64,000 nt of DNA from a virus (taxonomy: Duplodnaviria; Caudoviricetes), in the IMG/VR virus record IMGVR_UViG_3300035184_000978, positions 1,269-65,268 of that record, one strand, 5' to 3'. Positions 1 to 64,000 of the stretch are shown here, piece after piece. The position numbers and the translations under genes are program-made. The stretch's first letter is position 1. The number at the start of each line of letters is the position of its first letter. A model generated the notes under the pieces. That model did not search any database. It saw only the letters and a list, made by a program, of their open reading frames with translations, and was not told the origin of the DNA.

Positions 1-1329
1 TATGGTGTAATTTCTAGAACAGGATTTGATTCTGATAATGGAGCAAATAACAAATTCTTACTAGCAGAAGATCAAAACCAATGGATTTGGAATACCGATA
101 CTGACTGGGGTATTGTTTGGGCCACTGATACAACGTCAGCTTATCGTCGAACATCGTTTGGCGACGATACTATATCATTTGTTGGTGATAGTAACGTAAG
201 AGCAAGTATCGATCTTGGTAATGGCGACGCTTACTTTCAAGGTGATGTAACTGCAGGTACTTCAATGACTGCGCCAGTATATTATGACGCTGATGACACT
301 GCGTTCTTTGGTGACTTTGCTGGTATATCGAATATGAACATAGTGAAAGCCAACTCCTTTGAAGTTGCATCTGGTCGTACAATCTCTAATTCAACTGGTT
401 ATGGCACAATTAAAGTTGAAGGCAATTTCTGGGCAGGGTATGCAATCAGAGAAGATTGGGTATTGATGTCAAGTGGTATTGACAAAATTGGATTATATAA
501 TGATGTTGATAATTACTGGGTATTAGCTGCGTTTCGAAACGCACGTACTGAGTTATACTGGAATGGTTCTGCTCAGATTTCGACACAAGATAATTATGTG
601 AAAGTTGATAATGCAATTCGGTCACCAATATACCAAGATATTGTTGACAGCCAATGGTATATTCAACCAGGTTCAGGTGCTACTTCAGTGTCATTTAGAA
701 CTAACGGTACAATTCAGAGAATTTTCTACGCTAATGACGGAGCAAATAACGTATTACTAGAATCATCAGATCGAAACCAATGGATTTGGAACACCGGCGC
801 TACCACTGGTATTGTTTGGGCTACTGATACAACTGCGCTTTATCGACATGCTCCGTTTGGTGACAACATGTTATCGTTTGTTGGTACTGGTAATGTAAGA
901 GCAAGTATCGACCTCGACAATGGTGATGCTTACTTCGAAGGTGATATAAGTGCCGACAACATTTTTGCTGCCGGTACTGTTTCATCAGCATCTGATAGAC
1001 GAATAAAAGAAAATATAGAAACTATAGATAATGCATTAAGCAAAGTATTAAGACTTCGTGGTGTTAACTATAATAAAATACAAACCGAAAAAGAATCAGG
1101 ACCAATCAAAACCGAAATGGGTCTTATTGCCCAAGAAGTGCAAGAAATAGTTCCTGAGGCTGTAACTTATGACGAATATAGTGATAGATACGGTGTTAAT
1201 TATTCGAATATGGTAGCGTTATTAATAGAAAGTGTCAAAGACCAAAACAAAATTATAAATAGTCAACAGAAACAAATTGACGAATTAAAAATAATGTGTG
1301 AAAACATGATAGCTAAAAACAAAAAATGA
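1..1329 (+). CDS. Tail fibre C-terminal part with intramolecular chaperone (peptidase S74-like) domain; 5'-truncated by window
   Basis: Frame is open from base 1 (YGVISRTG...). C-terminal SDRRIKENI...GLIAQEV...VNY..MVALLIE plus coiled coil is the chaperone signature. Internal repeat at about 1-250 vs 703-950. Confidence 0.85.
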   Translation, partial: YGVISRTGFDSDNGANNKFLLAEDQNQWIWNTDTDWGIVWATDTTSAYRRTSFGDDTISFVGDSNVRASIDLGNGDAYFQGDVTAGTSMTAPVYYDADDTAFFGDFAGISNMNIVKANSFEVASGRTISNSTGYGTIKVEGNFWAGYAIREDWVLMSSGIDKIGLYNDVDNYWVLAAFRNARTELYWNGSAQISTQDNYVKVDNAIRSPIYQDIVDSQWYIQPGSGATSVSFRTNGTIQRIFYANDGANNVLLESSDRNQWIWNTGATTGIVWATDTTALYRHAPFGDNMLSFVGTGNVRASIDLDNGDAYFEGDISADNIFAAGTVSSASDRRIKENIETIDNALSKVLRLRGVNYNKIQTEKESGPIKTEMGLIAQEVQEIVPEAVTYDEYSDRYGVNYSNMVALLIESVKDQNKIINSQQKQIDELKIMCENMIAKNKK

Positions 1330-1339
1330 GGAATTAAAA

Positions 1340-1714
1340 ATGTCTTTTACGTATAAGTGGGAAGTAACAGGTCTTAAAGTTAAAGATCAATTAAATGCTG
1401 ACAGTGTTATTTTGGCAAATTCAGTATGCCAAACATATTGGAAAGTAACTGGAACTGATGTTGATGGCAATGAGGGGAGTTTTTCAGGAGCAACTCAATT
1501 CAATTCTGATAACTGCTCGATTGAAGATTTTGTTGCCTTTGAATCGTTATCGGAAGTTCAAGTATTATCTTGGATTCAGAATATTGTAGATAATGACGCA
1601 TCTTATAAAACGCATATCGACAGTCAAATACAAAAACGAATTGATGCCGTTGCCATCACAGAAGCAATAATGCCGTGGGCACCTGTCGAGAATAGTGATA
1701 TAATATCGGAGTAA
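1340..1714 (+). CDS. Tail fibre-associated/assembly protein
   Basis: RBS GAGGA; follows the fibre gene; motif F..L.E.QVL.WI...PW common after phage fibres. Confidence 0.55.
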   Translation: MSFTYKWEVTGLKVKDQLNADSVILANSVCQTYWKVTGTDVDGNEGSFSGATQFNSDNCSIEDFVAFESLSEVQVLSWIQNIVDNDASYKTHIDSQIQKRIDAVAITEAIMPWAPVENSDIISE

Positions 1715-1741
1715 CTTATTATACAATTTAGCTGGCAGATA

Positions 1742-2053
1742 ATGGGATTTGAAACATCAAACGAAATTAATTTCGAAGGAGTTGAACTTATTGACTCAGT
1801 TTTAAAAATCAGATGGAGACGAATAGGATCAAGTTTAGCTGGTACTACTTCTGTTATAACTGGTAAAAGCATTCTATCTGCTTATAACGTTGAAGCAGCC
1901 AGTTATATAACTTTTAAAAATATTACTGAAGAAGTTGGTATTAATTGGATTATATGTTCGTTGCAGCAAGAAAGATTAACTGAAATTGATCAAGAAATAT
2001 CAGGTAGATTATCTGAAAATGAGAATATCAAAAAAATCACTTTTGGTTTGTAG
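1742..2053 (+). CDS. Divergent paralog of the preceding fibre-associated protein
   Basis: YITFKNITEEVGINWI...IDQEISGRL resembles FVAFESLSEVQVLSWI...IDSQIQKRI. Confidence 0.45.
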   Translation: MGFETSNEINFEGVELIDSVLKIRWRRIGSSLAGTTSVITGKSILSAYNVEAASYITFKNITEEVGINWIICSLQQERLTEIDQEISGRLSENENIKKITFGL

Positions 2054-2121
2054 TACACAAAGAACATAAACCCGTATAAATAAACTTATATTTTGTAATT
2101 ATTTTGATTTGGGAGTATAGT

Positions 2122-3156
2122 ATGAATAATTTGAGTTTGCATGGGTTAGCGACTCATGTAGTTAATTGCGGTGGGATCGTAGCTCCAATACCAATCCCAC
2201 CGGAATTGACACAAGAAACGGGCGTAACGAATCCATCTATCTTCGTATATAAAGGTAGAATTCTAATGAATGTTCGACACGTCAATTACACGCTTTATCA
2301 CAGTGAAGGAAAGAAATTCGTTCATCAGTGGGGTCCTCTTCAATACGTCCATCCAGAAAATGATGTTACTCTTACTACACATAATATAATGTGCGAGTTA
2401 GACGAAGATATGAATGTTATTTCTTCTAGTAGAATTGACATGAAATTAGACACAGGTAAACCTACTTGGAGTTTTATCGGACTCGAAGATGGAAGATTAT
2501 TTGAATGGGAAGATCGTTTATTTTTATGCGGGGTTCGCCGTGATTGTTATGATGACAAAGGTACTGGTCGTATGGAGCTCTGCGAGATTGAAGAAATAAA
2601 TGGAGTTTGGACTGAAGTAGGAAGATTTCCAATCCCATCGCCCGGAAATAATGGTACTTATTGTGAAAAGAATTGGATGCCTATAGTTGATATGCCATGG
2701 CACTTTGTAAAATGGTGCAATCCTAGTGAAGTTGTTCGTTTTAATATCAAAACTGGAACTACAGAAACTGTCATACTAGACGAGAGTAAAAAATACTCGT
2801 TTAGTAGAGATCTTCGTGGTGGTACTCAAATTTATCCTATAAACGATAATCAACGAATAGGAATAACTCACGAAGTCAATCTAATGAAAGATGCATTTGG
2901 TAGAAAAGACGGCCATTACATGCATAGAGTTGTAGTATGGGATAAAGATTGGAGTATAATACACAGTACTAGTGAGTTTACATTTATGGGTTGCCAATAC
3001 GATTCAGCTAGAAAGATTAAATACGGAATTGAGTTTTGTACTGGTTTGGCATTTCATAACGGAAATGTTCTTATATCTTATGGGTTTCAAGATAATGCAG
3101 CTTTTGTTATGAAAGTATCACAAGAAGTATTCTTTGATTTTTTGAGTAAGGGATAA
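2122..3156 (+). CDS. Beta-propeller glycoside hydrolase/phosphorylase-like protein
   Basis: NPSI, GLEDGRL, EKNWMP, RGG, IEFCTGL...SYGFQD motifs. ATG 2122 follows GGGAG. Late promoter at 2075. Confidence 0.6.
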   Translation: MNNLSLHGLATHVVNCGGIVAPIPIPPELTQETGVTNPSIFVYKGRILMNVRHVNYTLYHSEGKKFVHQWGPLQYVHPENDVTLTTHNIMCELDEDMNVISSSRIDMKLDTGKPTWSFIGLEDGRLFEWEDRLFLCGVRRDCYDDKGTGRMELCEIEEINGVWTEVGRFPIPSPGNNGTYCEKNWMPIVDMPWHFVKWCNPSEVVRFNIKTGTTETVILDESKKYSFSRDLRGGTQIYPINDNQRIGITHEVNLMKDAFGRKDGHYMHRVVVWDKDWSIIHSTSEFTFMGCQYDSARKIKYGIEFCTGLAFHNGNVLISYGFQDNAAFVMKVSQEVFFDFLSKG

Positions 3157-3159
3157 ATT

Positions 3160-4362
3160 ATGTTGAGAGAACTAACAACTGAGCACGTTAAAGACCCTAA
3201 AAATACCAACAAAATGCTTAATTTAGCGAGAGAATATGATAAGATAGGCAATGGTGCTGCTGCAATTTCTTTTTACACAAGAGCAGCAGATATTGAAGAA
3301 ATTGATAAGCTACTTCAATACAAATGTATGATATACGCTGGACAATGTTTTGCAAGACAAAACAACCGCGACTACACGGTGTTTGGATTTTACCAAAATG
3401 CTGTTGCACTTACTCTAGATAGACCAGAAGGATATTTCCTATTATCATGTGAATTAGCTAAGAGAAATGAATGGAATAGTTGTTTAATATATGCCAGACT
3501 TGGATTAAAGCACGCTAAAGTTGAAACTATAGTAGATATTAACTACCCAGGCGAATACGCTTTAAGATACATGCAAGCACTCGCTATGTGGAAAATTGCG
3601 GGAAGCGATATCGCAAGACTTGAATTCTTTGATCTTAAATACAAAACAGTTCTTAATGACGAATATAAAGAAAAAGTTGATAGAATGTTATTAGAAACAA
3701 ATTACACTGCTTCTATTCCGTATAAGAAAGAAGATATTAATTCGTATAGATACAAGTTCAATTCATTAGAAAATATAGAAACAAATTATTCAAAATGTTT
3801 ACAAGATATGTTTGTATTATCTTGTCATAACGGTAAAAGAAATGGAACATATCTTGAAATAGGTTCTGGTCACCAAACTGTTAATAGTAACACATTTTTG
3901 TTAGAAAAAGAATTTGATTGGAGAGGTATTTCAATTGATAACAACAAAGAATTATCGTTTAATTTTGGCCAATCAAGGCATAATACAATTATGCAGATGG
4001 ATGCATTAGAAATTGATTATAGTGAATTATTACAGAAACACTGTTTTCCTGAGATTATAGATTATCTCCAAATTGGTGTTAATTCATGCAAATTATTGAA
4101 AAAAATACCATTTGACTCAGTTGATTTTGGTGTAATTACATTTAAACACGACTCTTATAAAAATAGTGAATCTAGAGAAGAATCTCGTAAAATATTAACA
4201 GAAGCCGGATATATGCTAGTTGGTCGTAATATATCAGTTAATTTTATAGATGGATACGAAGATTGGTACGTACATCCAGAAATTGTTGAGAATTATGTAC
4301 AGCTATTAACAGACGAAAAAATAAATTTTGTGTGGCAATATTTAATGAATATAAATAACTAA
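3160..4362 (+). CDS. TPR domain plus FkbM-like SAM methyltransferase
   Basis: N-terminal helical repeats (RPEGYFLL); C-terminal QDMFV..YLEIGS..SNT.LLE..W.GISID..IDYL..EDWYVHP. Confidence 0.6.
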   Translation: MLRELTTEHVKDPKNTNKMLNLAREYDKIGNGAAAISFYTRAADIEEIDKLLQYKCMIYAGQCFARQNNRDYTVFGFYQNAVALTLDRPEGYFLLSCELAKRNEWNSCLIYARLGLKHAKVETIVDINYPGEYALRYMQALAMWKIAGSDIARLEFFDLKYKTVLNDEYKEKVDRMLLETNYTASIPYKKEDINSYRYKFNSLENIETNYSKCLQDMFVLSCHNGKRNGTYLEIGSGHQTVNSNTFLLEKEFDWRGISIDNNKELSFNFGQSRHNTIMQMDALEIDYSELLQKHCFPEIIDYLQIGVNSCKLLKKIPFDSVDFGVITFKHDSYKNSESREESRKILTEAGYMLVGRNISVNFIDGYEDWYVHPEIVENYVQLLTDEKINFVWQYLMNINN

Positions 4363-4385
4363 ATAAAGTTTAATAAGGAACAAGT

Positions 4386-4778
4386 ATGTCTATTAAAATA
4401 GGTAGTAATACAGTAATTAATGATTCGCGAGAGTTAGAAAACATCAATGACTCGACAGGTTTGTATGGTAATTTTCAACCATTAGTAACAACTGCTAGCG
4501 TCTCAGAGTCTTATAATATTTCCATGATAGTGCCAGTATACAATCTCACAATGATATCTAGTATTGCATTTACTGTTAACAACATTGTAGCAGGCCAAGC
4601 AAATACAATATTACTAGACAGAAGTTCATCATCACTAACACCAACTTTTCCTTCATCGGTTGAATGGTCTAATAATACATTGCCGAATTGGACTCAGTTT
4701 CGGTATTGGCTTATAACATTCGTGTGTTATAGTAATACAAAGATTATGGCTAATGCAGCCGGATACGATTTTGTTTAA
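4386..4778 (+). CDS. Putative virion structural protein, tandem paralog 1
   Basis: Late promoter at 4350; N-terminus MSIKIGSNTVINDSRELENI shared with next gene. Confidence 0.6.
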   Translation: MSIKIGSNTVINDSRELENINDSTGLYGNFQPLVTTASVSESYNISMIVPVYNLTMISSIAFTVNNIVAGQANTILLDRSSSSLTPTFPSSVEWSNNTLPNWTQFRYWLITFVCYSNTKIMANAAGYDFV

Positions 4779-4787
4779 GGAATAATT

Positions 4788-5180
4788 ATGTCTATTTTAA
4801 TAGGTAGTAATACAGTAATTAATGATTCACGAGAGTTAGAAAACATCAGTGACACAACAGGTTCATATAGCAATTTTCAACCAAAAATAACACAAATTCT
4901 TGCAAGCCAGTTTAACGCACCTTCACCAATAATGACACTTACTATGGTTGCAAACAGAACATATGAGGTAGTTAACGCAGCCACTGGTATGAGCTCACTT
5001 ATATTACTTGACAGAACAACAAGTAATTATACACCATTTTTTAGTAGTACTGGTTCTAATGGTGTACACTGGGGAAATAATGTAGAACCAACATGGTCTG
5101 ATCATAGATATTGGTTAATTTCCATATTTTGTTGGTCTTCTACCAGATTTGCTGCAAATGCATCTGGTCACACAATTTAA
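4788..5180 (+). CDS. Putative virion structural protein, tandem paralog 2
   Basis: Near-identical 5' end and shared LLDR...P.F...W.NN..P.W...RYWLI. Confidence 0.6.
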   Translation: MSILIGSNTVINDSRELENISDTTGSYSNFQPKITQILASQFNAPSPIMTLTMVANRTYEVVNAATGMSSLILLDRTTSNYTPFFSSTGSNGVHWGNNVEPTWSDHRYWLISIFCWSSTRFAANASGHTI

Positions 5181-5191
5181 GGAATAAAATA

Positions 5192-5638
5192 ATGTCGCTT
5201 ATTCACACATATCAACTCGGTGCAATGATGAACAACATAATACTTGAACAGATTACACTATATTCAGGTTATAGTTTTTTTGGTAGTACCGCAGGTGATA
5301 CATCAGAGTACGGTTTAACTTTTAATTTTGTTGGTAGATTAATAGAGAGTGATAGAACTGGCACATCTACTATTGGTAATTGGGTTAATACTGCGCCATC
5401 GCCAACTGGTACTTATTGGATTAGAGCGTCAGGCTTTACAGCAGGTTCTGAATATACATCATCTAGTATTGTAGCTGGTACTTGGAATGAATTAAACGCG
5501 TCCAGAAGCGTGTTATTTGAAGTTGGGCCTTACGAGTTTTTTACAGAATCAGTAACAATAGACATTGCTTCTGATTCGAGTGGTTCTACTATATTAGATA
5601 CAACAACTCTTACCATCAACCTTGAAGATGGTTCATAA
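5192..5638 (+). CDS. Hypothetical Ser/Thr/Gly-rich virion protein
   Basis: ATG 5192 after AAGGA RBS, preferred over the track's TTG at 5111. Confidence 0.55.
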   Translation: MSLIHTYQLGAMMNNIILEQITLYSGYSFFGSTAGDTSEYGLTFNFVGRLIESDRTGTSTIGNWVNTAPSPTGTYWIRASGFTAGSEYTSSSIVAGTWNELNASRSVLFEVGPYEFFTESVTIDIASDSSGSTILDTTTLTINLEDGS

Positions 5639-5691
5639 ATAGTATTGTACCTTTTATAAATAGAATATAAGAATATATAAGGCTGGGATTT

Positions 5692-6435
5692 ATGGCACAA
5701 CCAACTACAAGAGCAGAATTTAAAGAATACATACTTCGAAAAATGGGTGCTCCTGTCATTGAAATTAATGTTGCAGAAGAGCAAGTTGAAGACCGTGTAG
5801 ATGAAGCAATGTCATTCTGGAATGACTATCATTATAACGGTAGTCAACTTGTTTATATTAAACATAAATTAACTGCTGAAGATGTTACAAATAAATACAT
5901 AACGCTACCCGATAAAATATTAGGTATTTCTAAAGTTTTTGATATTGGTTCATCAATTTCATCTGGTACAGGAATGTTTAATGTTCAGTATCAATTTGTT
6001 CTAAACAACGTTACTGATATAAACGGTTACGGCATGCAAAATTATTACATGACAATGCAACATTTAGAAATGATGCAAGAGTTACTTGTAGGTAAACCAC
6101 TTATACGATATAATAAACACGTTAATAGACTTTATATTGATGTGAATAAAGCATCGCTGATAGAAGGTCAGTTTGTCGTTATTGAAGCATACGATTTAAT
6201 TGATCCCGATACTTATTCTGACGTCTGGTCTGATCGTTGGTTGCAGAATTACGCAACTGTACTTGTTCGCGAACAGTGGGGTTTAAATCTCACAAAATTT
6301 GTAGGAATGCAATTAGTTGGAGGAGTATCTTTTAATGGAGAAAGCATATTAGCAGAAGCAAGAGCTGATAGAGAAAGAATTGAAGATGATGCTATATCTA
6401 ATTTACAACCACTCACTTACAACTTTATCGGATAA
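5692..6435 (+). CDS. gp13: Neck protein gp13
   Basis: LRKMGAPVIEINV...QWG.NL.KF.GMQL.GGV..NG motifs; T4 synteny. Confidence 0.92.
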   Translation: MAQPTTRAEFKEYILRKMGAPVIEINVAEEQVEDRVDEAMSFWNDYHYNGSQLVYIKHKLTAEDVTNKYITLPDKILGISKVFDIGSSISSGTGMFNVQYQFVLNNVTDINGYGMQNYYMTMQHLEMMQELLVGKPLIRYNKHVNRLYIDVNKASLIEGQFVVIEAYDLIDPDTYSDVWSDRWLQNYATVLVREQWGLNLTKFVGMQLVGGVSFNGESILAEARADRERIEDDAISNLQPLTYNFIG

Positions 6436-6438
6436 TTC

Positions 6439-7116
6439 ATGGCTACTAGCTCATATTTTAACAACTATGGTAATCTCAACGAACAGAAATTAATCGATGA
6501 TCTCGTAATAGAGTCGATTAAAATATATGGTGTTGACATAATTTATATCACTCGCTCTTTACAGAGTGTCGATACCATCATGAATGAAGATGATATTTCC
6601 ATATTTGATGAGACATTTGAATATGAAGTTTATGTTAAAAACGTTGATGGATTTGAAGGTCAGGGTGATTTCTTATCTAAGTTTGGTTTGCAAATCCAAG
6701 ACGAAGTTACTTTTACTGTTGCATACAGAACATTTGAAAAATTTGTTACAGGAGAAAATGCAACAAAAACTAGACCACTAGAAGGTGATTTAATATACTT
6801 CCCGTTAACTTCAAAAATGTATAGGTTAAATTTTGTTGAACATGAAAGTGTTTTCTATCAAGCAGGAACACTACAAGTATATGATATGAAATGCGAGCTC
6901 ATGGAATACTCTGGTGAGAGGATGGCAACAGGCAACATAATTGTTGATGAACACTTTAGAGATATCGATACTTCAAATACAAATTCACTAGAAAGCCTCT
7001 CAGATGTTGACTTGATGTCTGATAACTTAAACTTTGAAACTGAAGGCGACTCAATTATCGATTTTAGCGAGATAGATCCGTTTAGTGAATCACTCGATAT
7101 AACAGATTTAGAATAG
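6439..7116 (+). CDS. gp14: Neck protein gp14
   Basis: EQ.LIDDLV.ESIKIYG, FLSKFGL, RP.EGDLIYFP, FVEHE..FYQ. Confidence 0.92.
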   Translation: MATSSYFNNYGNLNEQKLIDDLVIESIKIYGVDIIYITRSLQSVDTIMNEDDISIFDETFEYEVYVKNVDGFEGQGDFLSKFGLQIQDEVTFTVAYRTFEKFVTGENATKTRPLEGDLIYFPLTSKMYRLNFVEHESVFYQAGTLQVYDMKCELMEYSGERMATGNIIVDEHFRDIDTSNTNSLESLSDVDLMSDNLNFETEGDSIIDFSEIDPFSESLDITDLE

Positions 7117-7124
7117 GATAACTA

Positions 7125-7916
7125 ATGGCAATTGCAAACTATTTTTATAATGAAACAACTAGAAAATATGTTGCTCTCTTTGGTACTTATTTTAATCAGT
7201 TGAGAATAAAAAGAACTGATAACAATGGCACTGAAATACAAAATATGATTGTACCAATATCTTACGCTCCATTTCAAAAGATATTAAGTAGATTAACACA
7301 AGATCCGAATTTAGATCAAAAGTCATCAATTACGCTTCCAAGAATATCTTTTGAAATGACTTCAATGTCTTATGATGGTACTCGCAAAATATCACCAATA
7401 AAGAAAATTAGAAAGAATTCTATTCGCGATAATTTTATATACGCTGGTACTCCGTACAATTTAGAATTTTCGTTGTACATAATGACTAAATATAACGATG
7501 ACGCTATGAAATTAGTAGAGCAGATATTACCGTTCTTTAATCCAGAATTCACTAGCACAGTTAGACTGCTTGATGATATCGATCCAATTGATGTTCCGTT
7601 GATACTAAACGATGTGTCAAGCGAAGACATCTACGAAGGTGAGTATACAACTCGAAGAAGCATAATGTGGACTTTAAACTTTACAATGAAAGCTTGGTAC
7701 TATGGACCGGCAAAACAAGGTAAACTTATTAAATTTGTTGATAGTAGAATTTCAACTTCAGACGCAGCTAACTCTCAAGTTGAATCAACAATAACTGTTC
7801 AACCCGGATTAACATCAGGTGGTGATCCAACAACAGACATTACAGAAACTGTCGATTATAGTTTAATTGATTTTGCTGATGATTGGGATTATATAGTAGA
7901 TATTAATAGTCCGTAG
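7125..7916 (+). CDS. gp15: Tail sheath stabiliser/terminator gp15
   Basis: YFYNET.RKY...FGT.FN, VPISYAP, LPRISFEM, EQILPFF.P. Confidence 0.92.
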   Translation: MAIANYFYNETTRKYVALFGTYFNQLRIKRTDNNGTEIQNMIVPISYAPFQKILSRLTQDPNLDQKSSITLPRISFEMTSMSYDGTRKISPIKKIRKNSIRDNFIYAGTPYNLEFSLYIMTKYNDDAMKLVEQILPFFNPEFTSTVRLLDDIDPIDVPLILNDVSSEDIYEGEYTTRRSIMWTLNFTMKAWYYGPAKQGKLIKFVDSRISTSDAANSQVESTITVQPGLTSGGDPTTDITETVDYSLIDFADDWDYIVDINSP

Positions 7917-7924
7917 GAGATAGT

Positions 7925-8377
7925 ATGAAAAAAGATGATATTATTGCATCGACACTTGGTTTAAGACCGTTAGCTGATTCTGTTGATAAAGAACTTCCGG
8001 TTATTATAGATCAAGAAACAGAAAAAACAAAAGAATTAGCAGTTATTGATCACTCAAATAACGAAATCGTTCAAGATATCGAACAAGCTAGAACAAATAT
8101 AAAGAATATTATTACACAAGGTGACTCTGCTCTAATTGAAATGATGGAATTAGCAAAGCAATCAGAATCGCCAAGAGCATTCGAAGTTGCATCTACGTTG
8201 ATGAAAACATTATTAGATGCTAACAAAGATTTTGTTGATATGGCTAATAAAAAGAAATATGCCATAGAAGAAACGATAGATAAAGGTGGCTCTCCAGGAG
8301 CTAACGTTACAAATAACAACTTAATAGTTTCTACTGCAGATTTATTGAAAATGATGAAAGGCGAAGGTAATGATTAA
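7925..8377 (+). CDS. gp16: Terminase small subunit gp16
   Basis: ELAKQSESPRAFEV and NNN..STADL motifs; overlaps gp17 start. Confidence 0.9.
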   Translation: MKKDDIIASTLGLRPLADSVDKELPVIIDQETEKTKELAVIDHSNNEIVQDIEQARTNIKNIITQGDSALIEMMELAKQSESPRAFEVASTLMKTLLDANKDFVDMANKKKYAIEETIDKGGSPGANVTNNNLIVSTADLLKMMKGEGND

Positions 8378-9257
8378 TGGATATTTAGGTAATACAAACC
8401 TAAAGAAAATAAATGAGGACATATCATTTACTCCAGAACAATTAAAAGAATATATGGCGTGCATGAAAGATCCGATATATTTTTCTAAAAATTATATTAA
8501 AATAGTTCACGTTGATCGTGGCTTAATTCCTTTCGATATGTATGATTACCAAGAAGATATATGTAATAAAATATTCAAGTATCGAAGAGTTGCTGTACTT
8601 ACTGCAAGACAGGCTGGTAAAACCACTACTGCAGTTGCAATCATATTACACTATATTTTATTTAATGAATTCAAAACTGTAGCTATTCTTGCTAACAAAG
8701 GAGACGCTGCTCGTGAAGTATTAGGTAGAGTTCAACTAGCATATGAAGCACTACCAAAATGGATGCAGCAAGGCATCGAAGAATGGAATAAAGGTAGTAT
8801 CGCATTAGAGAACGGTTGTAAAATATATGCAGGTACAACATCTTCATCTGCTATTCGCGGTAAGTCAATCTCATTCTTGTACTTAGACGAAGTCGCGTTT
8901 ATCGAAGGCTATGATGAATTCTTCGCTTCAGTTTATCCTACTATATCATCTGGTGAAACTACTAAATTATTAATGACATCAACACCAAACGGTATGAATC
9001 ATTTTTATAAAACATGCGTTGGTGCTAAAGAAGGTACAAACGGATACGAATACAATGAAGTGACTTGGGATATGGTTCCTGGGAGAGGACTTACGTGGAA
9101 AAATGAAACTTTGGAAGCTCTCGATTTTGATGAAGAAAAGTTTGAGCAGGAATACAATTGTGTAAAAGGAAACACTATAGTCACCGTAAGAGATAAAGAT
9201 ACTGGTGAAATAAAACAAATTGCAATAGAAAGTTTATACAACGAAATTCAAGTATGA
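8370..9257 (+). CDS. gp17: Terminase large subunit N-fragment (ATPase) fused to a 32-aa split-intein N part
   Basis: YLGN.NLK, RQAGKTT Walker A, LYLDEVAF Walker B, STPNG. Ends EQEYN|CVKGNTIVTVRD (intein block A, Cys at 9159). Confidence 0.92.
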   Translation: MINGYLGNTNLKKINEDISFTPEQLKEYMACMKDPIYFSKNYIKIVHVDRGLIPFDMYDYQEDICNKIFKYRRVAVLTARQAGKTTTAVAIILHYILFNEFKTVAILANKGDAAREVLGRVQLAYEALPKWMQQGIEEWNKGSIALENGCKIYAGTTSSSAIRGKSISFLYLDEVAFIEGYDEFFASVYPTISSGETTKLLMTSTPNGMNHFYKTCVGAKEGTNGYEYNEVTWDMVPGRGLTWKNETLEALDFDEEKFEQEYNCVKGNTIVTVRDKDTGEIKQIAIESLYNEIQV

Positions 9258-9298
9258 GTGCGAATTCTTTGGTTTATAAATAAACTAAGGAGATTAAC

Positions 9299-10000
9299 AT
9301 GAATAAAAATGTTGTATACATGATAACTAGAACAGATGGTCAGCAATATATTGGTATTACTTGTGAATATAGAAAAAGAATGTCCACTCATAAAAAATCT
9401 AAAAGATTTGAAATTGGTATAGAAAAAATTGAAATACTAAAAGATTGCGATACTTATTCAGAAGCAGAAGATTTAGAAGAAATATTTATAGCTGAGCATG
9501 ATACGTTTTATAACGGTCTTAATGAAAGTATAAATGGAAAAGGTAATCATTTAGCTCCTAACTTTAACACAAAGGGATTTAAATACTCTGAAGAATCAAA
9601 GCAAAAAATGAGAGATAATCATTGGTCAAAAAAAATGAAAAATACATGGTCGAAACCTGAAAATTTTTCTGAAGAAACAAAAAAGAAATGGTCTGAAATG
9701 CGCAAAGGTAAGAGTTGGGGCGGTAGGAAAATACCATTTAGTGAAGCTAAGGATATTATAGATAATTTTGAAAATGATACTTTGATATTTGAAGACGAGT
9801 TTGTCGTTCAGTTTGTTAAAAAATTAGATAAATACAAAGTTGGTAAAGTTAAGATTGAAGAATTAAAAGCATCTAACGGTAAATATATTAGTAAAAAGAA
9901 ATTATATTCTGAATTTTACTCGAAAAAATATAATGTTACAGCGGATGCAATTAGAAGAATTATAGAAAATGGAGTGTCAGAACGTGCAGTTACAGAGTAA
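9299..10000 (+). mobile_element. Free-standing GIY-YIG homing endonuclease with NUMOD3-like repeats, inserted in gp17
   Basis: VYMI...YIGIT...R...H...E...GLN, then SEESKQKM and SEETKKKWS. Own late promoter at 9275 and RBS AAGGAG. Confidence 0.85.
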
Positions 10001-11141
10001 ATATGAAATACTGACAAACGACGGCTGGTCAAAATTTGACGGCGTACGGAAGTCACTAACTACTGGTATAGTAACTCTATCGTTAGAAAATAGACAAACG
10101 TTAGAATGTTCACTAGACCATGAGTTAGAAACCGACTTGGGATTTACACCAGCGCAGAAATTACTACTAGGTTATAGAATTAAAACTAAGGACGGCTTCA
10201 GTAGAGTTTCATATTTGCATATTGACAAAAACGAATCTGCCAATGTATACGACGCGCTAGAAGTTAGTAATGGAAATAAATATTTAACAAACGGAATGGT
10301 TTCTCACAATTGTCAATTCGTCGGCAGTTCTGGTACTCTTGTTAGTGGATCTAAACTAAAAGAATTAGCTTATGTTAGGCCATTGCATGAAGGTAATGGC
10401 CTAACACAATACAAAAAACCAGATAAAACTAAAACATATGTACTCATTGTTGATGTATCAAGAGGTAAAGGTTTAGATTATTCAACGTTCAACATTATCG
10501 ATATAACTAAAATGCCTTATCATCAAGTATGTGTTTTCAGAGATAATTTTATTGGCCCAGTAGATTTTGCTGCAACAATATTTAGATTAGGTAAAATGTA
10601 TAATGAAGCATATGTATTAGTAGAAATAAACGATATTGGCGAACAGGTGTCAGACGTGCTTACGATGGATTATGGCTACGAGAATTGTTTATTCACAGAA
10701 AACGCAGGTCGAGCTGGTAAAAGAATTTCAAGCGGTTTTGGTAAAAGAGCTGATAATGGAATAAGAACAACAAAAAGTGTAAAATCTATCGGTTGCTCAA
10801 TATTAAAAATGTTGATAGAACAAAACCAATTAATTCTATATGATTTTAATACAATACAAGAACTGTCTAGATTTTCTAGAAAGGGTTCATCTTATGAGGC
10901 TGAATCTGGAGCTCACGATGATTTAGTTATGAACTTAGTCATATTTGCATGGCTATCTGACCAAGCGTATTTTAAAGATCTAACTGACATAAATACAATG
11001 ATGATGCTCAGAGAGAAAACTGAAGAGCAAATAGAAGAAGATTTGTTACCTTTTGGTTTTATTGATGACGGACATGATGAAGTTGATTCAGAAGGATTTA
11101 GACCAATTGTTACTACAAATGGTACAGATGATTGGATTTAG
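9984..11141 (+). CDS. gp17: Split-intein C part (about 109 aa) fused to terminase large subunit C-fragment (nuclease)
   Basis: ECSLDH (block B), VYD (F), SHN|CQFVGSSG (G; splice junction 10310/10311), then VDVSRG.GLDYS and HDDLVM. GTG 9984 follows GGAG; alternative ATG at 9969. Confidence 0.9.
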   Translation: MQLQSKYEILTNDGWSKFDGVRKSLTTGIVTLSLENRQTLECSLDHELETDLGFTPAQKLLLGYRIKTKDGFSRVSYLHIDKNESANVYDALEVSNGNKYLTNGMVSHNCQFVGSSGTLVSGSKLKELAYVRPLHEGNGLTQYKKPDKTKTYVLIVDVSRGKGLDYSTFNIIDITKMPYHQVCVFRDNFIGPVDFAATIFRLGKMYNEAYVLVEINDIGEQVSDVLTMDYGYENCLFTENAGRAGKRISSGFGKRADNGIRTTKSVKSIGCSILKMLIEQNQLILYDFNTIQELSRFSRKGSSYEAESGAHDDLVMNLVIFAWLSDQAYFKDLTDINTMMMLREKTEEQIEEDLLPFGFIDDGHDEVDSEGFRPIVTTNGTDDWI

Positions 11142-11217
11142 ACGATTGGATTTTCTAAGTGTGTAGTTTTTATAAATAACAAAAGAAACAGATATTATTT
11201 AACAAAGGAGAACAAAT

Positions 11218-13146
11218 ATGGCTTTTTCTGTAAGTCCTTCGGTGATTGTTCGCGAAGTGGATGCATCAGCAACGGTGCCAGCCATCGCAACACCACCAGC
11301 AGCAATAGCTGGAGTTTTTAGATGGGGTCCAATTAACGAACCTATACTGATTTCCTCAGAAAACGAGCTAGTTGGTCGCTTCGGTGCACCAGATGATAAT
11401 TCATATGAAACATTTTTTGTTGCATCTGATTATCTTTCATATTCTAATGCGTTATATGTAGCAAGAGCAGACAATGGATCGCTAACTGCTTCTAGTAGTG
11501 TTTATGGAGCAAATAATGCTCTTATTACTTCGGGTTCGTTTGAAGGTAAATACCCCGGAGCAATTGCTAACGATATTGATATTGCATATGTAAACGATAC
11601 AAGTTTTGAAAATTCTATTGCATTAGTAGGAGAAATAGTTAATACTGATATTTCACCAGCTATAGCAAATACAGCTCAGACGATAGCTTTTAACGCTCTA
11701 AGCTTCAATTTACAAGTTCCAGTAGATGATGACGGTGAAATGCGCACTGCTATTACAAATTTAGTTGCTGGTGATTCACTAGTTATAGGTAATGATTCTG
11801 TTGGTTATCAAACTATTAAAGTTTCAAGCATAACAGAAACAGCACTAGATAGTTTAGGTGTGGAAACTGCAACACCTGGCGATATCACAGCTTATGAATT
11901 CGAGATAGTATTAGAAAGTAGATATACATTAGCTGAAACTTCACTATATAGTCTTAGCTTAACTAAAAAATGGGCATATGCTTCGTTGTTTGGTAAAGCT
12001 CCAGAAGTTGGTACATACCACATTGCTGTAATAGATTCAACTGGTAATATTTCAGGTGAAGCTGGACAAGTAGTAGAGATATATGAAGGTTTGTCTATAA
12101 CTCAAGGTTCAACACTAACTGATGGTCGTAACAACTATTATGCAGATGTAATTAACAATAATTCTAGTTGGGTTAATGTTGCTAATACTGCAAACTTTGA
12201 ATCTATAAGTTCTGCTTATGAAACACTAACTTTAGGTACTGATGGTACTACAGAATCTACTACAACATTGGGTCCTTTAGCTGCTGCTTATGACACATTC
12301 GCAAACGGAAACGAAATCGATATTTCATTCGTATTACAAGGTAAAGGCGACGATAATGCAAATATTGCAAACTATATAGTATCAAACATTGCTGAATCCA
12401 GAAAAGATGTTGTTGCTTTCCTTTCTCCATCAAAGGAAGCGGTTGTTGACACAATTCAAACTAACGCGATACTAAATAACATTATTGCATATCGTAATAA
12501 AGTTCAATCTTCTTCATACTGGTTTATGGATAGTGGTTACAAGTACAGATATGATAAGTATAACGACAAGTATAGATATGTTCCATTAAATGGTGATATG
12601 GCTGGACTTGCTGCTAGAGTTGAACCATATGAATCTCCAGCTGGTTTTAGAAAAGGTATAATCAAAAACGTTGTTAAATTAGCGTTTAATCCCAATAAAA
12701 CACAAAGAGATCAGTTGTATAGCTCAGACGTCAATCCAGTAGTTTCACAGGTTGGCCAAGGTATTGTATTGTTCGGTGATAAAACTGGATTAGGTATTCA
12801 AAGTGCTTTTGATCGTCTTAATGTTCGTAGATTGTTTATTGCTGTTGAGAAATCAATTGCAAATGCAGCTCAGAACATATTGTTTCAATTAAATGATACG
12901 TATACTCAAACACAGTTTAAAAATATTGTTGACCCTTTCCTAAGAGACATACAAGGTCGTCGTGGAATTATAGACTTCCGTGTAATATCAGATGAAACAG
13001 TTAACACAGCCACTGTTATAGATCAGAACAAGTTTAGAGCTAATATCTTTATTAAGCCATCACGTTCAATCAATGTAATCGAACTAACATTCGTTGCGAC
13101 TCGTAGCGGTATAGAATTTGACGAAATCGTCGGTTCAATTTCTTAA
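11218..13146 (+). CDS. gp18: Tail sheath protein gp18
   Basis: SPSVIVREVD, F.WGP, YDKYND.YR.VPLNGD.AGL, FDRLNVRRLF. Confidence 0.95.
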   Translation: MAFSVSPSVIVREVDASATVPAIATPPAAIAGVFRWGPINEPILISSENELVGRFGAPDDNSYETFFVASDYLSYSNALYVARADNGSLTASSSVYGANNALITSGSFEGKYPGAIANDIDIAYVNDTSFENSIALVGEIVNTDISPAIANTAQTIAFNALSFNLQVPVDDDGEMRTAITNLVAGDSLVIGNDSVGYQTIKVSSITETALDSLGVETATPGDITAYEFEIVLESRYTLAETSLYSLSLTKKWAYASLFGKAPEVGTYHIAVIDSTGNISGEAGQVVEIYEGLSITQGSTLTDGRNNYYADVINNNSSWVNVANTANFESISSAYETLTLGTDGTTESTTTLGPLAAAYDTFANGNEIDISFVLQGKGDDNANIANYIVSNIAESRKDVVAFLSPSKEAVVDTIQTNAILNNIIAYRNKVQSSSYWFMDSGYKYRYDKYNDKYRYVPLNGDMAGLAARVEPYESPAGFRKGIIKNVVKLAFNPNKTQRDQLYSSDVNPVVSQVGQGIVLFGDKTGLGIQSAFDRLNVRRLFIAVEKSIANAAQNILFQLNDTYTQTQFKNIVDPFLRDIQGRRGIIDFRVISDETVNTATVIDQNKFRANIFIKPSRSINVIELTFVATRSGIEFDEIVGSIS

Positions 13147-13169
13147 TAAGATAAAAGGAGAACAAGAAT

Positions 13170-13703
13170 ATGAGTTTCAATATTAACGAGTTCAAATCAC
13201 AATTAACTGGTGGTGGTGCTCGTCCAACTCTGTTTCAAGTTCAAATACTAAACCCAGTAAACCCTGAGGCTGACTTTAAAGTTCCTTTTTTAGTCAAGGC
13301 CGCAGGAATTCCTGCATCAACTGTGGGTTCTTATACAGTTCCCTATTTTGGGCGAGAAGTAAAGTATGCTGGCGATAGAGTTTTTGAAGATTGGAACATT
13401 ACTGTAATTAATGATGAAGACTTTTCCATTCGCAACTCGATGGAAGCCTGGTCAAATGCAATAAACACACACGATAGTAACCAACGAGCTTTACCGAAAG
13501 ATTACAAGTCTAATGCTATAATCACTCAATTTGGTAAAGATGGTAAAGCTTTAAGATCTTATGTATTTGAAGGTTTATTTCCCATATCAATATCGCAAAT
13601 TGATGTTGGTTGGGAGAATGTTAACACTATTGAAGAATTCACAGTTAGCTTCCAATACGACCTATGGCGTGTAGAAGGTAATACTGGAATTCCAACTACC
13701 TAA
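13170..13703 (+). CDS. gp19: Tail tube protein gp19
   Basis: GGARPTLF, GR.VK.AGDR.FEDW.ITVINDEDF, IEEFTV.FQYD.W. Confidence 0.95.
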   Translation: MSFNINEFKSQLTGGGARPTLFQVQILNPVNPEADFKVPFLVKAAGIPASTVGSYTVPYFGREVKYAGDRVFEDWNITVINDEDFSIRNSMEAWSNAINTHDSNQRALPKDYKSNAIITQFGKDGKALRSYVFEGLFPISISQIDVGWENVNTIEEFTVSFQYDLWRVEGNTGIPTT

Positions 13704-13748
13704 TTGTGTATAAATATAATCAAAACAATGGATAAGGTGATTAAATAA

Positions 13749-15275
13749 ATGCGTATTTTTGGTTTTGAAATAAATCGCGACGAAGATCTTAGTGCTAAAA
13801 CTTCGCTAGGATCTTTTGCTGAGCCACAAAATGACGATGGTGCAATTTCTGTAGAAAATGCATTAGGTGGTTCTTATGGGATGTCTTTGGACATGGAAGG
13901 TGCTGCTAAATCAGAATCTGAATTAATAACTAAATATCGCGGGATGGCTATGCATCCCGAAATCTCTCAAGCAATTGATGAGGTTGTTAATGAAGCGATC
14001 AATGTCGATACTTTTAATAAAGTAGTTAAAATAATATTAGACGACATTGAACTTCCAGATAAAGTAAAACAAAGAATCTCTGAAGAATTTGATACTATTA
14101 TAAGTCTTTTAGATTTTAATCACAAAGCATATGATATATTTAATAAATTTTATGTAGATGGTCGTTTAAACTATCATATCATTATTGATGAAACTAACTT
14201 AAAAAAGGGCGTCGTAGAATTACGATATATAGATCCACGTAAAATAAAATTAGTAAGGGAAATGGACGGCAAAAAAGTTCTCCCCAATACTGGTATTTAT
14301 TCTAAGAAAATTAAGAATGAATATTATGTTTATTCCAACAATGGTTTTGGTACAGCTACAAATGGGTCTTCAACTAGCCTAAATGCTACTGGATACAGAA
14401 TTGCAAAAGATTCTATAGCAAGAGTTACTTCTGGAATTATGAATGAAAATAATTCTTTAGTACTTTCTCCTATACACACGGCAATAAAACCTTTAAACCA
14501 GCTTAGAATGTTAGAAGATGCAACTGTTATCTATACGTTAACTCGAGCACCCGAAAGACGCATATTCTATATTGATGTTGGTAACTTGCCGAAGACAAAG
14601 GCAGAGCAATATCTTCGTGATATGATGACTCGTCATAAAAACAAATTACAATACAATTCTGGTACTGGCGAAGTTACAGACGCTCGTAAAATGATGACAA
14701 TGACTGAAGATTTTTGGTTCCCTCGAAGAGGTGGTGAAAGATCTACTGAAGTTGATACATTATCAGGTGGTAATTCGCAAGCATTAACTTCAGATGAAAA
14801 TTTGCAGTATTTTAAAGGTAAATTATATAAAGCATTAAAGGTACCTGTATCTAGATTAGATCCCGAGACAATGCATTCTTTCGGCAGAGTATCAGAAATA
14901 AACAGAGACGAACTTAAATTCGGAAAACGAGTTCGCAGATTACGAACACGGTTCTCTGAGTTGTTTAGTCATATATTAGAAAAACAATTAGTTCTTAAAG
15001 GCATTTTAGATCCTACTGAATTTGAAAATATTCGCAATAATATAAAGTATGATTTTGTTAAAGATAACTATTTTGAAGAGCTCAAAGAAGCTGAAATAGT
15101 TAGAGAAAGGTTGAATACACTTCGTGAAATAGAAGATCATGTTGGAGTTTATTATTCGAAGGCTTGGGTTGTGCGCAACATACTGCGAATGACAGAAGAA
15201 GAATATAAAGAAATGGAAAAAGAAATGAAAAGCGAAAGCGACAATTCTCCAGAAAAAGACGATTTAGATTTATAA
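13749..15275 (+). CDS. gp20: Portal protein gp20
   Basis: YRGMA.HPE, NQLRMLEDA.VIY...RAPERRIFYIDVGNLP, EDFW.PRR. Confidence 0.95.
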   Translation: MRIFGFEINRDEDLSAKTSLGSFAEPQNDDGAISVENALGGSYGMSLDMEGAAKSESELITKYRGMAMHPEISQAIDEVVNEAINVDTFNKVVKIILDDIELPDKVKQRISEEFDTIISLLDFNHKAYDIFNKFYVDGRLNYHIIIDETNLKKGVVELRYIDPRKIKLVREMDGKKVLPNTGIYSKKIKNEYYVYSNNGFGTATNGSSTSLNATGYRIAKDSIARVTSGIMNENNSLVLSPIHTAIKPLNQLRMLEDATVIYTLTRAPERRIFYIDVGNLPKTKAEQYLRDMMTRHKNKLQYNSGTGEVTDARKMMTMTEDFWFPRRGGERSTEVDTLSGGNSQALTSDENLQYFKGKLYKALKVPVSRLDPETMHSFGRVSEINRDELKFGKRVRRLRTRFSELFSHILEKQLVLKGILDPTEFENIRNNIKYDFVKDNYFEELKEAEIVRERLNTLREIEDHVGVYYSKAWVVRNILRMTEEEYKEMEKEMKSESDNSPEKDDLDL

Positions 15276-15295
15276 TATATTCAAAGGAATTTTAA

Positions 15296-15937
15296 ATGAA
15301 AACAATTAAAACATTAATGCAAGAATCTGGAATTAAGGCAAGATCTACAGATGAACAAAGATTCGTAGATCAGCATGAAATTGAAATTATAAAACACCCA
15401 GTTGCACCAGAAAGTCAATTCAAGGGTACTATTGCTAAAAAGAAACGTATAGCAGATAACGACGAAGTTTCTTCTAAGACGTCTTACGATAAAGCGTATT
15501 CAATGAAAGAAAGCGATGACAGAAGTGAAATGTTAGTAAGACAACTACATTTTATCTCGTATGCAGCAGAAGAAATTGTTGAATTTTTAGAAGAAGGACG
15601 TGATATTGAGTCTTGGTATCAAAACAAAATAGCTATAGTATTCGATAGTATGGAAGGTTTGTACTCATTCGCTGAAGGCGAAAAACAAATGAATTATAGT
15701 CAAGCTAGTGAATATGGTTACAATGAATCAGCTGATCTATCTGAAAATACATATAAAGCAGGCGAAATTGTATTAGATAACAATGATAAAATTAAAGTTA
15801 CTGCACAAGATGCAAAACTTCTAAATACACTGTTAAAAGATTTAGATGACAAAAACCGCAAAAGCTTCGAGCAAATTTTAATGTCTGATAAGTCGGGTTT
15901 CGAAGAAATTGTCGGTTTTGCAAGAGAAGCAATATAG
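15296..15937 (+). CDS. Probable prohead core protein (gp67/gp68 position)
   Basis: Acidic protein between gp20 and gp21, with candidate x-x-E protease sites. Confidence 0.55.
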   Translation: MKTIKTLMQESGIKARSTDEQRFVDQHEIEIIKHPVAPESQFKGTIAKKKRIADNDEVSSKTSYDKAYSMKESDDRSEMLVRQLHFISYAAEEIVEFLEEGRDIESWYQNKIAIVFDSMEGLYSFAEGEKQMNYSQASEYGYNESADLSENTYKAGEIVLDNNDKIKVTAQDAKLLNTLLKDLDDKNRKSFEQILMSDKSGFEEIVGFAREAI

Positions 15938-15977
15938 ATATGCTTGTTTATATAAATAAATATAAAGGAAACCAATT

Positions 15978-16652
15978 ATGAAACTTATTACTGAGATACT
16001 TGCTGATAATTGTGAGGCAATTACTGAATCAAACGAATCTGGTAAAAAATCATATTTTATTGAAGGTATATTCATGCAAGGTGATTTAAAAAATCGCAAT
16101 GGCCGTATATATCCAAGCGTGATTCTTGAAAAAGAAATGAAAAGATATACAGATGAATATATTAGTAAAGCTAGGGCTTTGGGTGAACTTAATCATCCAG
16201 AAGGACCTCAAATTAACGCCGATAGAGTATCTCATCTTATCACTGAAATGAAGCGTGATGGTAATGATTTCTACGGTAAAGCAAAAATACTTAGTACACC
16301 AATGGGTGAAATCGTTAAAACATTTATTGACGAAGGCATAAGAATTGGTGTATCTACTCGTGGCCTTGGATCAGTTAAACAGTCTAAGGATGGCATTATG
16401 GAAGTTCAAAACGACTTCCATTTATCGACAGTTGACATTGTAACCGATCCTTCTGCACCAAATGCATTTGTTAATGGTATTATGGAGAACGTTGACTATT
16501 ACTATGATATTGCTTCAGGCAATTGGCGTGCTCAAGAAATACTAGAATCTATTGAACAAGAAGCTAAGAAACAATATACAAAAGTTATGAAGATTGACCA
16601 AATGCAAGCAGCTAGAATGTTTGAATCATTTGTTCGCTCTTTAAGAAATTAA
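15978..16652 (+). CDS. gp21: Prohead protease gp21
   Basis: IEGIFMQ...NRNGR.Y, ALGELNHP, GVSTRG.GS, D.V.DPSAP.AFV. Confidence 0.95.
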   Translation: MKLITEILADNCEAITESNESGKKSYFIEGIFMQGDLKNRNGRIYPSVILEKEMKRYTDEYISKARALGELNHPEGPQINADRVSHLITEMKRDGNDFYGKAKILSTPMGEIVKTFIDEGIRIGVSTRGLGSVKQSKDGIMEVQNDFHLSTVDIVTDPSAPNAFVNGIMENVDYYYDIASGNWRAQEILESIEQEAKKQYTKVMKIDQMQAARMFESFVRSLRN

Positions 16653-16696
16653 AATTTATATAAATATCAATACAAATCAAACAAAGGAGAACTAAT

Positions 16697-17599
16697 ATGG
16701 CAGACGCTAAAAGGTTTAAAGATGACGATGGTCAATCTTTTACAGCAGTTCCAGTAAAACCAGCTGGTGGAACTGACGGTGTAGTCGATAAGAAAGATAA
16801 CGGCGAAAAAATTAAAAAGTTTAAAGAAGAAACTGATGATGATGTAGAAATCGTAATCGAAGAATCTATTCAAAACATGTTTGAAGGAATGGATCTTTCT
16901 GAAGACTTTAAAACTAAAGTAAGTTTTGTTTTTGAAGCCGCAGTACGCGAACAAGCATCTTTGAAAGCAGAATCTATGAGAGAAGATATTCGAGCAGAAT
17001 TTGAAACTGAGTTGGAAGAATCTATTTCTTCTAAAATGTCTGAAGTAGTTGATAACCTTGATTCATATCTAGGCTATGTAGTTAATGAATGGATGAACGA
17101 AAACGAAATTGCTATAGAAACTGGCGTTAAAGTTGAAATAGCCGAGTCACTTATGTGTGGTTTAAAAGAATTGTTCTCTGGTCATAACATGGACGTTACC
17201 GAAGAAACAATCGATATTGTTTCTGGTTTGGAAGAACAAGTTAGTTCTTTAACTGTTAAAGCAAACAACACAATTACCGAAAATATTCGTTTAAATTATC
17301 AAATCGAAACATTAAATTCTAATAAAGTTTTTGATGAAATGACTGAAAGTCTAACAGTATCACAACGCGAAAGATTAAAAAATCTTTCAGAAAGTTTAAA
17401 TTCGAGTGATATTGGTGAATATTCAAAAAACCTTCAAACACTAAAAGAATCATTCTTTGCAGGAAGTTCTGTTAAGAATGACGTACTTGATGAAGAAAAC
17501 GAAATTCTTACTGAAGAAACTGCGACTAAACGTCCTGCTTCTGATAACGGAATGATTAATGCTCTCGTAGAAGCGCTTAACACAAGAAAAAGCAAATAA
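16697..17599 (+). CDS. gp22: Prohead scaffold gp22
   Basis: LSEDFK.K...VFEAAV, YL.YVV.EWM.EN.IAIE.G. Confidence 0.9.
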   Translation: MADAKRFKDDDGQSFTAVPVKPAGGTDGVVDKKDNGEKIKKFKEETDDDVEIVIEESIQNMFEGMDLSEDFKTKVSFVFEAAVREQASLKAESMREDIRAEFETELEESISSKMSEVVDNLDSYLGYVVNEWMNENEIAIETGVKVEIAESLMCGLKELFSGHNMDVTEETIDIVSGLEEQVSSLTVKANNTITENIRLNYQIETLNSNKVFDEMTESLTVSQRERLKNLSESLNSSDIGEYSKNLQTLKESFFAGSSVKNDVLDEENEILTEETATKRPASDNGMINALVEALNTRKSK

Positions 17600-17670
17600 A
17601 CTAGCGAATATAGTTTTATTATAAATAATTAAAACAATAAATAAATTTACTCAACAAGGAGATAGACTAC

Positions 17671-18996
17671 ATGTCCGAGTCAAACTATCAAAAACTTGTG
17701 GAAAAGTGGAGCCCAATTCTTGAGCACGAATCTTTTTCACCTATTAAAGATGCACATAAAAAATCTGTTACTGCTACGATTCTAGAAAACACTGAACGTG
17801 CTTTACAAGAAACTGGCGATATCTCTGCTAACATGACTTCATTGTTATCAGAAACTCATGCTAACGATGCTGGTACAGGCGGATTTGGTTCTGGTTCTGC
17901 AGCAGGTGGTCCTACTGCAGGTTATGATCCGGTACTTATTTCTTTAGTACGTCGTGCAATGCCCAACATGATAGCATACGATATATGTGGTGTTCAACCA
18001 ATGACTGGTCCAACTGGTCTTATATTTGCAATGCGCTCACGAGCTACTAACCAAGCCGGTGCTGAACAGTTTTATGGCGAAACTAACACTGCATTTTCTG
18101 GTGCTGGTACTCAAACTGGAACTATCCCTGCTGCTGATGCTGCAAACACTACTTTGTTTGACACAGGTACTGGTATGGGAACTACTGAAGCTGAAGCACT
18201 TGGCGACGGTGGTGGTTCTAACTATGCTGAAATGGCTTTCTCTATCGAGAAAGTTTCTGTTACAGCTAAGTCACGCGCACTTAAAGCTGAGTACACTACT
18301 GAGCTAGCTCAAGATCTTAAAGCAGTTCACGGTCTAGACGCTGAAACTGAATTGGCTAACATCCTTCAAACTGAAATCTTAACTGAAATCAACCGTGAAG
18401 TTGTTCGTACGATTTACACTACTTCTTCTATCGGTGCTGTTAATACTGCTACAGCTGGTATATTCGACTTGGATGTTGATGCTAACGGTCGTTGGTCTGT
18501 AGAGAAGTTTAAAGGTTTAATGTTCCAAATCGAGCAAGAAGCTAACCAAATTGCAAAAGATACTCGTCGCGGTAAAGGTAACCTAGTTATTTGTTCTTCT
18601 GACGTTGCTTCTGCATTGCAAATGGCTGGTGTATTAGATTACACACCTGCTTTAAACGCTAACACTCTTGAAGTTGATGATACAGGCAATACTTTTGCTG
18701 GTGTTCTTAACGGTCGTTATAGAGTTTATATTGACCCATTCGCTGGTTCTAACTACTTAGTAGTTGGTTATAAAGGTTCAAGTTCTTTCGATGCTGGTTT
18801 GTTCTATTGCCCTTATGTTCCTCTTCAAATGGTTCGTGCAGTTGGTGAGAATAGCTTTCAACCCAAGATAGGGTTCAAAACCCGTTATGGTATGGTAGCC
18901 AACCCATTCGCTAATGGCCTTGATGCTGGTCTTGGTGCTCTTACAGCAAATACTAACAAGTATTATCGTAAAGTACGCGTAAATAATCTTTTTTGA
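17671..18996 (+). CDS. gp23: Major capsid protein gp23
   Basis: LVRRAMPN.IAYDICGVQPM.GPTGLIFAMR, AKSRALKAEY, FQPKIGFKTRYG. Confidence 0.97.
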   Translation: MSESNYQKLVEKWSPILEHESFSPIKDAHKKSVTATILENTERALQETGDISANMTSLLSETHANDAGTGGFGSGSAAGGPTAGYDPVLISLVRRAMPNMIAYDICGVQPMTGPTGLIFAMRSRATNQAGAEQFYGETNTAFSGAGTQTGTIPAADAANTTLFDTGTGMGTTEAEALGDGGGSNYAEMAFSIEKVSVTAKSRALKAEYTTELAQDLKAVHGLDAETELANILQTEILTEINREVVRTIYTTSSIGAVNTATAGIFDLDVDANGRWSVEKFKGLMFQIEQEANQIAKDTRRGKGNLVICSSDVASALQMAGVLDYTPALNANTLEVDDTGNTFAGVLNGRYRVYIDPFAGSNYLVVGYKGSSSFDAGLFYCPYVPLQMVRAVGENSFQPKIGFKTRYGMVANPFANGLDAGLGALTANTNKYYRKVRVNNLF

Positions 18997-19040
18997 TTAA
19001 TAATAAGAGCGGATTAAAATCCGCCTTTACGCAAACTATT

Positions 19041-19064
19041 AGGAGCCTTCGGGTTCCTTTTTTT
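19041..19064 (+). terminator. Intrinsic terminator after gp23
   Basis: AGGAGCC-TTCG-GGTTCCT followed by a T run. Confidence 0.85.
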
Positions 19065-19584
19065 ATGCCTGAGAATGGCGAGCTTTAATATGACGAGACA
19101 TACAACCAGCATTCATCCTCATATCACAATGAGGGCATTTCTTTTTCTGTAAAGCCTTTTGCCTAATCTTATCAACAGACTCAGGATTATCCATAGGATT
19201 GTTAACCAACATTCTTGCTCGAGATTTTTCTTTATGAGATTCAGGATTAGACCAAGTCTTACCTAATGCTGATGTATTACCCATAGCACCAGCTGATATC
19301 TTAGATTTAGCTTCTTCTGAGTGAGGCTGATGATTACCCATATTAGGATTAGCTTCTCGCTTTTCTTTCATTAGTTTGGATAGTTTTGCTTTGTGTTCTT
19401 TTGAGTGTGTTTTACCGGTGAAAGGATGTTCGTCACCAGGAAAGTAATAATCCCAAGACTCACCTTTTGGTAAATTTGTTACTGCATCTTCGGGTACAGT
19501 AATACTATCATCGAATTCAATTAATGAATGGATGTTTCTGATACCGAGTGCTTCTGAAATTGGACAGTGCTTATAAATAGACAT
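19063..19584 (-). CDS. NUMOD3-repeat DNA-binding protein with C-terminal Zn finger (homing endonuclease-derived; no clear nuclease motif)
   Basis: HPFTGKTHSKEHKAKLS, HSEEAKSKIS, CPHC..RH. ATG 19584 after AGGAG. Confidence 0.65.
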   Translation of the reverse strand: MSIYKHCPISEALGIRNIHSLIEFDDSITVPEDAVTNLPKGESWDYYFPGDEHPFTGKTHSKEHKAKLSKLMKEKREANPNMGNHQPHSEEAKSKISAGAMGNTSALGKTWSNPESHKEKSRARMLVNNPMDNPESVDKIRQKALQKKKCPHCDMRMNAGCMSRHIKARHSQA

Positions 19585-19667
19585 GTAGCTGATACTCCTG
19601 TTAAGTGTTAGAATGGATGGAGACTGCAATCTCGTGATCCATACTTATTTAAAATAGGAATTTAATC

Positions 19668-19817
19668 ATGATAAAAAATATAGATGAATTATTTGACAGT
19701 GAATATCAAATATACATAAACAGAGCATCTTATCTTCATGATAATGGATGTTATCTCGATAAAACTGAAGAAGAACTTGTTACAATGATTTTAAAAACTG
19801 AGAATACTAACATTTGA
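19668..19817 (+). CDS. Small hypothetical protein (49 aa, MIKNIDELFD...), not in ORF track
   Basis: RBS AGGAA; late promoter TATAAATA at 19572. Confidence 0.5.
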   Translation: MIKNIDELFDSEYQIYINRASYLHDNGCYLDKTEEELVTMILKTENTNI

Positions 19818-20048
19818 TTCGTTTATGAGAATTGTAACCCAACCTAAACCAGATTGCAATCTAATCTGTAATCGTCTTTCATTAGACAGATGATGTTTGT
19901 TGCAAATCCTTGAAACCAACCTAGTTTATTCTTATATTTTCCACTATTAATTAATAGGCAAGTTTCACTAATAATAATTTAATTCCTATTGTTATTAACG
20001 ATGATATATCTATTATAACAAAGTTAATAATAAATGTCAATGGTTATT

Positions 20049-20322
20049 TTAAGTTTTTGAAACAAAATTTATTCCATTTTTAATGTTAGTTGATGAATCT
20101 TTAAAGTAGTCAAAACACATATCAACAGTTTCATCAGTATGAAAGTTATAAACAGAAACACTTGACATAGCGATGTTCGAACTAACAGAAACACAAAAAT
20201 CGTCAGTTGAAAATCTAAATACATCATCGTTTTCAAACTCATTGTCGATAACACTACCATACTTTAAAGATGAAGATTCTATAATAGTTTTAGCGATGTT
20301 TTTTTATTGCTTCAGTGTACAT
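20049..20322 (-). pseudogene. Frameshifted paralog of 58415..58735
   Basis: Cassette ATG at 20322; one extra A in an A7 run (20299-20305). Downstream frame IAKTII..IDNEFENDDVFRF..DDFCVSV..NGINF matches the 58 kb gene. Confidence 0.7.
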
Positions 20323-20409
20323 AATTTAATTCCTTTATCAATTTATGTAACTATTATAATAAAATCAAAGCGAAATGTCAACTATTATTAAATCATACAG
20401 ACGTGAGTG

Positions 20410-20450
20410 AAAAACAGTTGTAACGCATCCTTTTGCATCCGTTACAACTG
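20410..20450 (-). terminator. Intrinsic terminator of the 20.5-22.4 kb late insert
   Basis: CAGTTGTAACG/CGTTACAACTG stem followed by TTTTT on - strand. Confidence 0.7.
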
Positions 20451-20488
20451 AACAATAATAGAGATTGACGTCAATCTCTATTATTGTT
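20451..20488. repeat. Perfect 38-bp palindrome
   Basis: AACAATAATAGAGATTGACGTCAATCTCTATTATTGTT is its own reverse complement. Confidence 0.9.
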
Positions 20489-20846
20489 TAAATTTCAAAT
20501 CATAGATCAACCTGCCTTGCTGTTTCGTAATCTGCACTTCGGCTGCTGTGGGTGGATGTGGTTCATCCGACATTAATTGTTCAAACCTTGCAACTAACTC
20601 TTCCTTTGTTAGCCCTGTACCTTCCTCGTAAAATGGGTGGTTTAAACCCTCGCGGAATAGTTCTAGGACTAACTCAGGTGCGGTACCTGTAACATCCTCT
20701 AATCCTTCTACATAAAGAAGTAGGATGACCCCCTCTGGATCACTACCATCTTCATTTTTAGGTGGGTGCTGCGCTCTATACGGATATTTAAACTCGAGCG
20801 CATCTGGTTCGTAACCTTTGACGTACACGTACCATAGGTTGTTCAT
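20481..20846 (-). CDS. Hypothetical protein, partner of the LamG-like protein
   Basis: Abuts upstream gene; same visibly GC-richer composition. Confidence 0.65.
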   Translation of the reverse strand: MNNLWYVYVKGYEPDALEFKYPYRAQHPPKNEDGSDPEGVILLLYVEGLEDVTGTAPELVLELFREGLNHPFYEEGTGLTKEELVARFEQLMSDEPHPPTAAEVQITKQQGRLIYDLKFKQ

Positions 20847-20847
20847 T

Positions 20848-22377
20848 TTAAGCGCCCCTTATTATATGCTGCAACGAAACATTGGCTACATCTTGTATAA
20901 ACGGAAATGGTCCGGTGCCTCCTGCTCTCGCAAACTTAATTTGACCTCCATCTGCTATTGCATTAATGCTTACAGTTTCTTCTTCAAGTGATAAACGTAC
21001 CCCACTACCATCTTCGTGATATACTCCCCAAAGCCTTAACCTATCACCTGATAAATCATTCTTGTCGGAATTGTACCAACTTACTTTAAGTTCTGAGCCA
21101 GCAGGTAAATTGAACTCTAGTAGTACTAATACTCTGTAACTTCCTGTCGGATTGTTATACGTGTAGCTTGCTCCTCCATTGTATCCCCACTCAGCCTCAC
21201 TTCTATTCATCGGATGGGAAACTAGGTTGGTGCTGATATGGTCATTAGTACCCTCTATTGGCGAGTAAACTCTACGAACATCGTTGCCTGTGCCTATGTT
21301 TTCATATGTTATGAAGTTACTTACTTTACGGACTGACATGGTAATAGCATCGGCTTTACTATGGTCCCCTGATAGCTCCATCACATTTAATCTTGGGTTG
21401 ACACCGCTCAAGAATTTTAACGGGAACGTTGCTGATCCTGTATCGCCAGATACAACATCAGTAGTAAAATTACCGTCACCTGCATTAAACTTTATCCTGC
21501 CTGTTAAGTTTGTCCACGATACCTCTGCTACGTAACACTCATCCGCCTCAAAGTTTCCACTATAATCTCCCGCAAACGTAGAATATGCGTTGATATCTGC
21601 GTCTGTAGAAATCACCCCGTAATCCCATAACTCCGGACCAAAAACGTTATTGACCGGAAGTTCGTACATTTGAGTGAGTTCGTTTAATAAGAACTCTAAT
21701 GTGTTAGCTGGTGTTGTGATGTTTTTTAGTTTTACGTTTGAAAGTATGCCAGAAAAGTTAAACCCGCCAGTATTCCACGCTCCCAAAATGTCATAAGCCA
21801 AAGAATTTGCATTAGTAGCGCTTGGGGCTGCTATTAACCCATCTACTCTCATTTCGATAGTAGATCCTATTCTTTTAACATTTAAAGTATGCAGTACGCC
21901 ATCGTCATAACTTAGCGTTGTTTCTGTTGCTGCGCTGCCATTTAGAACCAGTCTTATCTGCCCCCCGTTTACAACGCCGAGCCAGATACTGGTATCACCC
22001 GACTTACCTAAAATCATATTAAATGTCGTGGCGTTATTTATACTAAAATCAACCTCAATCTCAAAATTACCCGCAGCCGACCAAGGCTTAGCCAATCTGT
22101 AATGGGTGTTTGACTCCACTCCGTCTAGGGTTATTAGGGTTCTGCCGACTATATTACCTAAAAAGTCTAATCTTCCCTGGTAATACGTTTTTGAGAGTTC
22201 ACCGAATGTATCGATTGTTGAACCGATTCGTCTACACTTAGTATAAATTTCACTAAATTTGAATTTGCGTATTCCGTTTAATTGTTTAAGCCACAACAGT
22301 CTTTGACCACTTTCAACGCCTGGGTCTGGCGGTGAATTGTCAAATTCGTATTTGTCGTTTATTGGTATCCAGGCCAT
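20848..22377 (-). CDS. LamG/concanavalin-like domain protein, probably virion-associated
   Basis: DDGVLHTL.V.R.G....RVDG...ILG......FSG.LSNV pattern; late promoter at 22406-22413. Confidence 0.6.
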   Translation of the reverse strand: MAWIPINDKYEFDNSPPDPGVESGQRLLWLKQLNGIRKFKFSEIYTKCRRIGSTIDTFGELSKTYYQGRLDFLGNIVGRTLITLDGVESNTHYRLAKPWSAAGNFEIEVDFSINNATTFNMILGKSGDTSIWLGVVNGGQIRLVLNGSAATETTLSYDDGVLHTLNVKRIGSTIEMRVDGLIAAPSATNANSLAYDILGAWNTGGFNFSGILSNVKLKNITTPANTLEFLLNELTQMYELPVNNVFGPELWDYGVISTDADINAYSTFAGDYSGNFEADECYVAEVSWTNLTGRIKFNAGDGNFTTDVVSGDTGSATFPLKFLSGVNPRLNVMELSGDHSKADAITMSVRKVSNFITYENIGTGNDVRRVYSPIEGTNDHISTNLVSHPMNRSEAEWGYNGGASYTYNNPTGSYRVLVLLEFNLPAGSELKVSWYNSDKNDLSGDRLRLWGVYHEDGSGVRLSLEEETVSINAIADGGQIKFARAGGTGPFPFIQDVANVSLQHIIRGA

Positions 22378-22516
22378 GTTTGATCCGTTTTATCATTATT
22401 TTGATTATTTATAATAATGATAAAACAGATCGACATAATTGTGGGTATCGTATGGTATATCGAAACCGCGAGTGGTTTTACTTATATTTTTTATTTTCTT
22501 AGTTGTAATAAAAAGT

Positions 22517-22713
22517 TTAATTTAATTGACGTAAATATAGAAATATGTAACACCAGCTTGCAATCGATAGACCCGAAAAGAATATCGCTGCAGCACTCAC
22601 AACAAATGAATAGCGCGTTAACCACATAACAGACCAGTGAGTGAGTACATAGGGCATAGCAGTTAATCCAAGCGTAAATATAATCCAAACAAAAAACCAA
22701 TCATTTCTAACAT
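22517..22713 (-). pseudogene. Small membrane protein out of frame at a T6 run
   Basis: RBS GGAGAAGGA plus ATG 22713. Adding one T (22691-22696) gives MLEMIGFFVWIIFTLGLTAMPYV...SWCYIFLYLRQLN. Confidence 0.6.
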
Positions 22714-22927
22714 TTATCCTTCTCCTTTGGTTTGGTCTAGTGTATTTTTAATTTTCATGTAGATTCACCTCTTGCTTTAGATAGTAACTTCTCTTTCTTT
22801 TTAATCTCTCTCTTAATTTCTTCGCGGTGCTGACCTTTGAAGCAACCAATTGAGCCTTTTAACCGGTTTAAATCAACGTGTATCTCTGCATACATTTCAA
22901 GTGCTGCTGCTATTAGATTTGTGTTAC

Positions 22928-23167
22928 TCATATAGGCTTCACCCAATCATTTCTCAATTCAACTACCCCTTCAAAGTCTGTAAAACCAGCCATACACCAT
23001 TTATCAGATTCTTGACCATAAGACCAAGACATACTTGAACCATCTTCAATAACATAACCCTTATTAGGCTTTAAAAAATAGACAAGGAGACCATCATCCG
23101 TTTTCATCATCTTAGGGAATGATTTTGCTAAAAATTCTGTTTTTGTATCTTTAATTACAACTATCAT
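22928..23167 (-). CDS. Hypothetical protein, paralog of 24290..24547
   Basis: Shared FPKMM.T.DGL.VYF...FTDF.GV.ELRNDWV. Confidence 0.7.
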   Translation of the reverse strand: MIVVIKDTKTEFLAKSFPKMMKTDDGLLVYFLKPNKGYVIEDGSSMSWSYGQESDKWCMAGFTDFEGVVELRNDWVKPI

Positions 23168-23570
23168 GTAGACTTCTTTCAATGTTAATTTAAAGTAATT
23201 GTTAGTGATGTAAATATATAATACCATCTAATCATATAGTACAATAAAATTAAAATTTTCCCTTAAGTCATATTCTTTGCGTCTGAATATGACTCTTTTA
23301 GAGTTTTTACTGTAGCTTCATTTGGCGAATAGCACATGCTTATTTCTACCATATCATTACCAGTTTTAATACCAAAACACTCAACAAAGCACAAGCTGTC
23401 AAATTCACTCATCATCAAATCACATATATTAATTATTTTTATTTCTTCTGATAATTTTCCAGTAAATGACACATAACCTTTATATATTGATGCTTTCATA
23501 ATCTTTCTCTATTGTTTTAGTGTACAACTACCAGCTTGATCTGGTAGTATCAATGTAGCAATGTATTAAT

Positions 23571-23924
23571 TTATACTAGTAACCCTTTGGGTTGTGATTC
23601 TATAAAATCTGCTATTTCTTCAAATGTTTTACCTCCATCGTTTAAGTCTGTTAAGCTGTCCTCGTATTTACTCGACCCGTCGTCATGTTGTAGTCCTACC
23701 CACTCCCTAACACCTTCTTGGTCGCCAAGGTCTCCGCCGTACAAGTTCTTCCCAATCCATCGCTCAAGAGTTCTTCCAGTTTCTTTTTCGTATATGGCGC
23801 ACATGACACCCAAACAACAGAACCCATCAGAATCTTGTAGGGCTTCAGTTGTTTGATCATATTTACCACTACGCAAGCCTACTAATACTTTCTGCATATT
23901 GTTATTAATTTTAGATTTTTTCAT
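23571..23924 (-). CDS. Conserved phage hypothetical protein
   Basis: LRSG.Y.Q...L....FCCLGV.C...LND....FEEIADFIE; promoter cassette upstream. Confidence 0.7.
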   Translation of the reverse strand: MKKSKINNNMQKVLVGLRSGKYDQTTEALQDSDGFCCLGVMCAIYEKETGRTLERWIGKNLYGGDLGDQEGVREWVGLQHDDGSSKYEDSLTDLNDGGKTFEEIADFIESQPKGLLV

Positions 23925-23999
23925 AATTTATTTCCTAATTCAAGTTTTTTAAAGGTTTATCAATTTATGTAGCCATTATAACTTAATCAAAGCGAAATG

Positions 24000-24293
24000 T
24001 CAACCTTTAGCTATTAAGTTTTCGCACCTTCCTTTTACGTCGGGGTGATTTGGGTATTTTAGCTCTAAATTCCGCTCACATTTTTCAATAAATTTATTAT
24101 ATTTACCCCAATTGCAACTCAACCCTGCAGCATTTCCTGATTGATAAAATATACATTCAACACCATTTTCATGTTGATAATTAGAAATGTGAAAGTTTAC
24201 ACTATTATTCATGCTTTCTTGCGTATTGGGTTTGCAAGCTAAAAGTGACAAAGCGATTAAACTAATTAATAATACTTTCTTAATATTAATCAT
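24000..24293 (-). CDS. Putative lipoprotein
   Basis: Signal peptide with LLAC lipobox; stop TGA lies inside the next cassette's TTGACA. Confidence 0.6.
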   Translation of the reverse strand: MINIKKVLLISLIALSLLACKPNTQESMNNSVNFHISNYQHENGVECIFYQSGNAAGLSCNWGKYNKFIEKCERNLELKYPNHPDVKGRCENLIAKG

Positions 24294-24547
24294 CTGCACA
24301 CCAAAGTGTCTACCAAAGGGTCTACCCAATCATTCCTCAACTCTATTACACCTTTAAAGTCTGTAAAGCATGCTGAGTGCCAAGCACAGGACAAGCACCC
24401 GAATCCATACTCTTGTTTGCTGTTGTCACGAACAACAATACCACTTTGAGAATCTGTAAAATAGACAATTAGTCCATCTTCTGTAATCATCATCTTGGGG
24501 AATGGTCTTGGTTTCTCTGTTTTTGCATCTTTAATTTCAATTATCAT
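24290..24547 (-). CDS. Hypothetical protein, paralog of 22928..23167
   Basis: Shares FPKMM and ELRNDWV motifs with 22928..23167. Confidence 0.7.
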   Translation of the reverse strand: MIIEIKDAKTEKPRPFPKMMITEDGLIVYFTDSQSGIVVRDNSKQEYGFGCLSCAWHSACFTDFKGVIELRNDWVDPLVDTLVCR

Positions 24548-24596
24548 GTATGTTTCTTCCAATTTTAATTTATGTAACCACTATAACATAACAGAA

Positions 24597-24860
24597 TTAA
24601 AGTGTCAACAACTTCCTCATCATTTCTGAAAATGGTTTACCGTCATTAGTAATTGTATTAATGTCAACAATATTGTAACCAACACAATCCCCGAGAGGAA
24701 GCGAAAAATCACATCGAAGACAAGTGATTTGTATACTAAACCTCTTAACGCAATTTCTGATAAAATCATAAGTATCGGGATGTTCAGCACCAGTATCCAT
24801 ATAAACCACATATACATTCTCCTTACCGAAAGTTAAGATAGCGAGGTTAACTAAGTATGT
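24597..24860 (-). pseudogene. Internal fragment of a PAPS-reductase-family gene
   Basis: YLVNLA..FGKENVYVVYMDTGAEHPDTYDFIR...KPFSEMMRK. Lacks the N-terminal SGG loop and is cut at a promoter cassette. Confidence 0.6.
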
Positions 24861-25015
24861 AGGTAGGTAGATATCCTACCCCTTTTCTGCTTCAATGTCT
24901 TCTGCTTCTAAAGGAGGGATGAGCTTTTGAATCTCTTCTTCAATTGCCATTTCCAACTCATCAATATCATTGTTCTCAATAAGCATAAGCCAATATTGGT
25001 ATTTAATTCGAGTCA

Positions 25016-25327
25016 TTATTCCAAATCCCCATTGTTCTCACATCCTATTACAAAGTTGTTAAGATTACTGTAACTAACAATTGTTTCAGGGCTGTCATCA
25101 ATCCATACATCAGCTTCAAAACAGTGTTGTTTTTGTTTGCCTGCTGTGTAAATAATATCTATTCCTAAACATTCTGCTTCAAATTCAATGTCTGAGTTAG
25201 AACTACTTGTTGCTCTGTACGTAACAAAGGTTACAGTGTGCAGCCTTGTTTTGGCCTTAACAACAAAGGCAGTCCAGAGTGTAGGGTCTTCTGTAAATGT
25301 TTCATCAAAATCTAGTGCTATAATCAT
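25016..25327 (-). CDS. Minimal HAD-superfamily phosphatase
   Basis: IALDFDET (DxD), VTYR, K, WIDDSP. Confidence 0.7.
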   Translation of the reverse strand: MIIALDFDETFTEDPTLWTAFVVKAKTRLHTVTFVTYRATSSSNSDIEFEAECLGIDIIYTAGKQKQHCFEADVWIDDSPETIVSYSNLNNFVIGCENNGDLE

Positions 25328-26174
25328 TATTTACCACCTCCGAACATAAACCATAAAACAAAACGTGACATCCCAATACTTATGAAAATAGCTGCAACAC
25401 ACACCAGACATAGTATTATAATATCTAATTTCATTATTTATTCACCTTCAAATTGTGTTTTTCGTTATACTCTTCGAGAGTTTCTAGCGCTTCAAATAGC
25501 GAAGCGTCAAATGCAAGTATTATTGAACACGATGTATTTACAAGCGTAAGCTCATCCAGATCACCAAGATTAAACGATTCAGTTCCTTTTAAGATTGATT
25601 CAGCCCTTTCCGCTGCAGGCACTATAATCTGTTGTATTAAACTTTTAATCTGTTTTGCCTTTGTTTCTGCAGTCATTATTTATTCACTTTTAAATGTTCA
25701 CAAAAAGAATATGCAGCATTACCATTCATTATTCTATTGTAGTAAATTACAGCTTTGCCGCCATCACTGGAAATATAACCAACAACATCAAGTGGTTTAT
25801 TGTAATAAAGATGCCTATTGGCTGGGGTTTTCAATATGAAATCCCACTGTTTAATTTGGTCTATTGTTATATCTTTGATATGCGACAGTATAGTCATTAT
25901 TTATTCCTTTCGTCATCAGTTCTTTTTCTTGTTGCGTGTCTTCAGTACCATAGGGAAGTACAGAGTACCATCTACATGGAATTGTCCGCCTAAAGGGGTG
26001 TAACCCTTAGCCATCCAGAAATTAACAGACTTACTAATACTTAGTCCTAAACTAATGTCTCTTGTTAAAAGAAACTCTAACATTACAAATTCTTTTAAAA
26101 TGGGTTTTTGATGATGTACAACTGTTTCACCATCAAGTATGTTCTTTATTTCTTGTATCTTTTCAAGTGTTATA

Positions 26175-26606
26175 TCAACCATTTATTAATTCCCCTAGTA
26201 ACATATCAATATAGCTAACTACATCGTTTGGCGACGAGTCAGTGTTTAAGTGTGGATGGTTCAGCTGTTCCTGAGTTAGTATGTTGGCGTTTTCTGCTGA
26301 AATCCGTCTATCTGAACAGTACCAAATACTTTGAGCCAAGTGTTCTGTACCAAACATTGCTTCGCATGCATCGTCCAAGTCAGTTGATAAGCAAGAGGCT
26401 CTAAAAGCAATCTCAGAACTGCACTCACTTGGGTTCATGTATTCCAACGTAGCTTTAGGAAAGTATGCTAAGTCCCCTTCTATAGCTTGATGCCCACATA
26501 TACAGGCAGCTGTCCCACACTCCCACGATGCCATATCAAACTGGTCTGGTGCAACACGGGACATAGTGATTCTTAGTGCTTTAAGTTGTTTCGTGAATAA
26601 ATTCAT
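26175..26606 (-). CDS. Phage hypothetical protein with CGTAACICGH motif
   Basis: FDM..W.CGT..C..G motif; RBS AGAGA. Confidence 0.6.
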   Translation of the reverse strand: MNLFTKQLKALRITMSRVAPDQFDMASWECGTAACICGHQAIEGDLAYFPKATLEYMNPSECSSEIAFRASCLSTDLDDACEAMFGTEHLAQSIWYCSDRRISAENANILTQEQLNHPHLNTDSSPNDVVSYIDMLLGELING

Positions 26607-26645
26607 ATTAATCTCTTTATTAGTATTAATGTTTTTCTAACTAAT

Positions 26646-27755
26646 TTACTTTTCTACCATTATTTTTATGTTTGTGCAGTTATCTGCGTTGTAAAAGCGA
26701 TCAATTGACTCTAGCTTGTTTAAAAGTTTGTGATACATCCCTATACTACGACAATGATCATAATCAAACATATAAGCACTGCCATTAACAAGTTCTAAAG
26801 GCACTGCAGTGATAGTGCCTTTAGTAGCGTCAGGTATTTCTTTTATATGATCCCAGTCTTGAGCATTTGTACAAAAAGGTTTTTTATAATTGCAATCGAC
26901 ATCAGTTAAGATTCCATAAATCCATTCTTTGTCGTGCTCGCTAAACAAATAAGGCGAGCCAATCTCATAAATATTACCTTTATAAATCAATGTTTTATTT
27001 TTCATCTAATCGCCCTCTTTCACTGTCATTTCACGTATGTTTGTACAAAGCTTTGTTAAATAGATTGATTGATTTGTTATGAGTTGCCCTGTTGCGTCAT
27101 TGTATATGCCGACAACAGGCTTAATATCAGCGTGGTAACTAAACATATAAGCATTGCCATTAACAAGTTCTAAAGGCACTGCAGTGATAGTGCCTTTATT
27201 AGTGTAGTGTATTTCTTTTATAAAAGGCCATTGCTGAAATTTTGTGTAAAAAGGGTTTTTAAAACGAGGACCTATGCCTATTAAGATTCCATATTCCCAA
27301 CGATTTGCAGCATTACCAAATAAATACGGCTTACCAATTTCGTAAATACTGCCATTATAAACCACTGTTTCATTTTCCATCTAAGCGCCCTCCTTAACTT
27401 CCATTTTACGTATGTTTGTACAATCTGATTCAGTAGCCCAGCCGTCATCAGCCATGATGAATTTCCCGCTATTTTTACTGAATATCCCTATTAAATTAAT
27501 ATGATTATCACATTCAAACATATAAGCGGCCCCATTAACAAGAGTCTCTGGCGTTATTGTGCCGTGATCCTCAAGTTCAGAAAAAGCGCAGATATTTTTG
27601 AATTGGTTTCCGTAACGATCTTCAAAAGGGTAGATTGAGAAATTGCAAATTGATTTAAGTCGACCATAAATCAATTTGGTATTATCGTCAAAAAATAAAT
27701 ATTCTTGACCAATCTCGTAAACCTTACCTTTATAAACTAATGTTTTATTTTCCAT
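26646..27755 (-). repeat. Three tandem paralogous CDS (26646-27005, 27006-27380, 27381-27755)
   Basis: All share MxNxT.VY.G..YEIG..YLF...GTIT...LVNG.AYMF...CTNIR; abutting stop/start. Confidence 0.85.
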
Positions 27756-27936
27756 AATTTTTGCCTTTTTGCCTTTATGAATTTATGAAACTATCTTATA
27801 ACTTTCAAAGCTAAATGTCAACAATTATTAAATAATATTGTCCTGCTTAATTAGGCTGTAGTATTTCCGTGAAACTTAGATGTATTATGTAGAAAAGTTG
27901 ATGTTTTGGCATCGTCGTGTGTAGGTGATAAGATAC

Positions 27937-27964
27937 AAAAAGGATAGCGAAAGCTATCCTTTTT
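27937..27964. terminator. Bidirectional intrinsic terminator
   Basis: AAAAAGGATAGC-GAAA-GCTATCCTTTTT. Confidence 0.85.
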
Positions 27965-28162
27965 ATTATACTTCAAGCATATTATTAATCATATCTGCAG
28001 GTTCTTGAACAGTTAGCATTAGGTTATTTGACAAATGCACTTCGGTTCGTTTTTTGCCTGCTTTAAAATAAAAATCTACAAAATAGACTATACTAGTTTT
28101 GGTTACATGATATTTCTGATTTTCATGCCAGAATGACGTAAGTACAATTATTGAAGAACTCA

Positions 28163-28414
28163 CTACATACCTAGAGCAGATCGATACAAATCAAGTAACG
28201 CTTCTTCAGTTTGAAGATCCATTGTATCTTTCTTGCGAATTGATATAATGCGGCGCAATGTTTTACCGTCATAGCCTTTATCTTTTGCTTCTTTAAGCAC
28301 TTCTTTTGAATCTTCATTGATTATAGCCTTCTGCTCTTCGAGACGTTCTAAACGATCTACAAATCCACGAAGTTCTTCTTTTGCTACGCCATATGATGCA
28401 TTATTATCAGTCAT
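28163..28414 (-). CDS. GapR/DUF2312-like DNA-binding protein
   Basis: EELRGFVDRLERLEEQK..I.ED.KEV..EAK..GYD.K.LR.II..RK...EEALLDLY..ALGM. Confidence 0.85.
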   Translation of the reverse strand: MTDNNASYGVAKEELRGFVDRLERLEEQKAIINEDSKEVLKEAKDKGYDGKTLRRIISIRKKDTMDLQTEEALLDLYRSALGM

Positions 28415-29571
28415 TTATACTTCCTTTAGTTGTTAATATTATAAAAAATTTAATTACTCGTCGTGCTTTAAAATAACAGTGCTATTTCCAGTGCCTTCAG
28501 TTTTAATATAACCATCGTTAATTAATCTACTAATTACGATGTCTGTTGCTTTAGAGATTGTCTCATGTATAATCTTTTCTCTAATTGATTCTCTGTACAT
28601 TATCTTTCCAAATAATGTAAAAATTATAGCGGTTATTAAAAATCCTACTACATCTATAATCTCCATTCTATTCCCTTTTAATCATATTTCTTTATTTTTA
28701 AATGTTTTGATTCGTTCATAATTTAACACCTAACGACTTGCAATCTTTAGCAACAGAAACTATCATTTCTAACAACGAATAATTTTCCATAGCGTATCTG
28801 ATCAAATCTTCAGCATCAACTCTTTCGCTTCTATAGTCGTAGGGTATTGGATTTGATTGCAATTCTTCGCTGATATACTTAGTATTGCTAAGTATATCAG
28901 ACATTTTATGTAAACTCATTATTTATTACCTTTATTATTTAAAATTTAATTCATCATAAGCAATACGGATTTCTCTGTTTATTTTATTTTGTCTATCTTC
29001 GAACCAGCTGACAAGCCAATTGTCGTTTAAGTAATTTTCAATCTCTAATGCTTGAGCTTCAGTACAAGTTGCAACTCTCATTATTCGCTTAATGTTTAAT
29101 CTCATAATTTATCTCCAACCGTCAAGTTCTGCAGCTGCCCAGTCAACGCGATCCTCAATAAGATACGGGCTTGGGTGATTAACACATAACATCTTACCAT
29201 GTGTTCCATGTGAATGTATTTCTGCCGGAATACATTCATTACGTAGTTTTTCAAACATGTCACGCGCTTCATCGATATTATTAAATTCGATTACTTTTTC
29301 TGGTGAAGGTTGGCGGCAATGATCAAAAACTCTTACTGTAAACTTTTTCATAATTTAATTCCTTTATCAATTTATGAGACTATTATAATAAAGTTATAAC
29401 GAAATGTAAACAACTATTCACTAAACATTTAGAAGCTGGAATATCTAATAATAAACATGTTGTAACTGTATTAGATATATTCATATGTTAACTCCAAAAT
29501 TTAATTAGTATTATTTTAAACCGATAACTCTATTATAACACAGATAGATGTGAATGTCAACTGCTATTTAA

Positions 29572-30186
29572 TTAATTTGCACCTAATAATTCACTTGGTA
29601 ATCCTAATGAACTTTCAATGCGCTTAATTTCATTTTCTCCAACATATGTTATAAACCATAACGGAACTTGACGTTTAGACCACATCATTTTAAAATTATC
29701 GACTTTAGAAGCGTAATACCGCTGATATGATTCTATAGGACATTCTTTAATACATTCTGGATTAGATTTCATAGCTAATTTAAAAGGTGTAAGAGGTTTG
29801 TTCGGAATGTTTTTTGGTGGTATGGCGAGGAGTTTTAAAAGCTTAATTTCAGTCATATGTACTTTACCATAACGCAAAGTATATTCTTTACACAAAGCAA
29901 CAAAATGTTTATAGTGCCATTTATAATTAGTAATAGACTCATATGTCCATTTAGTTGAGGGGTGATTAATATGAGCGGCTTTATAAATTACATCATTATT
30001 ATTCACTAGCAAATATCTAGTAACTTTTCTTCCATTTAATGATGTATCATGATACAATTTTCCATCGAGTACTCTGTGTGCTGTAGAGAGCATCTGAGCA
30101 CTTTCTACAATCATCTTAACAACGTGTTTATCGCATTGTTCTTGTGCTGCAATTACTGGGTCTAAATTAAGTACAAATATATTCAT
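29572..30186 (-). CDS. Pyrimidine-dimer DNA glycosylase-like protein
   Basis: MNIF.L..DP..AA...CDKHVVKMI.ESAQMLSTAH...YK..H.NHP...W. Confidence 0.8.
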   Translation of the reverse strand: MNIFVLNLDPVIAAQEQCDKHVVKMIVESAQMLSTAHRVLDGKLYHDTSLNGRKVTRYLLVNNNDVIYKAAHINHPSTKWTYESITNYKWHYKHFVALCKEYTLRYGKVHMTEIKLLKLLAIPPKNIPNKPLTPFKLAMKSNPECIKECPIESYQRYYASKVDNFKMMWSKRQVPLWFITYVGENEIKRIESSLGLPSELLGAN

Positions 30187-30322
30187 TATTATTTCCTAAA
30201 AACAAAAAAACCATAAACTAAAATACTTCTTAAATTATGAGACTATTATATCACAATTTTTAAAAAAGTATACAAGTTTATGGTTTTGTTCTTAGATCAG
30301 TTCGTTATAAGAAATAGATAAT

Positions 30323-30982
30323 TTATTTCTGTTGGTTAATCCATTTGGCTGACAAACTATTTTTTGGTTTGACTTTAGACCAAGCCATAACTTTACGATA
30401 TATCCTCATAACACCTTTTTTATAATCAGCACCTGCAGAATTATCAACTATGAATAAATTAGCGGAAAATGCTGCTTGAAATTTACCAAGATTATTCTGA
30501 ACCTGAGACCACATCTTCTTCACAGTGTCAGTTTCCAATGATCGTTCACGATCATTGTTGCGAGTGACAGCTGTTAATTCGTCAGTATTAACAAATATCA
30601 TAGCTGTTTCGTATCCAAGAGATTCAAGATTTTCTTTTTGTTTCATAATTTTAGCGTAATCTTTTCCAGTTCCATCTATGACTAAACCTAAACGACCTGT
30701 TATATACATTTCTTGTCGTTTTGATGTTATAGATTTAGATTTATTTCGGATTTCTTGACCTTGAATCGAAAATATATTTTCGGGATTCATTTCAATACCA
30801 GCTTTTTTCATGTTGTTTTCGAACACTTCGTCTGAGTTAACTACTTTGAATCCTAACGAACTTAAAGCTGTTTTTCCTACTATGAATGATTTTCCAGACC
30901 CAGGCCCTCCAGCAAGAAAAACTGCTTTAAATATTGCCGGGTCGTTAACTCCTTCTTCCAAAAACGATTTAAAATTTTTCAT
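30323..30982 (-). CDS. P-loop kinase (zeta-toxin/AAA_33-like) with capsid-targeting-like N-terminus
   Basis: FLAGGPGSGKS, VIDGT, RN..R.R; N-terminal MKNFKSFLEE; late promoter at 31045. Confidence 0.75.
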   Translation of the reverse strand: MKNFKSFLEEGVNDPAIFKAVFLAGGPGSGKSFIVGKTALSSLGFKVVNSDEVFENNMKKAGIEMNPENIFSIQGQEIRNKSKSITSKRQEMYITGRLGLVIDGTGKDYAKIMKQKENLESLGYETAMIFVNTDELTAVTRNNDRERSLETDTVKKMWSQVQNNLGKFQAAFSANLFIVDNSAGADYKKGVMRIYRKVMAWSKVKPKNSLSAKWINQQK

Positions 30983-31290
30983 GTATACTGTTCCTGTTTA
31001 AATTAATCTTATATAATAGTAAGATTTTACTGGTTTAATAAACTTATTTATATAGTTAAATTTATCAATACTTATCAATCAGTAAAGTACATGGACACGA
31101 TATCTTTACAATTTTCGGTGATCACTTCTTTAATTTTGCTTTCTAGAAATATTCTAGAGAATTCGACATATATTATTTCTCCAATTATAATAAAAATCGA
31201 TATTGGCACGACTATTAGTATAAACAGAGACCACTTAAATATATTAGTTTTCATTTTTAAAATATTCATAAACACTCCTATTCGTTAAGA

Positions 31291-31746
31291 TTATGAATTA
31301 GGTTTATTATCATTTTTGATTGATAGACGATCTGGAACGAATGTATTTAAAACACCATTCTTAACTTTGAAATACTGGGGTTTACCTATGTATCGTGCAT
31401 ATACTCGACCACCATCGATCATGTTACCATTAATAAAATGTTTGTAATCATGATGGCTTTGACTGTACTCTAGTTGACCATCATCACCTTCAACACAACA
31501 AATTACAGTATCTTCAATCATATCTGCGTTTGATATGTACATACTGCTCGCCAAACCAAAATTGACACCAAAATAATGGTTGCCAAACTTTGGATGTGGT
31601 GTATCACGATAGAAAATATCAAGTTGTCTGTCTGATTGTGTAGTATCAGAAGTAAGTACGTACTTTACAGGTACACCATCCTTTTCAGAATAAAATTTAA
31701 CAATCTTGTCTGTATCTTTAAATACTGTTTTGTGTTTAATGTTCAT
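31291..31746 (-). CDS. Phage hypothetical protein
   Basis: Long ORF coupled to the RNA ligase; motifs DIFYR.TPHP.FGN.YFG and YSQ.HHDY..IDGGR.Y. Confidence 0.6.
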   Translation of the reverse strand: MNIKHKTVFKDTDKIVKFYSEKDGVPVKYVLTSDTTQSDRQLDIFYRDTPHPKFGNHYFGVNFGLASSMYISNADMIEDTVICCVEGDDGQLEYSQSHHDYKHFINGNMIDGGRVYARYIGKPQYFKVKNGVLNTFVPDRLSIKNDNKPNS

Positions 31747-31747
31747 A

Positions 31748-32671
31748 TTATAACCCGTTTAATTTTTTTGCGTAGAAAGAACGGACTCTGCTAGAAATTG
31801 CTTTTGAAACTTGTTTCATTGTTAAACCATTCTTTTCGAGTACATCAGATTCTTCAGTATAGATATCAGTCATAATCCACTTGATATATTGACCAAATAA
31901 CGTTTGGTCAATGCCAACTTCTTGAATACCCTGTTCTAACCTGTTATCAGAAGCTGCGTAATTTACAAATTCTTCGATATTTGCTATAAGTTCGGGATTA
32001 ACAGTTGCAAGTTTTCTGACTTTAGACGTAGAATGTTTTTGACCTTTCACTTTAAATAATAATTTGTTAAATTCTGGGTTAGCACATTTCCAAACAACTC
32101 CTTCTCCAGTACCTGACACTCCAAGCTGTCTACCAACTGGGCATTCATTTTCAACTTCTTTAGTAATCTCAGCAAGTTCTTGCGTTGATTTTTCAGGGAA
32201 CTCAGTGTTAATTACTATTGAATATACTGGGAAATCACTAATCAAACAGACATTTGGAACATCAACCTTAGGTATCAAATTCAGTGGAATATCTTCGCCT
32301 TGGACTGTCACTTTAAAAATAACAAACATCTTATGTAGTTCAGCGATGGCAACACCTTTCTGGATTCCGTTACCACACCATTCACCATGAACAATCACAT
32401 CATCTATGTAAATAGATGATAGGAATTTAATCCAATCTCTTTCATTCTGAGATTGTTCATAAGCAAAGTTGTAGTTGTCGTTCTCAGAAGTGATTACTTG
32501 ACTTCGACTTTGATACCAGATTTTTCCATCTTTATAGCCCACTCCACCGTTAGTGCCGTGTAGTTTCACAGTACCCTGAAATACGAGTTCTTTGATATCA
32601 CGATTCTCTCGCAAATACATCATGTCTTTTACGACATTTCGAAACTGAACTATTTTACTAAATGCTATCAT
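31748..32671 (-). CDS. RNA ligase, Rnl2-like family
   Basis: Motif I KLHGTN, GEWCG..IQ, GEGVVW, FKVKG..H. Confidence 0.8.
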   Translation of the reverse strand: MIAFSKIVQFRNVVKDMMYLRENRDIKELVFQGTVKLHGTNGGVGYKDGKIWYQSRSQVITSENDNYNFAYEQSQNERDWIKFLSSIYIDDVIVHGEWCGNGIQKGVAIAELHKMFVIFKVTVQGEDIPLNLIPKVDVPNVCLISDFPVYSIVINTEFPEKSTQELAEITKEVENECPVGRQLGVSGTGEGVVWKCANPEFNKLLFKVKGQKHSTSKVRKLATVNPELIANIEEFVNYAASDNRLEQGIQEVGIDQTLFGQYIKWIMTDIYTEESDVLEKNGLTMKQVSKAISSRVRSFYAKKLNGL

Positions 32672-33269
32672 AATTTATTACCTTTATCAATTTATGAGAC
32701 TATTATAAAACAATTAAAGCGAAATATAAACACTTATTTTTCATTTAATTCCCCTCGTTCCACTAAATATAATATTCATCGCGTATGTAAATATCCACAG
32801 GAATGTTCTACCTGCAACAGCTAATGCTAATCCACAAACGAAAAACAATCCGAAGACAAGGGCGTATTGCCAAAATACGCCCAGAAAGAATATTGTGACC
32901 ATGTCTGTTTTATATTCTTTCTGTTCAACTGTAAAATAAACTGTTATAAAACCAACTACCCATATAATTACAGTTCCCCAAGGCCAACTCTGAACTAAGA
33001 ATTCGTCTGACATAATATATTCCATAATACAGCTTACTTCATCACACTTGAGTTATTTGTAGACGAAGATATTTGAACAAGAGAATCTTCATGTATAAAC
33101 CCACTCTTTAGCATAGAGTTTAATCCTTCGTTAGTGTGAATATTCACCTTTTTACCATCGGGTTTAGTAACAATAAATTTTTGATTTGATTTGAGCGTTT
33201 CATTGCGACGGTCGTTGTATTTGTTATTTCTTGGATCTCTTCTATTCATTTCAGTATACCTTTAATTTT

Positions 33270-33722
33270 TTATCTAATTAATTTACGAAGACCATTCTCA
33301 TATAATTCGAATACATATTTAATTTTACTACTATCATAGGTTTCACTTAATATAACTTTATCATCTTCAAAATAAATATATGCAGGTGATTCCCAGTGTT
33401 CATAAAAATCTTGTGGAGTTTCAGTTTCCTCTTGGTTGACTATAGACTCGGTAAAATAATCATCGCTTGAGTTAATACATTCTGCGATTTTGTCACTTTG
33501 TTCTTGAGTTAGAATACCTTTATATATGTAAGTACTACCACCTTTGTTTTTCCAATAATGTGGACAAAATCCTTCACCAGACCAATCATGAGCACCATAG
33601 TTTTCACTGTGTTGTGTCGTTATAACAACGACTGAATTTTTGAGTCGTTGTTCTTCTATTGCGTTTTCTTCTATTTCAATTTGGGCCAATTCAAGTTCTT
33701 GCGTAAAAGTAACTGTATTCAT
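33270..33722 (-). CDS. Hypothetical protein
   Basis: TQ..ENYGAHDW.GEG.CP.YWK.KGG motif; cassette ATG. Confidence 0.6.
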   Translation of the reverse strand: MNTVTFTQELELAQIEIEENAIEEQRLKNSVVVITTQHSENYGAHDWSGEGFCPHYWKNKGGSTYIYKGILTQEQSDKIAECINSSDDYFTESIVNQEETETPQDFYEHWESPAYIYFEDDKVILSETYDSSKIKYVFELYENGLRKLIR

Positions 33723-33793
33723 AATAAATTCCTTCATTCATTCGATAAGACTATCATATCACAATCAAATTGAAATGTAAACAATTATTTTAG

Positions 33794-34705
33794 TTAAAAT
33801 TCGTTGTATAGACCACGATTCACATTAATAACATTCTCAATACCAAGTTCTTCCCACAAACGAAGTACTTGATGTCGATCATCAATAGCTCCAACAATGT
33901 TATAATCATTTGCAATTGACCAAAACAATTCTTCTTTAATGATAAAATCTTTGCGTGAATCATCTTCTTCACGCATTAGAAGTTTTTCAAAGTTACCAAA
34001 GTATGCGCTCAACCAATTAAGAGTATCATCATGACATGTACCATCTCGGCCACTTAAAAAGATAATCTTGTGTCCACTCATCGCTAATCCAGTTACCATG
34101 GATATTACCATTTCACGTGGGCTGTCATACTTAACTTTGTGCCATTCAAAAGGTTTGCGAATACCTTCCATGCTAGCAACTGTACCATCGATATCAACAA
34201 TGACTGCTTTAGGTTTAGACGTATCTGGAGTATAAGTTTTACGATCAAGATATTCTTCCATACGCAGGAATTGTTGTCGAAGTACTTTAGTATTAATGCC
34301 ACCTTCGCGTTGTGTGTTGCGTTTTACTAATTCAATCCATGGTACATTAAATGATATTTCTTCAATTTCATAATCATTTTCTTCTGCAAGTTTACTCCAC
34401 TTATTACGATAATATTCGTTTAGATTCGTATCAGAAACAATGATGTTAACACGATATTTAATTGCGAAGTTGGTTTTTAATCCGATAATCTCGGATACTT
34501 TATTTTCATTTGATTTATTAAACTTATACTTAGTCCAATCTCTTTTTCCATTACAAAACAGTTCAAAACGAATTTCGTCTCTGTTTAGATTCGACCATTT
34601 GGCGCTTGTGTTGTGCGCTGCTTGGTCGATGACAAACTTTTCTGCCCAAGTTGTTTTGCCTGAACCTGCAGCACCAACAGTTAGGATAATTTTTGGCTTG
34701 CTCAT
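33794..34705 (-). CDS. pseT: Polynucleotide 5'-kinase/3'-phosphatase
   Basis: GAAGSGKTT, NRD, DTNL kinase domain; DIDGT, SGR, DDR HAD domain. Confidence 0.92.
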   Translation of the reverse strand: MSKPKIILTVGAAGSGKTTWAEKFVIDQAAHNTSAKWSNLNRDEIRFELFCNGKRDWTKYKFNKSNENKVSEIIGLKTNFAIKYRVNIIVSDTNLNEYYRNKWSKLAEENDYEIEEISFNVPWIELVKRNTQREGGINTKVLRQQFLRMEEYLDRKTYTPDTSKPKAVIVDIDGTVASMEGIRKPFEWHKVKYDSPREMVISMVTGLAMSGHKIIFLSGRDGTCHDDTLNWLSAYFGNFEKLLMREEDDSRKDFIIKEELFWSIANDYNIVGAIDDRHQVLRLWEELGIENVINVNRGLYNEF

Positions 34706-35215
34706 AATCGTTTCCTTTATTAATTTATGAGACTATCATATAACATTCAAAGCTAAATGTCAATCACTAATTAAAATTATTTTTTCTAATTCAAAATTTT
34801 CGTATGCTGCGATGTCGTCTTGATGAATACAATGATCGTCATCAACACTGTAATTTTCAATTGTAACAGAATGCGAGTTGGTTGGTTGCTGACCGTGGTC
34901 TGCTTCAACCCAAACTTCTGCGCTACCATAACCCGCTTCTTCTATTTTCTTTAATTCAACTAGCAATTCGCATAATTTTATAGTGTGTACTTCCAAGTTA
35001 AACCAGCACTAAGACTATACCAACTATATAATATTAAAAACCAAAGAACAACTCCTATAATTTTTTCCCACCATACACCTGCTAATAACCCTTGAGAAAA
35101 TGTTGATACAGTTATAAAGAAAACTGCTACTGTTAGCCACATGTTTATAAGAAACCAAAATATAACTCCTAAAAATACTATCATCTTAATTCTACCTATT
35201 GTTATTGAAATTTAA

Positions 35216-35243
35216 GAGATGATATGCGTTCGCATATCATCTC
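35216..35243. repeat. 13-bp perfect hairpin after DNA ligase region
   Basis: GAGATGATATGCG-TT-CGCATATCATCTC. Confidence 0.7.
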
Positions 35244-35347
35244 AATTGCTTGCTCATTTGTCGTACACTTTCAATATTTATGGCCACATTCTACTAATAA
35301 TTTGTCTGTACATGTAGAAAATTTAGTCGTTGCTTTATTATCTGGCA

Positions 35348-36634
35348 TTATATTTTCTCACCTTTTTCAAATCCACGGAACGTTTTAAAACGTGGGAATC
35401 GTAAACTGTAAAATTCACCATCTTGAGATTTAGTAACAGCATCAGCCCGAACTTCAATTAGTTGGCCAATAACTTCATCTTTCATACTCCAGAATTCTTC
35501 TCTTTGTTTATCAGAATATCCACCACCGACATTAACTTTAATATCTAAACCATCATCAGTACCTTGTACAACAAGTGCACCCAACTTACCAACGTTCCTA
35601 CCAGTACCTTCTTCTACGCCTACAACTTTCAGAGTAACTTCGATAAAAGGTTTCATTTTTAACCAAGCAGCAGATCGTTTACAAACATAAACTTCATCGA
35701 TAGGTTTAATCATTAATCCTTCGTAGCCTTTATCGATTGCTTCTTTATTGAATTGTTTAAAGAATTTTTGACCATCTTCAGTATCTAAGTCAGTTAAGTA
35801 CGCGTCGACCGGTCTAATACAATCACTATATCCGTTAAAAGTTTCTCTCATTGCCGTGTAACGATCAATTGACTTTTTTGAAGATTTACCAGCTTTAAAT
35901 TCATCGAGTGGTAGCACATCAAATACAGCGAGATATGAATCAACGGTGTTAACTTCAGATTTTCTATTGACTTGAGTCATAAGTTTCTGAAAGTCTTCAC
36001 TCATTACTTCACCATCGATTGCCATACCTTCAAGATTATGATTACTCAGTGCACGATTAATATGAGGAAAGTTATTAAATATTTTACCGTTGCGACTATG
36101 TAGTGTAGCTATACCATTCTGAACAATAGCGATCACTCTAACACCATCGTACTTATATTCTAGGAAACATTTACCTTTGATTTTCTTTTCATTCTTAGCA
36201 CCATCCTGAGCTAACATACAAGTAAAAACCGGAACTCTAAACTTATCGTCAGTTGACTTAAGAGCATTTGAGATTGTCTTTTCAGATGTTCCACATTTAA
36301 AATCTTTCAATAAGATTCGCGAGTACCAATAGTTCCATTCGTCAGCTGTTGCTAAATCTGCAATTCTTTGAATTTCGTCACGAGCGGCATGACCAGTCAA
36401 TTGGCGTAGTCTTAATTTATCAGCAAGAACTTTAAATTCTTCGAACGATAAACCGTCGCCATTTGATTTTGCTAGCGGAATATTCTTCACTACACCAAAC
36501 GTAATCATACTGTCTAATGCTAATAAAAGACCTTCTTTGAAGTCTTCAACATTGACGTGATTACGAACTGTTTCTTCTTTAAAAAGCCTGCTATTGTCTG
36601 ACTCTAATAACTTTATAATGTCACTTGGTTTCAT
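35348..36634 (-). CDS. ATP-dependent DNA ligase
   Basis: KYDGVR, SRNGK, DGEV, FDVL, EGLMIK, WLKMK, SLRFPRF. Confidence 0.93.
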   Translation of the reverse strand: MKPSDIIKLLESDNSRLFKEETVRNHVNVEDFKEGLLLALDSMITFGVVKNIPLAKSNGDGLSFEEFKVLADKLRLRQLTGHAARDEIQRIADLATADEWNYWYSRILLKDFKCGTSEKTISNALKSTDDKFRVPVFTCMLAQDGAKNEKKIKGKCFLEYKYDGVRVIAIVQNGIATLHSRNGKIFNNFPHINRALSNHNLEGMAIDGEVMSEDFQKLMTQVNRKSEVNTVDSYLAVFDVLPLDEFKAGKSSKKSIDRYTAMRETFNGYSDCIRPVDAYLTDLDTEDGQKFFKQFNKEAIDKGYEGLMIKPIDEVYVCKRSAAWLKMKPFIEVTLKVVGVEEGTGRNVGKLGALVVQGTDDGLDIKVNVGGGYSDKQREEFWSMKDEVIGQLIEVRADAVTKSQDGEFYSLRFPRFKTFRGFEKGEKI

Positions 36635-36861
36635 TGATTTTACCCATATATTAAATGTTTATATTGTTCTTCTGATATTTCAGTCTTGGTGATTTTTTTA
36701 TGACCACTGAAATTGAGCTCAATTGTATCTTCGACATCATATTCTTGAACCCATATTCCACGACGATTTTGTTTTGATTGAATGATATAAGTATTTCACA
36801 ATTTAATTCCTTTATTAATTCATGTTGCTATTATAACACAATCAAACAAAATAGTCAATGT

Positions 36862-37953
36862 TTATTTTATGCTTAATATGTTATATCGAGAATTTTTAGA
36901 TATTCTCATAAACCATTCTCCAAAAGTGAGATTAGGTTCTTGTAGTCGTCGAAATATCAAACCAGAGAATGACTTATCTTTTATTTTAATAGCCAATGTT
37001 TTACGGTCAGGTAAATTCTGAATGTACCAGCCCCAGTACGCATTAACCTCAGCTTCTATAGCCAAATATGAGTTGATATACTTTGAAAACATTTCGTTAT
37101 CTTCGGGGAATATTGACAAGTACTCGCTGTGCTCATTCATCGCTATTAAATCGATAACGCGACGTGGAGTTAAAGCACCTTCGCCGCGAAGGTGATGAGC
37201 AGCAACATACGCAGGGTTTTTGATTTTCATCTGAGGACAACCGTCTTTATAAAGTACATAACCTTCATTTAATTCGCGAAGTTCTTTAGCTGCAATCAAA
37301 CAGTTTTCATAAGTATCAAACTTGTATTGTTTAGGGTAGTACCAGTATGAATTAAAAGAACGTGGTCCGTATTCGCCAGTTAAGTTATTGCGTTGTGCGA
37401 GTAAATAAGCTTTACGATCTTTGTACCGAGTAACAACCCGATTCTCTGGCGATACAACTTCAAATATATAAGTTGTTTCAGTATCCAGATTATTAACACC
37501 GAACGGGTTTACCGTATCTTCAATAAGATCTTTCCACGAAAGATCAAAACCCATTATGCTCATATCAGATGATGGCATTATCATTGAGCGAGTACGATAT
37601 AACCATTGGCCATTATAATAAAATAAACCAACAAGCGAACCATCAACTTTTTCATAAGCAATCATTTCATTAGGTTTCATGTCGTCGCCAGTACCTGCTT
37701 CGCCATAGTTAAAGAAGCGGTCAAACGAACGTGAAATGATTCTACATTCTGTTTTACGTACACTGTCGATATATTTAATTTCAAGTACCAATGAACGACA
37801 TTCTTTGACTATGGGATTAGTCTTTGGTGATTTGATTTGACAATAATTTAAGCAATAAAGGTCTGGATATTTTTCGTTTTGAGCAACTTTTATACCAAGT
37901 TCGGCTGTAAGGTCTTCAAGTGAGTGTGATTCAAGATATGCTAATATGTTCAT
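36862..37953 (-). CDS. rnlA: RNA ligase 1 (RnlA-like)
   Basis: ECR.L, FDRFFNYGE, EKVDGSL, FEVVSPENRVV, EGYV, KIK...Y...H. Confidence 0.85.
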   Translation of the reverse strand: MNILAYLESHSLEDLTAELGIKVAQNEKYPDLYCLNYCQIKSPKTNPIVKECRSLVLEIKYIDSVRKTECRIISRSFDRFFNYGEAGTGDDMKPNEMIAYEKVDGSLVGLFYYNGQWLYRTRSMIMPSSDMSIMGFDLSWKDLIEDTVNPFGVNNLDTETTYIFEVVSPENRVVTRYKDRKAYLLAQRNNLTGEYGPRSFNSYWYYPKQYKFDTYENCLIAAKELRELNEGYVLYKDGCPQMKIKNPAYVAAHHLRGEGALTPRRVIDLIAMNEHSEYLSIFPEDNEMFSKYINSYLAIEAEVNAYWGWYIQNLPDRKTLAIKIKDKSFSGLIFRRLQEPNLTFGEWFMRISKNSRYNILSIK

Positions 37954-38582
37954 AATTTAATTCCAAGTGTTAATAAAAGTATTATATAATGTTAGTTTGG
38001 TAGTGTCAAGGCTTATTCGTGTAGTTTATCAATACAATTTTTTATATAATCTGCTTTTAACTCCTTTGTTGCATATACCTTAATAAATACTGCACTAACA
38101 GGCATGATAATAGGAAAAAGAATAGTGACTATTAATATGCCTAAAACTTCACCTAGCCGCAACTGTAATAAAGGTTGTTTTATGATATACTTTATATCAC
38201 TTATAGATCTTTTAGTAACAAACCCCAATCTTTCGAAAAAAGATTTATTATATTGTGCAACTGGAGAGTTGCCGTTAATGTTAAAGTCCTTATTCTCTAA
38301 TGCTCGTAGTGTTATTTCTTTCATATATTCTTTAAATGTAATCATATTTATCTCAATATTAATGATTGTTATAATTTATGATACTACAATAACACAATCA
38401 CAATAAAATGTCAACGATTATTTTTTAATTAGATTCGTTCATGTGAAAAACCGTCAGTACAATAAAGAGTCACAGAATTGTATGATTCTAATTTGGACTC
38501 AACACTCAAGCATTTTTCGATCATTTGTTTCTCTACTTTTTGTTGGTCAAATAAGACAACTGCGTCCGATATTGCCATAACA

Positions 38583-38920
38583 CTAAGCACAAAACCAATG
38601 ATAATGAGAGCCATATGTTTTTGAGTACAAACTCCCATCTTCTTTAATATCAATTAAAGCATTGTTATGCAGAATATGATTGTCAAGTAATTCATGTTCA
38701 ATTTCAATTTCGTCAACTATTATGCTAGTTGCGGTATGACCACGTAATTTATCCAGATTTGTAATTGATAATATTCTTATTTCCATATCAATTGACGGAA
38801 TAAAAACCGAAGTTGATGTACTTGAAAACTTAATGTTTTCAGCACGAAACATTTTTTCGTACGTTTTTTTAAACCAGCAACCAGCATTTGATTTTTAACA
38901 ATGTGTATATTTAATGTCAT
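38583..38920 (-). pseudogene. Hypothetical gene out of frame at an A7 run
   Basis: ATG 38920 is coupled to the upstream stop. One added A at 38864-38870 joins it to the 38852 ORF (LRG....IIVDE). Confidence 0.45.
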
Positions 38921-39861
38921 TTTTATATCTCATTTAATAATTCAACTTCATCAACACCAGAGTTTTCAATAATCTCTCTGAGTTGATCGTTTTCATTTTC
39001 TAAAGCCATTGCATCTATTAGTAACGTTGTATACAATTCTAACAATTCATTATGTAGGTTAACACAAACAAATGCTGCTGATTTCTTTGGAACAACTTCT
39101 AATCCGTTAGAAGTTACTGCAAAAAACATATCTTTTGTTTTAGTCATAATTTAACTCTTACTTTACAATACTCAACAACTTCAAGTGAATCTTCAGAATA
39201 GTTATAGCCAAAGTCACCATCAACAAATGATACATTATATTCGTAAGCATTCGTCATGGAAGATGGCGTAATCTTTGATATTATGCCATCTTCCAATTCT
39301 CCAGTTTGTCTATTTGTCGTATTAACAACATCACCATAATTTATTTTCATAATTTATTCTCTTTATCAATTAACTATTATAACACAATCAAAGCGAAATG
39401 TCAACAGCTATTTGGTATATTTAATTATCGTTCGAACAACATCTCTTAAACAAGAAATTGCAAACTGCATTACTATAAGAACAACAACCATTAAATAAAA
39501 TAAACTAATGCCACCTACCCACGCAATCATAAATGTAATTTCGTGTGGAGCGCATAAGAAAATAACTATGCCAATTAAAAGGCCAAACAGTGTACCTACC
39601 AAGATTATGAACAATAGTGTTTTTAGTGTATCGATAAGAGCCATTCGTAGAATATCCGAATTATTAGTCATTTTACATCTCCACATTCGTGTTGCCATGC
39701 AAAATCATCATGGCCGGTAGGGACAATTGTCCAGTTTCTATCGCGCTTGTTGCAACCCTTGCACTTCATTTTAAATAGCGGCGTTGTTCGACTGAAGAGC
39801 CAAGCCACCGACAAAAAAATTATTGAGAATATTAGAATCATTATTAGAAACTCAATGAATG

Positions 39862-40386
39862 TCATAGTGTTCGCTCTTTAATAGTTTCAAAGTTGATAGG
39901 TGTATACTCAGTATGCTCGACACAAACATTAATGTAGTTTTTGTCTAATTCGCCATTTGAATCAGTCATTTGGACTTGATGTGTGTGTCCGTGTATGTTA
40001 GGACAACCTCGAAGCTCATTTGGGTGTATTGGAGGATGAGTTAACCAAAATCCTTTGTGTTTAAACATAGAACCAGTTTTATGAAAGAAATCTCGCTTAA
40101 CCATTTCTTTATACATCAGCTGACGTATACCATTATCAGTATCGTGGTTTCCTGGTATGTAATGCAGAATACCAACACGATTACTGATAGTTTCAATCAT
40201 CTTAAAACGTTCTTGGGTAAAACAAGTATCGCCTAGCATCCAAAGCGTATCGCGTTTTCCAACAGTAGACAATATGTTGTCGTATATTAGATTATCGTGT
40301 TCTTCCGGCGAACTAAAACGAGGACGATATGAGCAAATATTTTTGTGCCCAAAATGAACGTCGCTTATAAAAAATAATCTTGTCAT
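39862..40386 (-). CDS. Calcineurin-like metallophosphoesterase
   Basis: SDVHFGH, LGD, GNHD, THPP, HGHTH. Confidence 0.88.
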   Translation of the reverse strand: MTRLFFISDVHFGHKNICSYRPRFSSPEEHDNLIYDNILSTVGKRDTLWMLGDTCFTQERFKMIETISNRVGILHYIPGNHDTDNGIRQLMYKEMVKRDFFHKTGSMFKHKGFWLTHPPIHPNELRGCPNIHGHTHQVQMTDSNGELDKNYINVCVEHTEYTPINFETIKERTL

Positions 40387-41221
40387 AATAATTCCTTGTG
40401 TTATGCCCTTCGGCTGTACCAAAAATTATTTTTGTTTAAATCACTCATAATTTTATTTCAAAAACTGTAGCTGCAACATAAGAATCTTCAATATTGAAGA
40501 CTGAGAATTTAGTTTTCTTTTCAAACTTAATGTCGCCAGTTTCATTAAGAACATCGTTATCAACGAAGGCGTAAGTGCCCTTTTCTAAATCAAACATACA
40601 TAAAGTGGTGATACCTTTATCAGATATTGTACGTTTAATAGTTGAGATATCAAAAGAGCAAATACCTTGGCATGATAACCAATCAATTTCATCACTGTCA
40701 AGATCAACAATAGACCAACCAATATTGTTATATCTTGTTTTGAACCAAGCAACTGTTGGTTCAAAACCATCTATATTAGCGTACCATGAATTAGAAATAG
40801 TGACATTTTTTGCAACTTCAGCTAGTTTTTGAACTTTCATAATTTAATTCCCTGATTTAAGTTTTTAAAGGTTTATCAATTTATGTAACCATTATAATAC
40901 AATCAAATAGAAATGTCAACGATTGTATATACAACTGTTTTACGAACTTTTTCGGTAGATTGTTTATTAGTCACAACCGAAAGCAAAAATATTATGGCTA
41001 TTTGCTGAATATTGTCGATGGCATTAATGGCATTATACAGTCATTTGTCGTCATATATACTTCTGAAACGCTTCTTAAGTCGTAAATAGAAAAACTTTGT
41101 AAAGTCCCGTCATTAAGTAAAACTATTACCCTAGTTTCGCCCACGAATTGCAATATCTGAACAACTTCAGATGTCTTGCATGTGATAGCTGTTAATTTAA
41201 TATTATTCATTATATAATTCT

Positions 41222-41770
41222 CTATTTGTTTATAACTGCAAACCAAGGTCTAAAGACTTTTTCAAAAGTTTCTGTATCGCTCATACGAAATGCAACATCA
41301 ACAAATCCGGCTTTTTCTACTAACTCTTTAGATTCACGTTTAAACGTAATCCAAAAATTAGGGTCATATTCTTCGATGCTTGAACTATTATGCATCAAAT
41401 CACAAAGTTTAATAGCTTTAACAACATCAGGAGCTGTAGATAATCTAGATATGTCAAGAGCCTTTCTAGTAGCCCTGTCACCAATGTAGTTTTCTGGTTT
41501 TGTTAAGAACCAAACGTATCTAGCTACAGTGTCTCCAAAACATTCACGTATCTCTTCGATTGTAACTTGAGTATCTTCAACAGTGTCGTGCAAAATAGCT
41601 GCTTGAGAAGCAACTATGCTGTTCTCTCCACGAGTTTCAAAATAAGACATAAACATAGTACGAACAGCAAGTGGGTGAGTTACATAATCTTCACCGGTGT
41701 ATTTGCGAACTTGACCACTATGCAAGTTAATTGCAATTTTGATTGTCTCTTCAATTGATTTAATGATTAT
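41222..41770 (-). CDS. HD-domain hydrolase, SpoT/Mesh1-like; start uncertain (no ATG after RBS)
   Basis: H.GQ.RK.TG..Y..HP..V, AAILHDTVEDT, IKL.D..HN. Confidence 0.85.
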   Translation of the reverse strand: MIIKSIEETIKIAINLHSGQVRKYTGEDYVTHPLAVRTMFMSYFETRGENSIVASQAAILHDTVEDTQVTIEEIRECFGDTVARYVWFLTKPENYIGDRATRKALDISRLSTAPDVVKAIKLCDLMHNSSSIEEYDPNFWITFKRESKELVEKAGFVDVAFRMSDTETFEKVFRPWFAVINK

Positions 41771-41854
41771 TTCCTTTCCTTTATTTTATGTGACTATTAT
41801 AACACGATTAAAGCGAAATGTAAACGATTATTTTATTTCCTCTTGTATTTAAGT

Positions 41855-41892
41855 ATAAAGTTAACATCGATATATCTTGATGTTAACTTTAT
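41855..41892. terminator. 14-bp hairpin ending the 1122-aa gene insert
   Basis: ATAAAGTTAACATC...GATGTTAACTTTAT. Confidence 0.6.
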
Positions 41893-41908
41893 TAAGCTAC
41901 ACAGTATG

Positions 41909-44900
41909 TTATTGTAAAGCTATAAATGCACCAACCGTTAGCATACTAGCTAGCTGGGCTTTTTCATCAGTAGTTAGTACAGAGACAACCCCAGCGCCAG
42001 CCTGCAAGATAATTGATAAAGTGCCTACTCCAATTTCAGTATCCTCATCCTGAATATTAAATGTGAACGTATCCTCCCCAACCGCGCCTATAGGGGCATT
42101 ATATAAAATACTATTCCCGTCAGCAGTTACTGATATATTATCAGCAGCTTCGGCTGGTAACAAAGACGATCTTGTAGACACGCTATGAAAAGTAACACTT
42201 GCATCATTACCATCTGGATCTGTAGCACCAACTAAAAGATCTGATACAGGGATGACTCTAAGCTTGTTACTTTCACCATCTAGTATAGAAAGATTTTGAG
42301 CCACAGGCGCATCACTAACTATATTCAGCGTTACTGTAGCTGTACCCTGGCTTCCTAAAGGATCAGAAACAGTATATGTAAACGTGTCTGCTCCCACGGA
42401 CCCAGCGGTTGGTGAGTATACCATGTGAGTTGTAGTCTTAGACACCGCACCTTTAGTACCTTGCGTAAATGAGCTAATCCTAATCGCATCACCGTCAGGG
42501 TCTGAATCATTGCCTAGAAGTTCAGATAAAAGTATTGATTTTGTTACGTTTTTCGTGACCGCAATAATCCCATCATTGCCTGCTACTGGAAGCCTATTAG
42601 TATCTGTGAATCCTAATGCTCCCAGTTGGGCATCCGCAGCCTGATAAATCGCATTTAAAGCGATTAAACCTACATTAGCGTCGTCGGTTGCATCATACGG
42701 TAGCTCTCCATAATTACCTAGTGGGTTACCACCCGTAACCATTTCAGGATCATAATAGCTACCAGGGTTGACATCTACATCATTTAAAACAGAAGTAAAC
42801 CCGTTTGAAGTACGGACAGGAGCTTGTGAAACCCGAACAAATTCCCGTAGTCCTAGAAGAGTCGCGCCGTTAAACTGTTCTGGATCTGTCCAATCGTGCT
42901 GTTTAGAGATTAACTGCCAAGCATCTGTGTTAGTGCCTACACCTGAAATTGATAACGAGTATCGTGGAGTACCATTTAAATAGTTAGCGAAAGGAAGTTC
43001 ACTAATTGACGTTGTAAATTCAGCATCGTCACGACCAAAGTAGTTTCTTCTTGCTACTGTTATATCTGCTCCGCCAATAAGTGGTGTGTAAGTAACTTCT
43101 GTAGTAGGATCAGAAAGCTCAAAACCTCTATAGCCATTAGCATTAAAGAAGTCAGCACCCGTCCCTGGGTTAGGGGCTTCAACAGTGTTGTCACCTGCAG
43201 TACTAGTGTCAGCAGTGCCATACTGATTAATTTTAATATTGTTATTCAAATTTTCAGGAATAACAAGATCAGGGTACGCTCTACCAGACACGTCTCCTAC
43301 TGACCAAACAACATTAGTTCTAGTAGTATTATCCCAAAAAATATTGTTTTTACAATATCTTAGAATGTCGCGATAGTAACCATTCTCAGATGTGCAAAAT
43401 GCACCTTCACTAATACCAGTAAATAAAGTATTGTTAGTGTATATCTGAGGAAAGTGTGATCCCCACCAAACATTGCTCCCAGCCGATGTCTCGAATGATT
43501 CTGGGTGGTAATTAGAACCTAGTATTACTTCACCTGCATTACTAGCTCCGGTATTAGGGTTAGTGCCCTGCCAGCCAGAAGGGTAATTTGTAGCAGGTGT
43601 TGTTACCCAAAACGAACCCGCAGCGGTAATATTCTTAGAAGGTAAATTTATGTTGCCTGCGTAAAAAACAGCCCCAGTCTTATGTGTACCAACAGTTACT
43701 CCTCCTAGTTGTGTTGACCTTTCTTCGCTAAAGCTAGTATTTGTTACTATGGACTCTCCCTGACCATCAGTATCTCCCACTTCCCATATATTATTCATGA
43801 TAATATGAGCACCATCACCAATACCACCACCGAACGCTAAAACGTGGGGGTTGCTTGTGCTGTGATCTTCTAAAAAGTAGTTATCTTGTATAAATGTACC
43901 AATACCCATTCTACCAGAAGCAGTACTACCGTCAGCATTGTCACCGAATGCAGTTCTAAGTGCTGCAGGTATATCTGGGTCTCTCTTACCAGTACCGTAA
44001 GGTAATTTTTGAAAACTAATTAAAGCAGTACTAGCAGGGCCCGTTCCATAATAAGAAGCTATAGAGCCATCGTCCCACGCGGAAGGTTGGTTAAAGTCTG
44101 TATTTGCGTCTGCGAGGCCCCAGGCGTTTGACCTAAGTATCATATTACGCTTAAACGTGATTGCTCCGTGACCAACCCACCCAAACACACCAATACCCAT
44201 AGCAAAAACAGTATCCTCAATTTCCCAACCTGCTGCACCGTCCATCCACCTCATATGCCTATCCCAAACACAATGTTTCATTCGTCTAAATGGTGTGACG
44301 TTGGCGGTAACTTTAAAAGAGGTATTTGTAGGTGCGTCACTGACATCTAAAGTTTGGTCTAGATCTATAAAAGGGAGCTGATTCATCCAGTACTTAGATC
44401 TTTTTGCCGTAACGTACTCAAAAGTTATTTGCGCTCTACTACCAGCATCGTCTATGCCATATTGTCCAGCTATTCCCGTAGTGTCCTCTAGTACGCAATG
44501 CACCATCCTAAATCTCAGATCATTATCATGAGTTGTATTAGTAGTTTCATGCGTCAATCTTGGCGAAAATCCGCGAATGATCTTATTACGGTTGAAACCC
44601 TTGTCTTTAAGTAGAGTTTCGTTGTAATTAGCATCTGTAGCAAGTATTGCAGGTATATCCCCAAAGTTTTTAAAGTGAGTGTACGTTGCGTCGATACATC
44701 CGCTTGAATGTCTTGAATACTCACCTACAGTTCGTCCGCCAAGGAAAAAACTAGTTCCACCGTCTACGCACTGAATTGTAGTTGGATTTGCTTCTGTTCC
44801 ATTTATTGTTAAGCAACCTTCTATGTTGTGCCTTCCATAGTTCATAGCGATATCTACAACATAAAACTTATTGGCACCAACATCTTCGGCATTTGTCGCC

Positions 44901-45277
44901 AATGCGTTACCTGCTGAGTTAGTGCCTGTTACGTCTGCATCTGTAGGATCAATAGTAATGGTTACTCCAGCACCTATAGTTGCAACTGAATCCATAATAA
45001 GTAGATCGCCTTTTAGTAATAAATCTACATTATCACTAACAATTAAGGTGCCCTGTCGCATCCATATTGCTGCTGAAGGTGCGGCGTTAGAGGCAGAAGA
45101 GAAACTTGGTGCCCAACCACCAGATTGCACACTGCTGCCTAAAGTTATAGACGTATCCATAGTAAGCGTATATCCACCGTAACTAACGATATGGTCATTT
45201 GCAGAAGGTACAACACCGCCTACCCATGTTGATGGTTCTGAAAAATTACCCGTTGAGGTTTGTAGTATTGTAGCCAT
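41909..45277 (-). CDS. Large adhesin/depolymerase-like protein with C-terminal cadherin/Ig-like repeats
   Basis: GNFS..STW.GGVVP N-terminus; beta-helix-like NN motifs; PVA.ND...LLGNDSDPDGD...DTFTYTVSD repeats. Confidence 0.65.
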   Translation of the reverse strand: MATILQTSTGNFSEPSTWVGGVVPSANDHIVSYGGYTLTMDTSITLGSSVQSGGWAPSFSSASNAAPSAAIWMRQGTLIVSDNVDLLLKGDLLIMDSVATIGAGVTITIDPTDADVTGTNSAGNALATNAEDVGANKFYVVDIAMNYGRHNIEGCLTINGTEANPTTIQCVDGGTSFFLGGRTVGEYSRHSSGCIDATYTHFKNFGDIPAILATDANYNETLLKDKGFNRNKIIRGFSPRLTHETTNTTHDNDLRFRMVHCVLEDTTGIAGQYGIDDAGSRAQITFEYVTAKRSKYWMNQLPFIDLDQTLDVSDAPTNTSFKVTANVTPFRRMKHCVWDRHMRWMDGAAGWEIEDTVFAMGIGVFGWVGHGAITFKRNMILRSNAWGLADANTDFNQPSAWDDGSIASYYGTGPASTALISFQKLPYGTGKRDPDIPAALRTAFGDNADGSTASGRMGIGTFIQDNYFLEDHSTSNPHVLAFGGGIGDGAHIIMNNIWEVGDTDGQGESIVTNTSFSEERSTQLGGVTVGTHKTGAVFYAGNINLPSKNITAAGSFWVTTPATNYPSGWQGTNPNTGASNAGEVILGSNYHPESFETSAGSNVWWGSHFPQIYTNNTLFTGISEGAFCTSENGYYRDILRYCKNNIFWDNTTRTNVVWSVGDVSGRAYPDLVIPENLNNNIKINQYGTADTSTAGDNTVEAPNPGTGADFFNANGYRGFELSDPTTEVTYTPLIGGADITVARRNYFGRDDAEFTTSISELPFANYLNGTPRYSLSISGVGTNTDAWQLISKQHDWTDPEQFNGATLLGLREFVRVSQAPVRTSNGFTSVLNDVDVNPGSYYDPEMVTGGNPLGNYGELPYDATDDANVGLIALNAIYQAADAQLGALGFTDTNRLPVAGNDGIIAVTKNVTKSILLSELLGNDSDPDGDAIRISSFTQGTKGAVSKTTTHMVYSPTAGSVGADTFTYTVSDPLGSQGTATVTLNIVSDAPVAQNLSILDGESNKLRVIPVSDLLVGATDPDGNDASVTFHSVSTRSSLLPAEAADNISVTADGNSILYNAPIGAVGEDTFTFNIQDEDTEIGVGTLSIILQAGAGVVSVLTTDEKAQLASMLTVGAFIALQ

Positions 45278-45513
45278 TATGCTGTTCTCTCTTTAGTTAT
45301 AACGAGATTATTTGAGTCATATCTAATTTGTACAGTGCCTACGAGTGTACCAGCGATGCCCGTGCCTCCAACGTAGTAGTCTAACTGTATTATATTATTA
45401 GCAGCGGTTCCACCACCTTGACCATAAGTGTATACTACATGATCATGAGCGCCTATTCCCATAGTGGTTTGTCTAGAGTTTTCTATTCTATTAGAGAAGT
45501 TATTAAAAGCCAT
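45277..45513 (-). CDS. Small protein coupled to the large adhesin-like gene
   Basis: TAATG overlap; RBS GAGG; late promoter at 45575. Confidence 0.65.
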   Translation of the reverse strand: MAFNNFSNRIENSRQTTMGIGAHDHVVYTYGQGGGTAANNIIQLDYYVGGTGIAGTLVGTVQIRYDSNNLVITKERTA

Positions 45514-46330
45514 TTCTTTCCTCTTGTGTTAAAGTATATGCAAATGTGCAAAATATTTACCATAAACATACGGTTATTTATAATAATTAAATTATATAGC
45601 AGTATTACAAAGTACTTTAAATTCTGAGTCAAGATCATTAATTTTGAGATCTTTTTTTAGATGCAGCTTGATGAATCATCGACATGATGAAGGCTGAATC
45701 TATTTAGCGGGGCACCGAATGTCTTTTATAATTGCAATCTTTGAAATTTCAATTGCAATTTTTGCAAGACTTTGTGGGAATATAACTTGAGAGTCTTCAC
45801 CAAGCCTATTTGTGTTGATTGATTCCAAGTGACTTTCGAGAAGAACGTAGAATTCTAGTTTAGTTGCAGATTCTTTAATAAAGCGTTTTGCTTCATTTAG
45901 AGATTCAAAAGCATCAGGAGATGTTAATAGTTCTCGTGTGTATTTGTTACTTTCGTACCAAACAAATATGCAGTCATTTGTTATTTTTTCAATTTCAAAT
46001 GTTGCATGATTTGTAAATATTTTTGATTTTTTCATTAGTTGTTACTCGGTAAACAGCACACATATTCAATTACTAATTCACTATCTAAATATGCTTCAGC
46101 TGTTAGTGTTTCGATTGGGCCAAATTTTTGTTATTGCTTCTTCTAAGATTAATACCTAATCTTATCAGTTATATCCACCTTTGATTTATGATTTCTAGTT
46201 TTAACTTTACATTTTCTTTTTCAAGCTCATCAACTACCGATTCTAAATAATTAACATAGTCTATAATGGGCTCATTTAAATGCTTTTTGTTTGCTGCATG
46301 TGACATTGTTGGTCTAATCATATATTTCTC

Positions 46331-46822
46331 CTACCAGCTAAAATTATTAACATCTAAATACACTTGTGAATGTACCCTGACTGGGTTGTGTCCTTTTTTG
46401 ATTATAGGCGATATGTCTTTATGTGTAGCTCTTATGAAGCCTCTCCACTGAAACTTCTCAGACATAGTTCCACGATGTTCATCTTCTTGCGTAAATCGAG
46501 TCCAAGTTCCTGGTTTTACTTTACCAGTTTTACGAAACTCAGTAAGTGGTTCATTTGATACGTATAAGTACATTGGAGCATCCAAATTTACTTTATCAAA
46601 ATCTTGTTTGTTGTTTACACGCGGAACATTATCATAGTGCCAGTTTGGAATACAAGGCCACTGTGAAGGCATTAACATATGAACCTTAACATCCCACACA
46701 AAGTCTAATGGATTTTCCGGAAACGCTTCAAGTATTAAGTCAGCAACATCAGACATTTCACAGTTGAGATTATTCCAACTAGCTTGATGTACTCCACATT
46801 TTTGTTTTGACCAATCAATCAT
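46331..46822 (-). CDS. Putative 2OG-Fe(II) oxygenase-like protein
   Basis: WHYD (HxD) ... HRG ... R.FIR. Confidence 0.5.
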   Translation of the reverse strand: MIDWSKQKCGVHQASWNNLNCEMSDVADLILEAFPENPLDFVWDVKVHMLMPSQWPCIPNWHYDNVPRVNNKQDFDKVNLDAPMYLYVSNEPLTEFRKTGKVKPGTWTRFTQEDEHRGTMSEKFQWRGFIRATHKDISPIIKKGHNPVRVHSQVYLDVNNFSW

Positions 46823-46919
46823 AATTTAATTCCTTATTCAAGTTTTTTAAAGGTTTATCAATTCATGTAGCCATTGTAACTTAATCAAAACAAAATGTCA
46901 ACCTTTATTTTAAATTAAC

Positions 46920-46947
46920 AAAAAGGCAGATTCGAATCTGCCTTTTT
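46920..46947. terminator. Palindromic bidirectional terminator
   Basis: AAAAAGGCAGATTCGAATCTGCCTTTTT. Confidence 0.85.
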
Positions 46948-46963
46948 GATACTACATCAAATG

Positions 46964-48682
46964 TTACAAGCTTTCTAGCACACGTGTTCTAATTTCCTGT
47001 AATGTAGTTTCTCTTGTTAAAACACCGTTTGAGAAAACAGTTTTTAACAGACCTTGTTGTTCTTGCTCGGGTGTTTGCTGGTCATATAAGACAAATTGTC
47101 CATCTTCAAATTCAACTCTTAATAAACCTTTCGCTGACTTTTTATTAGGATCTGTTTTGGGGTCTTTGAATACATTAACACCTTTACCATTGCGTATCAC
47201 ATGAGTTGCCTTAACAGCAGAACCGTGAGTATCGCGTGTAACATGTTGATATGAATAAGAACCAATACCTAGTACAACTAATGGAGCAAAACCTTTCGAC
47301 ATAAGTCTGCGATAGATTTCTTTTTGCCGAATTAGTGTAATTGAATCACCATATATTGCACCGATTTGGTCAGCGAGTAATTTGAAACCTTTATCAGTTT
47401 CTCCACCCGGGAATTGATCGTATAAACATTCAATCAGACCTTTATCTTCTGCTGATAATTCAACTTTATCGAATGTACAGTGACTAACATCACTACCCAT
47501 ATTATCAACGAAGTAATATTGCTTATCGTGTCGATTCAAATCAGGTTCGTATTTTACGTTGTATATGACGCCATCAATTGAGAATAAGCCGCCTTCACTA
47601 TCATGTGGGTCTTCTGGGTCTAGGTTTTGAGTAAACTGATCGTTGAGTATATCAGCAACTTCTTCTTTGGATTCGGCAATACCAATTTCACGACCACATA
47701 ATACTTCAACTGGGTCGCCAGTATCTGGGCGAATAACAAGCTTACCTTCTCTTGCCATAATGTTATTTCTTATAGCAGGCAGACCTTTCTCAACGAATGA
47801 CCAAAAGTCAAATGAATCTGATACATGAGATATGATACCAGTCGGTACTTTTGTGAATAAGTATTTAACATATTCAATCTCTGCTTCAAGTTTAGAAACA
47901 CCTTTTTCTTCAGCGTATGACATGATAAACGAGGTTGCTGTTGAATGTTCTGTTGCAGGAACAGATACACCAACTAATTCATTTTCAACATCTGCGTTAT
48001 AATAATCTTCGGCGAACATAATAGCAGGTAAGGTATCTGTTCCTGCACTTGAACATAAATGACCAAAACCACTCATTGCTCCTGCTTGCTTACCAAACAT
48101 ACCTCTCATAGAGAAGTCATGGTTCATGAACAATAATAAATCATTGTTGATACCAATATCATTAAACATTTTCTTTGTGTTTTTAAGATACGCTCGACTT
48201 GTAGTTGCGCTTGTTTGGATTCCCCAGTTTTCTGCAGAAGTTACTGTTTCTAAGTAGTTAGTCAACCAATTAAAATCGCTACCATTGTGCGTATTCAAGA
48301 ATGTCATTGGTGGTACACCATAAGGTACAACTGAACCTTCGGGTAGCGCTTTAATTTCTATTGGTAAATAACCAAGTTTATGTAAAGCAATAAAATGGTC
48401 TACATTATATTCAAAACCTAATAATGCTTTTGTGTGTTTCTTGATATAAGCAATTGCTTCATCAAGAGGTATATTAAAGAATGTTTCGTTCCACGATTTG
48501 ATGAGTGTGTCTTTTATAAAATACTGTAATCCTACAAATACAACACCATCAGAATCTACAGATTCTATGTTACTTAATCTTCCACTTCGACTTGTGTAGT
48601 TTGAGTACACTCGTGTTATTCCTTCGCGATATGCTTCTTTGTGGAAAAGTTTATATGCATCTGTTGTTAAACTTGCGTTCAT
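46964..48682 (-). CDS. NAMPT-family protein (likely Namat of NARP1)
   Basis: TDAYK..H, HDFSMRG, GTDT, VPATEHS, VSDSFD, VIRPDTGDP, IYGDSIT, KKSAKG. Confidence 0.88.
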   Translation of the reverse strand: MNASLTTDAYKLFHKEAYREGITRVYSNYTSRSGRLSNIESVDSDGVVFVGLQYFIKDTLIKSWNETFFNIPLDEAIAYIKKHTKALLGFEYNVDHFIALHKLGYLPIEIKALPEGSVVPYGVPPMTFLNTHNGSDFNWLTNYLETVTSAENWGIQTSATTSRAYLKNTKKMFNDIGINNDLLLFMNHDFSMRGMFGKQAGAMSGFGHLCSSAGTDTLPAIMFAEDYYNADVENELVGVSVPATEHSTATSFIMSYAEEKGVSKLEAEIEYVKYLFTKVPTGIISHVSDSFDFWSFVEKGLPAIRNNIMAREGKLVIRPDTGDPVEVLCGREIGIAESKEEVADILNDQFTQNLDPEDPHDSEGGLFSIDGVIYNVKYEPDLNRHDKQYYFVDNMGSDVSHCTFDKVELSAEDKGLIECLYDQFPGGETDKGFKLLADQIGAIYGDSITLIRQKEIYRRLMSKGFAPLVVLGIGSYSYQHVTRDTHGSAVKATHVIRNGKGVNVFKDPKTDPNKKSAKGLLRVEFEDGQFVLYDQQTPEQEQQGLLKTVFSNGVLTRETTLQEIRTRVLESL

Positions 48683-48692
48683 TATAAAATCC

Positions 48693-49523
48693 TTATTTAG
48701 CTTTTTCATTAAATTCAATCAAATCTTTACTACTTACGTATTTTCCGATATGATTGCGTGTATAAATTTTGTCTATATCTTTTAGTATATCTAAACCCTT
48801 TGATCCAATTAAATGAGTTACAAATAATATAACTTTACATCCGTGACTTTTTAATTCTTTTGCTAATGGGATAAATGTACCACCACCATCTAATATGTCA
48901 TCTACGATAAAGACAGTAGAATTTGGTTTTGGTAATTTGTTGAGTTTAATACTTAAAATCTTTCCTGTGCTTATATCACGTATTTTGTCTGCTGTTAATA
49001 AAGGTATGTTGAGACTGAGTAGCGATAATTTTCCGGCTTTATATACCGAGCCTTTGTCTGGCGCAAGTATGTAATCTGGTTTAATTTTGTTAACAATCGG
49101 TAAAGCAATGTCAAATTGTTTTGTTTCTTCGATTGGCAATTCATGATAACAATCAGATATGTATTCTGAATTATGAATATCATCTATGAAGATTTTATCA
49201 AAGTCGCATTTTTTTAACCATTCTAAAAACATTGAAAGTGGATGTGCGTTACCTGTTTCAAAAACTCGGTCTGCTCTTGCGTGCGGCAAGTATGGTAGCA
49301 TTAGACTGACATGCGACTCAAGACCATGATAGTTTTCATGTAGTGCAGATAAAACAAGATTAACTTCTTCGCGAATATCCGAAACAGAAGTTCTTGTATT
49401 GACTGATATTGAAATGTTTGTGGGATTTTCTGGTAAATCAATTATCTTGCATGTGCGCGCACCATCAGAAAACTGTACCCATTCTATTTTTACTTCTTGA
49501 TTGCTAATAATTAATCCAATCAT
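48693..49523 (-). CDS. PRPP-synthetase-like protein (likely Adps of NARP1)
   Basis: FSDG, PYLPHARADR, DIH, APDKG, K.RD..TG.I, IVDDILDGGGTF, VTH. Confidence 0.88.
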   Translation of the reverse strand: MIGLIISNQEVKIEWVQFSDGARTCKIIDLPENPTNISISVNTRTSVSDIREEVNLVLSALHENYHGLESHVSLMLPYLPHARADRVFETGNAHPLSMFLEWLKKCDFDKIFIDDIHNSEYISDCYHELPIEETKQFDIALPIVNKIKPDYILAPDKGSVYKAGKLSLLSLNIPLLTADKIRDISTGKILSIKLNKLPKPNSTVFIVDDILDGGGTFIPLAKELKSHGCKVILFVTHLIGSKGLDILKDIDKIYTRNHIGKYVSSKDLIEFNEKAK

Positions 49524-51424
49524 AATTTAATTCCTTTATTAATTTATATAACTACTATAACACAATAAAAGCTAATGTCAACGTCTATTTACGTTTATTA
49601 ATTTTGCGACATCTACTAGTATGATTTGCCATTGCATTAGTAACTGTTTTGTGAAGTTTTTCTCTAGAGACAAAACGATATGCGTATTCAAAAACATCGT
49701 CTACTGCGTTAATACACTGACTTGCTGAATTTAAATATAAGTTATTTTTTTGAAGATGTAGTTCCATACTGCGAATACGATCTTCTTTTTCTTTTAACTT
49801 AGCATTAAGTTGTTTAATATTCTCTATTAAAACATTTGAATTTAATTCATTCATTGGTGCTACCTTATCTTTCCGTACAATCTTTCCCACAATGCAACCA
49901 ATAGTTTGGCGATCTTTCCAAATAACATGAGATTAAAATAAAAGACGCATATCATAACGTAAACAATAAACACGCCTTCGAGTGGACTTATCATTTAATA
50001 ATTCTCCTTTTTTGTTTAACACTTGATACCGATAACCTCGTGTTAATTTCAATTAACAGTGATTCAATTAGCGACTGCTCACAACTAATTGAATCACGTT
50101 GATTTCCTGTTACACTTTCTGTTTTAAGATACTCGCAATATTGGAGTAATGACGGAATACAACGAGCAAGTAATTCTGTATCTGTTACTGAATATATTTC
50201 AGAATATATTCCGGCAGTTAATTTTTTTCGAATACGATCTTTAAATTCTGTATCAGTAGACGATACAGAATTACTTAATGTAATAGTAGATTCAATATTT
50301 AATTTGGCACTATAGATCTTCACGAAATCTGTTTTTTTAGTGCAAAATTCAATTTTACTTGAATCAATCATTATATCTTCTCTTCTGGTGATTATATTCT
50401 GAAGTAACTTCGATGGTAACACATATACATAGCAATGCATCATATGCAGTAACTGCGTATTCGACAACGCCTTCCATATATGGAGTAGTTGCCTCAACAA
50501 AATTCGCATTATACGATAATTTGATATCGTATTTATCTGCCATGTAATCAAGATACGTACTCTCTAATTCTTTATCTGTTCTTTTATCCATTTCTTTATC
50601 CATTATAGACTTCATTTAACAAATTTGGTTTTTTCAGATTGTCGTGATCAACTTCGTTGAGCTGATCTGCATCTTCAGAGAGCTCATCGTTACCATTTAA
50701 TACTTTTTTTGTTTCTTCTTCACTCATAAATTTCTATTACCTTTTGTTTATTGTAAAAAGAACTTTAGCAAATACAACATCTTTAGAGCTTTCGAATCTG
50801 TCATAATCTATAAGAGATATATAACCATCTTTCCCAGTAGTAGTTGGCCAACCACGAAGACTTTTTTTAACACCTTTATTAGGTTTAGCTCTAGTGACGT
50901 AAGACATAATTTATTTCCTTTGTTTAACTATCGTAATAATCACAAGGTTCATCACCTTCTTCTCGATCAGTATACATAATTTAATTCCTTTATCAATTTA
51001 TGAGACTATTATAATATAATATAATCAAAATGTCAACGATATTCGTGAAAAATTATTTCTGTTAAAACGTCATCTACGAAGATGACGTTAGACATGACGA
51101 GTTTAGTTTTTTTCCTAGCTACAAACATTCCATTGCCTTTGTTTATGAAATGATTAAATATGACCTTTGACACTGTATAGATCATTTCAGAATCATTCAT
51201 TTCTAAACTTAGACCATAATTATCAAATGCTGATTTAACTACTCTTTCGCTTAATTCCACAACGAACTAATCCTAACAATCATTTTATCAAACAATCGAT
51301 TATAAGCTGGTGAAAATATTGCAACAAAAAATGCAATTCCAATAATCGCGAAGGCAAGTGATAAAACTCCTACAACTAAAATCAATAATTCAATTATAGT
51401 TTCCATAATTTTTAATTCCTTTAT

Positions 51425-52084
51425 CTATGTCCAAAGACTGTTGTAATATACACCAAAGAGTCTGAAACCGTTGTTAATTCTGTTATTATAAACTTTAGCA
51501 CCTTCGACGTCGTACTTGTGAGTATCATTAGGACCAGTTAGCATTTGAATCGTACCGTTTTCCAATTTTTTTACTTGCATGTCGTATTCACCAGAGTGAA
51601 AATTATCTTCCCAATCTTGGTTGTCGCCAGCCTTTGTATTAAAAGCAAATATCATTTCATCAAGAACGTAAACCCAGCGATCATGGTAAAACTTATCAGT
51701 ATCATGATGCTTGTGCTGAGTCTTATCACTTGTCGATTTGATATTATCAGGAACATCGTCGTCATCAACAAAAGGAGAACATTCTTTGCATTTCTTCAAT
51801 TCAATAAGAGTTGGTAATATAATATGAGCAAGCATTGTATCTGCAGACCAAATATCCCAAACATCAGTTTTTACTGATATTTTCTGATCGATGTGATCAA
51901 AATAAATTTTGTTGAACATATTGTAAATGCATTGAACAACATCATCAATTTTTTGAAACAATCGATCTAATCGAGTCACAGTGTAATTACCAGTACAACC
52001 GTTAATACCATAACGCCTGTAAAGATGATCACTCTCTATACTTGTAGTTAAACGATAGGGGTATTTTCCAAACTTAAATTTCAA
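51425..52084 (-). CDS. Conserved T4-like hypothetical protein
   Basis: D.WS.D..LAHIILP.L..LK, PFVDD.DVP, RW..VLDEMIFAF, NGFRLFG.YY..LW. Confidence 0.7.
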   Translation of the reverse strand: MKFKFGKYPYRLTTSIESDHLYRRYGINGCTGNYTVTRLDRLFQKIDDVVQCIYNMFNKIYFDHIDQKISVKTDVWDIWSADTMLAHIILPTLIELKKCKECSPFVDDDDVPDNIKSTSDKTQHKHHDTDKFYHDRWVYVLDEMIFAFNTKAGDNQDWEDNFHSGEYDMQVKKLENGTIQMLTGPNDTHKYDVEGAKVYNNRINNGFRLFGVYYNSLWT

Positions 52085-52299
52085 TGTTGTATCTCTTCAA
52101 AGTTATCTTTAAAATATTTTTTAGAAACTAGCCATTTGTCTTTATAGTTCTTTGGATTACGGGCGATCATGTCTCCACTTTTTGGAGAGCCGTCTAAATC
52201 ATCTTCTACTGATATTGATACACAACAAAGATCATCTCCTTCACGGTATTCTCTTAGCTCTGCTATTTGTTTTCTGCGGTATTGTTTAAACTCACTCAT
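52081..52299 (-). CDS. Small phage protein
   Basis: FKQYRRK..AE.R...GDMIARNP....D.WLV...YF..NFE. Confidence 0.6.
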   Translation of the reverse strand: MSEFKQYRRKQIAELREYREGDDLCCVSISVEDDLDGSPKSGDMIARNPKNYKDKWLVSKKYFKDNFEEIQH

Positions 52300-54322
52300 T
52301 AATCTTCTCTCTTTATTCTTTGAAAGTTTCATTTATAATAATATATTAACCGACAAGCCGAACATAATCTAACGACCAACCGTTAATTGCTAAACAATCT
52401 ATTACATATGATTCAACGTCTTGTTGTGCGTAACCTTTTATTATTAACCTGATATCACTGATACCGTTTTTAGATAATTCAACTTCATATTCAGACATTT
52501 TTATTTACTCTTCTAATACTTTTAAATGATCAGTAGCTTTGTCATAAGCATCTCTCAAGTCTGCTTTTGCTTGTCCACCACCCATCTTGCAAACTGCATA
52601 TAATGAAGCAATTCTTAATTCTTCATAACCTTTCTTTAACTCTACAATCTTATCGTCTTTTTCTTTAGTATCTAATCTGAATTTTTCAAGTAACTCTATA
52701 TTTAACAACGCCTGGTTCATTTGTTTCTGCCTTCTTAATTGTTTATCTTTGTTTTTACATTTGATTTAAAATAAGTATTAAATGGTTATTTATTTTTGCT
52801 TTTTTCGTCTAATGTATCTAGCCAATGCGTTGTTAGCAGCTACGATAGGCCAGAATACAAGAAAGCAAAAAGACCCAAGCAGTGCGACGACTAGACATGC
52901 AGGCCAAACTAAAGAACATATCACAGTCAATTCAGTTAGCCAATTATCACTCGTATATTTGAAGTTGGCTTTAGATACGGCAGTATGTATAAAAACGCCA
53001 ATAAGCAACAAAAACAAAACACTAATGTAGATTATAACAATAATTTCTAAACTCGTCATTTTTGACTCCTTAGTATTTGTACTTTATTAAGCAACGAATC
53101 TACAGTAGAATCCAAGTCAGACATTTTTAAGAAAGTATGAATAGATCCTATTGTGTGTCTACAACAGTAAGAAGCATCAATAATACCTTTAGCCTGTTGT
53201 TCTAATTTAATTATCTCTAAATCATTTACTGTAAGATAAACCAACTGTCTTTGATCTAATGTAATTAACTTCTTATTTTCAATTCTAAATCTCATAGTGT
53301 GATCCTACTCTTAGTGTTTGCTTTATAATGATGGTTATCACTACAAAATTCTTAGATGATTGTTGCGAGCACTATACATAATATTGTGAGCATTTACATC
53401 ATGAATTGTTCTGATAATTAATGAATTATCGGACAATGAAATCTTTTCATCAAACAATGGATTATAAGGAAAGCTGTTTTTACCCTTAAAATCATCTGAT
53501 GTTGCTACATAAATAAATTTAGGGTCTAGCCATGATTCAGTTTTATTAAATGATTTTGCACTAGGCCATGTTTTTAATAGAACATTTCCTTTTTCTAAAA
53601 CTGTAGCAAATACTTTTGCCATAACTTTACTCCGTTTATAAACGACATGAAGGTATATTTAATAATATTAAATTTGAGCAGATTCTTTTCTTTCAATCTT
53701 TCTGGATTTTAATTCATCAACTGCTGCACGTCGCCCGATTTTGCGCGATTCTGCCTTACTGCTTGCCCAAAACGGATGGCAGTCGATTAAGGTGCCTTGG
53801 TATCTATGTTCTGCGGTAATGTAGCCCATTGAATCGGATGAAATTTTAATGTCTGATGTTTTGTATAAATTCATAATTTTTCTCAATTATTCAGTAGTTT
53901 TGGCTAATTCCCCAACCTGAAACTATTATATATCATAACTGGCTACATGTAAAATATTATTTATAATTAATTTAAATATGTTGCATGTTCGCTCATCTAT
54001 TACATATTCACTTCGTAGTGGTTTGCAGCTGCTACTAGCTCTTTCTTGGTTTTTGCGAACAGTGTCCAGTCTCCGTTGAAGTCGCCTTCGTGTGTAGACC
54101 TCCAGTGTTCTAATCCATATTCTACTGAGTCCATTTTTTCTATTATTACAACATCACCGTTTTTGTGTGTTGCTTGATGTGTTCCATCTTCCATCTTTTT
54201 AAATTTCAGCATAATATCTTTTTTGTCCTGCATAATTTGTTTGGTTTTGGCTAATTCCTCAACCTGAAACTATTATATATCATAACTGGTTGTATGTAAA
54301 CGATTATGTGTACTTATTCAAC

Positions 54323-54398
54323 TGATGACTGACAGGATTCGAACCTGCGACATGACGCAATAAAAACCCTGATTTACCAGACTAAGCTACAATCATCA
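54323..54398 (-). ncRNA. tRNA-like element with intact acceptor and T arms but unpaired anticodon arm, in an extended closing stem
   Basis: TAGCTTAGTCTGGTA D-like segment; GCAGG-TTCGAAT-CCTGT; outer stem CTTATTCA/TGAATAAG (54313-54408). Confidence 0.65.
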
Positions 54399-55322
54399 TG
54401 TGAATAAGCCCTGGGACTAGGCAAAATCAAAAATATCACTGGGATACGATGATTGGTCACACTTCCAATCATCGTTACCCACATTACGGCACCAACTTTA
54501 GTGCTTTGCGAACATAGGATATAAACAGTCCGCTAGACTCCGAAGCTTCTTTCATTTTAGCTTCAAGCTCAAAGCGCTTCTTGCGTTCGCGGTTCAGAGC
54601 ATTTTGCAGCTCTGCTGCAAGCTGTTTGTCGGCTGTAATTCGGACTCGCATATCTATCGCTCTATAGTCTCGTCTAATTTGATGGCGAAACCCGTCAAGA
54701 GCTATTAGCAAGAGCTTGTAAGCGTCAGAGTGGCCCCGGTGCTTACGCAGGTTTTGGAGGCTGAACTTCATACTGTCAATCTCATCTCTCAAAGCGTAAT
54801 AGTTGCGGGTGCTTTCTTCCCTTTCTTTTTTCCATTCGTCCTTTAAAATTTCGCTGTCTGGCATTTTGAATTGATCCTTTTAATTAACTACTAGCATCAT
54901 GGTTATAAATACTTTGTTTTAGTGTTGGATTGAAAATTAACTTTATCTTTGGCTATCATAGTTTTACTTAACCAATTCATCTTCTAAGTCCTTTAATTTA
55001 CTCATTATTAAGCAACAATCATATTTAATTGTTTAATAATTGCAGATAGTGACTCTGTACTGGGTTTGTATTTTTTACGTAGTGATGTTTCATGCCATTT
55101 TAAATAATGGTCTGTGTCTAAATTAGTTTTGTAAACATATCCAACATATCCACACTCCATTAGTTCTGGCTTATCTGATACATACGTAACAATTGCATCC
55201 ATGCCGTTAAACTCTGTAAATAGTTTACCTTGGATAATTACATTCTCTTCTAAGTTAAAGTAGTTCATTATTCCACCTAATATTTTTGCAATAAACTGTA
55301 TTTAAAAAGTATATGTTTGATT

Positions 55323-55745
55323 TTAACTTTCATTATTTTGATTGGTTGATACTTTGCTGATAAATGCATCAACTCTATTCATTATTTTGATTGTGGCTAG
55401 GTAGCCCACTCCATATCCATTGTCAGTAACCTTTTGTGACTTGGTTATGTCTATCATTATCTTTGCGGCGATTGAAATGTCTTTCTCAAGCTCTGCAATC
55501 TTACTACATTTTTCAGCACACTCATTTGTTTGGCTTTTTATAGTATTTTCAAGATCTGTAATTGTATTTTTTTGACTTCGAGTGTTCCAAGCTTTGATTA
55601 AATCAAACCTTTGACCTAATCCTGTGTTACTCGTTACTGCGCCGCATGAGTGAACCAATCTAAACCTACCAAGCTTACCAGTGATGGTTGGAACTTCTGA
55701 ACAAAAGGGGCACTGTTTTAATTCTTTACTCGTTTGGTTATCCAT
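55323..55745 (-). CDS. Lar-like zinc-ribbon protein with coiled coil
   Basis: ELK.CPFC...H.CG.....AWNTR. Confidence 0.55.
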   Translation of the reverse strand: MDNQTSKELKQCPFCSEVPTITGKLGRFRLVHSCGAVTSNTGLGQRFDLIKAWNTRSQKNTITDLENTIKSQTNECAEKCSKIAELEKDISIAAKIMIDITKSQKVTDNGYGVGYLATIKIMNRVDAFISKVSTNQNNES

Positions 55746-57665
55746 AATTTAATACCTTTATCAATTTATGTAACTAATATAATATATTCATAATTAAATG
55801 TCAACATATTTTTCTAATGACATTGTATATATTATATGTTATAATTTTGCTCCAAAGTTTACACCATTAATAAAAGCTGTAGTAATATCGTCAGGAGTAA
55901 GTGCATTTTTACATATAGAATCTTTAGTGTATTCTGTTGCAGCACGTTGAACTGAATCATTGATATACATCTCTTGTGTATATTTTTTAAATTCACGTTG
56001 TTCTCGCTTAAGTTCAATATTTTTTAAGTATTCTATTGAACTGCAACTATTACATAAACTTGACGATGCAGGATTAGTATGATTACGACAACATATCCTG
56101 CACCGTACATATCTTCTTTTAGAATTCATAATTTATTCTCTTAATCGATTTATGTTAATGATATATTCAAATATTTAACAATATGTTTAAGCTGCTTTTA
56201 ACTCTTTAATTGCTGACTTTATCCAAACTTGCTGTTTGTCTCTTGTTGCTGGTATATGTCCATTTTTAAAACATAAGTATCTAATAGCGAAATCGTTTAC
56301 CAAATTGTCATTTTCTCTATTGTGAGCTATGATTATTTCTATTTCGTTTTCTATGGTTTCTGCTATTCCTTTTGCTGCTTCTCTTACTTTTGCTGCGTTT
56401 TCGAAAGATTCTAGTCTCATTGCTAGTCTTTTTGCGAAAGTTTTAAATGTAGCCATATTATTCTCTTTTTATGATTGCTTCAATAGAGTTATAATATCAC
56501 ATATAAACAAGTATGTACACATATATATGATATTATTTTTACTATAGCCGTTTGTCATTTATAGCTTGACCATCTAATTTAACTTTGCTTTAATTGATCT
56601 CCAAATATGCTTAATGTCATCAACCGTATACTCATAAGGGTCATAAGCAAAATCAATCTCGCAGACATTACATTCTTCATCAGTATACTCGTAATGCCCA
56701 GCTTCTGCAAATCCAAGCATCTCAGTGCTTAACATCTCTAAAGCACTTTCAATTTTTGCTTTTTCTTTAAATTTTCCAACAAATCCGGCTTGTTCGTTAA
56801 CTACTTGTAGTCTCATAATTTTCTCGCTTGGTTTGTTTACTTAAATAGAGTTGTAATATTACACATATTAACTCGAGTATACGCTATGTGAGTAAATCTC
56901 AAGTTAATATGATGGTTGATTAGCTGGATTTAATGTCTCGCTCATAGCGAGAAATCATTGCAACATCAACTGGCAAGCCCAACTCTACACACTCTTGTAT
57001 GTAACGTTCCAAGCACTCAGTTAAATGAACTGACTCTTTAGATTTTAATGTATTCGTTGTTGTCATTTTGCTTTCCTAGAGAAAATGCCCCGAAAGGCGG
57101 TAGGTTACTATTGATCTTTTTCTGCTTTAGCTTTAGCTTTGCGATTTATATAAGATTTAGCGTTAATTATGCTTAATTCTAAATCATCCTCAATGTCGTC
57201 GTGGCCATGGCCGCCACATTCGCGGTCATTGTCAAAATAGTGACTCCAGTTTAAATCGTTCATTGTAATTCCTTTGTTATGTTTGCTTCAATAGAGTTAT
57301 AATATCACACAAATATGTATATGTACATACATATTTCATATTAATTGCATATATAAGTGAAGACCAAGTTGTGATAGTGATTAAAGCCAGATAGTGCCAG
57401 CTGATTCTTGAATAGTGTATTCGTATTTGTTTAACACCGGCTTACCGTTGAAGGATTCGCTTTCAAGTACAATCAAGACTCCATCCAACTTTGCGTGAGG
57501 AATTCCATCTATCATGAATATTTTTCTGGTCAGGTTTCTAAATGTTGCCCCTCTATCTGTTTTAGTCATGACTGTTAGATTTTTCATAATATATTTCCTG
57601 ATTTGTTTGCTTTATTAATTTATGAGACTATTATAATATAATGAGAACGAAATGTCAACTTTATT

Positions 57666-57913
57666 TGGAGGGATGTTTAAAAAAAGGAGTTGTGATAATA
57701 CGAATGTTACTAATATTTATTAACTACCCATCAAAAGTGACTAATGTTATCAGGGTAGGATTTTATTGATTTTTCTTATCAATGGTGATTAAATGTCATA
57801 CTAGAAAAGCACCACTGTCTTTTTTAGTACATACTCCTAATAGTGAGCTTAACCAAAAGTCAATAAAGTCAGAGGCTACAGGGACATGTTATCTGTCAGT
57901 CCAAGCATCACTC
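57666..57913 (-). ncRNA. Candidate about 250-nt structured RNA
   Basis: ORF-free; closing stem ending in CCA; several internal stems and two possible pseudoknots. Confidence 0.5.
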
Positions 57914-57914
57914 A

Positions 57915-58373
57915 TCAGCTATATAATTTGTTTATGAGTTTTATTTCTGCGTCAACTTGAGCAACCAACTTTCTTGCTTTTGTATAACTAGCAATAAGTT
58001 TAGTTCCATTTTTCAATGCACTCGCATCAATGTCTTCAGATCCAACTTTAAACGCATCTGCGAGTAATTGATTGATCTTAGTCATGTCGTTGAGTTCCAT
58101 GTGATTTGGATCTAATTCTAATTTAGCTTCGGTGAGTACAGATTCCGTCAATGGTTTATCTTTAGTTAAATGATACTTACCTGCGATTTTAGTAGTAAAA
58201 TACGTTGCGGTTTTTCCTTTATGAGTACCATTAGAGTTTTCAATCTCAGCGCGCGCCATAGCAGCGCTTTGATCTATTTTATACAACTTTTTCATTACAG
58301 CTTCGTAACTTCCAGTTGCAAGTACAGATTCTTCTAATTGGCTGCGCTCTTTGAATGCTTTAAATGATTTCAT
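57915..58373 (-). CDS. Candidate internal (head-packaged) protein
   Basis: MKSFKAF...LEE; late promoter at 58412. Confidence 0.65.
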   Translation of the reverse strand: MKSFKAFKERSQLEESVLATGSYEAVMKKLYKIDQSAAMARAEIENSNGTHKGKTATYFTTKIAGKYHLTKDKPLTESVLTEAKLELDPNHMELNDMTKINQLLADAFKVGSEDIDASALKNGTKLIASYTKARKLVAQVDAEIKLINKLYS

Positions 58374-58414
58374 TTTTCTCTATCTCCTAATTAATCCAAT
58401 TGTTTCAATTATAT

Positions 58415-58735
58415 TTATAGTGTTCTTTCACGTTTAAATGTGTCGATAATAAAGTTAATGCCATCTTCAATAACATCGTAAGAATTTGTTTCGTTAATCA
58501 AAGGAAGTTTAAGATTTACCGTTTTGCCTTCATTAAAATCAAATATGTCTATTTCAGCTTCAAATAAGCTATCAATGTTTTCGAAAATATAAACAGATAC
58601 GCAATAATCGTCATCACCTAGTATGAAGCGATATACGTTTTCATCTTCAAATTCTGCATCAATTTTACCAGCAAGGGTTACGCATGCTCTTGAGATGATT
58701 GATTGTGCTATAGCTGTTGTTTCGTTAAGATTCAT
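58415..58735 (-). CDS. Acidic early hypothetical protein
   Basis: Promoter cassette; paralog at 20049-20322. Confidence 0.7.
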   Translation of the reverse strand: MNLNETTAIAQSIISRACVTLAGKIDAEFEDENVYRFILGDDDYCVSVYIFENIDSLFEAEIDIFDFNEGKTVNLKLPLINETNSYDVIEDGINFIIDTFKRERTL

Positions 58736-58812
58736 AATTTATTCTCTTTATCAATTTATGAGACTATAATATAACAATCAAAATAAAATGTCAACAGCTA
58801 TCTTTATTTAAA

Positions 58813-58889
58813 TGGCAAAGGTGGAGGGATTCGAACCCCCATCACGCGAGTTTGGAATCCGCTGTTCTACCAATTGGAACTACACCTTC
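58813..58889 (-). tRNA. tRNA-Trp(CCA)
   Basis: Full cloverleaf, loop TT-CCA-AA, encoded CCA. Confidence 0.9.
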
Positions 58890-58919
58890 ATATTAAACTC
58901 TTCGTAAGATTAGACTAAA

Positions 58920-59066
58920 ACGTACTGCACGTTTTTTATTTGTAGCTTTTAGTTTTTAACAGTGTCACTATCGTTATTAGCAAATCCATTAATGCTTGAT
59001 GTTTTAAATGAATTTCAACATTTTTAAAATATTTTTTACAGTACCAGAATCTTCAAAATTAAGTGA
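58920..59066 (-). pseudogene. Frameshifted tandem duplicate of 59099..59341
   Basis: Colinear nucleotide matches (AATATTTT.AAAA..TTGAAA, GCATT.ATGGATT, GACACTG...AAAAACTAAAAG) with frameshifts; no start. Confidence 0.65.
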
Positions 59067-59098
59067 TTTAGCTGGTGCTGATAAATTCGAATTCCTTA

Positions 59099-59341
59099 TT
59101 ATTCGTCCGCTGCGTATAGTGCATCTACGAACGCCTCATATGCTTTTATTGCAACTTTTAGTTTTTGAGCAGTGTCTCTGTTTGTACTATTTGCCCAATC
59201 CATCAATGCTGGAGAACCTAAATATTTTTCAATGTTTTCAAAATATTCAGTAGCAGATAGAGAATCTTTAAATGTTGTATACTTCACCATTTTATCCATT
59301 GAAGCTTCATTAAGTGTGTTGTGTTGTTTAAAACTTTTCAT
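59099..59341 (-). CDS. Candidate internal protein
   Basis: MKSFKQH..LNE; late promoter at 59392. Confidence 0.65.
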   Translation of the reverse strand: MKSFKQHNTLNEASMDKMVKYTTFKDSLSATEYFENIEKYLGSPALMDWANSTNRDTAQKLKVAIKAYEAFVDALYAADE

Positions 59342-59649
59342 GTGTTTCCTTTATTAGACTATTATAACATAATAGTATCTTTATTTTGAGTTATTTATAA
59401 TTTGACTGGTGTTGAGAAATTCTAATTCCAATCACACAGTTCTGTTTAATAAAGATTCTCACTAAACAATATATTGAACGAACTTCGTTCAAAGGATGTT
59501 CGTTATTACTATTGCTTCTTTACGATTTAAGGAAATACTATATTGGTCAATAAATCTTTGTTTGCATTCATGTTGTTGCCTTTTAATCAATGCGCCATTG
59601 TAATACATTTTTGTATAGTCTTCTATTGCTGGTTTAAAGTCTTCGTTTT

Positions 59650-60141
59650 TCATGATATATGACGTTCATGTACTGGAGCTTTAGCGCAAACTAATTTTTT
59701 AAAACAATCAGCTGCTGAACTTGCGGCCCACGCGTTTGGTTTTACAAGTGGTTCAATTTGACAAGTACCTTTAATGTACCCTATCGCCTGAGTAACTACA
59801 CAAGATGATCCGGCGTTGGGATTTGGATTAATATCCAGGTGTACAAAAGTTTCATACTCTATAATCTCAGGAGCCAATTTCAGATATAATTCAGAAGCTT
59901 TAATAACTTCGCTCATTAATCGCATTGCTGGCTTTTTGTTATTTACTTCATAATCTTTTTCACGGATGGTTTCACCAAATATCTTACAACCTTTTGAACC
60001 ATCTAGGTGAACTACGACAACAACATTATAATCAACAACACCTTTCTGACGTGATACTTTTTCAGAATCACAACCAATGTGAACAGTGGTTTTAGGACCT
60101 TGACTATTTACAAATTTTATTACCTCTTCTAAATTTAACAC
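59650..60141 (-). CDS. RNase H-like YkuK/DUF458 family protein
   Basis: IGCDS, RLMSEV, VHLDINP, KP.AWAAS.AAD. Confidence 0.8.
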   Translation of the reverse strand: MLNLEEVIKFVNSQGPKTTVHIGCDSEKVSRQKGVVDYNVVVVVHLDGSKGCKIFGETIREKDYEVNNKKPAMRLMSEVIKASELYLKLAPEIIEYETFVHLDINPNPNAGSSCVVTQAIGYIKGTCQIEPLVKPNAWAASSAADCFKKLVCAKAPVHERHIS

Positions 60142-60169
60142 GATGTTTACTCACTGTTGTTACAAAAAA

Positions 60170-60234
60170 TGGTAGGTCTGGACGGAATCTAACTGCAATG
60201 TAAAAACAGTTCGATTCCCCTCAGCTACAGGCCT
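60170..60234 (-). ncRNA. 65-nt tRNA-mimic: acceptor stem plus ACCA and one long hairpin, no anticodon arm
   Basis: AGGCCTG/CAGACCT-ACCA; GGAATCGAACTG/CAGTTAGATTCC. Confidence 0.6.
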
Positions 60235-60239
60235 AAAAA

Positions 60240-60359
60240 TATGTTATGATGGGTTATCACACATCTAGTTTAAACAGGTTGATACACTATTAAGTTTAAA
60301 CCGTAGTCTAAACGCCCGTCCTCTTTACAACAACGATACCGCGTTAGTATCACAACATA
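60240..60359 (-). ncRNA. Candidate structured RNA in tRNA cluster
   Basis: Closing TATGTTGTGAT/ATCATAACATA; internal GTTTAAAC/GTTTAAAC stem. Confidence 0.5.
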
Positions 60360-60363
60360 ATTT

Positions 60364-60452
60364 TGGCAGAAGGCATCGGTTTCTGGTCGGGACTGTGTTA
60401 TCGACAATATAGTTTAGCAAACTGCTCCAGTTCCCCGACTGGTTTACCTTCT
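60364..60452 (-). ncRNA. tRNA-Ser(GCT)-derived RNA lacking a T loop
   Basis: AGAAGGT/GCCTTCT-GCCA; GCAGT-TTGCTAA-ACT; T arm replaced by a complement of the D arm. Confidence 0.6.
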
Positions 60453-60457
60453 AAAAA

Positions 60458-60533
60458 TGGAGCGTCTATCCAGATTCGAACTGGAAACTGCAGGGTGGAA
60501 GCCTGTTGTGTTGCCGTTAAACACCATAGACGC
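60458..60533 (-). tRNA. tRNA-Gly(TCC)
   Basis: GCGTCTA/TAGACGC-TCCA; CT-TCC-AC. Confidence 0.9.
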
Positions 60534-60555
60534 TTTAAACTTTTTCAAATATAAT

Positions 60556-60629
60556 TAGGGTGGACAACGATTCAGCAGATGTGGAATAACAACCGGGAGC
60601 TTTTCCAATTAAGCTACGACCACACCCTA
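60556..60629 (-). pseudogene. tRNA 5'-half remnant (His-like) in a new closing stem
   Basis: GTGGTCG-TA-GCTT-AATTGGAA-AAGC then divergent; TAGGGTG/CACCCTA. Confidence 0.5.
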
Positions 60630-60685
60630 CATAAATTATATTATAAGACCAACGAAATACAAAGATTTCATTTTAGATTTTCTTT

Positions 60686-61081
60686 TTACTGAACACCCAA
60701 CTTAGCAGCTGTCGTTTTAAAATTCTTCTTTCTCATTACTGTTTTTGCAATCATATCTAATTCATCGTTTTTCTTATCATACTTAAGCATAAATGGTAAA
60801 TTGATGTATGAATTAAAATCAGTTATGACTGCTTCAACACCCGGATTCATTCCACCGATTTTATTACCGTGCTTAGCAAATACTTTTTTAAACATTGCCA
60901 TCATTTCAACTACTGTGATCTGTTTGCCATTTCTTGGATCATTAACTCTATCCCTAAAATGTCTACCCGACAAATCAACGTCAACACCAACTGCAGCAAA
61001 AAGTTTATCTGCAAACTTTTCTATGATGCCTATTTCTGTACCACTTAAACTCTCTACTATAAATTCTTTGTACGACTTCAT
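60686..61081 (-). CDS. Candidate internal protein
   Basis: MKSYKEFIVE closely matches the T4 capsid-targeting sequence; late promoter at 61112. Confidence 0.75.
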   Translation of the reverse strand: MKSYKEFIVESLSGTEIGIIEKFADKLFAAVGVDVDLSGRHFRDRVNDPRNGKQITVVEMMAMFKKVFAKHGNKIGGMNPGVEAVITDFNSYINLPFMLKYDKKNDELDMIAKTVMRKKNFKTTAAKLGVQ

Positions 61082-61185
61082 TTAAACTTTCTCTTGTTGT
61101 TGTTATAATCATATTTATATATTAGAGTGCATTGAGTAGAACAACAAGTTTTTTGAGTGCAATTATTATAATCAAACATTTAAAA

Positions 61186-61273
61186 TGGAGGAAGGTAGAG
61201 TAATCGAAACCCCAACGTTTTACCGATGCCCAAGGGTTCAAACCTTGTTGCCTACCATTTAGCGGTACCTTCC
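61186..61273 (-). tRNA. tRNA-Ser(TGA)
   Basis: Class II cloverleaf, TT-TGA-AC, CCA. Confidence 0.85.
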
Positions 61274-61380
61274 TAAAATTATATCAACAACACATTTAAT
61301 AATTTGTTTATCTTCCTGAGAGCCGGTAACGATAAACTTGGTCCGGTTAATCAACAATTTATACTATAATAGTATAAATT

Positions 61381-61455
61381 TGGTGCCGATTAGAGGTAAC
61401 GATCCCCTATCCCCAGATTACAAAACTGGTGCATCACCATCAATGCTTAATCGGC
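61381..61455 (-). tRNA. tRNA-Thr(TGT)
   Basis: GCCGATT/AATCGGC-ACCA; TT-TGT-AA; T loop ATCGTTA. Confidence 0.88.
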
Positions 61456-61501
61456 TAAACTTTGGTAGCAATTCAACGCTACATATGTGCTCTTACAATA
61501 T

Positions 61502-61591
61502 TGGCGGACGGGGTTGGGTTCGAACCAACGATGGGGATAAATCCTCGGCAGGTTAACAGCCTGCTGCCTTCAACCACTCGGCCACCCGTCC
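61502..61591 (-). tRNA. tRNA with GTT (Asn) anticodon and long variable arm
   Basis: GCAGG-CTGTTAA-CCTGC; 18-nt variable region; GCCA end. Confidence 0.85.
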
Positions 61592-61606
61592 TAAATTTTT
61601 ATTAAA

Positions 61607-61762
61607 AATATTTTCTGTATGCCACTCGAATCTAACAAGTTACCAGGTAACCATGTAACCATCCCAGCTTATCCGATACATATGTTCCATTGCGGTTACA
61701 ACGGTAATGTATGTTCACGCGATAGTCGATTCAAACTACAGCTTAGACATACAGAAAATATT
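61607..61762 (-). ncRNA. Candidate 156-nt structured RNA
   Basis: 15-bp perfect closing stem AATATTTTCTGTATG/CATACAGAAAATATT; just downstream of the promoter at 61810. Confidence 0.6.
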
Positions 61763-61833
61763 CTTCTTTCCTGATTTGATGAAACTATTATATCACACAT
61801 AATAGTTAATGTCAACACTTATTTTATTAAATT

Positions 61834-61905
61834 TGGTGGAGCCAAACGGTAACGATCCGTTCCATCCGTGGTGCAAGCACAGAGTCAATCCCATAAAGTG
61901 GCCCC
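61834..61905 (-). tRNA. tRNA-Ala(TGC) with reduced D arm
   Basis: GGGGCCA/TGGCTCC-ACCA (G3:U70); CT-TGC-AC. Confidence 0.75.
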
Positions 61906-61946
61906 AAATCGTTAGTAAACTGTATTCTTCAACAATTTACATAATG

Positions 61947-62019
61947 CATCCCGTACCAGATTCGAACTGGTGTTGCCGCCGTGAAAGGGCAGAGTTCTAG
62001 GCCTCTAAACTAACGGGAT
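61947..62019 (-). tRNA. tRNA-Glu(TTC)
   Basis: ATCCCGT/ACGGGAT; CT-TTC-AC; CCA not encoded. Confidence 0.88.
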
Positions 62020-62028
62020 AAACTGTTG

Positions 62029-62099
62029 TGGGTCGGGAGGTAACGATCCTCCTTCAGTAGACTTTTAATCTAGTGCATCACTATTAATGCTTCGAACCC
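62029..62099 (-). tRNA. tRNA-Lys-like body with inverted anticodon loop (reads AAA); possibly a pseudo-tRNA
   Basis: GGGTTCG...CGACCC-A; loop TTAAAAG is the reverse complement of CTTTTAA. Confidence 0.6.
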
Positions 62100-62105
62100 G
62101 TAATG

Positions 62106-62179
62106 TCAGAGAGGTAGGATTCGAACCTACGACCACTCGCGTCCAAGGCGAGTACGCTACCAGACTGCGCTACTCTCTG
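62106..62179 (-). tRNA. tRNA-Pro(TGG)
   Basis: CAGAGAG/CTCTCTG-A; CT-TGG-AC. Confidence 0.9.
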
Positions 62180-62186
62180 TATTCTT

Positions 62187-62262
62187 TGGTGGCCCAGCCT
62201 AGATTCGAACTAGGAATAAACGATTATGAGTCGCATGTGTTAACCAATTACACCACCGGGCC
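62187..62262 (-). tRNA. tRNA(CAT), probably Ile2
   Basis: GGCCC acceptor and GCGA-CTCATAA-TCG resemble bacterial Ile2; ACCA. Confidence 0.8.
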
Positions 62263-62317
62263 ATCATTACTCTTTGGTACCAGTTACTAAACTAAACTAA
62301 ACTGGTACATTTAAATT

Positions 62318-62392
62318 TGGCGGGAATGAAGGGTTACGATCCCTCTTCTCTGACGTGACAGGCCAGCATAATAACCAGTATACTACACTCCC
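62318..62392 (-). tRNA. tRNA-Asp(GTC)
   Basis: GGGAGTG/CATTCCC-GCCA; CT-GTC-AC. Confidence 0.88.
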
Positions 62393-62486
62393 AAATTTTT
62401 AATTTCTTTCCTTATTTGATTTGATAAGACTATTATATCATGCCTTAAATCAAATGTCAACCTTTATTTTAATTAATTTTGACAAT

Positions 62487-62518
62487 AAAAAAGGTTTAAC
62501 CTTTCGATTAAACCTTTT
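62487..62518 (-). terminator. Intrinsic terminator of the putative attenuator
   Basis: AAAAGGTTTAATC-GAAA-GGTTAAACCTTTTTT. Confidence 0.85.
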
Positions 62519-62545
62519 ATGAAAATGCTTTTATTTACATTATGT

Positions 62546-62677
62546 TCACAAAGGGTTTAACCATTTTGTTTCCGCCGGAAGTACTATAAAATTACTATCT
62601 ACACTAGACCACGACATATTACTAAAGGCAGATCCCGTAGTCTGTGTGCTGTGTGTATGTTGATATCGTAAAGTCAT
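62546..62677 (-). CDS. 43-aa putative attenuator leader peptide MTLRYQHTHSTQTTGSAFSNMSWSSVDSNFIVLPAETKWLNPL
   Basis: Late promoter at 62704-62711; RBS AAAGGA 7 nt before ATG; 3' end overlaps the antiterminator arm. Confidence 0.7.
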   Translation of the reverse strand: MTLRYQHTHSTQTTGSAFSNMSWSSVDSNFIVLPAETKWLNPL

Positions 62678-62761
62678 TCGTATTTCCTTTGTAATTATAC
62701 TTTTATTTATAACGAGAATTTGTAAAACTCGAAATTATTTTCATTTATTTTCATTGTTTAA

Positions 62762-62877
62762 AATATAATTTGAAGATGTGGAATCGAACCACCAATCATC
62801 CAGAGTTAAAAGGAATCGAACCTTACATTTACATCTCAACTAGTTGAGACGGCTTTCCAAGCTCTTCAAATTATATT
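62762..62877 (-). ncRNA. Structured RNA with two tRNA T-arm-like hairpins
   Basis: 15-bp closing stem; AAGG-TTCGATT-CCTT and GTGG-TTCGATT-CCAC. Confidence 0.6.
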
Positions 62878-62878
62878 A

Positions 62879-62982
62879 TGGTCGGAGTCCTCGTGCAAAA
62901 GGTAGAAACGATCAACTCCTATTCGATAAACGTTATCCTAAATTAAAAGTGAAGGTGCACTAACGTTTATCAAAACTCCGAC
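62879..62982 (-). ncRNA. CCA-ended four-way-junction RNA
   Basis: GTCGGAGT/ACTCCGAC-CA; 14-bp arm; two small hairpins. Confidence 0.6.
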
Positions 62983-63352
62983 ATAATATAACTCATGTCT
63001 ACTTATAAAGAATATGGCGGCCAAATTTTAATTAAACTTTATCAATTTATGAGACTATTATACTACAATACTGAATAAATGTCAACAAATTAAAATAAGA
63101 TGTACAAATGTTTATCAAAACTCAGACACAAGTTATATTGTGTATACTTACTTTTAGTTTAAATTTCGAGTAATAGAGTACAGTTTTTTACTAACACGAC
63201 GTAGTCCAAATCGTCCACGCTTACTGTTAAGCTTCGGAGTATAACGAGTCCACTTTATTGTTAGCCTGTCTATATGATCATACCTCGAATAATTGAAGCT
63301 ATGCAGCCCAATTGGAGTGACTTCAGCAATGTGATCATTAATTTGAACTTCA

Positions 63353-63868
63353 TTAACTATTTTCATTATTATGATCCTTCGTTGTTTTTGCTTGAGTGCG
63401 CAACTCGTTAGCTTCTTCTATCAATAGAAATGACATTAATGATTTTGAGCCACATTTATCAACATATTTATACATGTCTTCTAGCCCCTTGGCTTGATGT
63501 TCTAGCTCGTGTATTTTGAACTCATCTTGAAACAAGCGCTGACAGTGATCAAAGGTCAAAACATTTGAGTTATTAAATTCATTTTCAAAACAACCTTCTC
63601 TTTTGTAAGATTCTATTATATCTTTCAGCTCTACAATACGTTTAATATCAGCTTGATGTTTTAAGTCACGTGAATGCATTAACCTCTCTAGTTCATAGAA
63701 CTTACTTTCCCAACCTTTTAAATCATTTATTTCAAGATGCAGCTTTTTACATACTTCAAATGCCACGCTCATCGATGCGCTATTTAAAACATCACGATCT
63801 TTCTCAAACTTTACAATAAGTTCTCTGTCTTGATCAGACTCTGGTGTTGTTGTGCTATTTACGTTCAT
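63353..63868 (-). CDS. Coiled-coil hypothetical protein
   Basis: RBS GGGGA; shares ELE.QAKG motif with 53056..53295. Confidence 0.6.
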   Translation of the reverse strand: MNVNSTTTPESDQDRELIVKFEKDRDVLNSASMSVAFEVCKKLHLEINDLKGWESKFYELERLMHSRDLKHQADIKRIVELKDIIESYKREGCFENEFNNSNVLTFDHCQRLFQDEFKIHELEHQAKGLEDMYKYVDKCGSKSLMSFLLIEEANELRTQAKTTKDHNNENS

Positions 63869-64000
63869 AATATTTTCCCCATTGAAGTAGCTAAAATAAC
63901 AAGGCTAAGTTAAGTGCCTTTCTTTTTTCGTATCTAGATTGTGCATTGCCGGGCAACATCATTTTTGGAAACAGCTTTTCATCCATTTCATAAGCTGCTG

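What the first reader, a model, noticed from the sequence alone, without database searches (positions are those of the whole stretch)
62487..62711. Candidate pan-codon leader-peptide attenuator gating the phage tRNA cluster
Seen (- strand): late promoter TATAAATA, RBS, a 43-codon ORF missed by the track, then a terminator, then the tRNA cluster. The ORF's last codons and stop (GGTTAAACC-C-TTTGTGAA) pair with TTCATAAA-A-GGTTTAATC, which includes the terminator's 5' arm: 9+8 bp plus an inner AATGT/GCATT stem. Antiterminator and terminator are therefore mutually exclusive. The leader uses 19 of 20 amino acids (no Cys) and 31 distinct codons. It contains codons for every tRNA type in the cluster (TGG x2, GGA, TCT/TCG, AGY x4, ACA x3, AAY x3, GCG, GAA, AAA, CCG/CCT, ATA, GAT, CAY x2). 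Established: in trp/his attenuators a ribosome reaching the stop masks the antiterminator, but those leaders are enriched in one amino acid. Inference: a general tRNA-pool sensor that turns on late tRNA transcription only when translation stalls, e.g. after host anticodon nucleases act. Caveat: an early promoter (62455) lies downstream, so control would apply to late or read-through transcription.
Basis: partly seen in the sequence, partly recalled or inferred. Interest (0 to 1): 0.92.

Follow-up and report, generated by a model that had tools for sequence, protein, structure and literature searches.

The report
Phage leader ORF with switchable terminator
A short reading frame in a T4-like marine phage ends inside a hairpin that blocks the transcription terminator behind it, so it looks like a ribosome-operated switch ahead of the phage's tRNA genes, but nothing shows that it senses all codons.

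Summary
On the minus strand lie a TATAAATA motif, an AAGGA ribosome site, a 43-codon ORF, an 18-nt arm covering its last codons and stop, an intrinsic terminator, an early promoter and tRNA-Asp. Without a ribosome the arm pairs with the terminator's 5' arm (-24.6 kcal/mol against -15.5; terminator probability 0.01). Other strong terminators in the window, and same-stem terminators in 10 other viral contigs, are not out-competed this way. The only full-length relative (L005/L006) keeps the promoter, ribosome site, 43-codon frame, stop position and both folds. The peptide evolves almost neutrally (dN/dS 0.70, against 0.08 for a neighbouring gene). The non-coding 3' structure is 58/62 identical. 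That pattern fits a leader whose translation matters but whose sequence does not. The "pan-codon" part is not supported: 19 amino acids has P of about 3-7%, the relative's 19 is not independent (P 0.32), and codons read by the phage tRNAs are not enriched (P 0.48). "Gating the tRNA cluster" is doubtful, because a consensus early promoter follows the terminator, the relative has two ORFs in between, and other late motifs lie inside the cluster. The antiterminator shows no compensatory covariation. My best reading is a translation-coupled conditional terminator (confidence about 0.45). It is a new variant of leader-peptide attenuation, known from only two full sequences and untested.

The parts
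62704..62711 (-). TATAAATA, a T4-type late promoter -10 motif
   Evidence: One search finds 23 copies in the window against 12.2 expected. Compared with the ORF starts, copies sit 17-44 nt upstream of the ATG of the structural genes on the + strand. Here the motif ends 27 nt before the ATG. It is identical in L005. Its function as a promoter is inferred.
62685..62689 (-). Shine-Dalgarno AAGGA, 7 nt before the ATG
   Evidence: AAAGGAAA is identical in L005. Locally unstructured (z 0.8 and 0.6).
62546..62677 (-). 43-codon leader-like ORF with its TGA stop
   Evidence: L005 also has 43 codons, with the stop in the same column. The other two frames carry 3-5 stops in both sequences. dN/dS is 0.70. 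No homologue was found elsewhere.
62621..62641 (-). mid-ORF hairpin P2 (a possible pause hairpin)
   Evidence: 7 pairs, 2 with compensatory changes in L005. Local folds are -17.9 kcal/mol (z -2.0) in the window and -22.9 (z -3.2) in L005. The pause function is inferred.
62642..62648 (-). candidate 'region 1' (P1 5' strand), able to pair with 62553-62547
   Evidence: 6 pairs, 3 compensatory. The column-shuffle P is 0.02. Single-sequence energy minimisation does not favour it.
62545..62562 (-). antiterminator 5' arm (codons 39-43, the stop and 1 nt)
   Evidence: It differs from L005 at 4 of 18 positions. Two changes keep their pairs, one creates a pair and one breaks a pair.
62524..62541 (-). 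inner 5-bp stem and loop of the antiterminator hairpin
   Evidence: all 5 pairs are invariant in L005.
62506..62523 (-). antiterminator 3' arm; 62518-62506 is also the terminator's 5' arm
   Evidence: One difference from L005.
62489..62518 (-). intrinsic terminator (13-bp stem, GAAA loop), followed by TT at 62488-62487
   Evidence: -13.9 kcal/mol on its own. All 13 pairs are identical in L005.
62432..62460 (-). consensus sigma-70-type early promoter (TTGACA, 17 nt, TG, TATAAT)
   Evidence: 12/12 match. Similar promoters occur elsewhere in the genome and in Acinetobacter T4-like phages.
62318..62392 (-). tRNA-Asp(GTC), the first gene of the tRNA cluster

Best explanation
The element is a translation-coupled conditional terminator, that is, a leader-ORF attenuator.

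A late-promoter motif drives a short mRNA, and read-through from the early promoter at 63085 may add to it. The 43-codon ORF on this mRNA is translated, but its peptide sequence is largely irrelevant. The last five codons and the stop form the 5' arm of a hairpin that captures the terminator's 5' arm.

With no ribosome on that arm the hairpin forms first and is more stable, so the terminator cannot form and RNA polymerase reads on towards the tRNA genes. That is the case for an untranslated RNA, or when the leading ribosome is still at or before about codon 35. When the leading ribosome is in the last 8 or so codons or at the stop, it melts the arm. The terminator then folds and transcription ends. 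Slow or failing translation therefore increases read-through.

What is shown: the two mutually exclusive folds, their energies, their conservation in one relative, the leader-like evolution of the ORF, and the switch point in an equilibrium masking model.

What is inferred: that the ORF is translated, that the terminator works, that ribosome and polymerase are coupled closely enough, and that read-through matters for the genes downstream.
For: 1. Fold competition. The minimum-free-energy fold is the antiterminator in the window (-24.6 kcal/mol, z -5.45; P 0.985) and in L005 (-22.0). Masking the 5' arm gives the terminator (-15.5 and -14.8).

2. Specificity.
- One search examined 35 terminator-like hairpins in the window. 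Six have terminator probability below 0.1. Four of these are weak hairpins (-8.0 to -8.8 kcal/mol). The other two are among the 13 strong ones.
- Of the 13 hairpins at -11 kcal/mol or stronger, only 2 are below 0.1: this one (0.01) and 27176, an overlapping alternative of 27172.
- In 10 other IMG/VR loci that carry the same stem, all 13 instances keep the terminator in the minimum-free-energy fold. None of the 10 loci has an upstream GGTTRAACC.
- The same 22-mer in two Sphingobacterium genomes is a plain terminator.

3. Conservation pattern against L005.
- Upstream block, promoter and ribosome site: 70/83 identical.
- Stop codon to the end of the T tract: 58/62 identical.
- ORF codons 9-38: 58% nucleotide and 23% amino-acid identity.
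- dN/dS is 0.70, against 0.08 for the neighbouring 163-residue gene at similar dS (0.60 and 0.63).
- Four-fold degenerate sites of that neighbouring gene: 37/57 identical.

4. The frame is kept.
- Both sequences have 43 codons with the stop in the same column and no indel in the ORF. Each flank has a 1-nt indel.
- The other frames carry 3-5 stops.
- A random-sequence frame of this length is open with P 0.054.
- A third lineage is seen only as a contig difference table (X1 record 4; 23 of its 29 differences are listed). By my hand mapping it changes 12 codons non-synonymously and 4 synonymously, with no listed stop and no listed indel inside the ORF.

5. Ribosome-mask model.
- L005: terminator probability is <=0.11 for P-site codons 1-35, 0.74 at codon 36 and >=0.95 from codon 37.
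- Window: 0.71 at codon 35 and >=0.88 from codon 36.

6. The ribosome site is locally unstructured.

7. TATAAATA precedes the structural genes of the same genome.
Against: - There is no compensatory covariation in the antiterminator. Of its 17 outer pairs, 13 are invariant, 2 change on one side only and 2 are broken in L005.
- Only two independent full sequences exist. L006 is identical to L005 over the module.
- A consensus early promoter follows the terminator in both genomes. The benefit of regulated read-through is therefore unclear.
- In L005 two ORFs lie between the terminator and the first tRNA.
- Other TATAAATA motifs lie inside the tRNA region.
- In the window the mask model gives intermediate terminator probabilities (0.5-0.7) for ribosomes at codons 4-5 and 24-27. 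The switch is therefore not clean for every stall site.
- All folding is at equilibrium. It covers neither kinetics nor the unknown host's polymerase.
- Parts of the peptide are conserved: codons 1-8, G-x-A-F-S at codons 15-19 with synonymous changes, and W-L-N at codons 39-41. A functional micro-protein is not excluded.
- The covariation that does exist supports other helices (P1 and P2). One of them competes with the antiterminator.
- There are no expression data.
Confidence: 0.45

Rival explanations
1. An ordinary small late gene, a promoter-ORF-terminator cassette. The 43-residue peptide is the product, perhaps fast-evolving. The long hairpin over its stop is an mRNA 3' stabiliser, or a by-product of a partial duplication of the terminator arm. 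Termination is constitutive in vivo because the ORF is always translated.
For: The cassette has its own promoter motif, ribosome site and terminator. An early promoter restarts transcription right behind it. Some residues are conserved, with synonymous changes in G-x-A-F-S. The direct repeat GGTTAAACCYTTT flanks about 48 nt, as a duplication would.
Against: dN/dS is 0.70, against 0.08 for a neighbouring gene. No homologue appears in 50,697 phage records or in the 5.8-billion-protein set. The non-coding 3' structure is far more conserved than the coding part (58/62 against 58% in codons 9-38). No other strong terminator of this phage carries a competitor.
Confidence: 0.25
2. A structured non-coding RNA of about 210 nt made late in infection. 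The open frame is incidental. The conserved helices (P1, P2, inner stem, terminator) are its functional fold.
For: The 221-nt transcript folds with z -3.9. P1 and P2 carry 5 compensatory pairs, and the column-shuffle P is 0.02-0.03. Codons 1-8 are conserved at the nucleotide level, with no synonymous change. Other unexplained structured RNAs lie just upstream.
Against: The ribosome site and ATG are conserved at the right spacing and left unpaired. The frame and its length are kept with no indel in two or three lineages, although divergence is near neutral. The other frames are closed. Rfam has no matching family.
Confidence: 0.12
3. The leader was selected to contain nearly all amino acids and codons, so that depletion of any tRNA (for example by an anticodon nuclease) stalls the ribosome and opens late transcription of the phage tRNA cluster. 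This is a special case of the best explanation.
For: Both the window and L005 use 19 of 20 amino acids. With the listed changes alone, the third lineage would have all 20 (hand mapping). P(=20) is about 0.02 after 12 random replacements. In the mask model about 35 of the 43 codons leave the antiterminator free.
Against: P(>=19) is 0.027-0.067 in the window, and only 0.32 for L005 once the 16 shared residues are fixed. Six differences of the third lineage are not listed, so its count of 20 is unsure. Codons read by the phage tRNAs are not enriched (14/43 against 0.312, P 0.48). The early promoter and, in L005, two ORFs lie between the terminator and the tRNAs. Any leader ORF would sense a stall at any of its codons without being selected for diversity.
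Confidence: 0.1

Closest known systems
Leader-peptide (ribosome-mediated) transcription attenuators of amino-acid operons (trpL, hisL, leuL, thrL, ilvL, pheL). The mechanism is recalled textbook knowledge. PMC3082878 and PMC6614838 were seen only as listing and abstract start.
   Same: A short ORF with a ribosome site. An intrinsic terminator. An antiterminator that shares the terminator's 5' arm. A ribosome near the stop favours the terminator, and a ribosome held back favours read-through. The stop-to-T-tract distance of about 57 nt is of the same order.
   Different: There is no run or enrichment of any regulatory codon. The leader is longer, at 43 codons. The 1:2 helix is weak and unproven, so untranslated RNA is predicted to read through rather than terminate. 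The element is phage-borne and sits behind a late-promoter motif. A promoter lies between the terminator and the downstream genes. Rfam gives no match.
Leader-ORF attenuators that sense translation inhibition in front of resistance genes, for example B. subtilis vmlR. PMC9226507 was seen as listing and abstract start only. ermK, bmrCD and lmo0919 are recalled.
   Same: The signal is stalling of the ribosome as such, not one amino acid. The leader peptide is poorly conserved. Read-out is by alternative hairpins.
   Different: Those systems respond to drugs and control ABCF, methylase or pump genes in bacteria. Here the context is a phage and the downstream genes are tRNAs. No inducer is known.
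Coupling-dependent attenuation (pyrBI type; recalled)
   Same: The outcome depends on how closely the leading ribosome follows RNA polymerase.
   Different: In pyrBI a close ribosome prevents the terminator hairpin by occupying it. Here a close ribosome permits the terminator by melting its competitor, so the sign is opposite.
Organisation of the T4 tRNA region: small ORFs, stable RNAs, and early and late promoters around the tRNA genes (recalled, no paper read)
   Same: A T4-like myovirus (sheath and portal). A tRNA cluster interspersed with small ORFs, with unexplained stable-RNA-like genes upstream. TATAAATA late motifs.
   Different: As far as I recall, no leader-ORF attenuator is described there. 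Two full-text searches listed none for phage tRNA clusters.

Membership tests
Leader-peptide transcription attenuator (trp/his type) | Short ORF with a ribosome binding site upstream of an intrinsic terminator | tested here: met
Leader-peptide transcription attenuator (trp/his type) | Antiterminator hairpin mutually exclusive with the terminator | tested here: met
   Controls.
Leader-peptide transcription attenuator (trp/his type) | Ribosome position on the leader decides which hairpin forms | tested here: met
   Met in an equilibrium masking model only. The switch lies at codon 35/36 in the window and L005. No experiment.
Leader-peptide transcription attenuator (trp/his type) | Regulatory codons: a run or enrichment of codons for the sensed amino acid | tested here: not met
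   No run. 19 amino-acid types. No enrichment of codons read by the phage tRNAs.
Leader-peptide transcription attenuator (trp/his type) | Anti-antiterminator or pause hairpin (1:2) giving termination without translation | tested here: inconclusive
   P1 has 3 compensatory pairs, P2 has 2, and the shuffle P is 0.02. Energy minimisation still predicts the antiterminator in untranslated RNA.
Leader-peptide transcription attenuator (trp/his type) | Regulated genes follow the terminator without a promoter of their own | tested here: not met
   A 12/12 promoter match lies at 62460-62432. L005 has promoter-like sequences and two ORFs in between.
Leader-peptide transcription attenuator (trp/his type) | Read-through changes with translation of the leader | not testable with these tools
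   Metagenomic phage. No RNA run holds the stretch.
Leader-peptide transcription attenuator (trp/his type) | Match to a curated leader RNA family | tested here: not met
   An Rfam scan of 55000-64000 at E <= 1 gave only tRNAs and one chance hit.
Translation-inhibition-sensing leader attenuators (vmlR/ermK type) | Leader ORF plus alternative hairpins, with no amino-acid-specific codon bias | tested here: met
Translation-inhibition-sensing leader attenuators (vmlR/ermK type) | Controls a resistance gene and is induced by ribosome-targeting drugs | tested here: not met
   Downstream are an early promoter and tRNA genes. Induction is not testable.
Ordinary T4-type late protein gene | TATAAATA motif at promoter distance from the start codon | tested here: met
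Ordinary T4-type late protein gene | Protein sequence under purifying selection, with homologues in related phages | tested here: not met
   dN/dS 0.70 against 0.08. No homologue apart from L005/L006.

The most novel reading that the evidence does not exclude
A T4-like phage carries a general translation-capacity sensor. It is a 43-codon leader of free sequence that uses nearly every amino acid. Its ribosome must reach the stop in step with RNA polymerase for a terminator to form. When any tRNA or the ribosome supply fails, for example through host anticodon nucleases or starvation, late transcription runs on into the phage's own tRNA genes. That would be a feedback loop from translation speed to tRNA supply encoded by a virus.
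Probability: 0.13. Interest if true: 0.85.

Novelty: new variant of a known kind. Interest (0 to 1): 0.55.

Why it matters
My two full-text searches listed no leader-peptide attenuator for a phage tRNA cluster; from recall, such attenuators are known from bacterial biosynthetic and resistance operons. A phage-borne, codon-unspecific version next to a tRNA cluster would show that phages monitor the host's translation capacity in cis and adjust late transcription to it. That bears on why phages carry tRNA genes and how they respond to tRNA-targeting defences. The element is small (about 230 nt) and self-contained. It can be tested with standard reporter and in vitro transcription-translation assays. 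If it proves to be only a small late gene with a structured 3' end, it is ordinary.

Tried and rejected
Searches for relatives
- tblastn of the 43-residue peptide and of the upstream 171-residue ORF against 50,697 phage records found no match.
- megablast of 61900-63400 found no match.
- blastn 'distant' found only tRNA genes and a 74-nt early-promoter match in Acinetobacter T4-like phages. In phage AM101 that match lies in an unrelated context.
- The search for related loci with the 171-residue ORF found none. With the 163-residue ORF it found only the L005 contig.
- The 5.8-billion-protein search returned only the query itself.
- The best ESM Atlas hit scored 0.90 with 135 shared features, which is chance level by the tool's own figures.
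- Two metagenome scans, with an N-terminal coding pattern and with a terminator 5'-arm pattern, gave 0 hits each.
- The promoter-pattern scan gave L005, L006 and three unrelated chance hits, L007-L009.
- Stenotrophomonas phage DLP_6 is the nearest cultured phage by the 163-residue protein (51.7% identity). It is too distant to hold the module, and I did not scan it for analogues.
- The module is single-copy in G000, G001 and G002.

Expression
- No RNA holder was listed.
- The laid runs are DNA contigs of one seawater study. Stretches without cover say nothing.

Ideas dropped
- A T4-style hairpin that hides the ribosome site in early read-through transcripts: the region folds no better than shuffles (z 0.8 and 0.6).
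- Pan-codon selection and enrichment of tRNA-matched codons.
- The Sphingobacterium 22-mer as a host clue: it is a plain terminator, so a coincidence.
- Pairing of the ribosome-site region with the ORF end in nascent RNA. It follows automatically from AAAGG occurring both in the ribosome site and in the terminator arm, so I give it no weight.

I did not run a random-mutation simulation of the hairpin arms. No paper supplements were opened, and none bears on a claim here.
Full report
Where the window lies. It is 64 kb of a 65,268-base IMG/VR virus record judged 38% complete. It encodes a tail sheath, a portal protein and a nicotinamide phosphoribosyltransferase. TATAAATA motifs stand in front of its structural genes. 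It is therefore a T4-like myovirus. No record in the phage collection is close to it. By one conserved protein the nearest cultured phage is Stenotrophomonas phage DLP_6, at 51.7% identity. DNA runs that hold parts of the stretch come from one seawater study.

The observation.
- TATAAATA at 62711-62704
- AAGGA at 62689-62685
- ATG at 62677, 43 codons, and TGA at 62548-62546
- the terminator at 62518-62489
- a 12/12 consensus early promoter at 62460-62432
- tRNA-Asp at 62392-62318

The proposed alternative pairing is the minimum-free-energy fold. It has 9 + 8 + 5 pairs at -24.6 kcal/mol, z -5.45, and 0 of 200 shuffles fold as well. At equilibrium the antiterminator's outer pair has probability 0.985 and the terminator pairs 0.002. 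The terminator alone is worth -13.9 kcal/mol. With the 5' arm masked the best fold is the terminator at -15.5. GGTTAAACC occurs twice in the window, both times here, against 0.28 expected.

Is such competition ordinary? No.
- I scanned the window for hairpins followed by a T tract and folded each with 60 nt of upstream context. Of 35 candidates, six had terminator probability below 0.1. Four of these are weak hairpins (-8.0 to -8.8 kcal/mol); the other two belong to the strong group.
- Of the 13 candidates at -11 kcal/mol or stronger, only two fell below 0.1: this one (0.01) and 27176, an overlapping alternative of the 27172 hairpin.
- Ten other IMG/VR loci carry a terminator with the same stem. 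All 13 instances keep the terminator in the minimum-free-energy fold, and none of the 10 loci has an upstream copy of the arm.
- The exact 22-mer also occurs after an aldolase-like gene in two Sphingobacterium genomes. There it is a plain terminator.

Relatives. Only one independent full-length relative was found. L005 and L006 are identical over the module. In L005:
- The TATAAATA and AAAGGAAA are identical to the window's. The ORF again has 43 codons, with TGA in the same alignment column.
- All 13 terminator pairs are identical.
- The antiterminator is again the minimum-free-energy fold, at -22.0 against -14.8 kcal/mol when masked.
- Of the 17 outer antiterminator pairs, 13 are invariant, 2 change on one side and stay paired, and 2 are broken. 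None shows a change on both sides. A C-to-U change also closes the C/A mismatch between the two helices.

The structure is therefore conserved but not proven by covariation.

How the ORF evolves. This is the most informative result.
- Against L005, the upstream block with promoter and ribosome site is 70/83 identical. The stretch from the stop to the end of the T tract is 58/62 identical.
- ORF codons 9-38 are only 58% identical in nucleotides and 23% in amino acids.
- dN/dS is 0.70 (0.77 for codons 9-38) at dS 0.60-0.76. The neighbouring 163-residue gene has dN/dS 0.08 at dS 0.63, and 37 of its 57 four-fold sites are identical.
- The peptide therefore drifts almost neutrally, while the non-coding parts around it are under strong constraint.
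- The frame is nevertheless kept. There is no indel in 129 nt, although each flank has a 1-nt indel. There is no stop, while the other two frames carry 3-5 stops in both sequences. A random frame of this composition is open with P 0.054.

A third lineage is visible only as a difference table of seawater contigs (X1 record 4 with X2 records 10 and 12). Of its 29 differences, 23 are listed.
- By hand mapping, the listed ones change 12 codons non-synonymously and 4 synonymously.
- They create no stop. The two listed indels lie outside the ORF, at 62522 and 62528.
- Other contigs keep only 62498-62569 (9 differences in 72 nt) and are unalignable upstream (records 5/11). The 3' structure is again the most conserved part.

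This combination is what a leader ORF looks like: translation and RNA structure matter, and the peptide mostly does not. Some peptide features are nevertheless conserved. Codons 1-8 have two changes, both non-synonymous, which points to a constraint at the RNA level. G-x-A-F-S at codons 15-19 carries synonymous changes. W-L-N at codons 39-41 lies in the hairpin arm.

Geometry of the switch. I masked 30 nt around a P-site codon and computed ensemble probabilities for the RNA up to the end of the terminator stem.
- In L005 the terminator probability is <=0.11 with no ribosome and for P-site codons 1-35. It is 0.74 at codon 36 and >=0.95 from codon 37.
- The window switches at the same place: 0.71 at codon 35 and >=0.88 from codon 36. 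It also shows intermediate values (0.5-0.7) at codons 4-5 and 24-27.
- This is an equilibrium model, not kinetics.
- The ribosome site itself is unstructured.

Other helices.
- RNAalifold on the two sequences proposes a mid-ORF hairpin, P2 (62641-62634 with 62628-62621). It has 7 pairs, 2 of them compensatory.
- It also proposes a long-range helix, P1 (62648-62642 with 62553-62547). It has 6 pairs, 3 of them compensatory. P1 would hold part of the antiterminator's 5' arm, as the 1:2 helix does in trp.
- In 400 column shuffles of the ORF, 2% gave any helix with at least 3 compensatory pairs.
- Energy minimisation does not choose P1 in either sequence. I treat it as suggestive only.
- Both sequences have a stable local hairpin in codons 10-26 (-17.9 and -22.9 kcal/mol; z -2.0 and -3.2). 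It could act as a pause site. That is inference.

The pan-codon claim.
- 19 of 20 amino acids and 31 codons are correct counts. Their P values are 0.027 (real windows), 0.067 (random draws) and 0.043 (codons).
- L005 also has 19. Once the 16 shared residues, which cover 13 types, are fixed, P(>=19) is 0.32.
- With the listed changes alone the third lineage would have all 20. P is about 0.02 after 12 random replacements. Six of its differences are unknown, and the count is post hoc.
- Codons read by the eight confident phage tRNAs make up 14/43 of the ORF against 0.312 of gene codons (P 0.48). With the three marginal tRNAs the figures are 18/43 against 0.401 (P 0.47).
- Any leader senses a stall at any of its codons. 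Selection for diversity is not shown.

Does it gate the tRNA cluster?
- tRNA-Asp follows within about 100 nt, but behind a consensus early promoter.
- In L005 the terminator is followed by a TTGACA/TATAAT promoter-like sequence and an 89-codon ORF. A second such sequence and a 41-codon ORF come next, and only then tRNA-Asp, about 620 nt further on.
- TATAAATA motifs also lie at 61119, 59399 and 58419 inside the tRNA region.
- Read-through could therefore add late transcription of the first tRNAs, but it is not the only route.

Comparison with known systems. The element works like a leader-peptide attenuator. It fails two defining features of the trp/his family: it has no regulatory codon bias, and a promoter lies between the terminator and the genes downstream. 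It matches no Rfam family. In logic it is nearer to the leader ORFs that sense translation inhibition in front of resistance genes. For vmlR I saw only the listing and abstract start of PMC9226507; the other examples are recalled. Two full-text searches listed nothing on attenuators at phage tRNA clusters. I read no paper beyond listings and abstract starts.

Verdict.
- Best reading: a translation-coupled conditional terminator built on a leader ORF (confidence 0.45).
- Rivals: an ordinary small late gene with a structured 3' end (0.25), and a structured non-coding RNA (0.12).
- The evidence rests on two full sequences, one partial lineage and equilibrium folding. No expression data exist.

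Noticed in passing
window 62878-62981 (-); L005 7428-7542 and 10694-10806: A conserved structured RNA of about 100 nt sits behind the early promoter at 63085-63057. An acceptor-like stem closes a three-way junction, and the 3' end reads CCA. Three copies give 5 compensatory pairs. It has no Rfam family. It recalls the stable RNAs of the T4 tRNA region (recalled).
   Followed up: partly
window 62775-62868 (-); L005 7545-7672: A second odd RNA lies directly after the first. It has a closing stem and two T-arm-like GGTTCGATTCC motifs. ARAGORN does not call it a tRNA. L005 carries the RNA pair twice, and its copy at 10686-10942 is 77% identical to the window's.
   Followed up: partly
window 61502-61591 (-): A 90-nt tRNA with a long variable arm carries the anticodon GTT (Asn). 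That is an unusual combination. Phage DLP_6 has an annotated 'tRNA-Pseudo-GTT' in its cluster.
   Followed up: no
window 62028-62100, 61838-61910, 61186-61273 (-): Three tRNA-like genes are found only at relaxed ARAGORN thresholds (anticodons AAA, TGC, TGA). Sequences near the 3' end of the tRNA-like stretches around 62340, 62045, 61855 and 61405 read GGATCGTTACC or GGGATCGTAACCC in place of a canonical T-loop. The 'AAA' gene is 89% identical to L005's tRNA-Lys(TTT).
   Followed up: partly
window 62712-62760 (-): The block upstream of the TATAAATA is strongly conserved with L005 (70/83 identical together with the promoter and ribosome site). In L005 only its start is coding: it is the end of a 56-codon ORF that the window lacks. 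The reason for the conservation is unknown.
   Followed up: no
window 62654-62677 (-): Codons 1-8 of the ORF differ from L005 at two nucleotides. Both changes are non-synonymous and none is synonymous, although dS elsewhere is about 0.6. This points to a constraint at the RNA level.
   Followed up: no
L005 6182-7003 and 9207-9866: The relative encodes a 273-residue ORF that looked flagellin-like to me by eye, upstream of the module. It also encodes a 219-residue ORF that looked HNH-like by eye, between tRNA genes. Neither was searched against any family library.
   Followed up: no
L019 2456-2477; L020 7105-7126: The exact 22-mer core of the phage terminator is also the terminator after an aldolase-like gene in two Sphingobacterium genomes. 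No upstream competing arm is present there. I take this as coincidence.
   Followed up: yes
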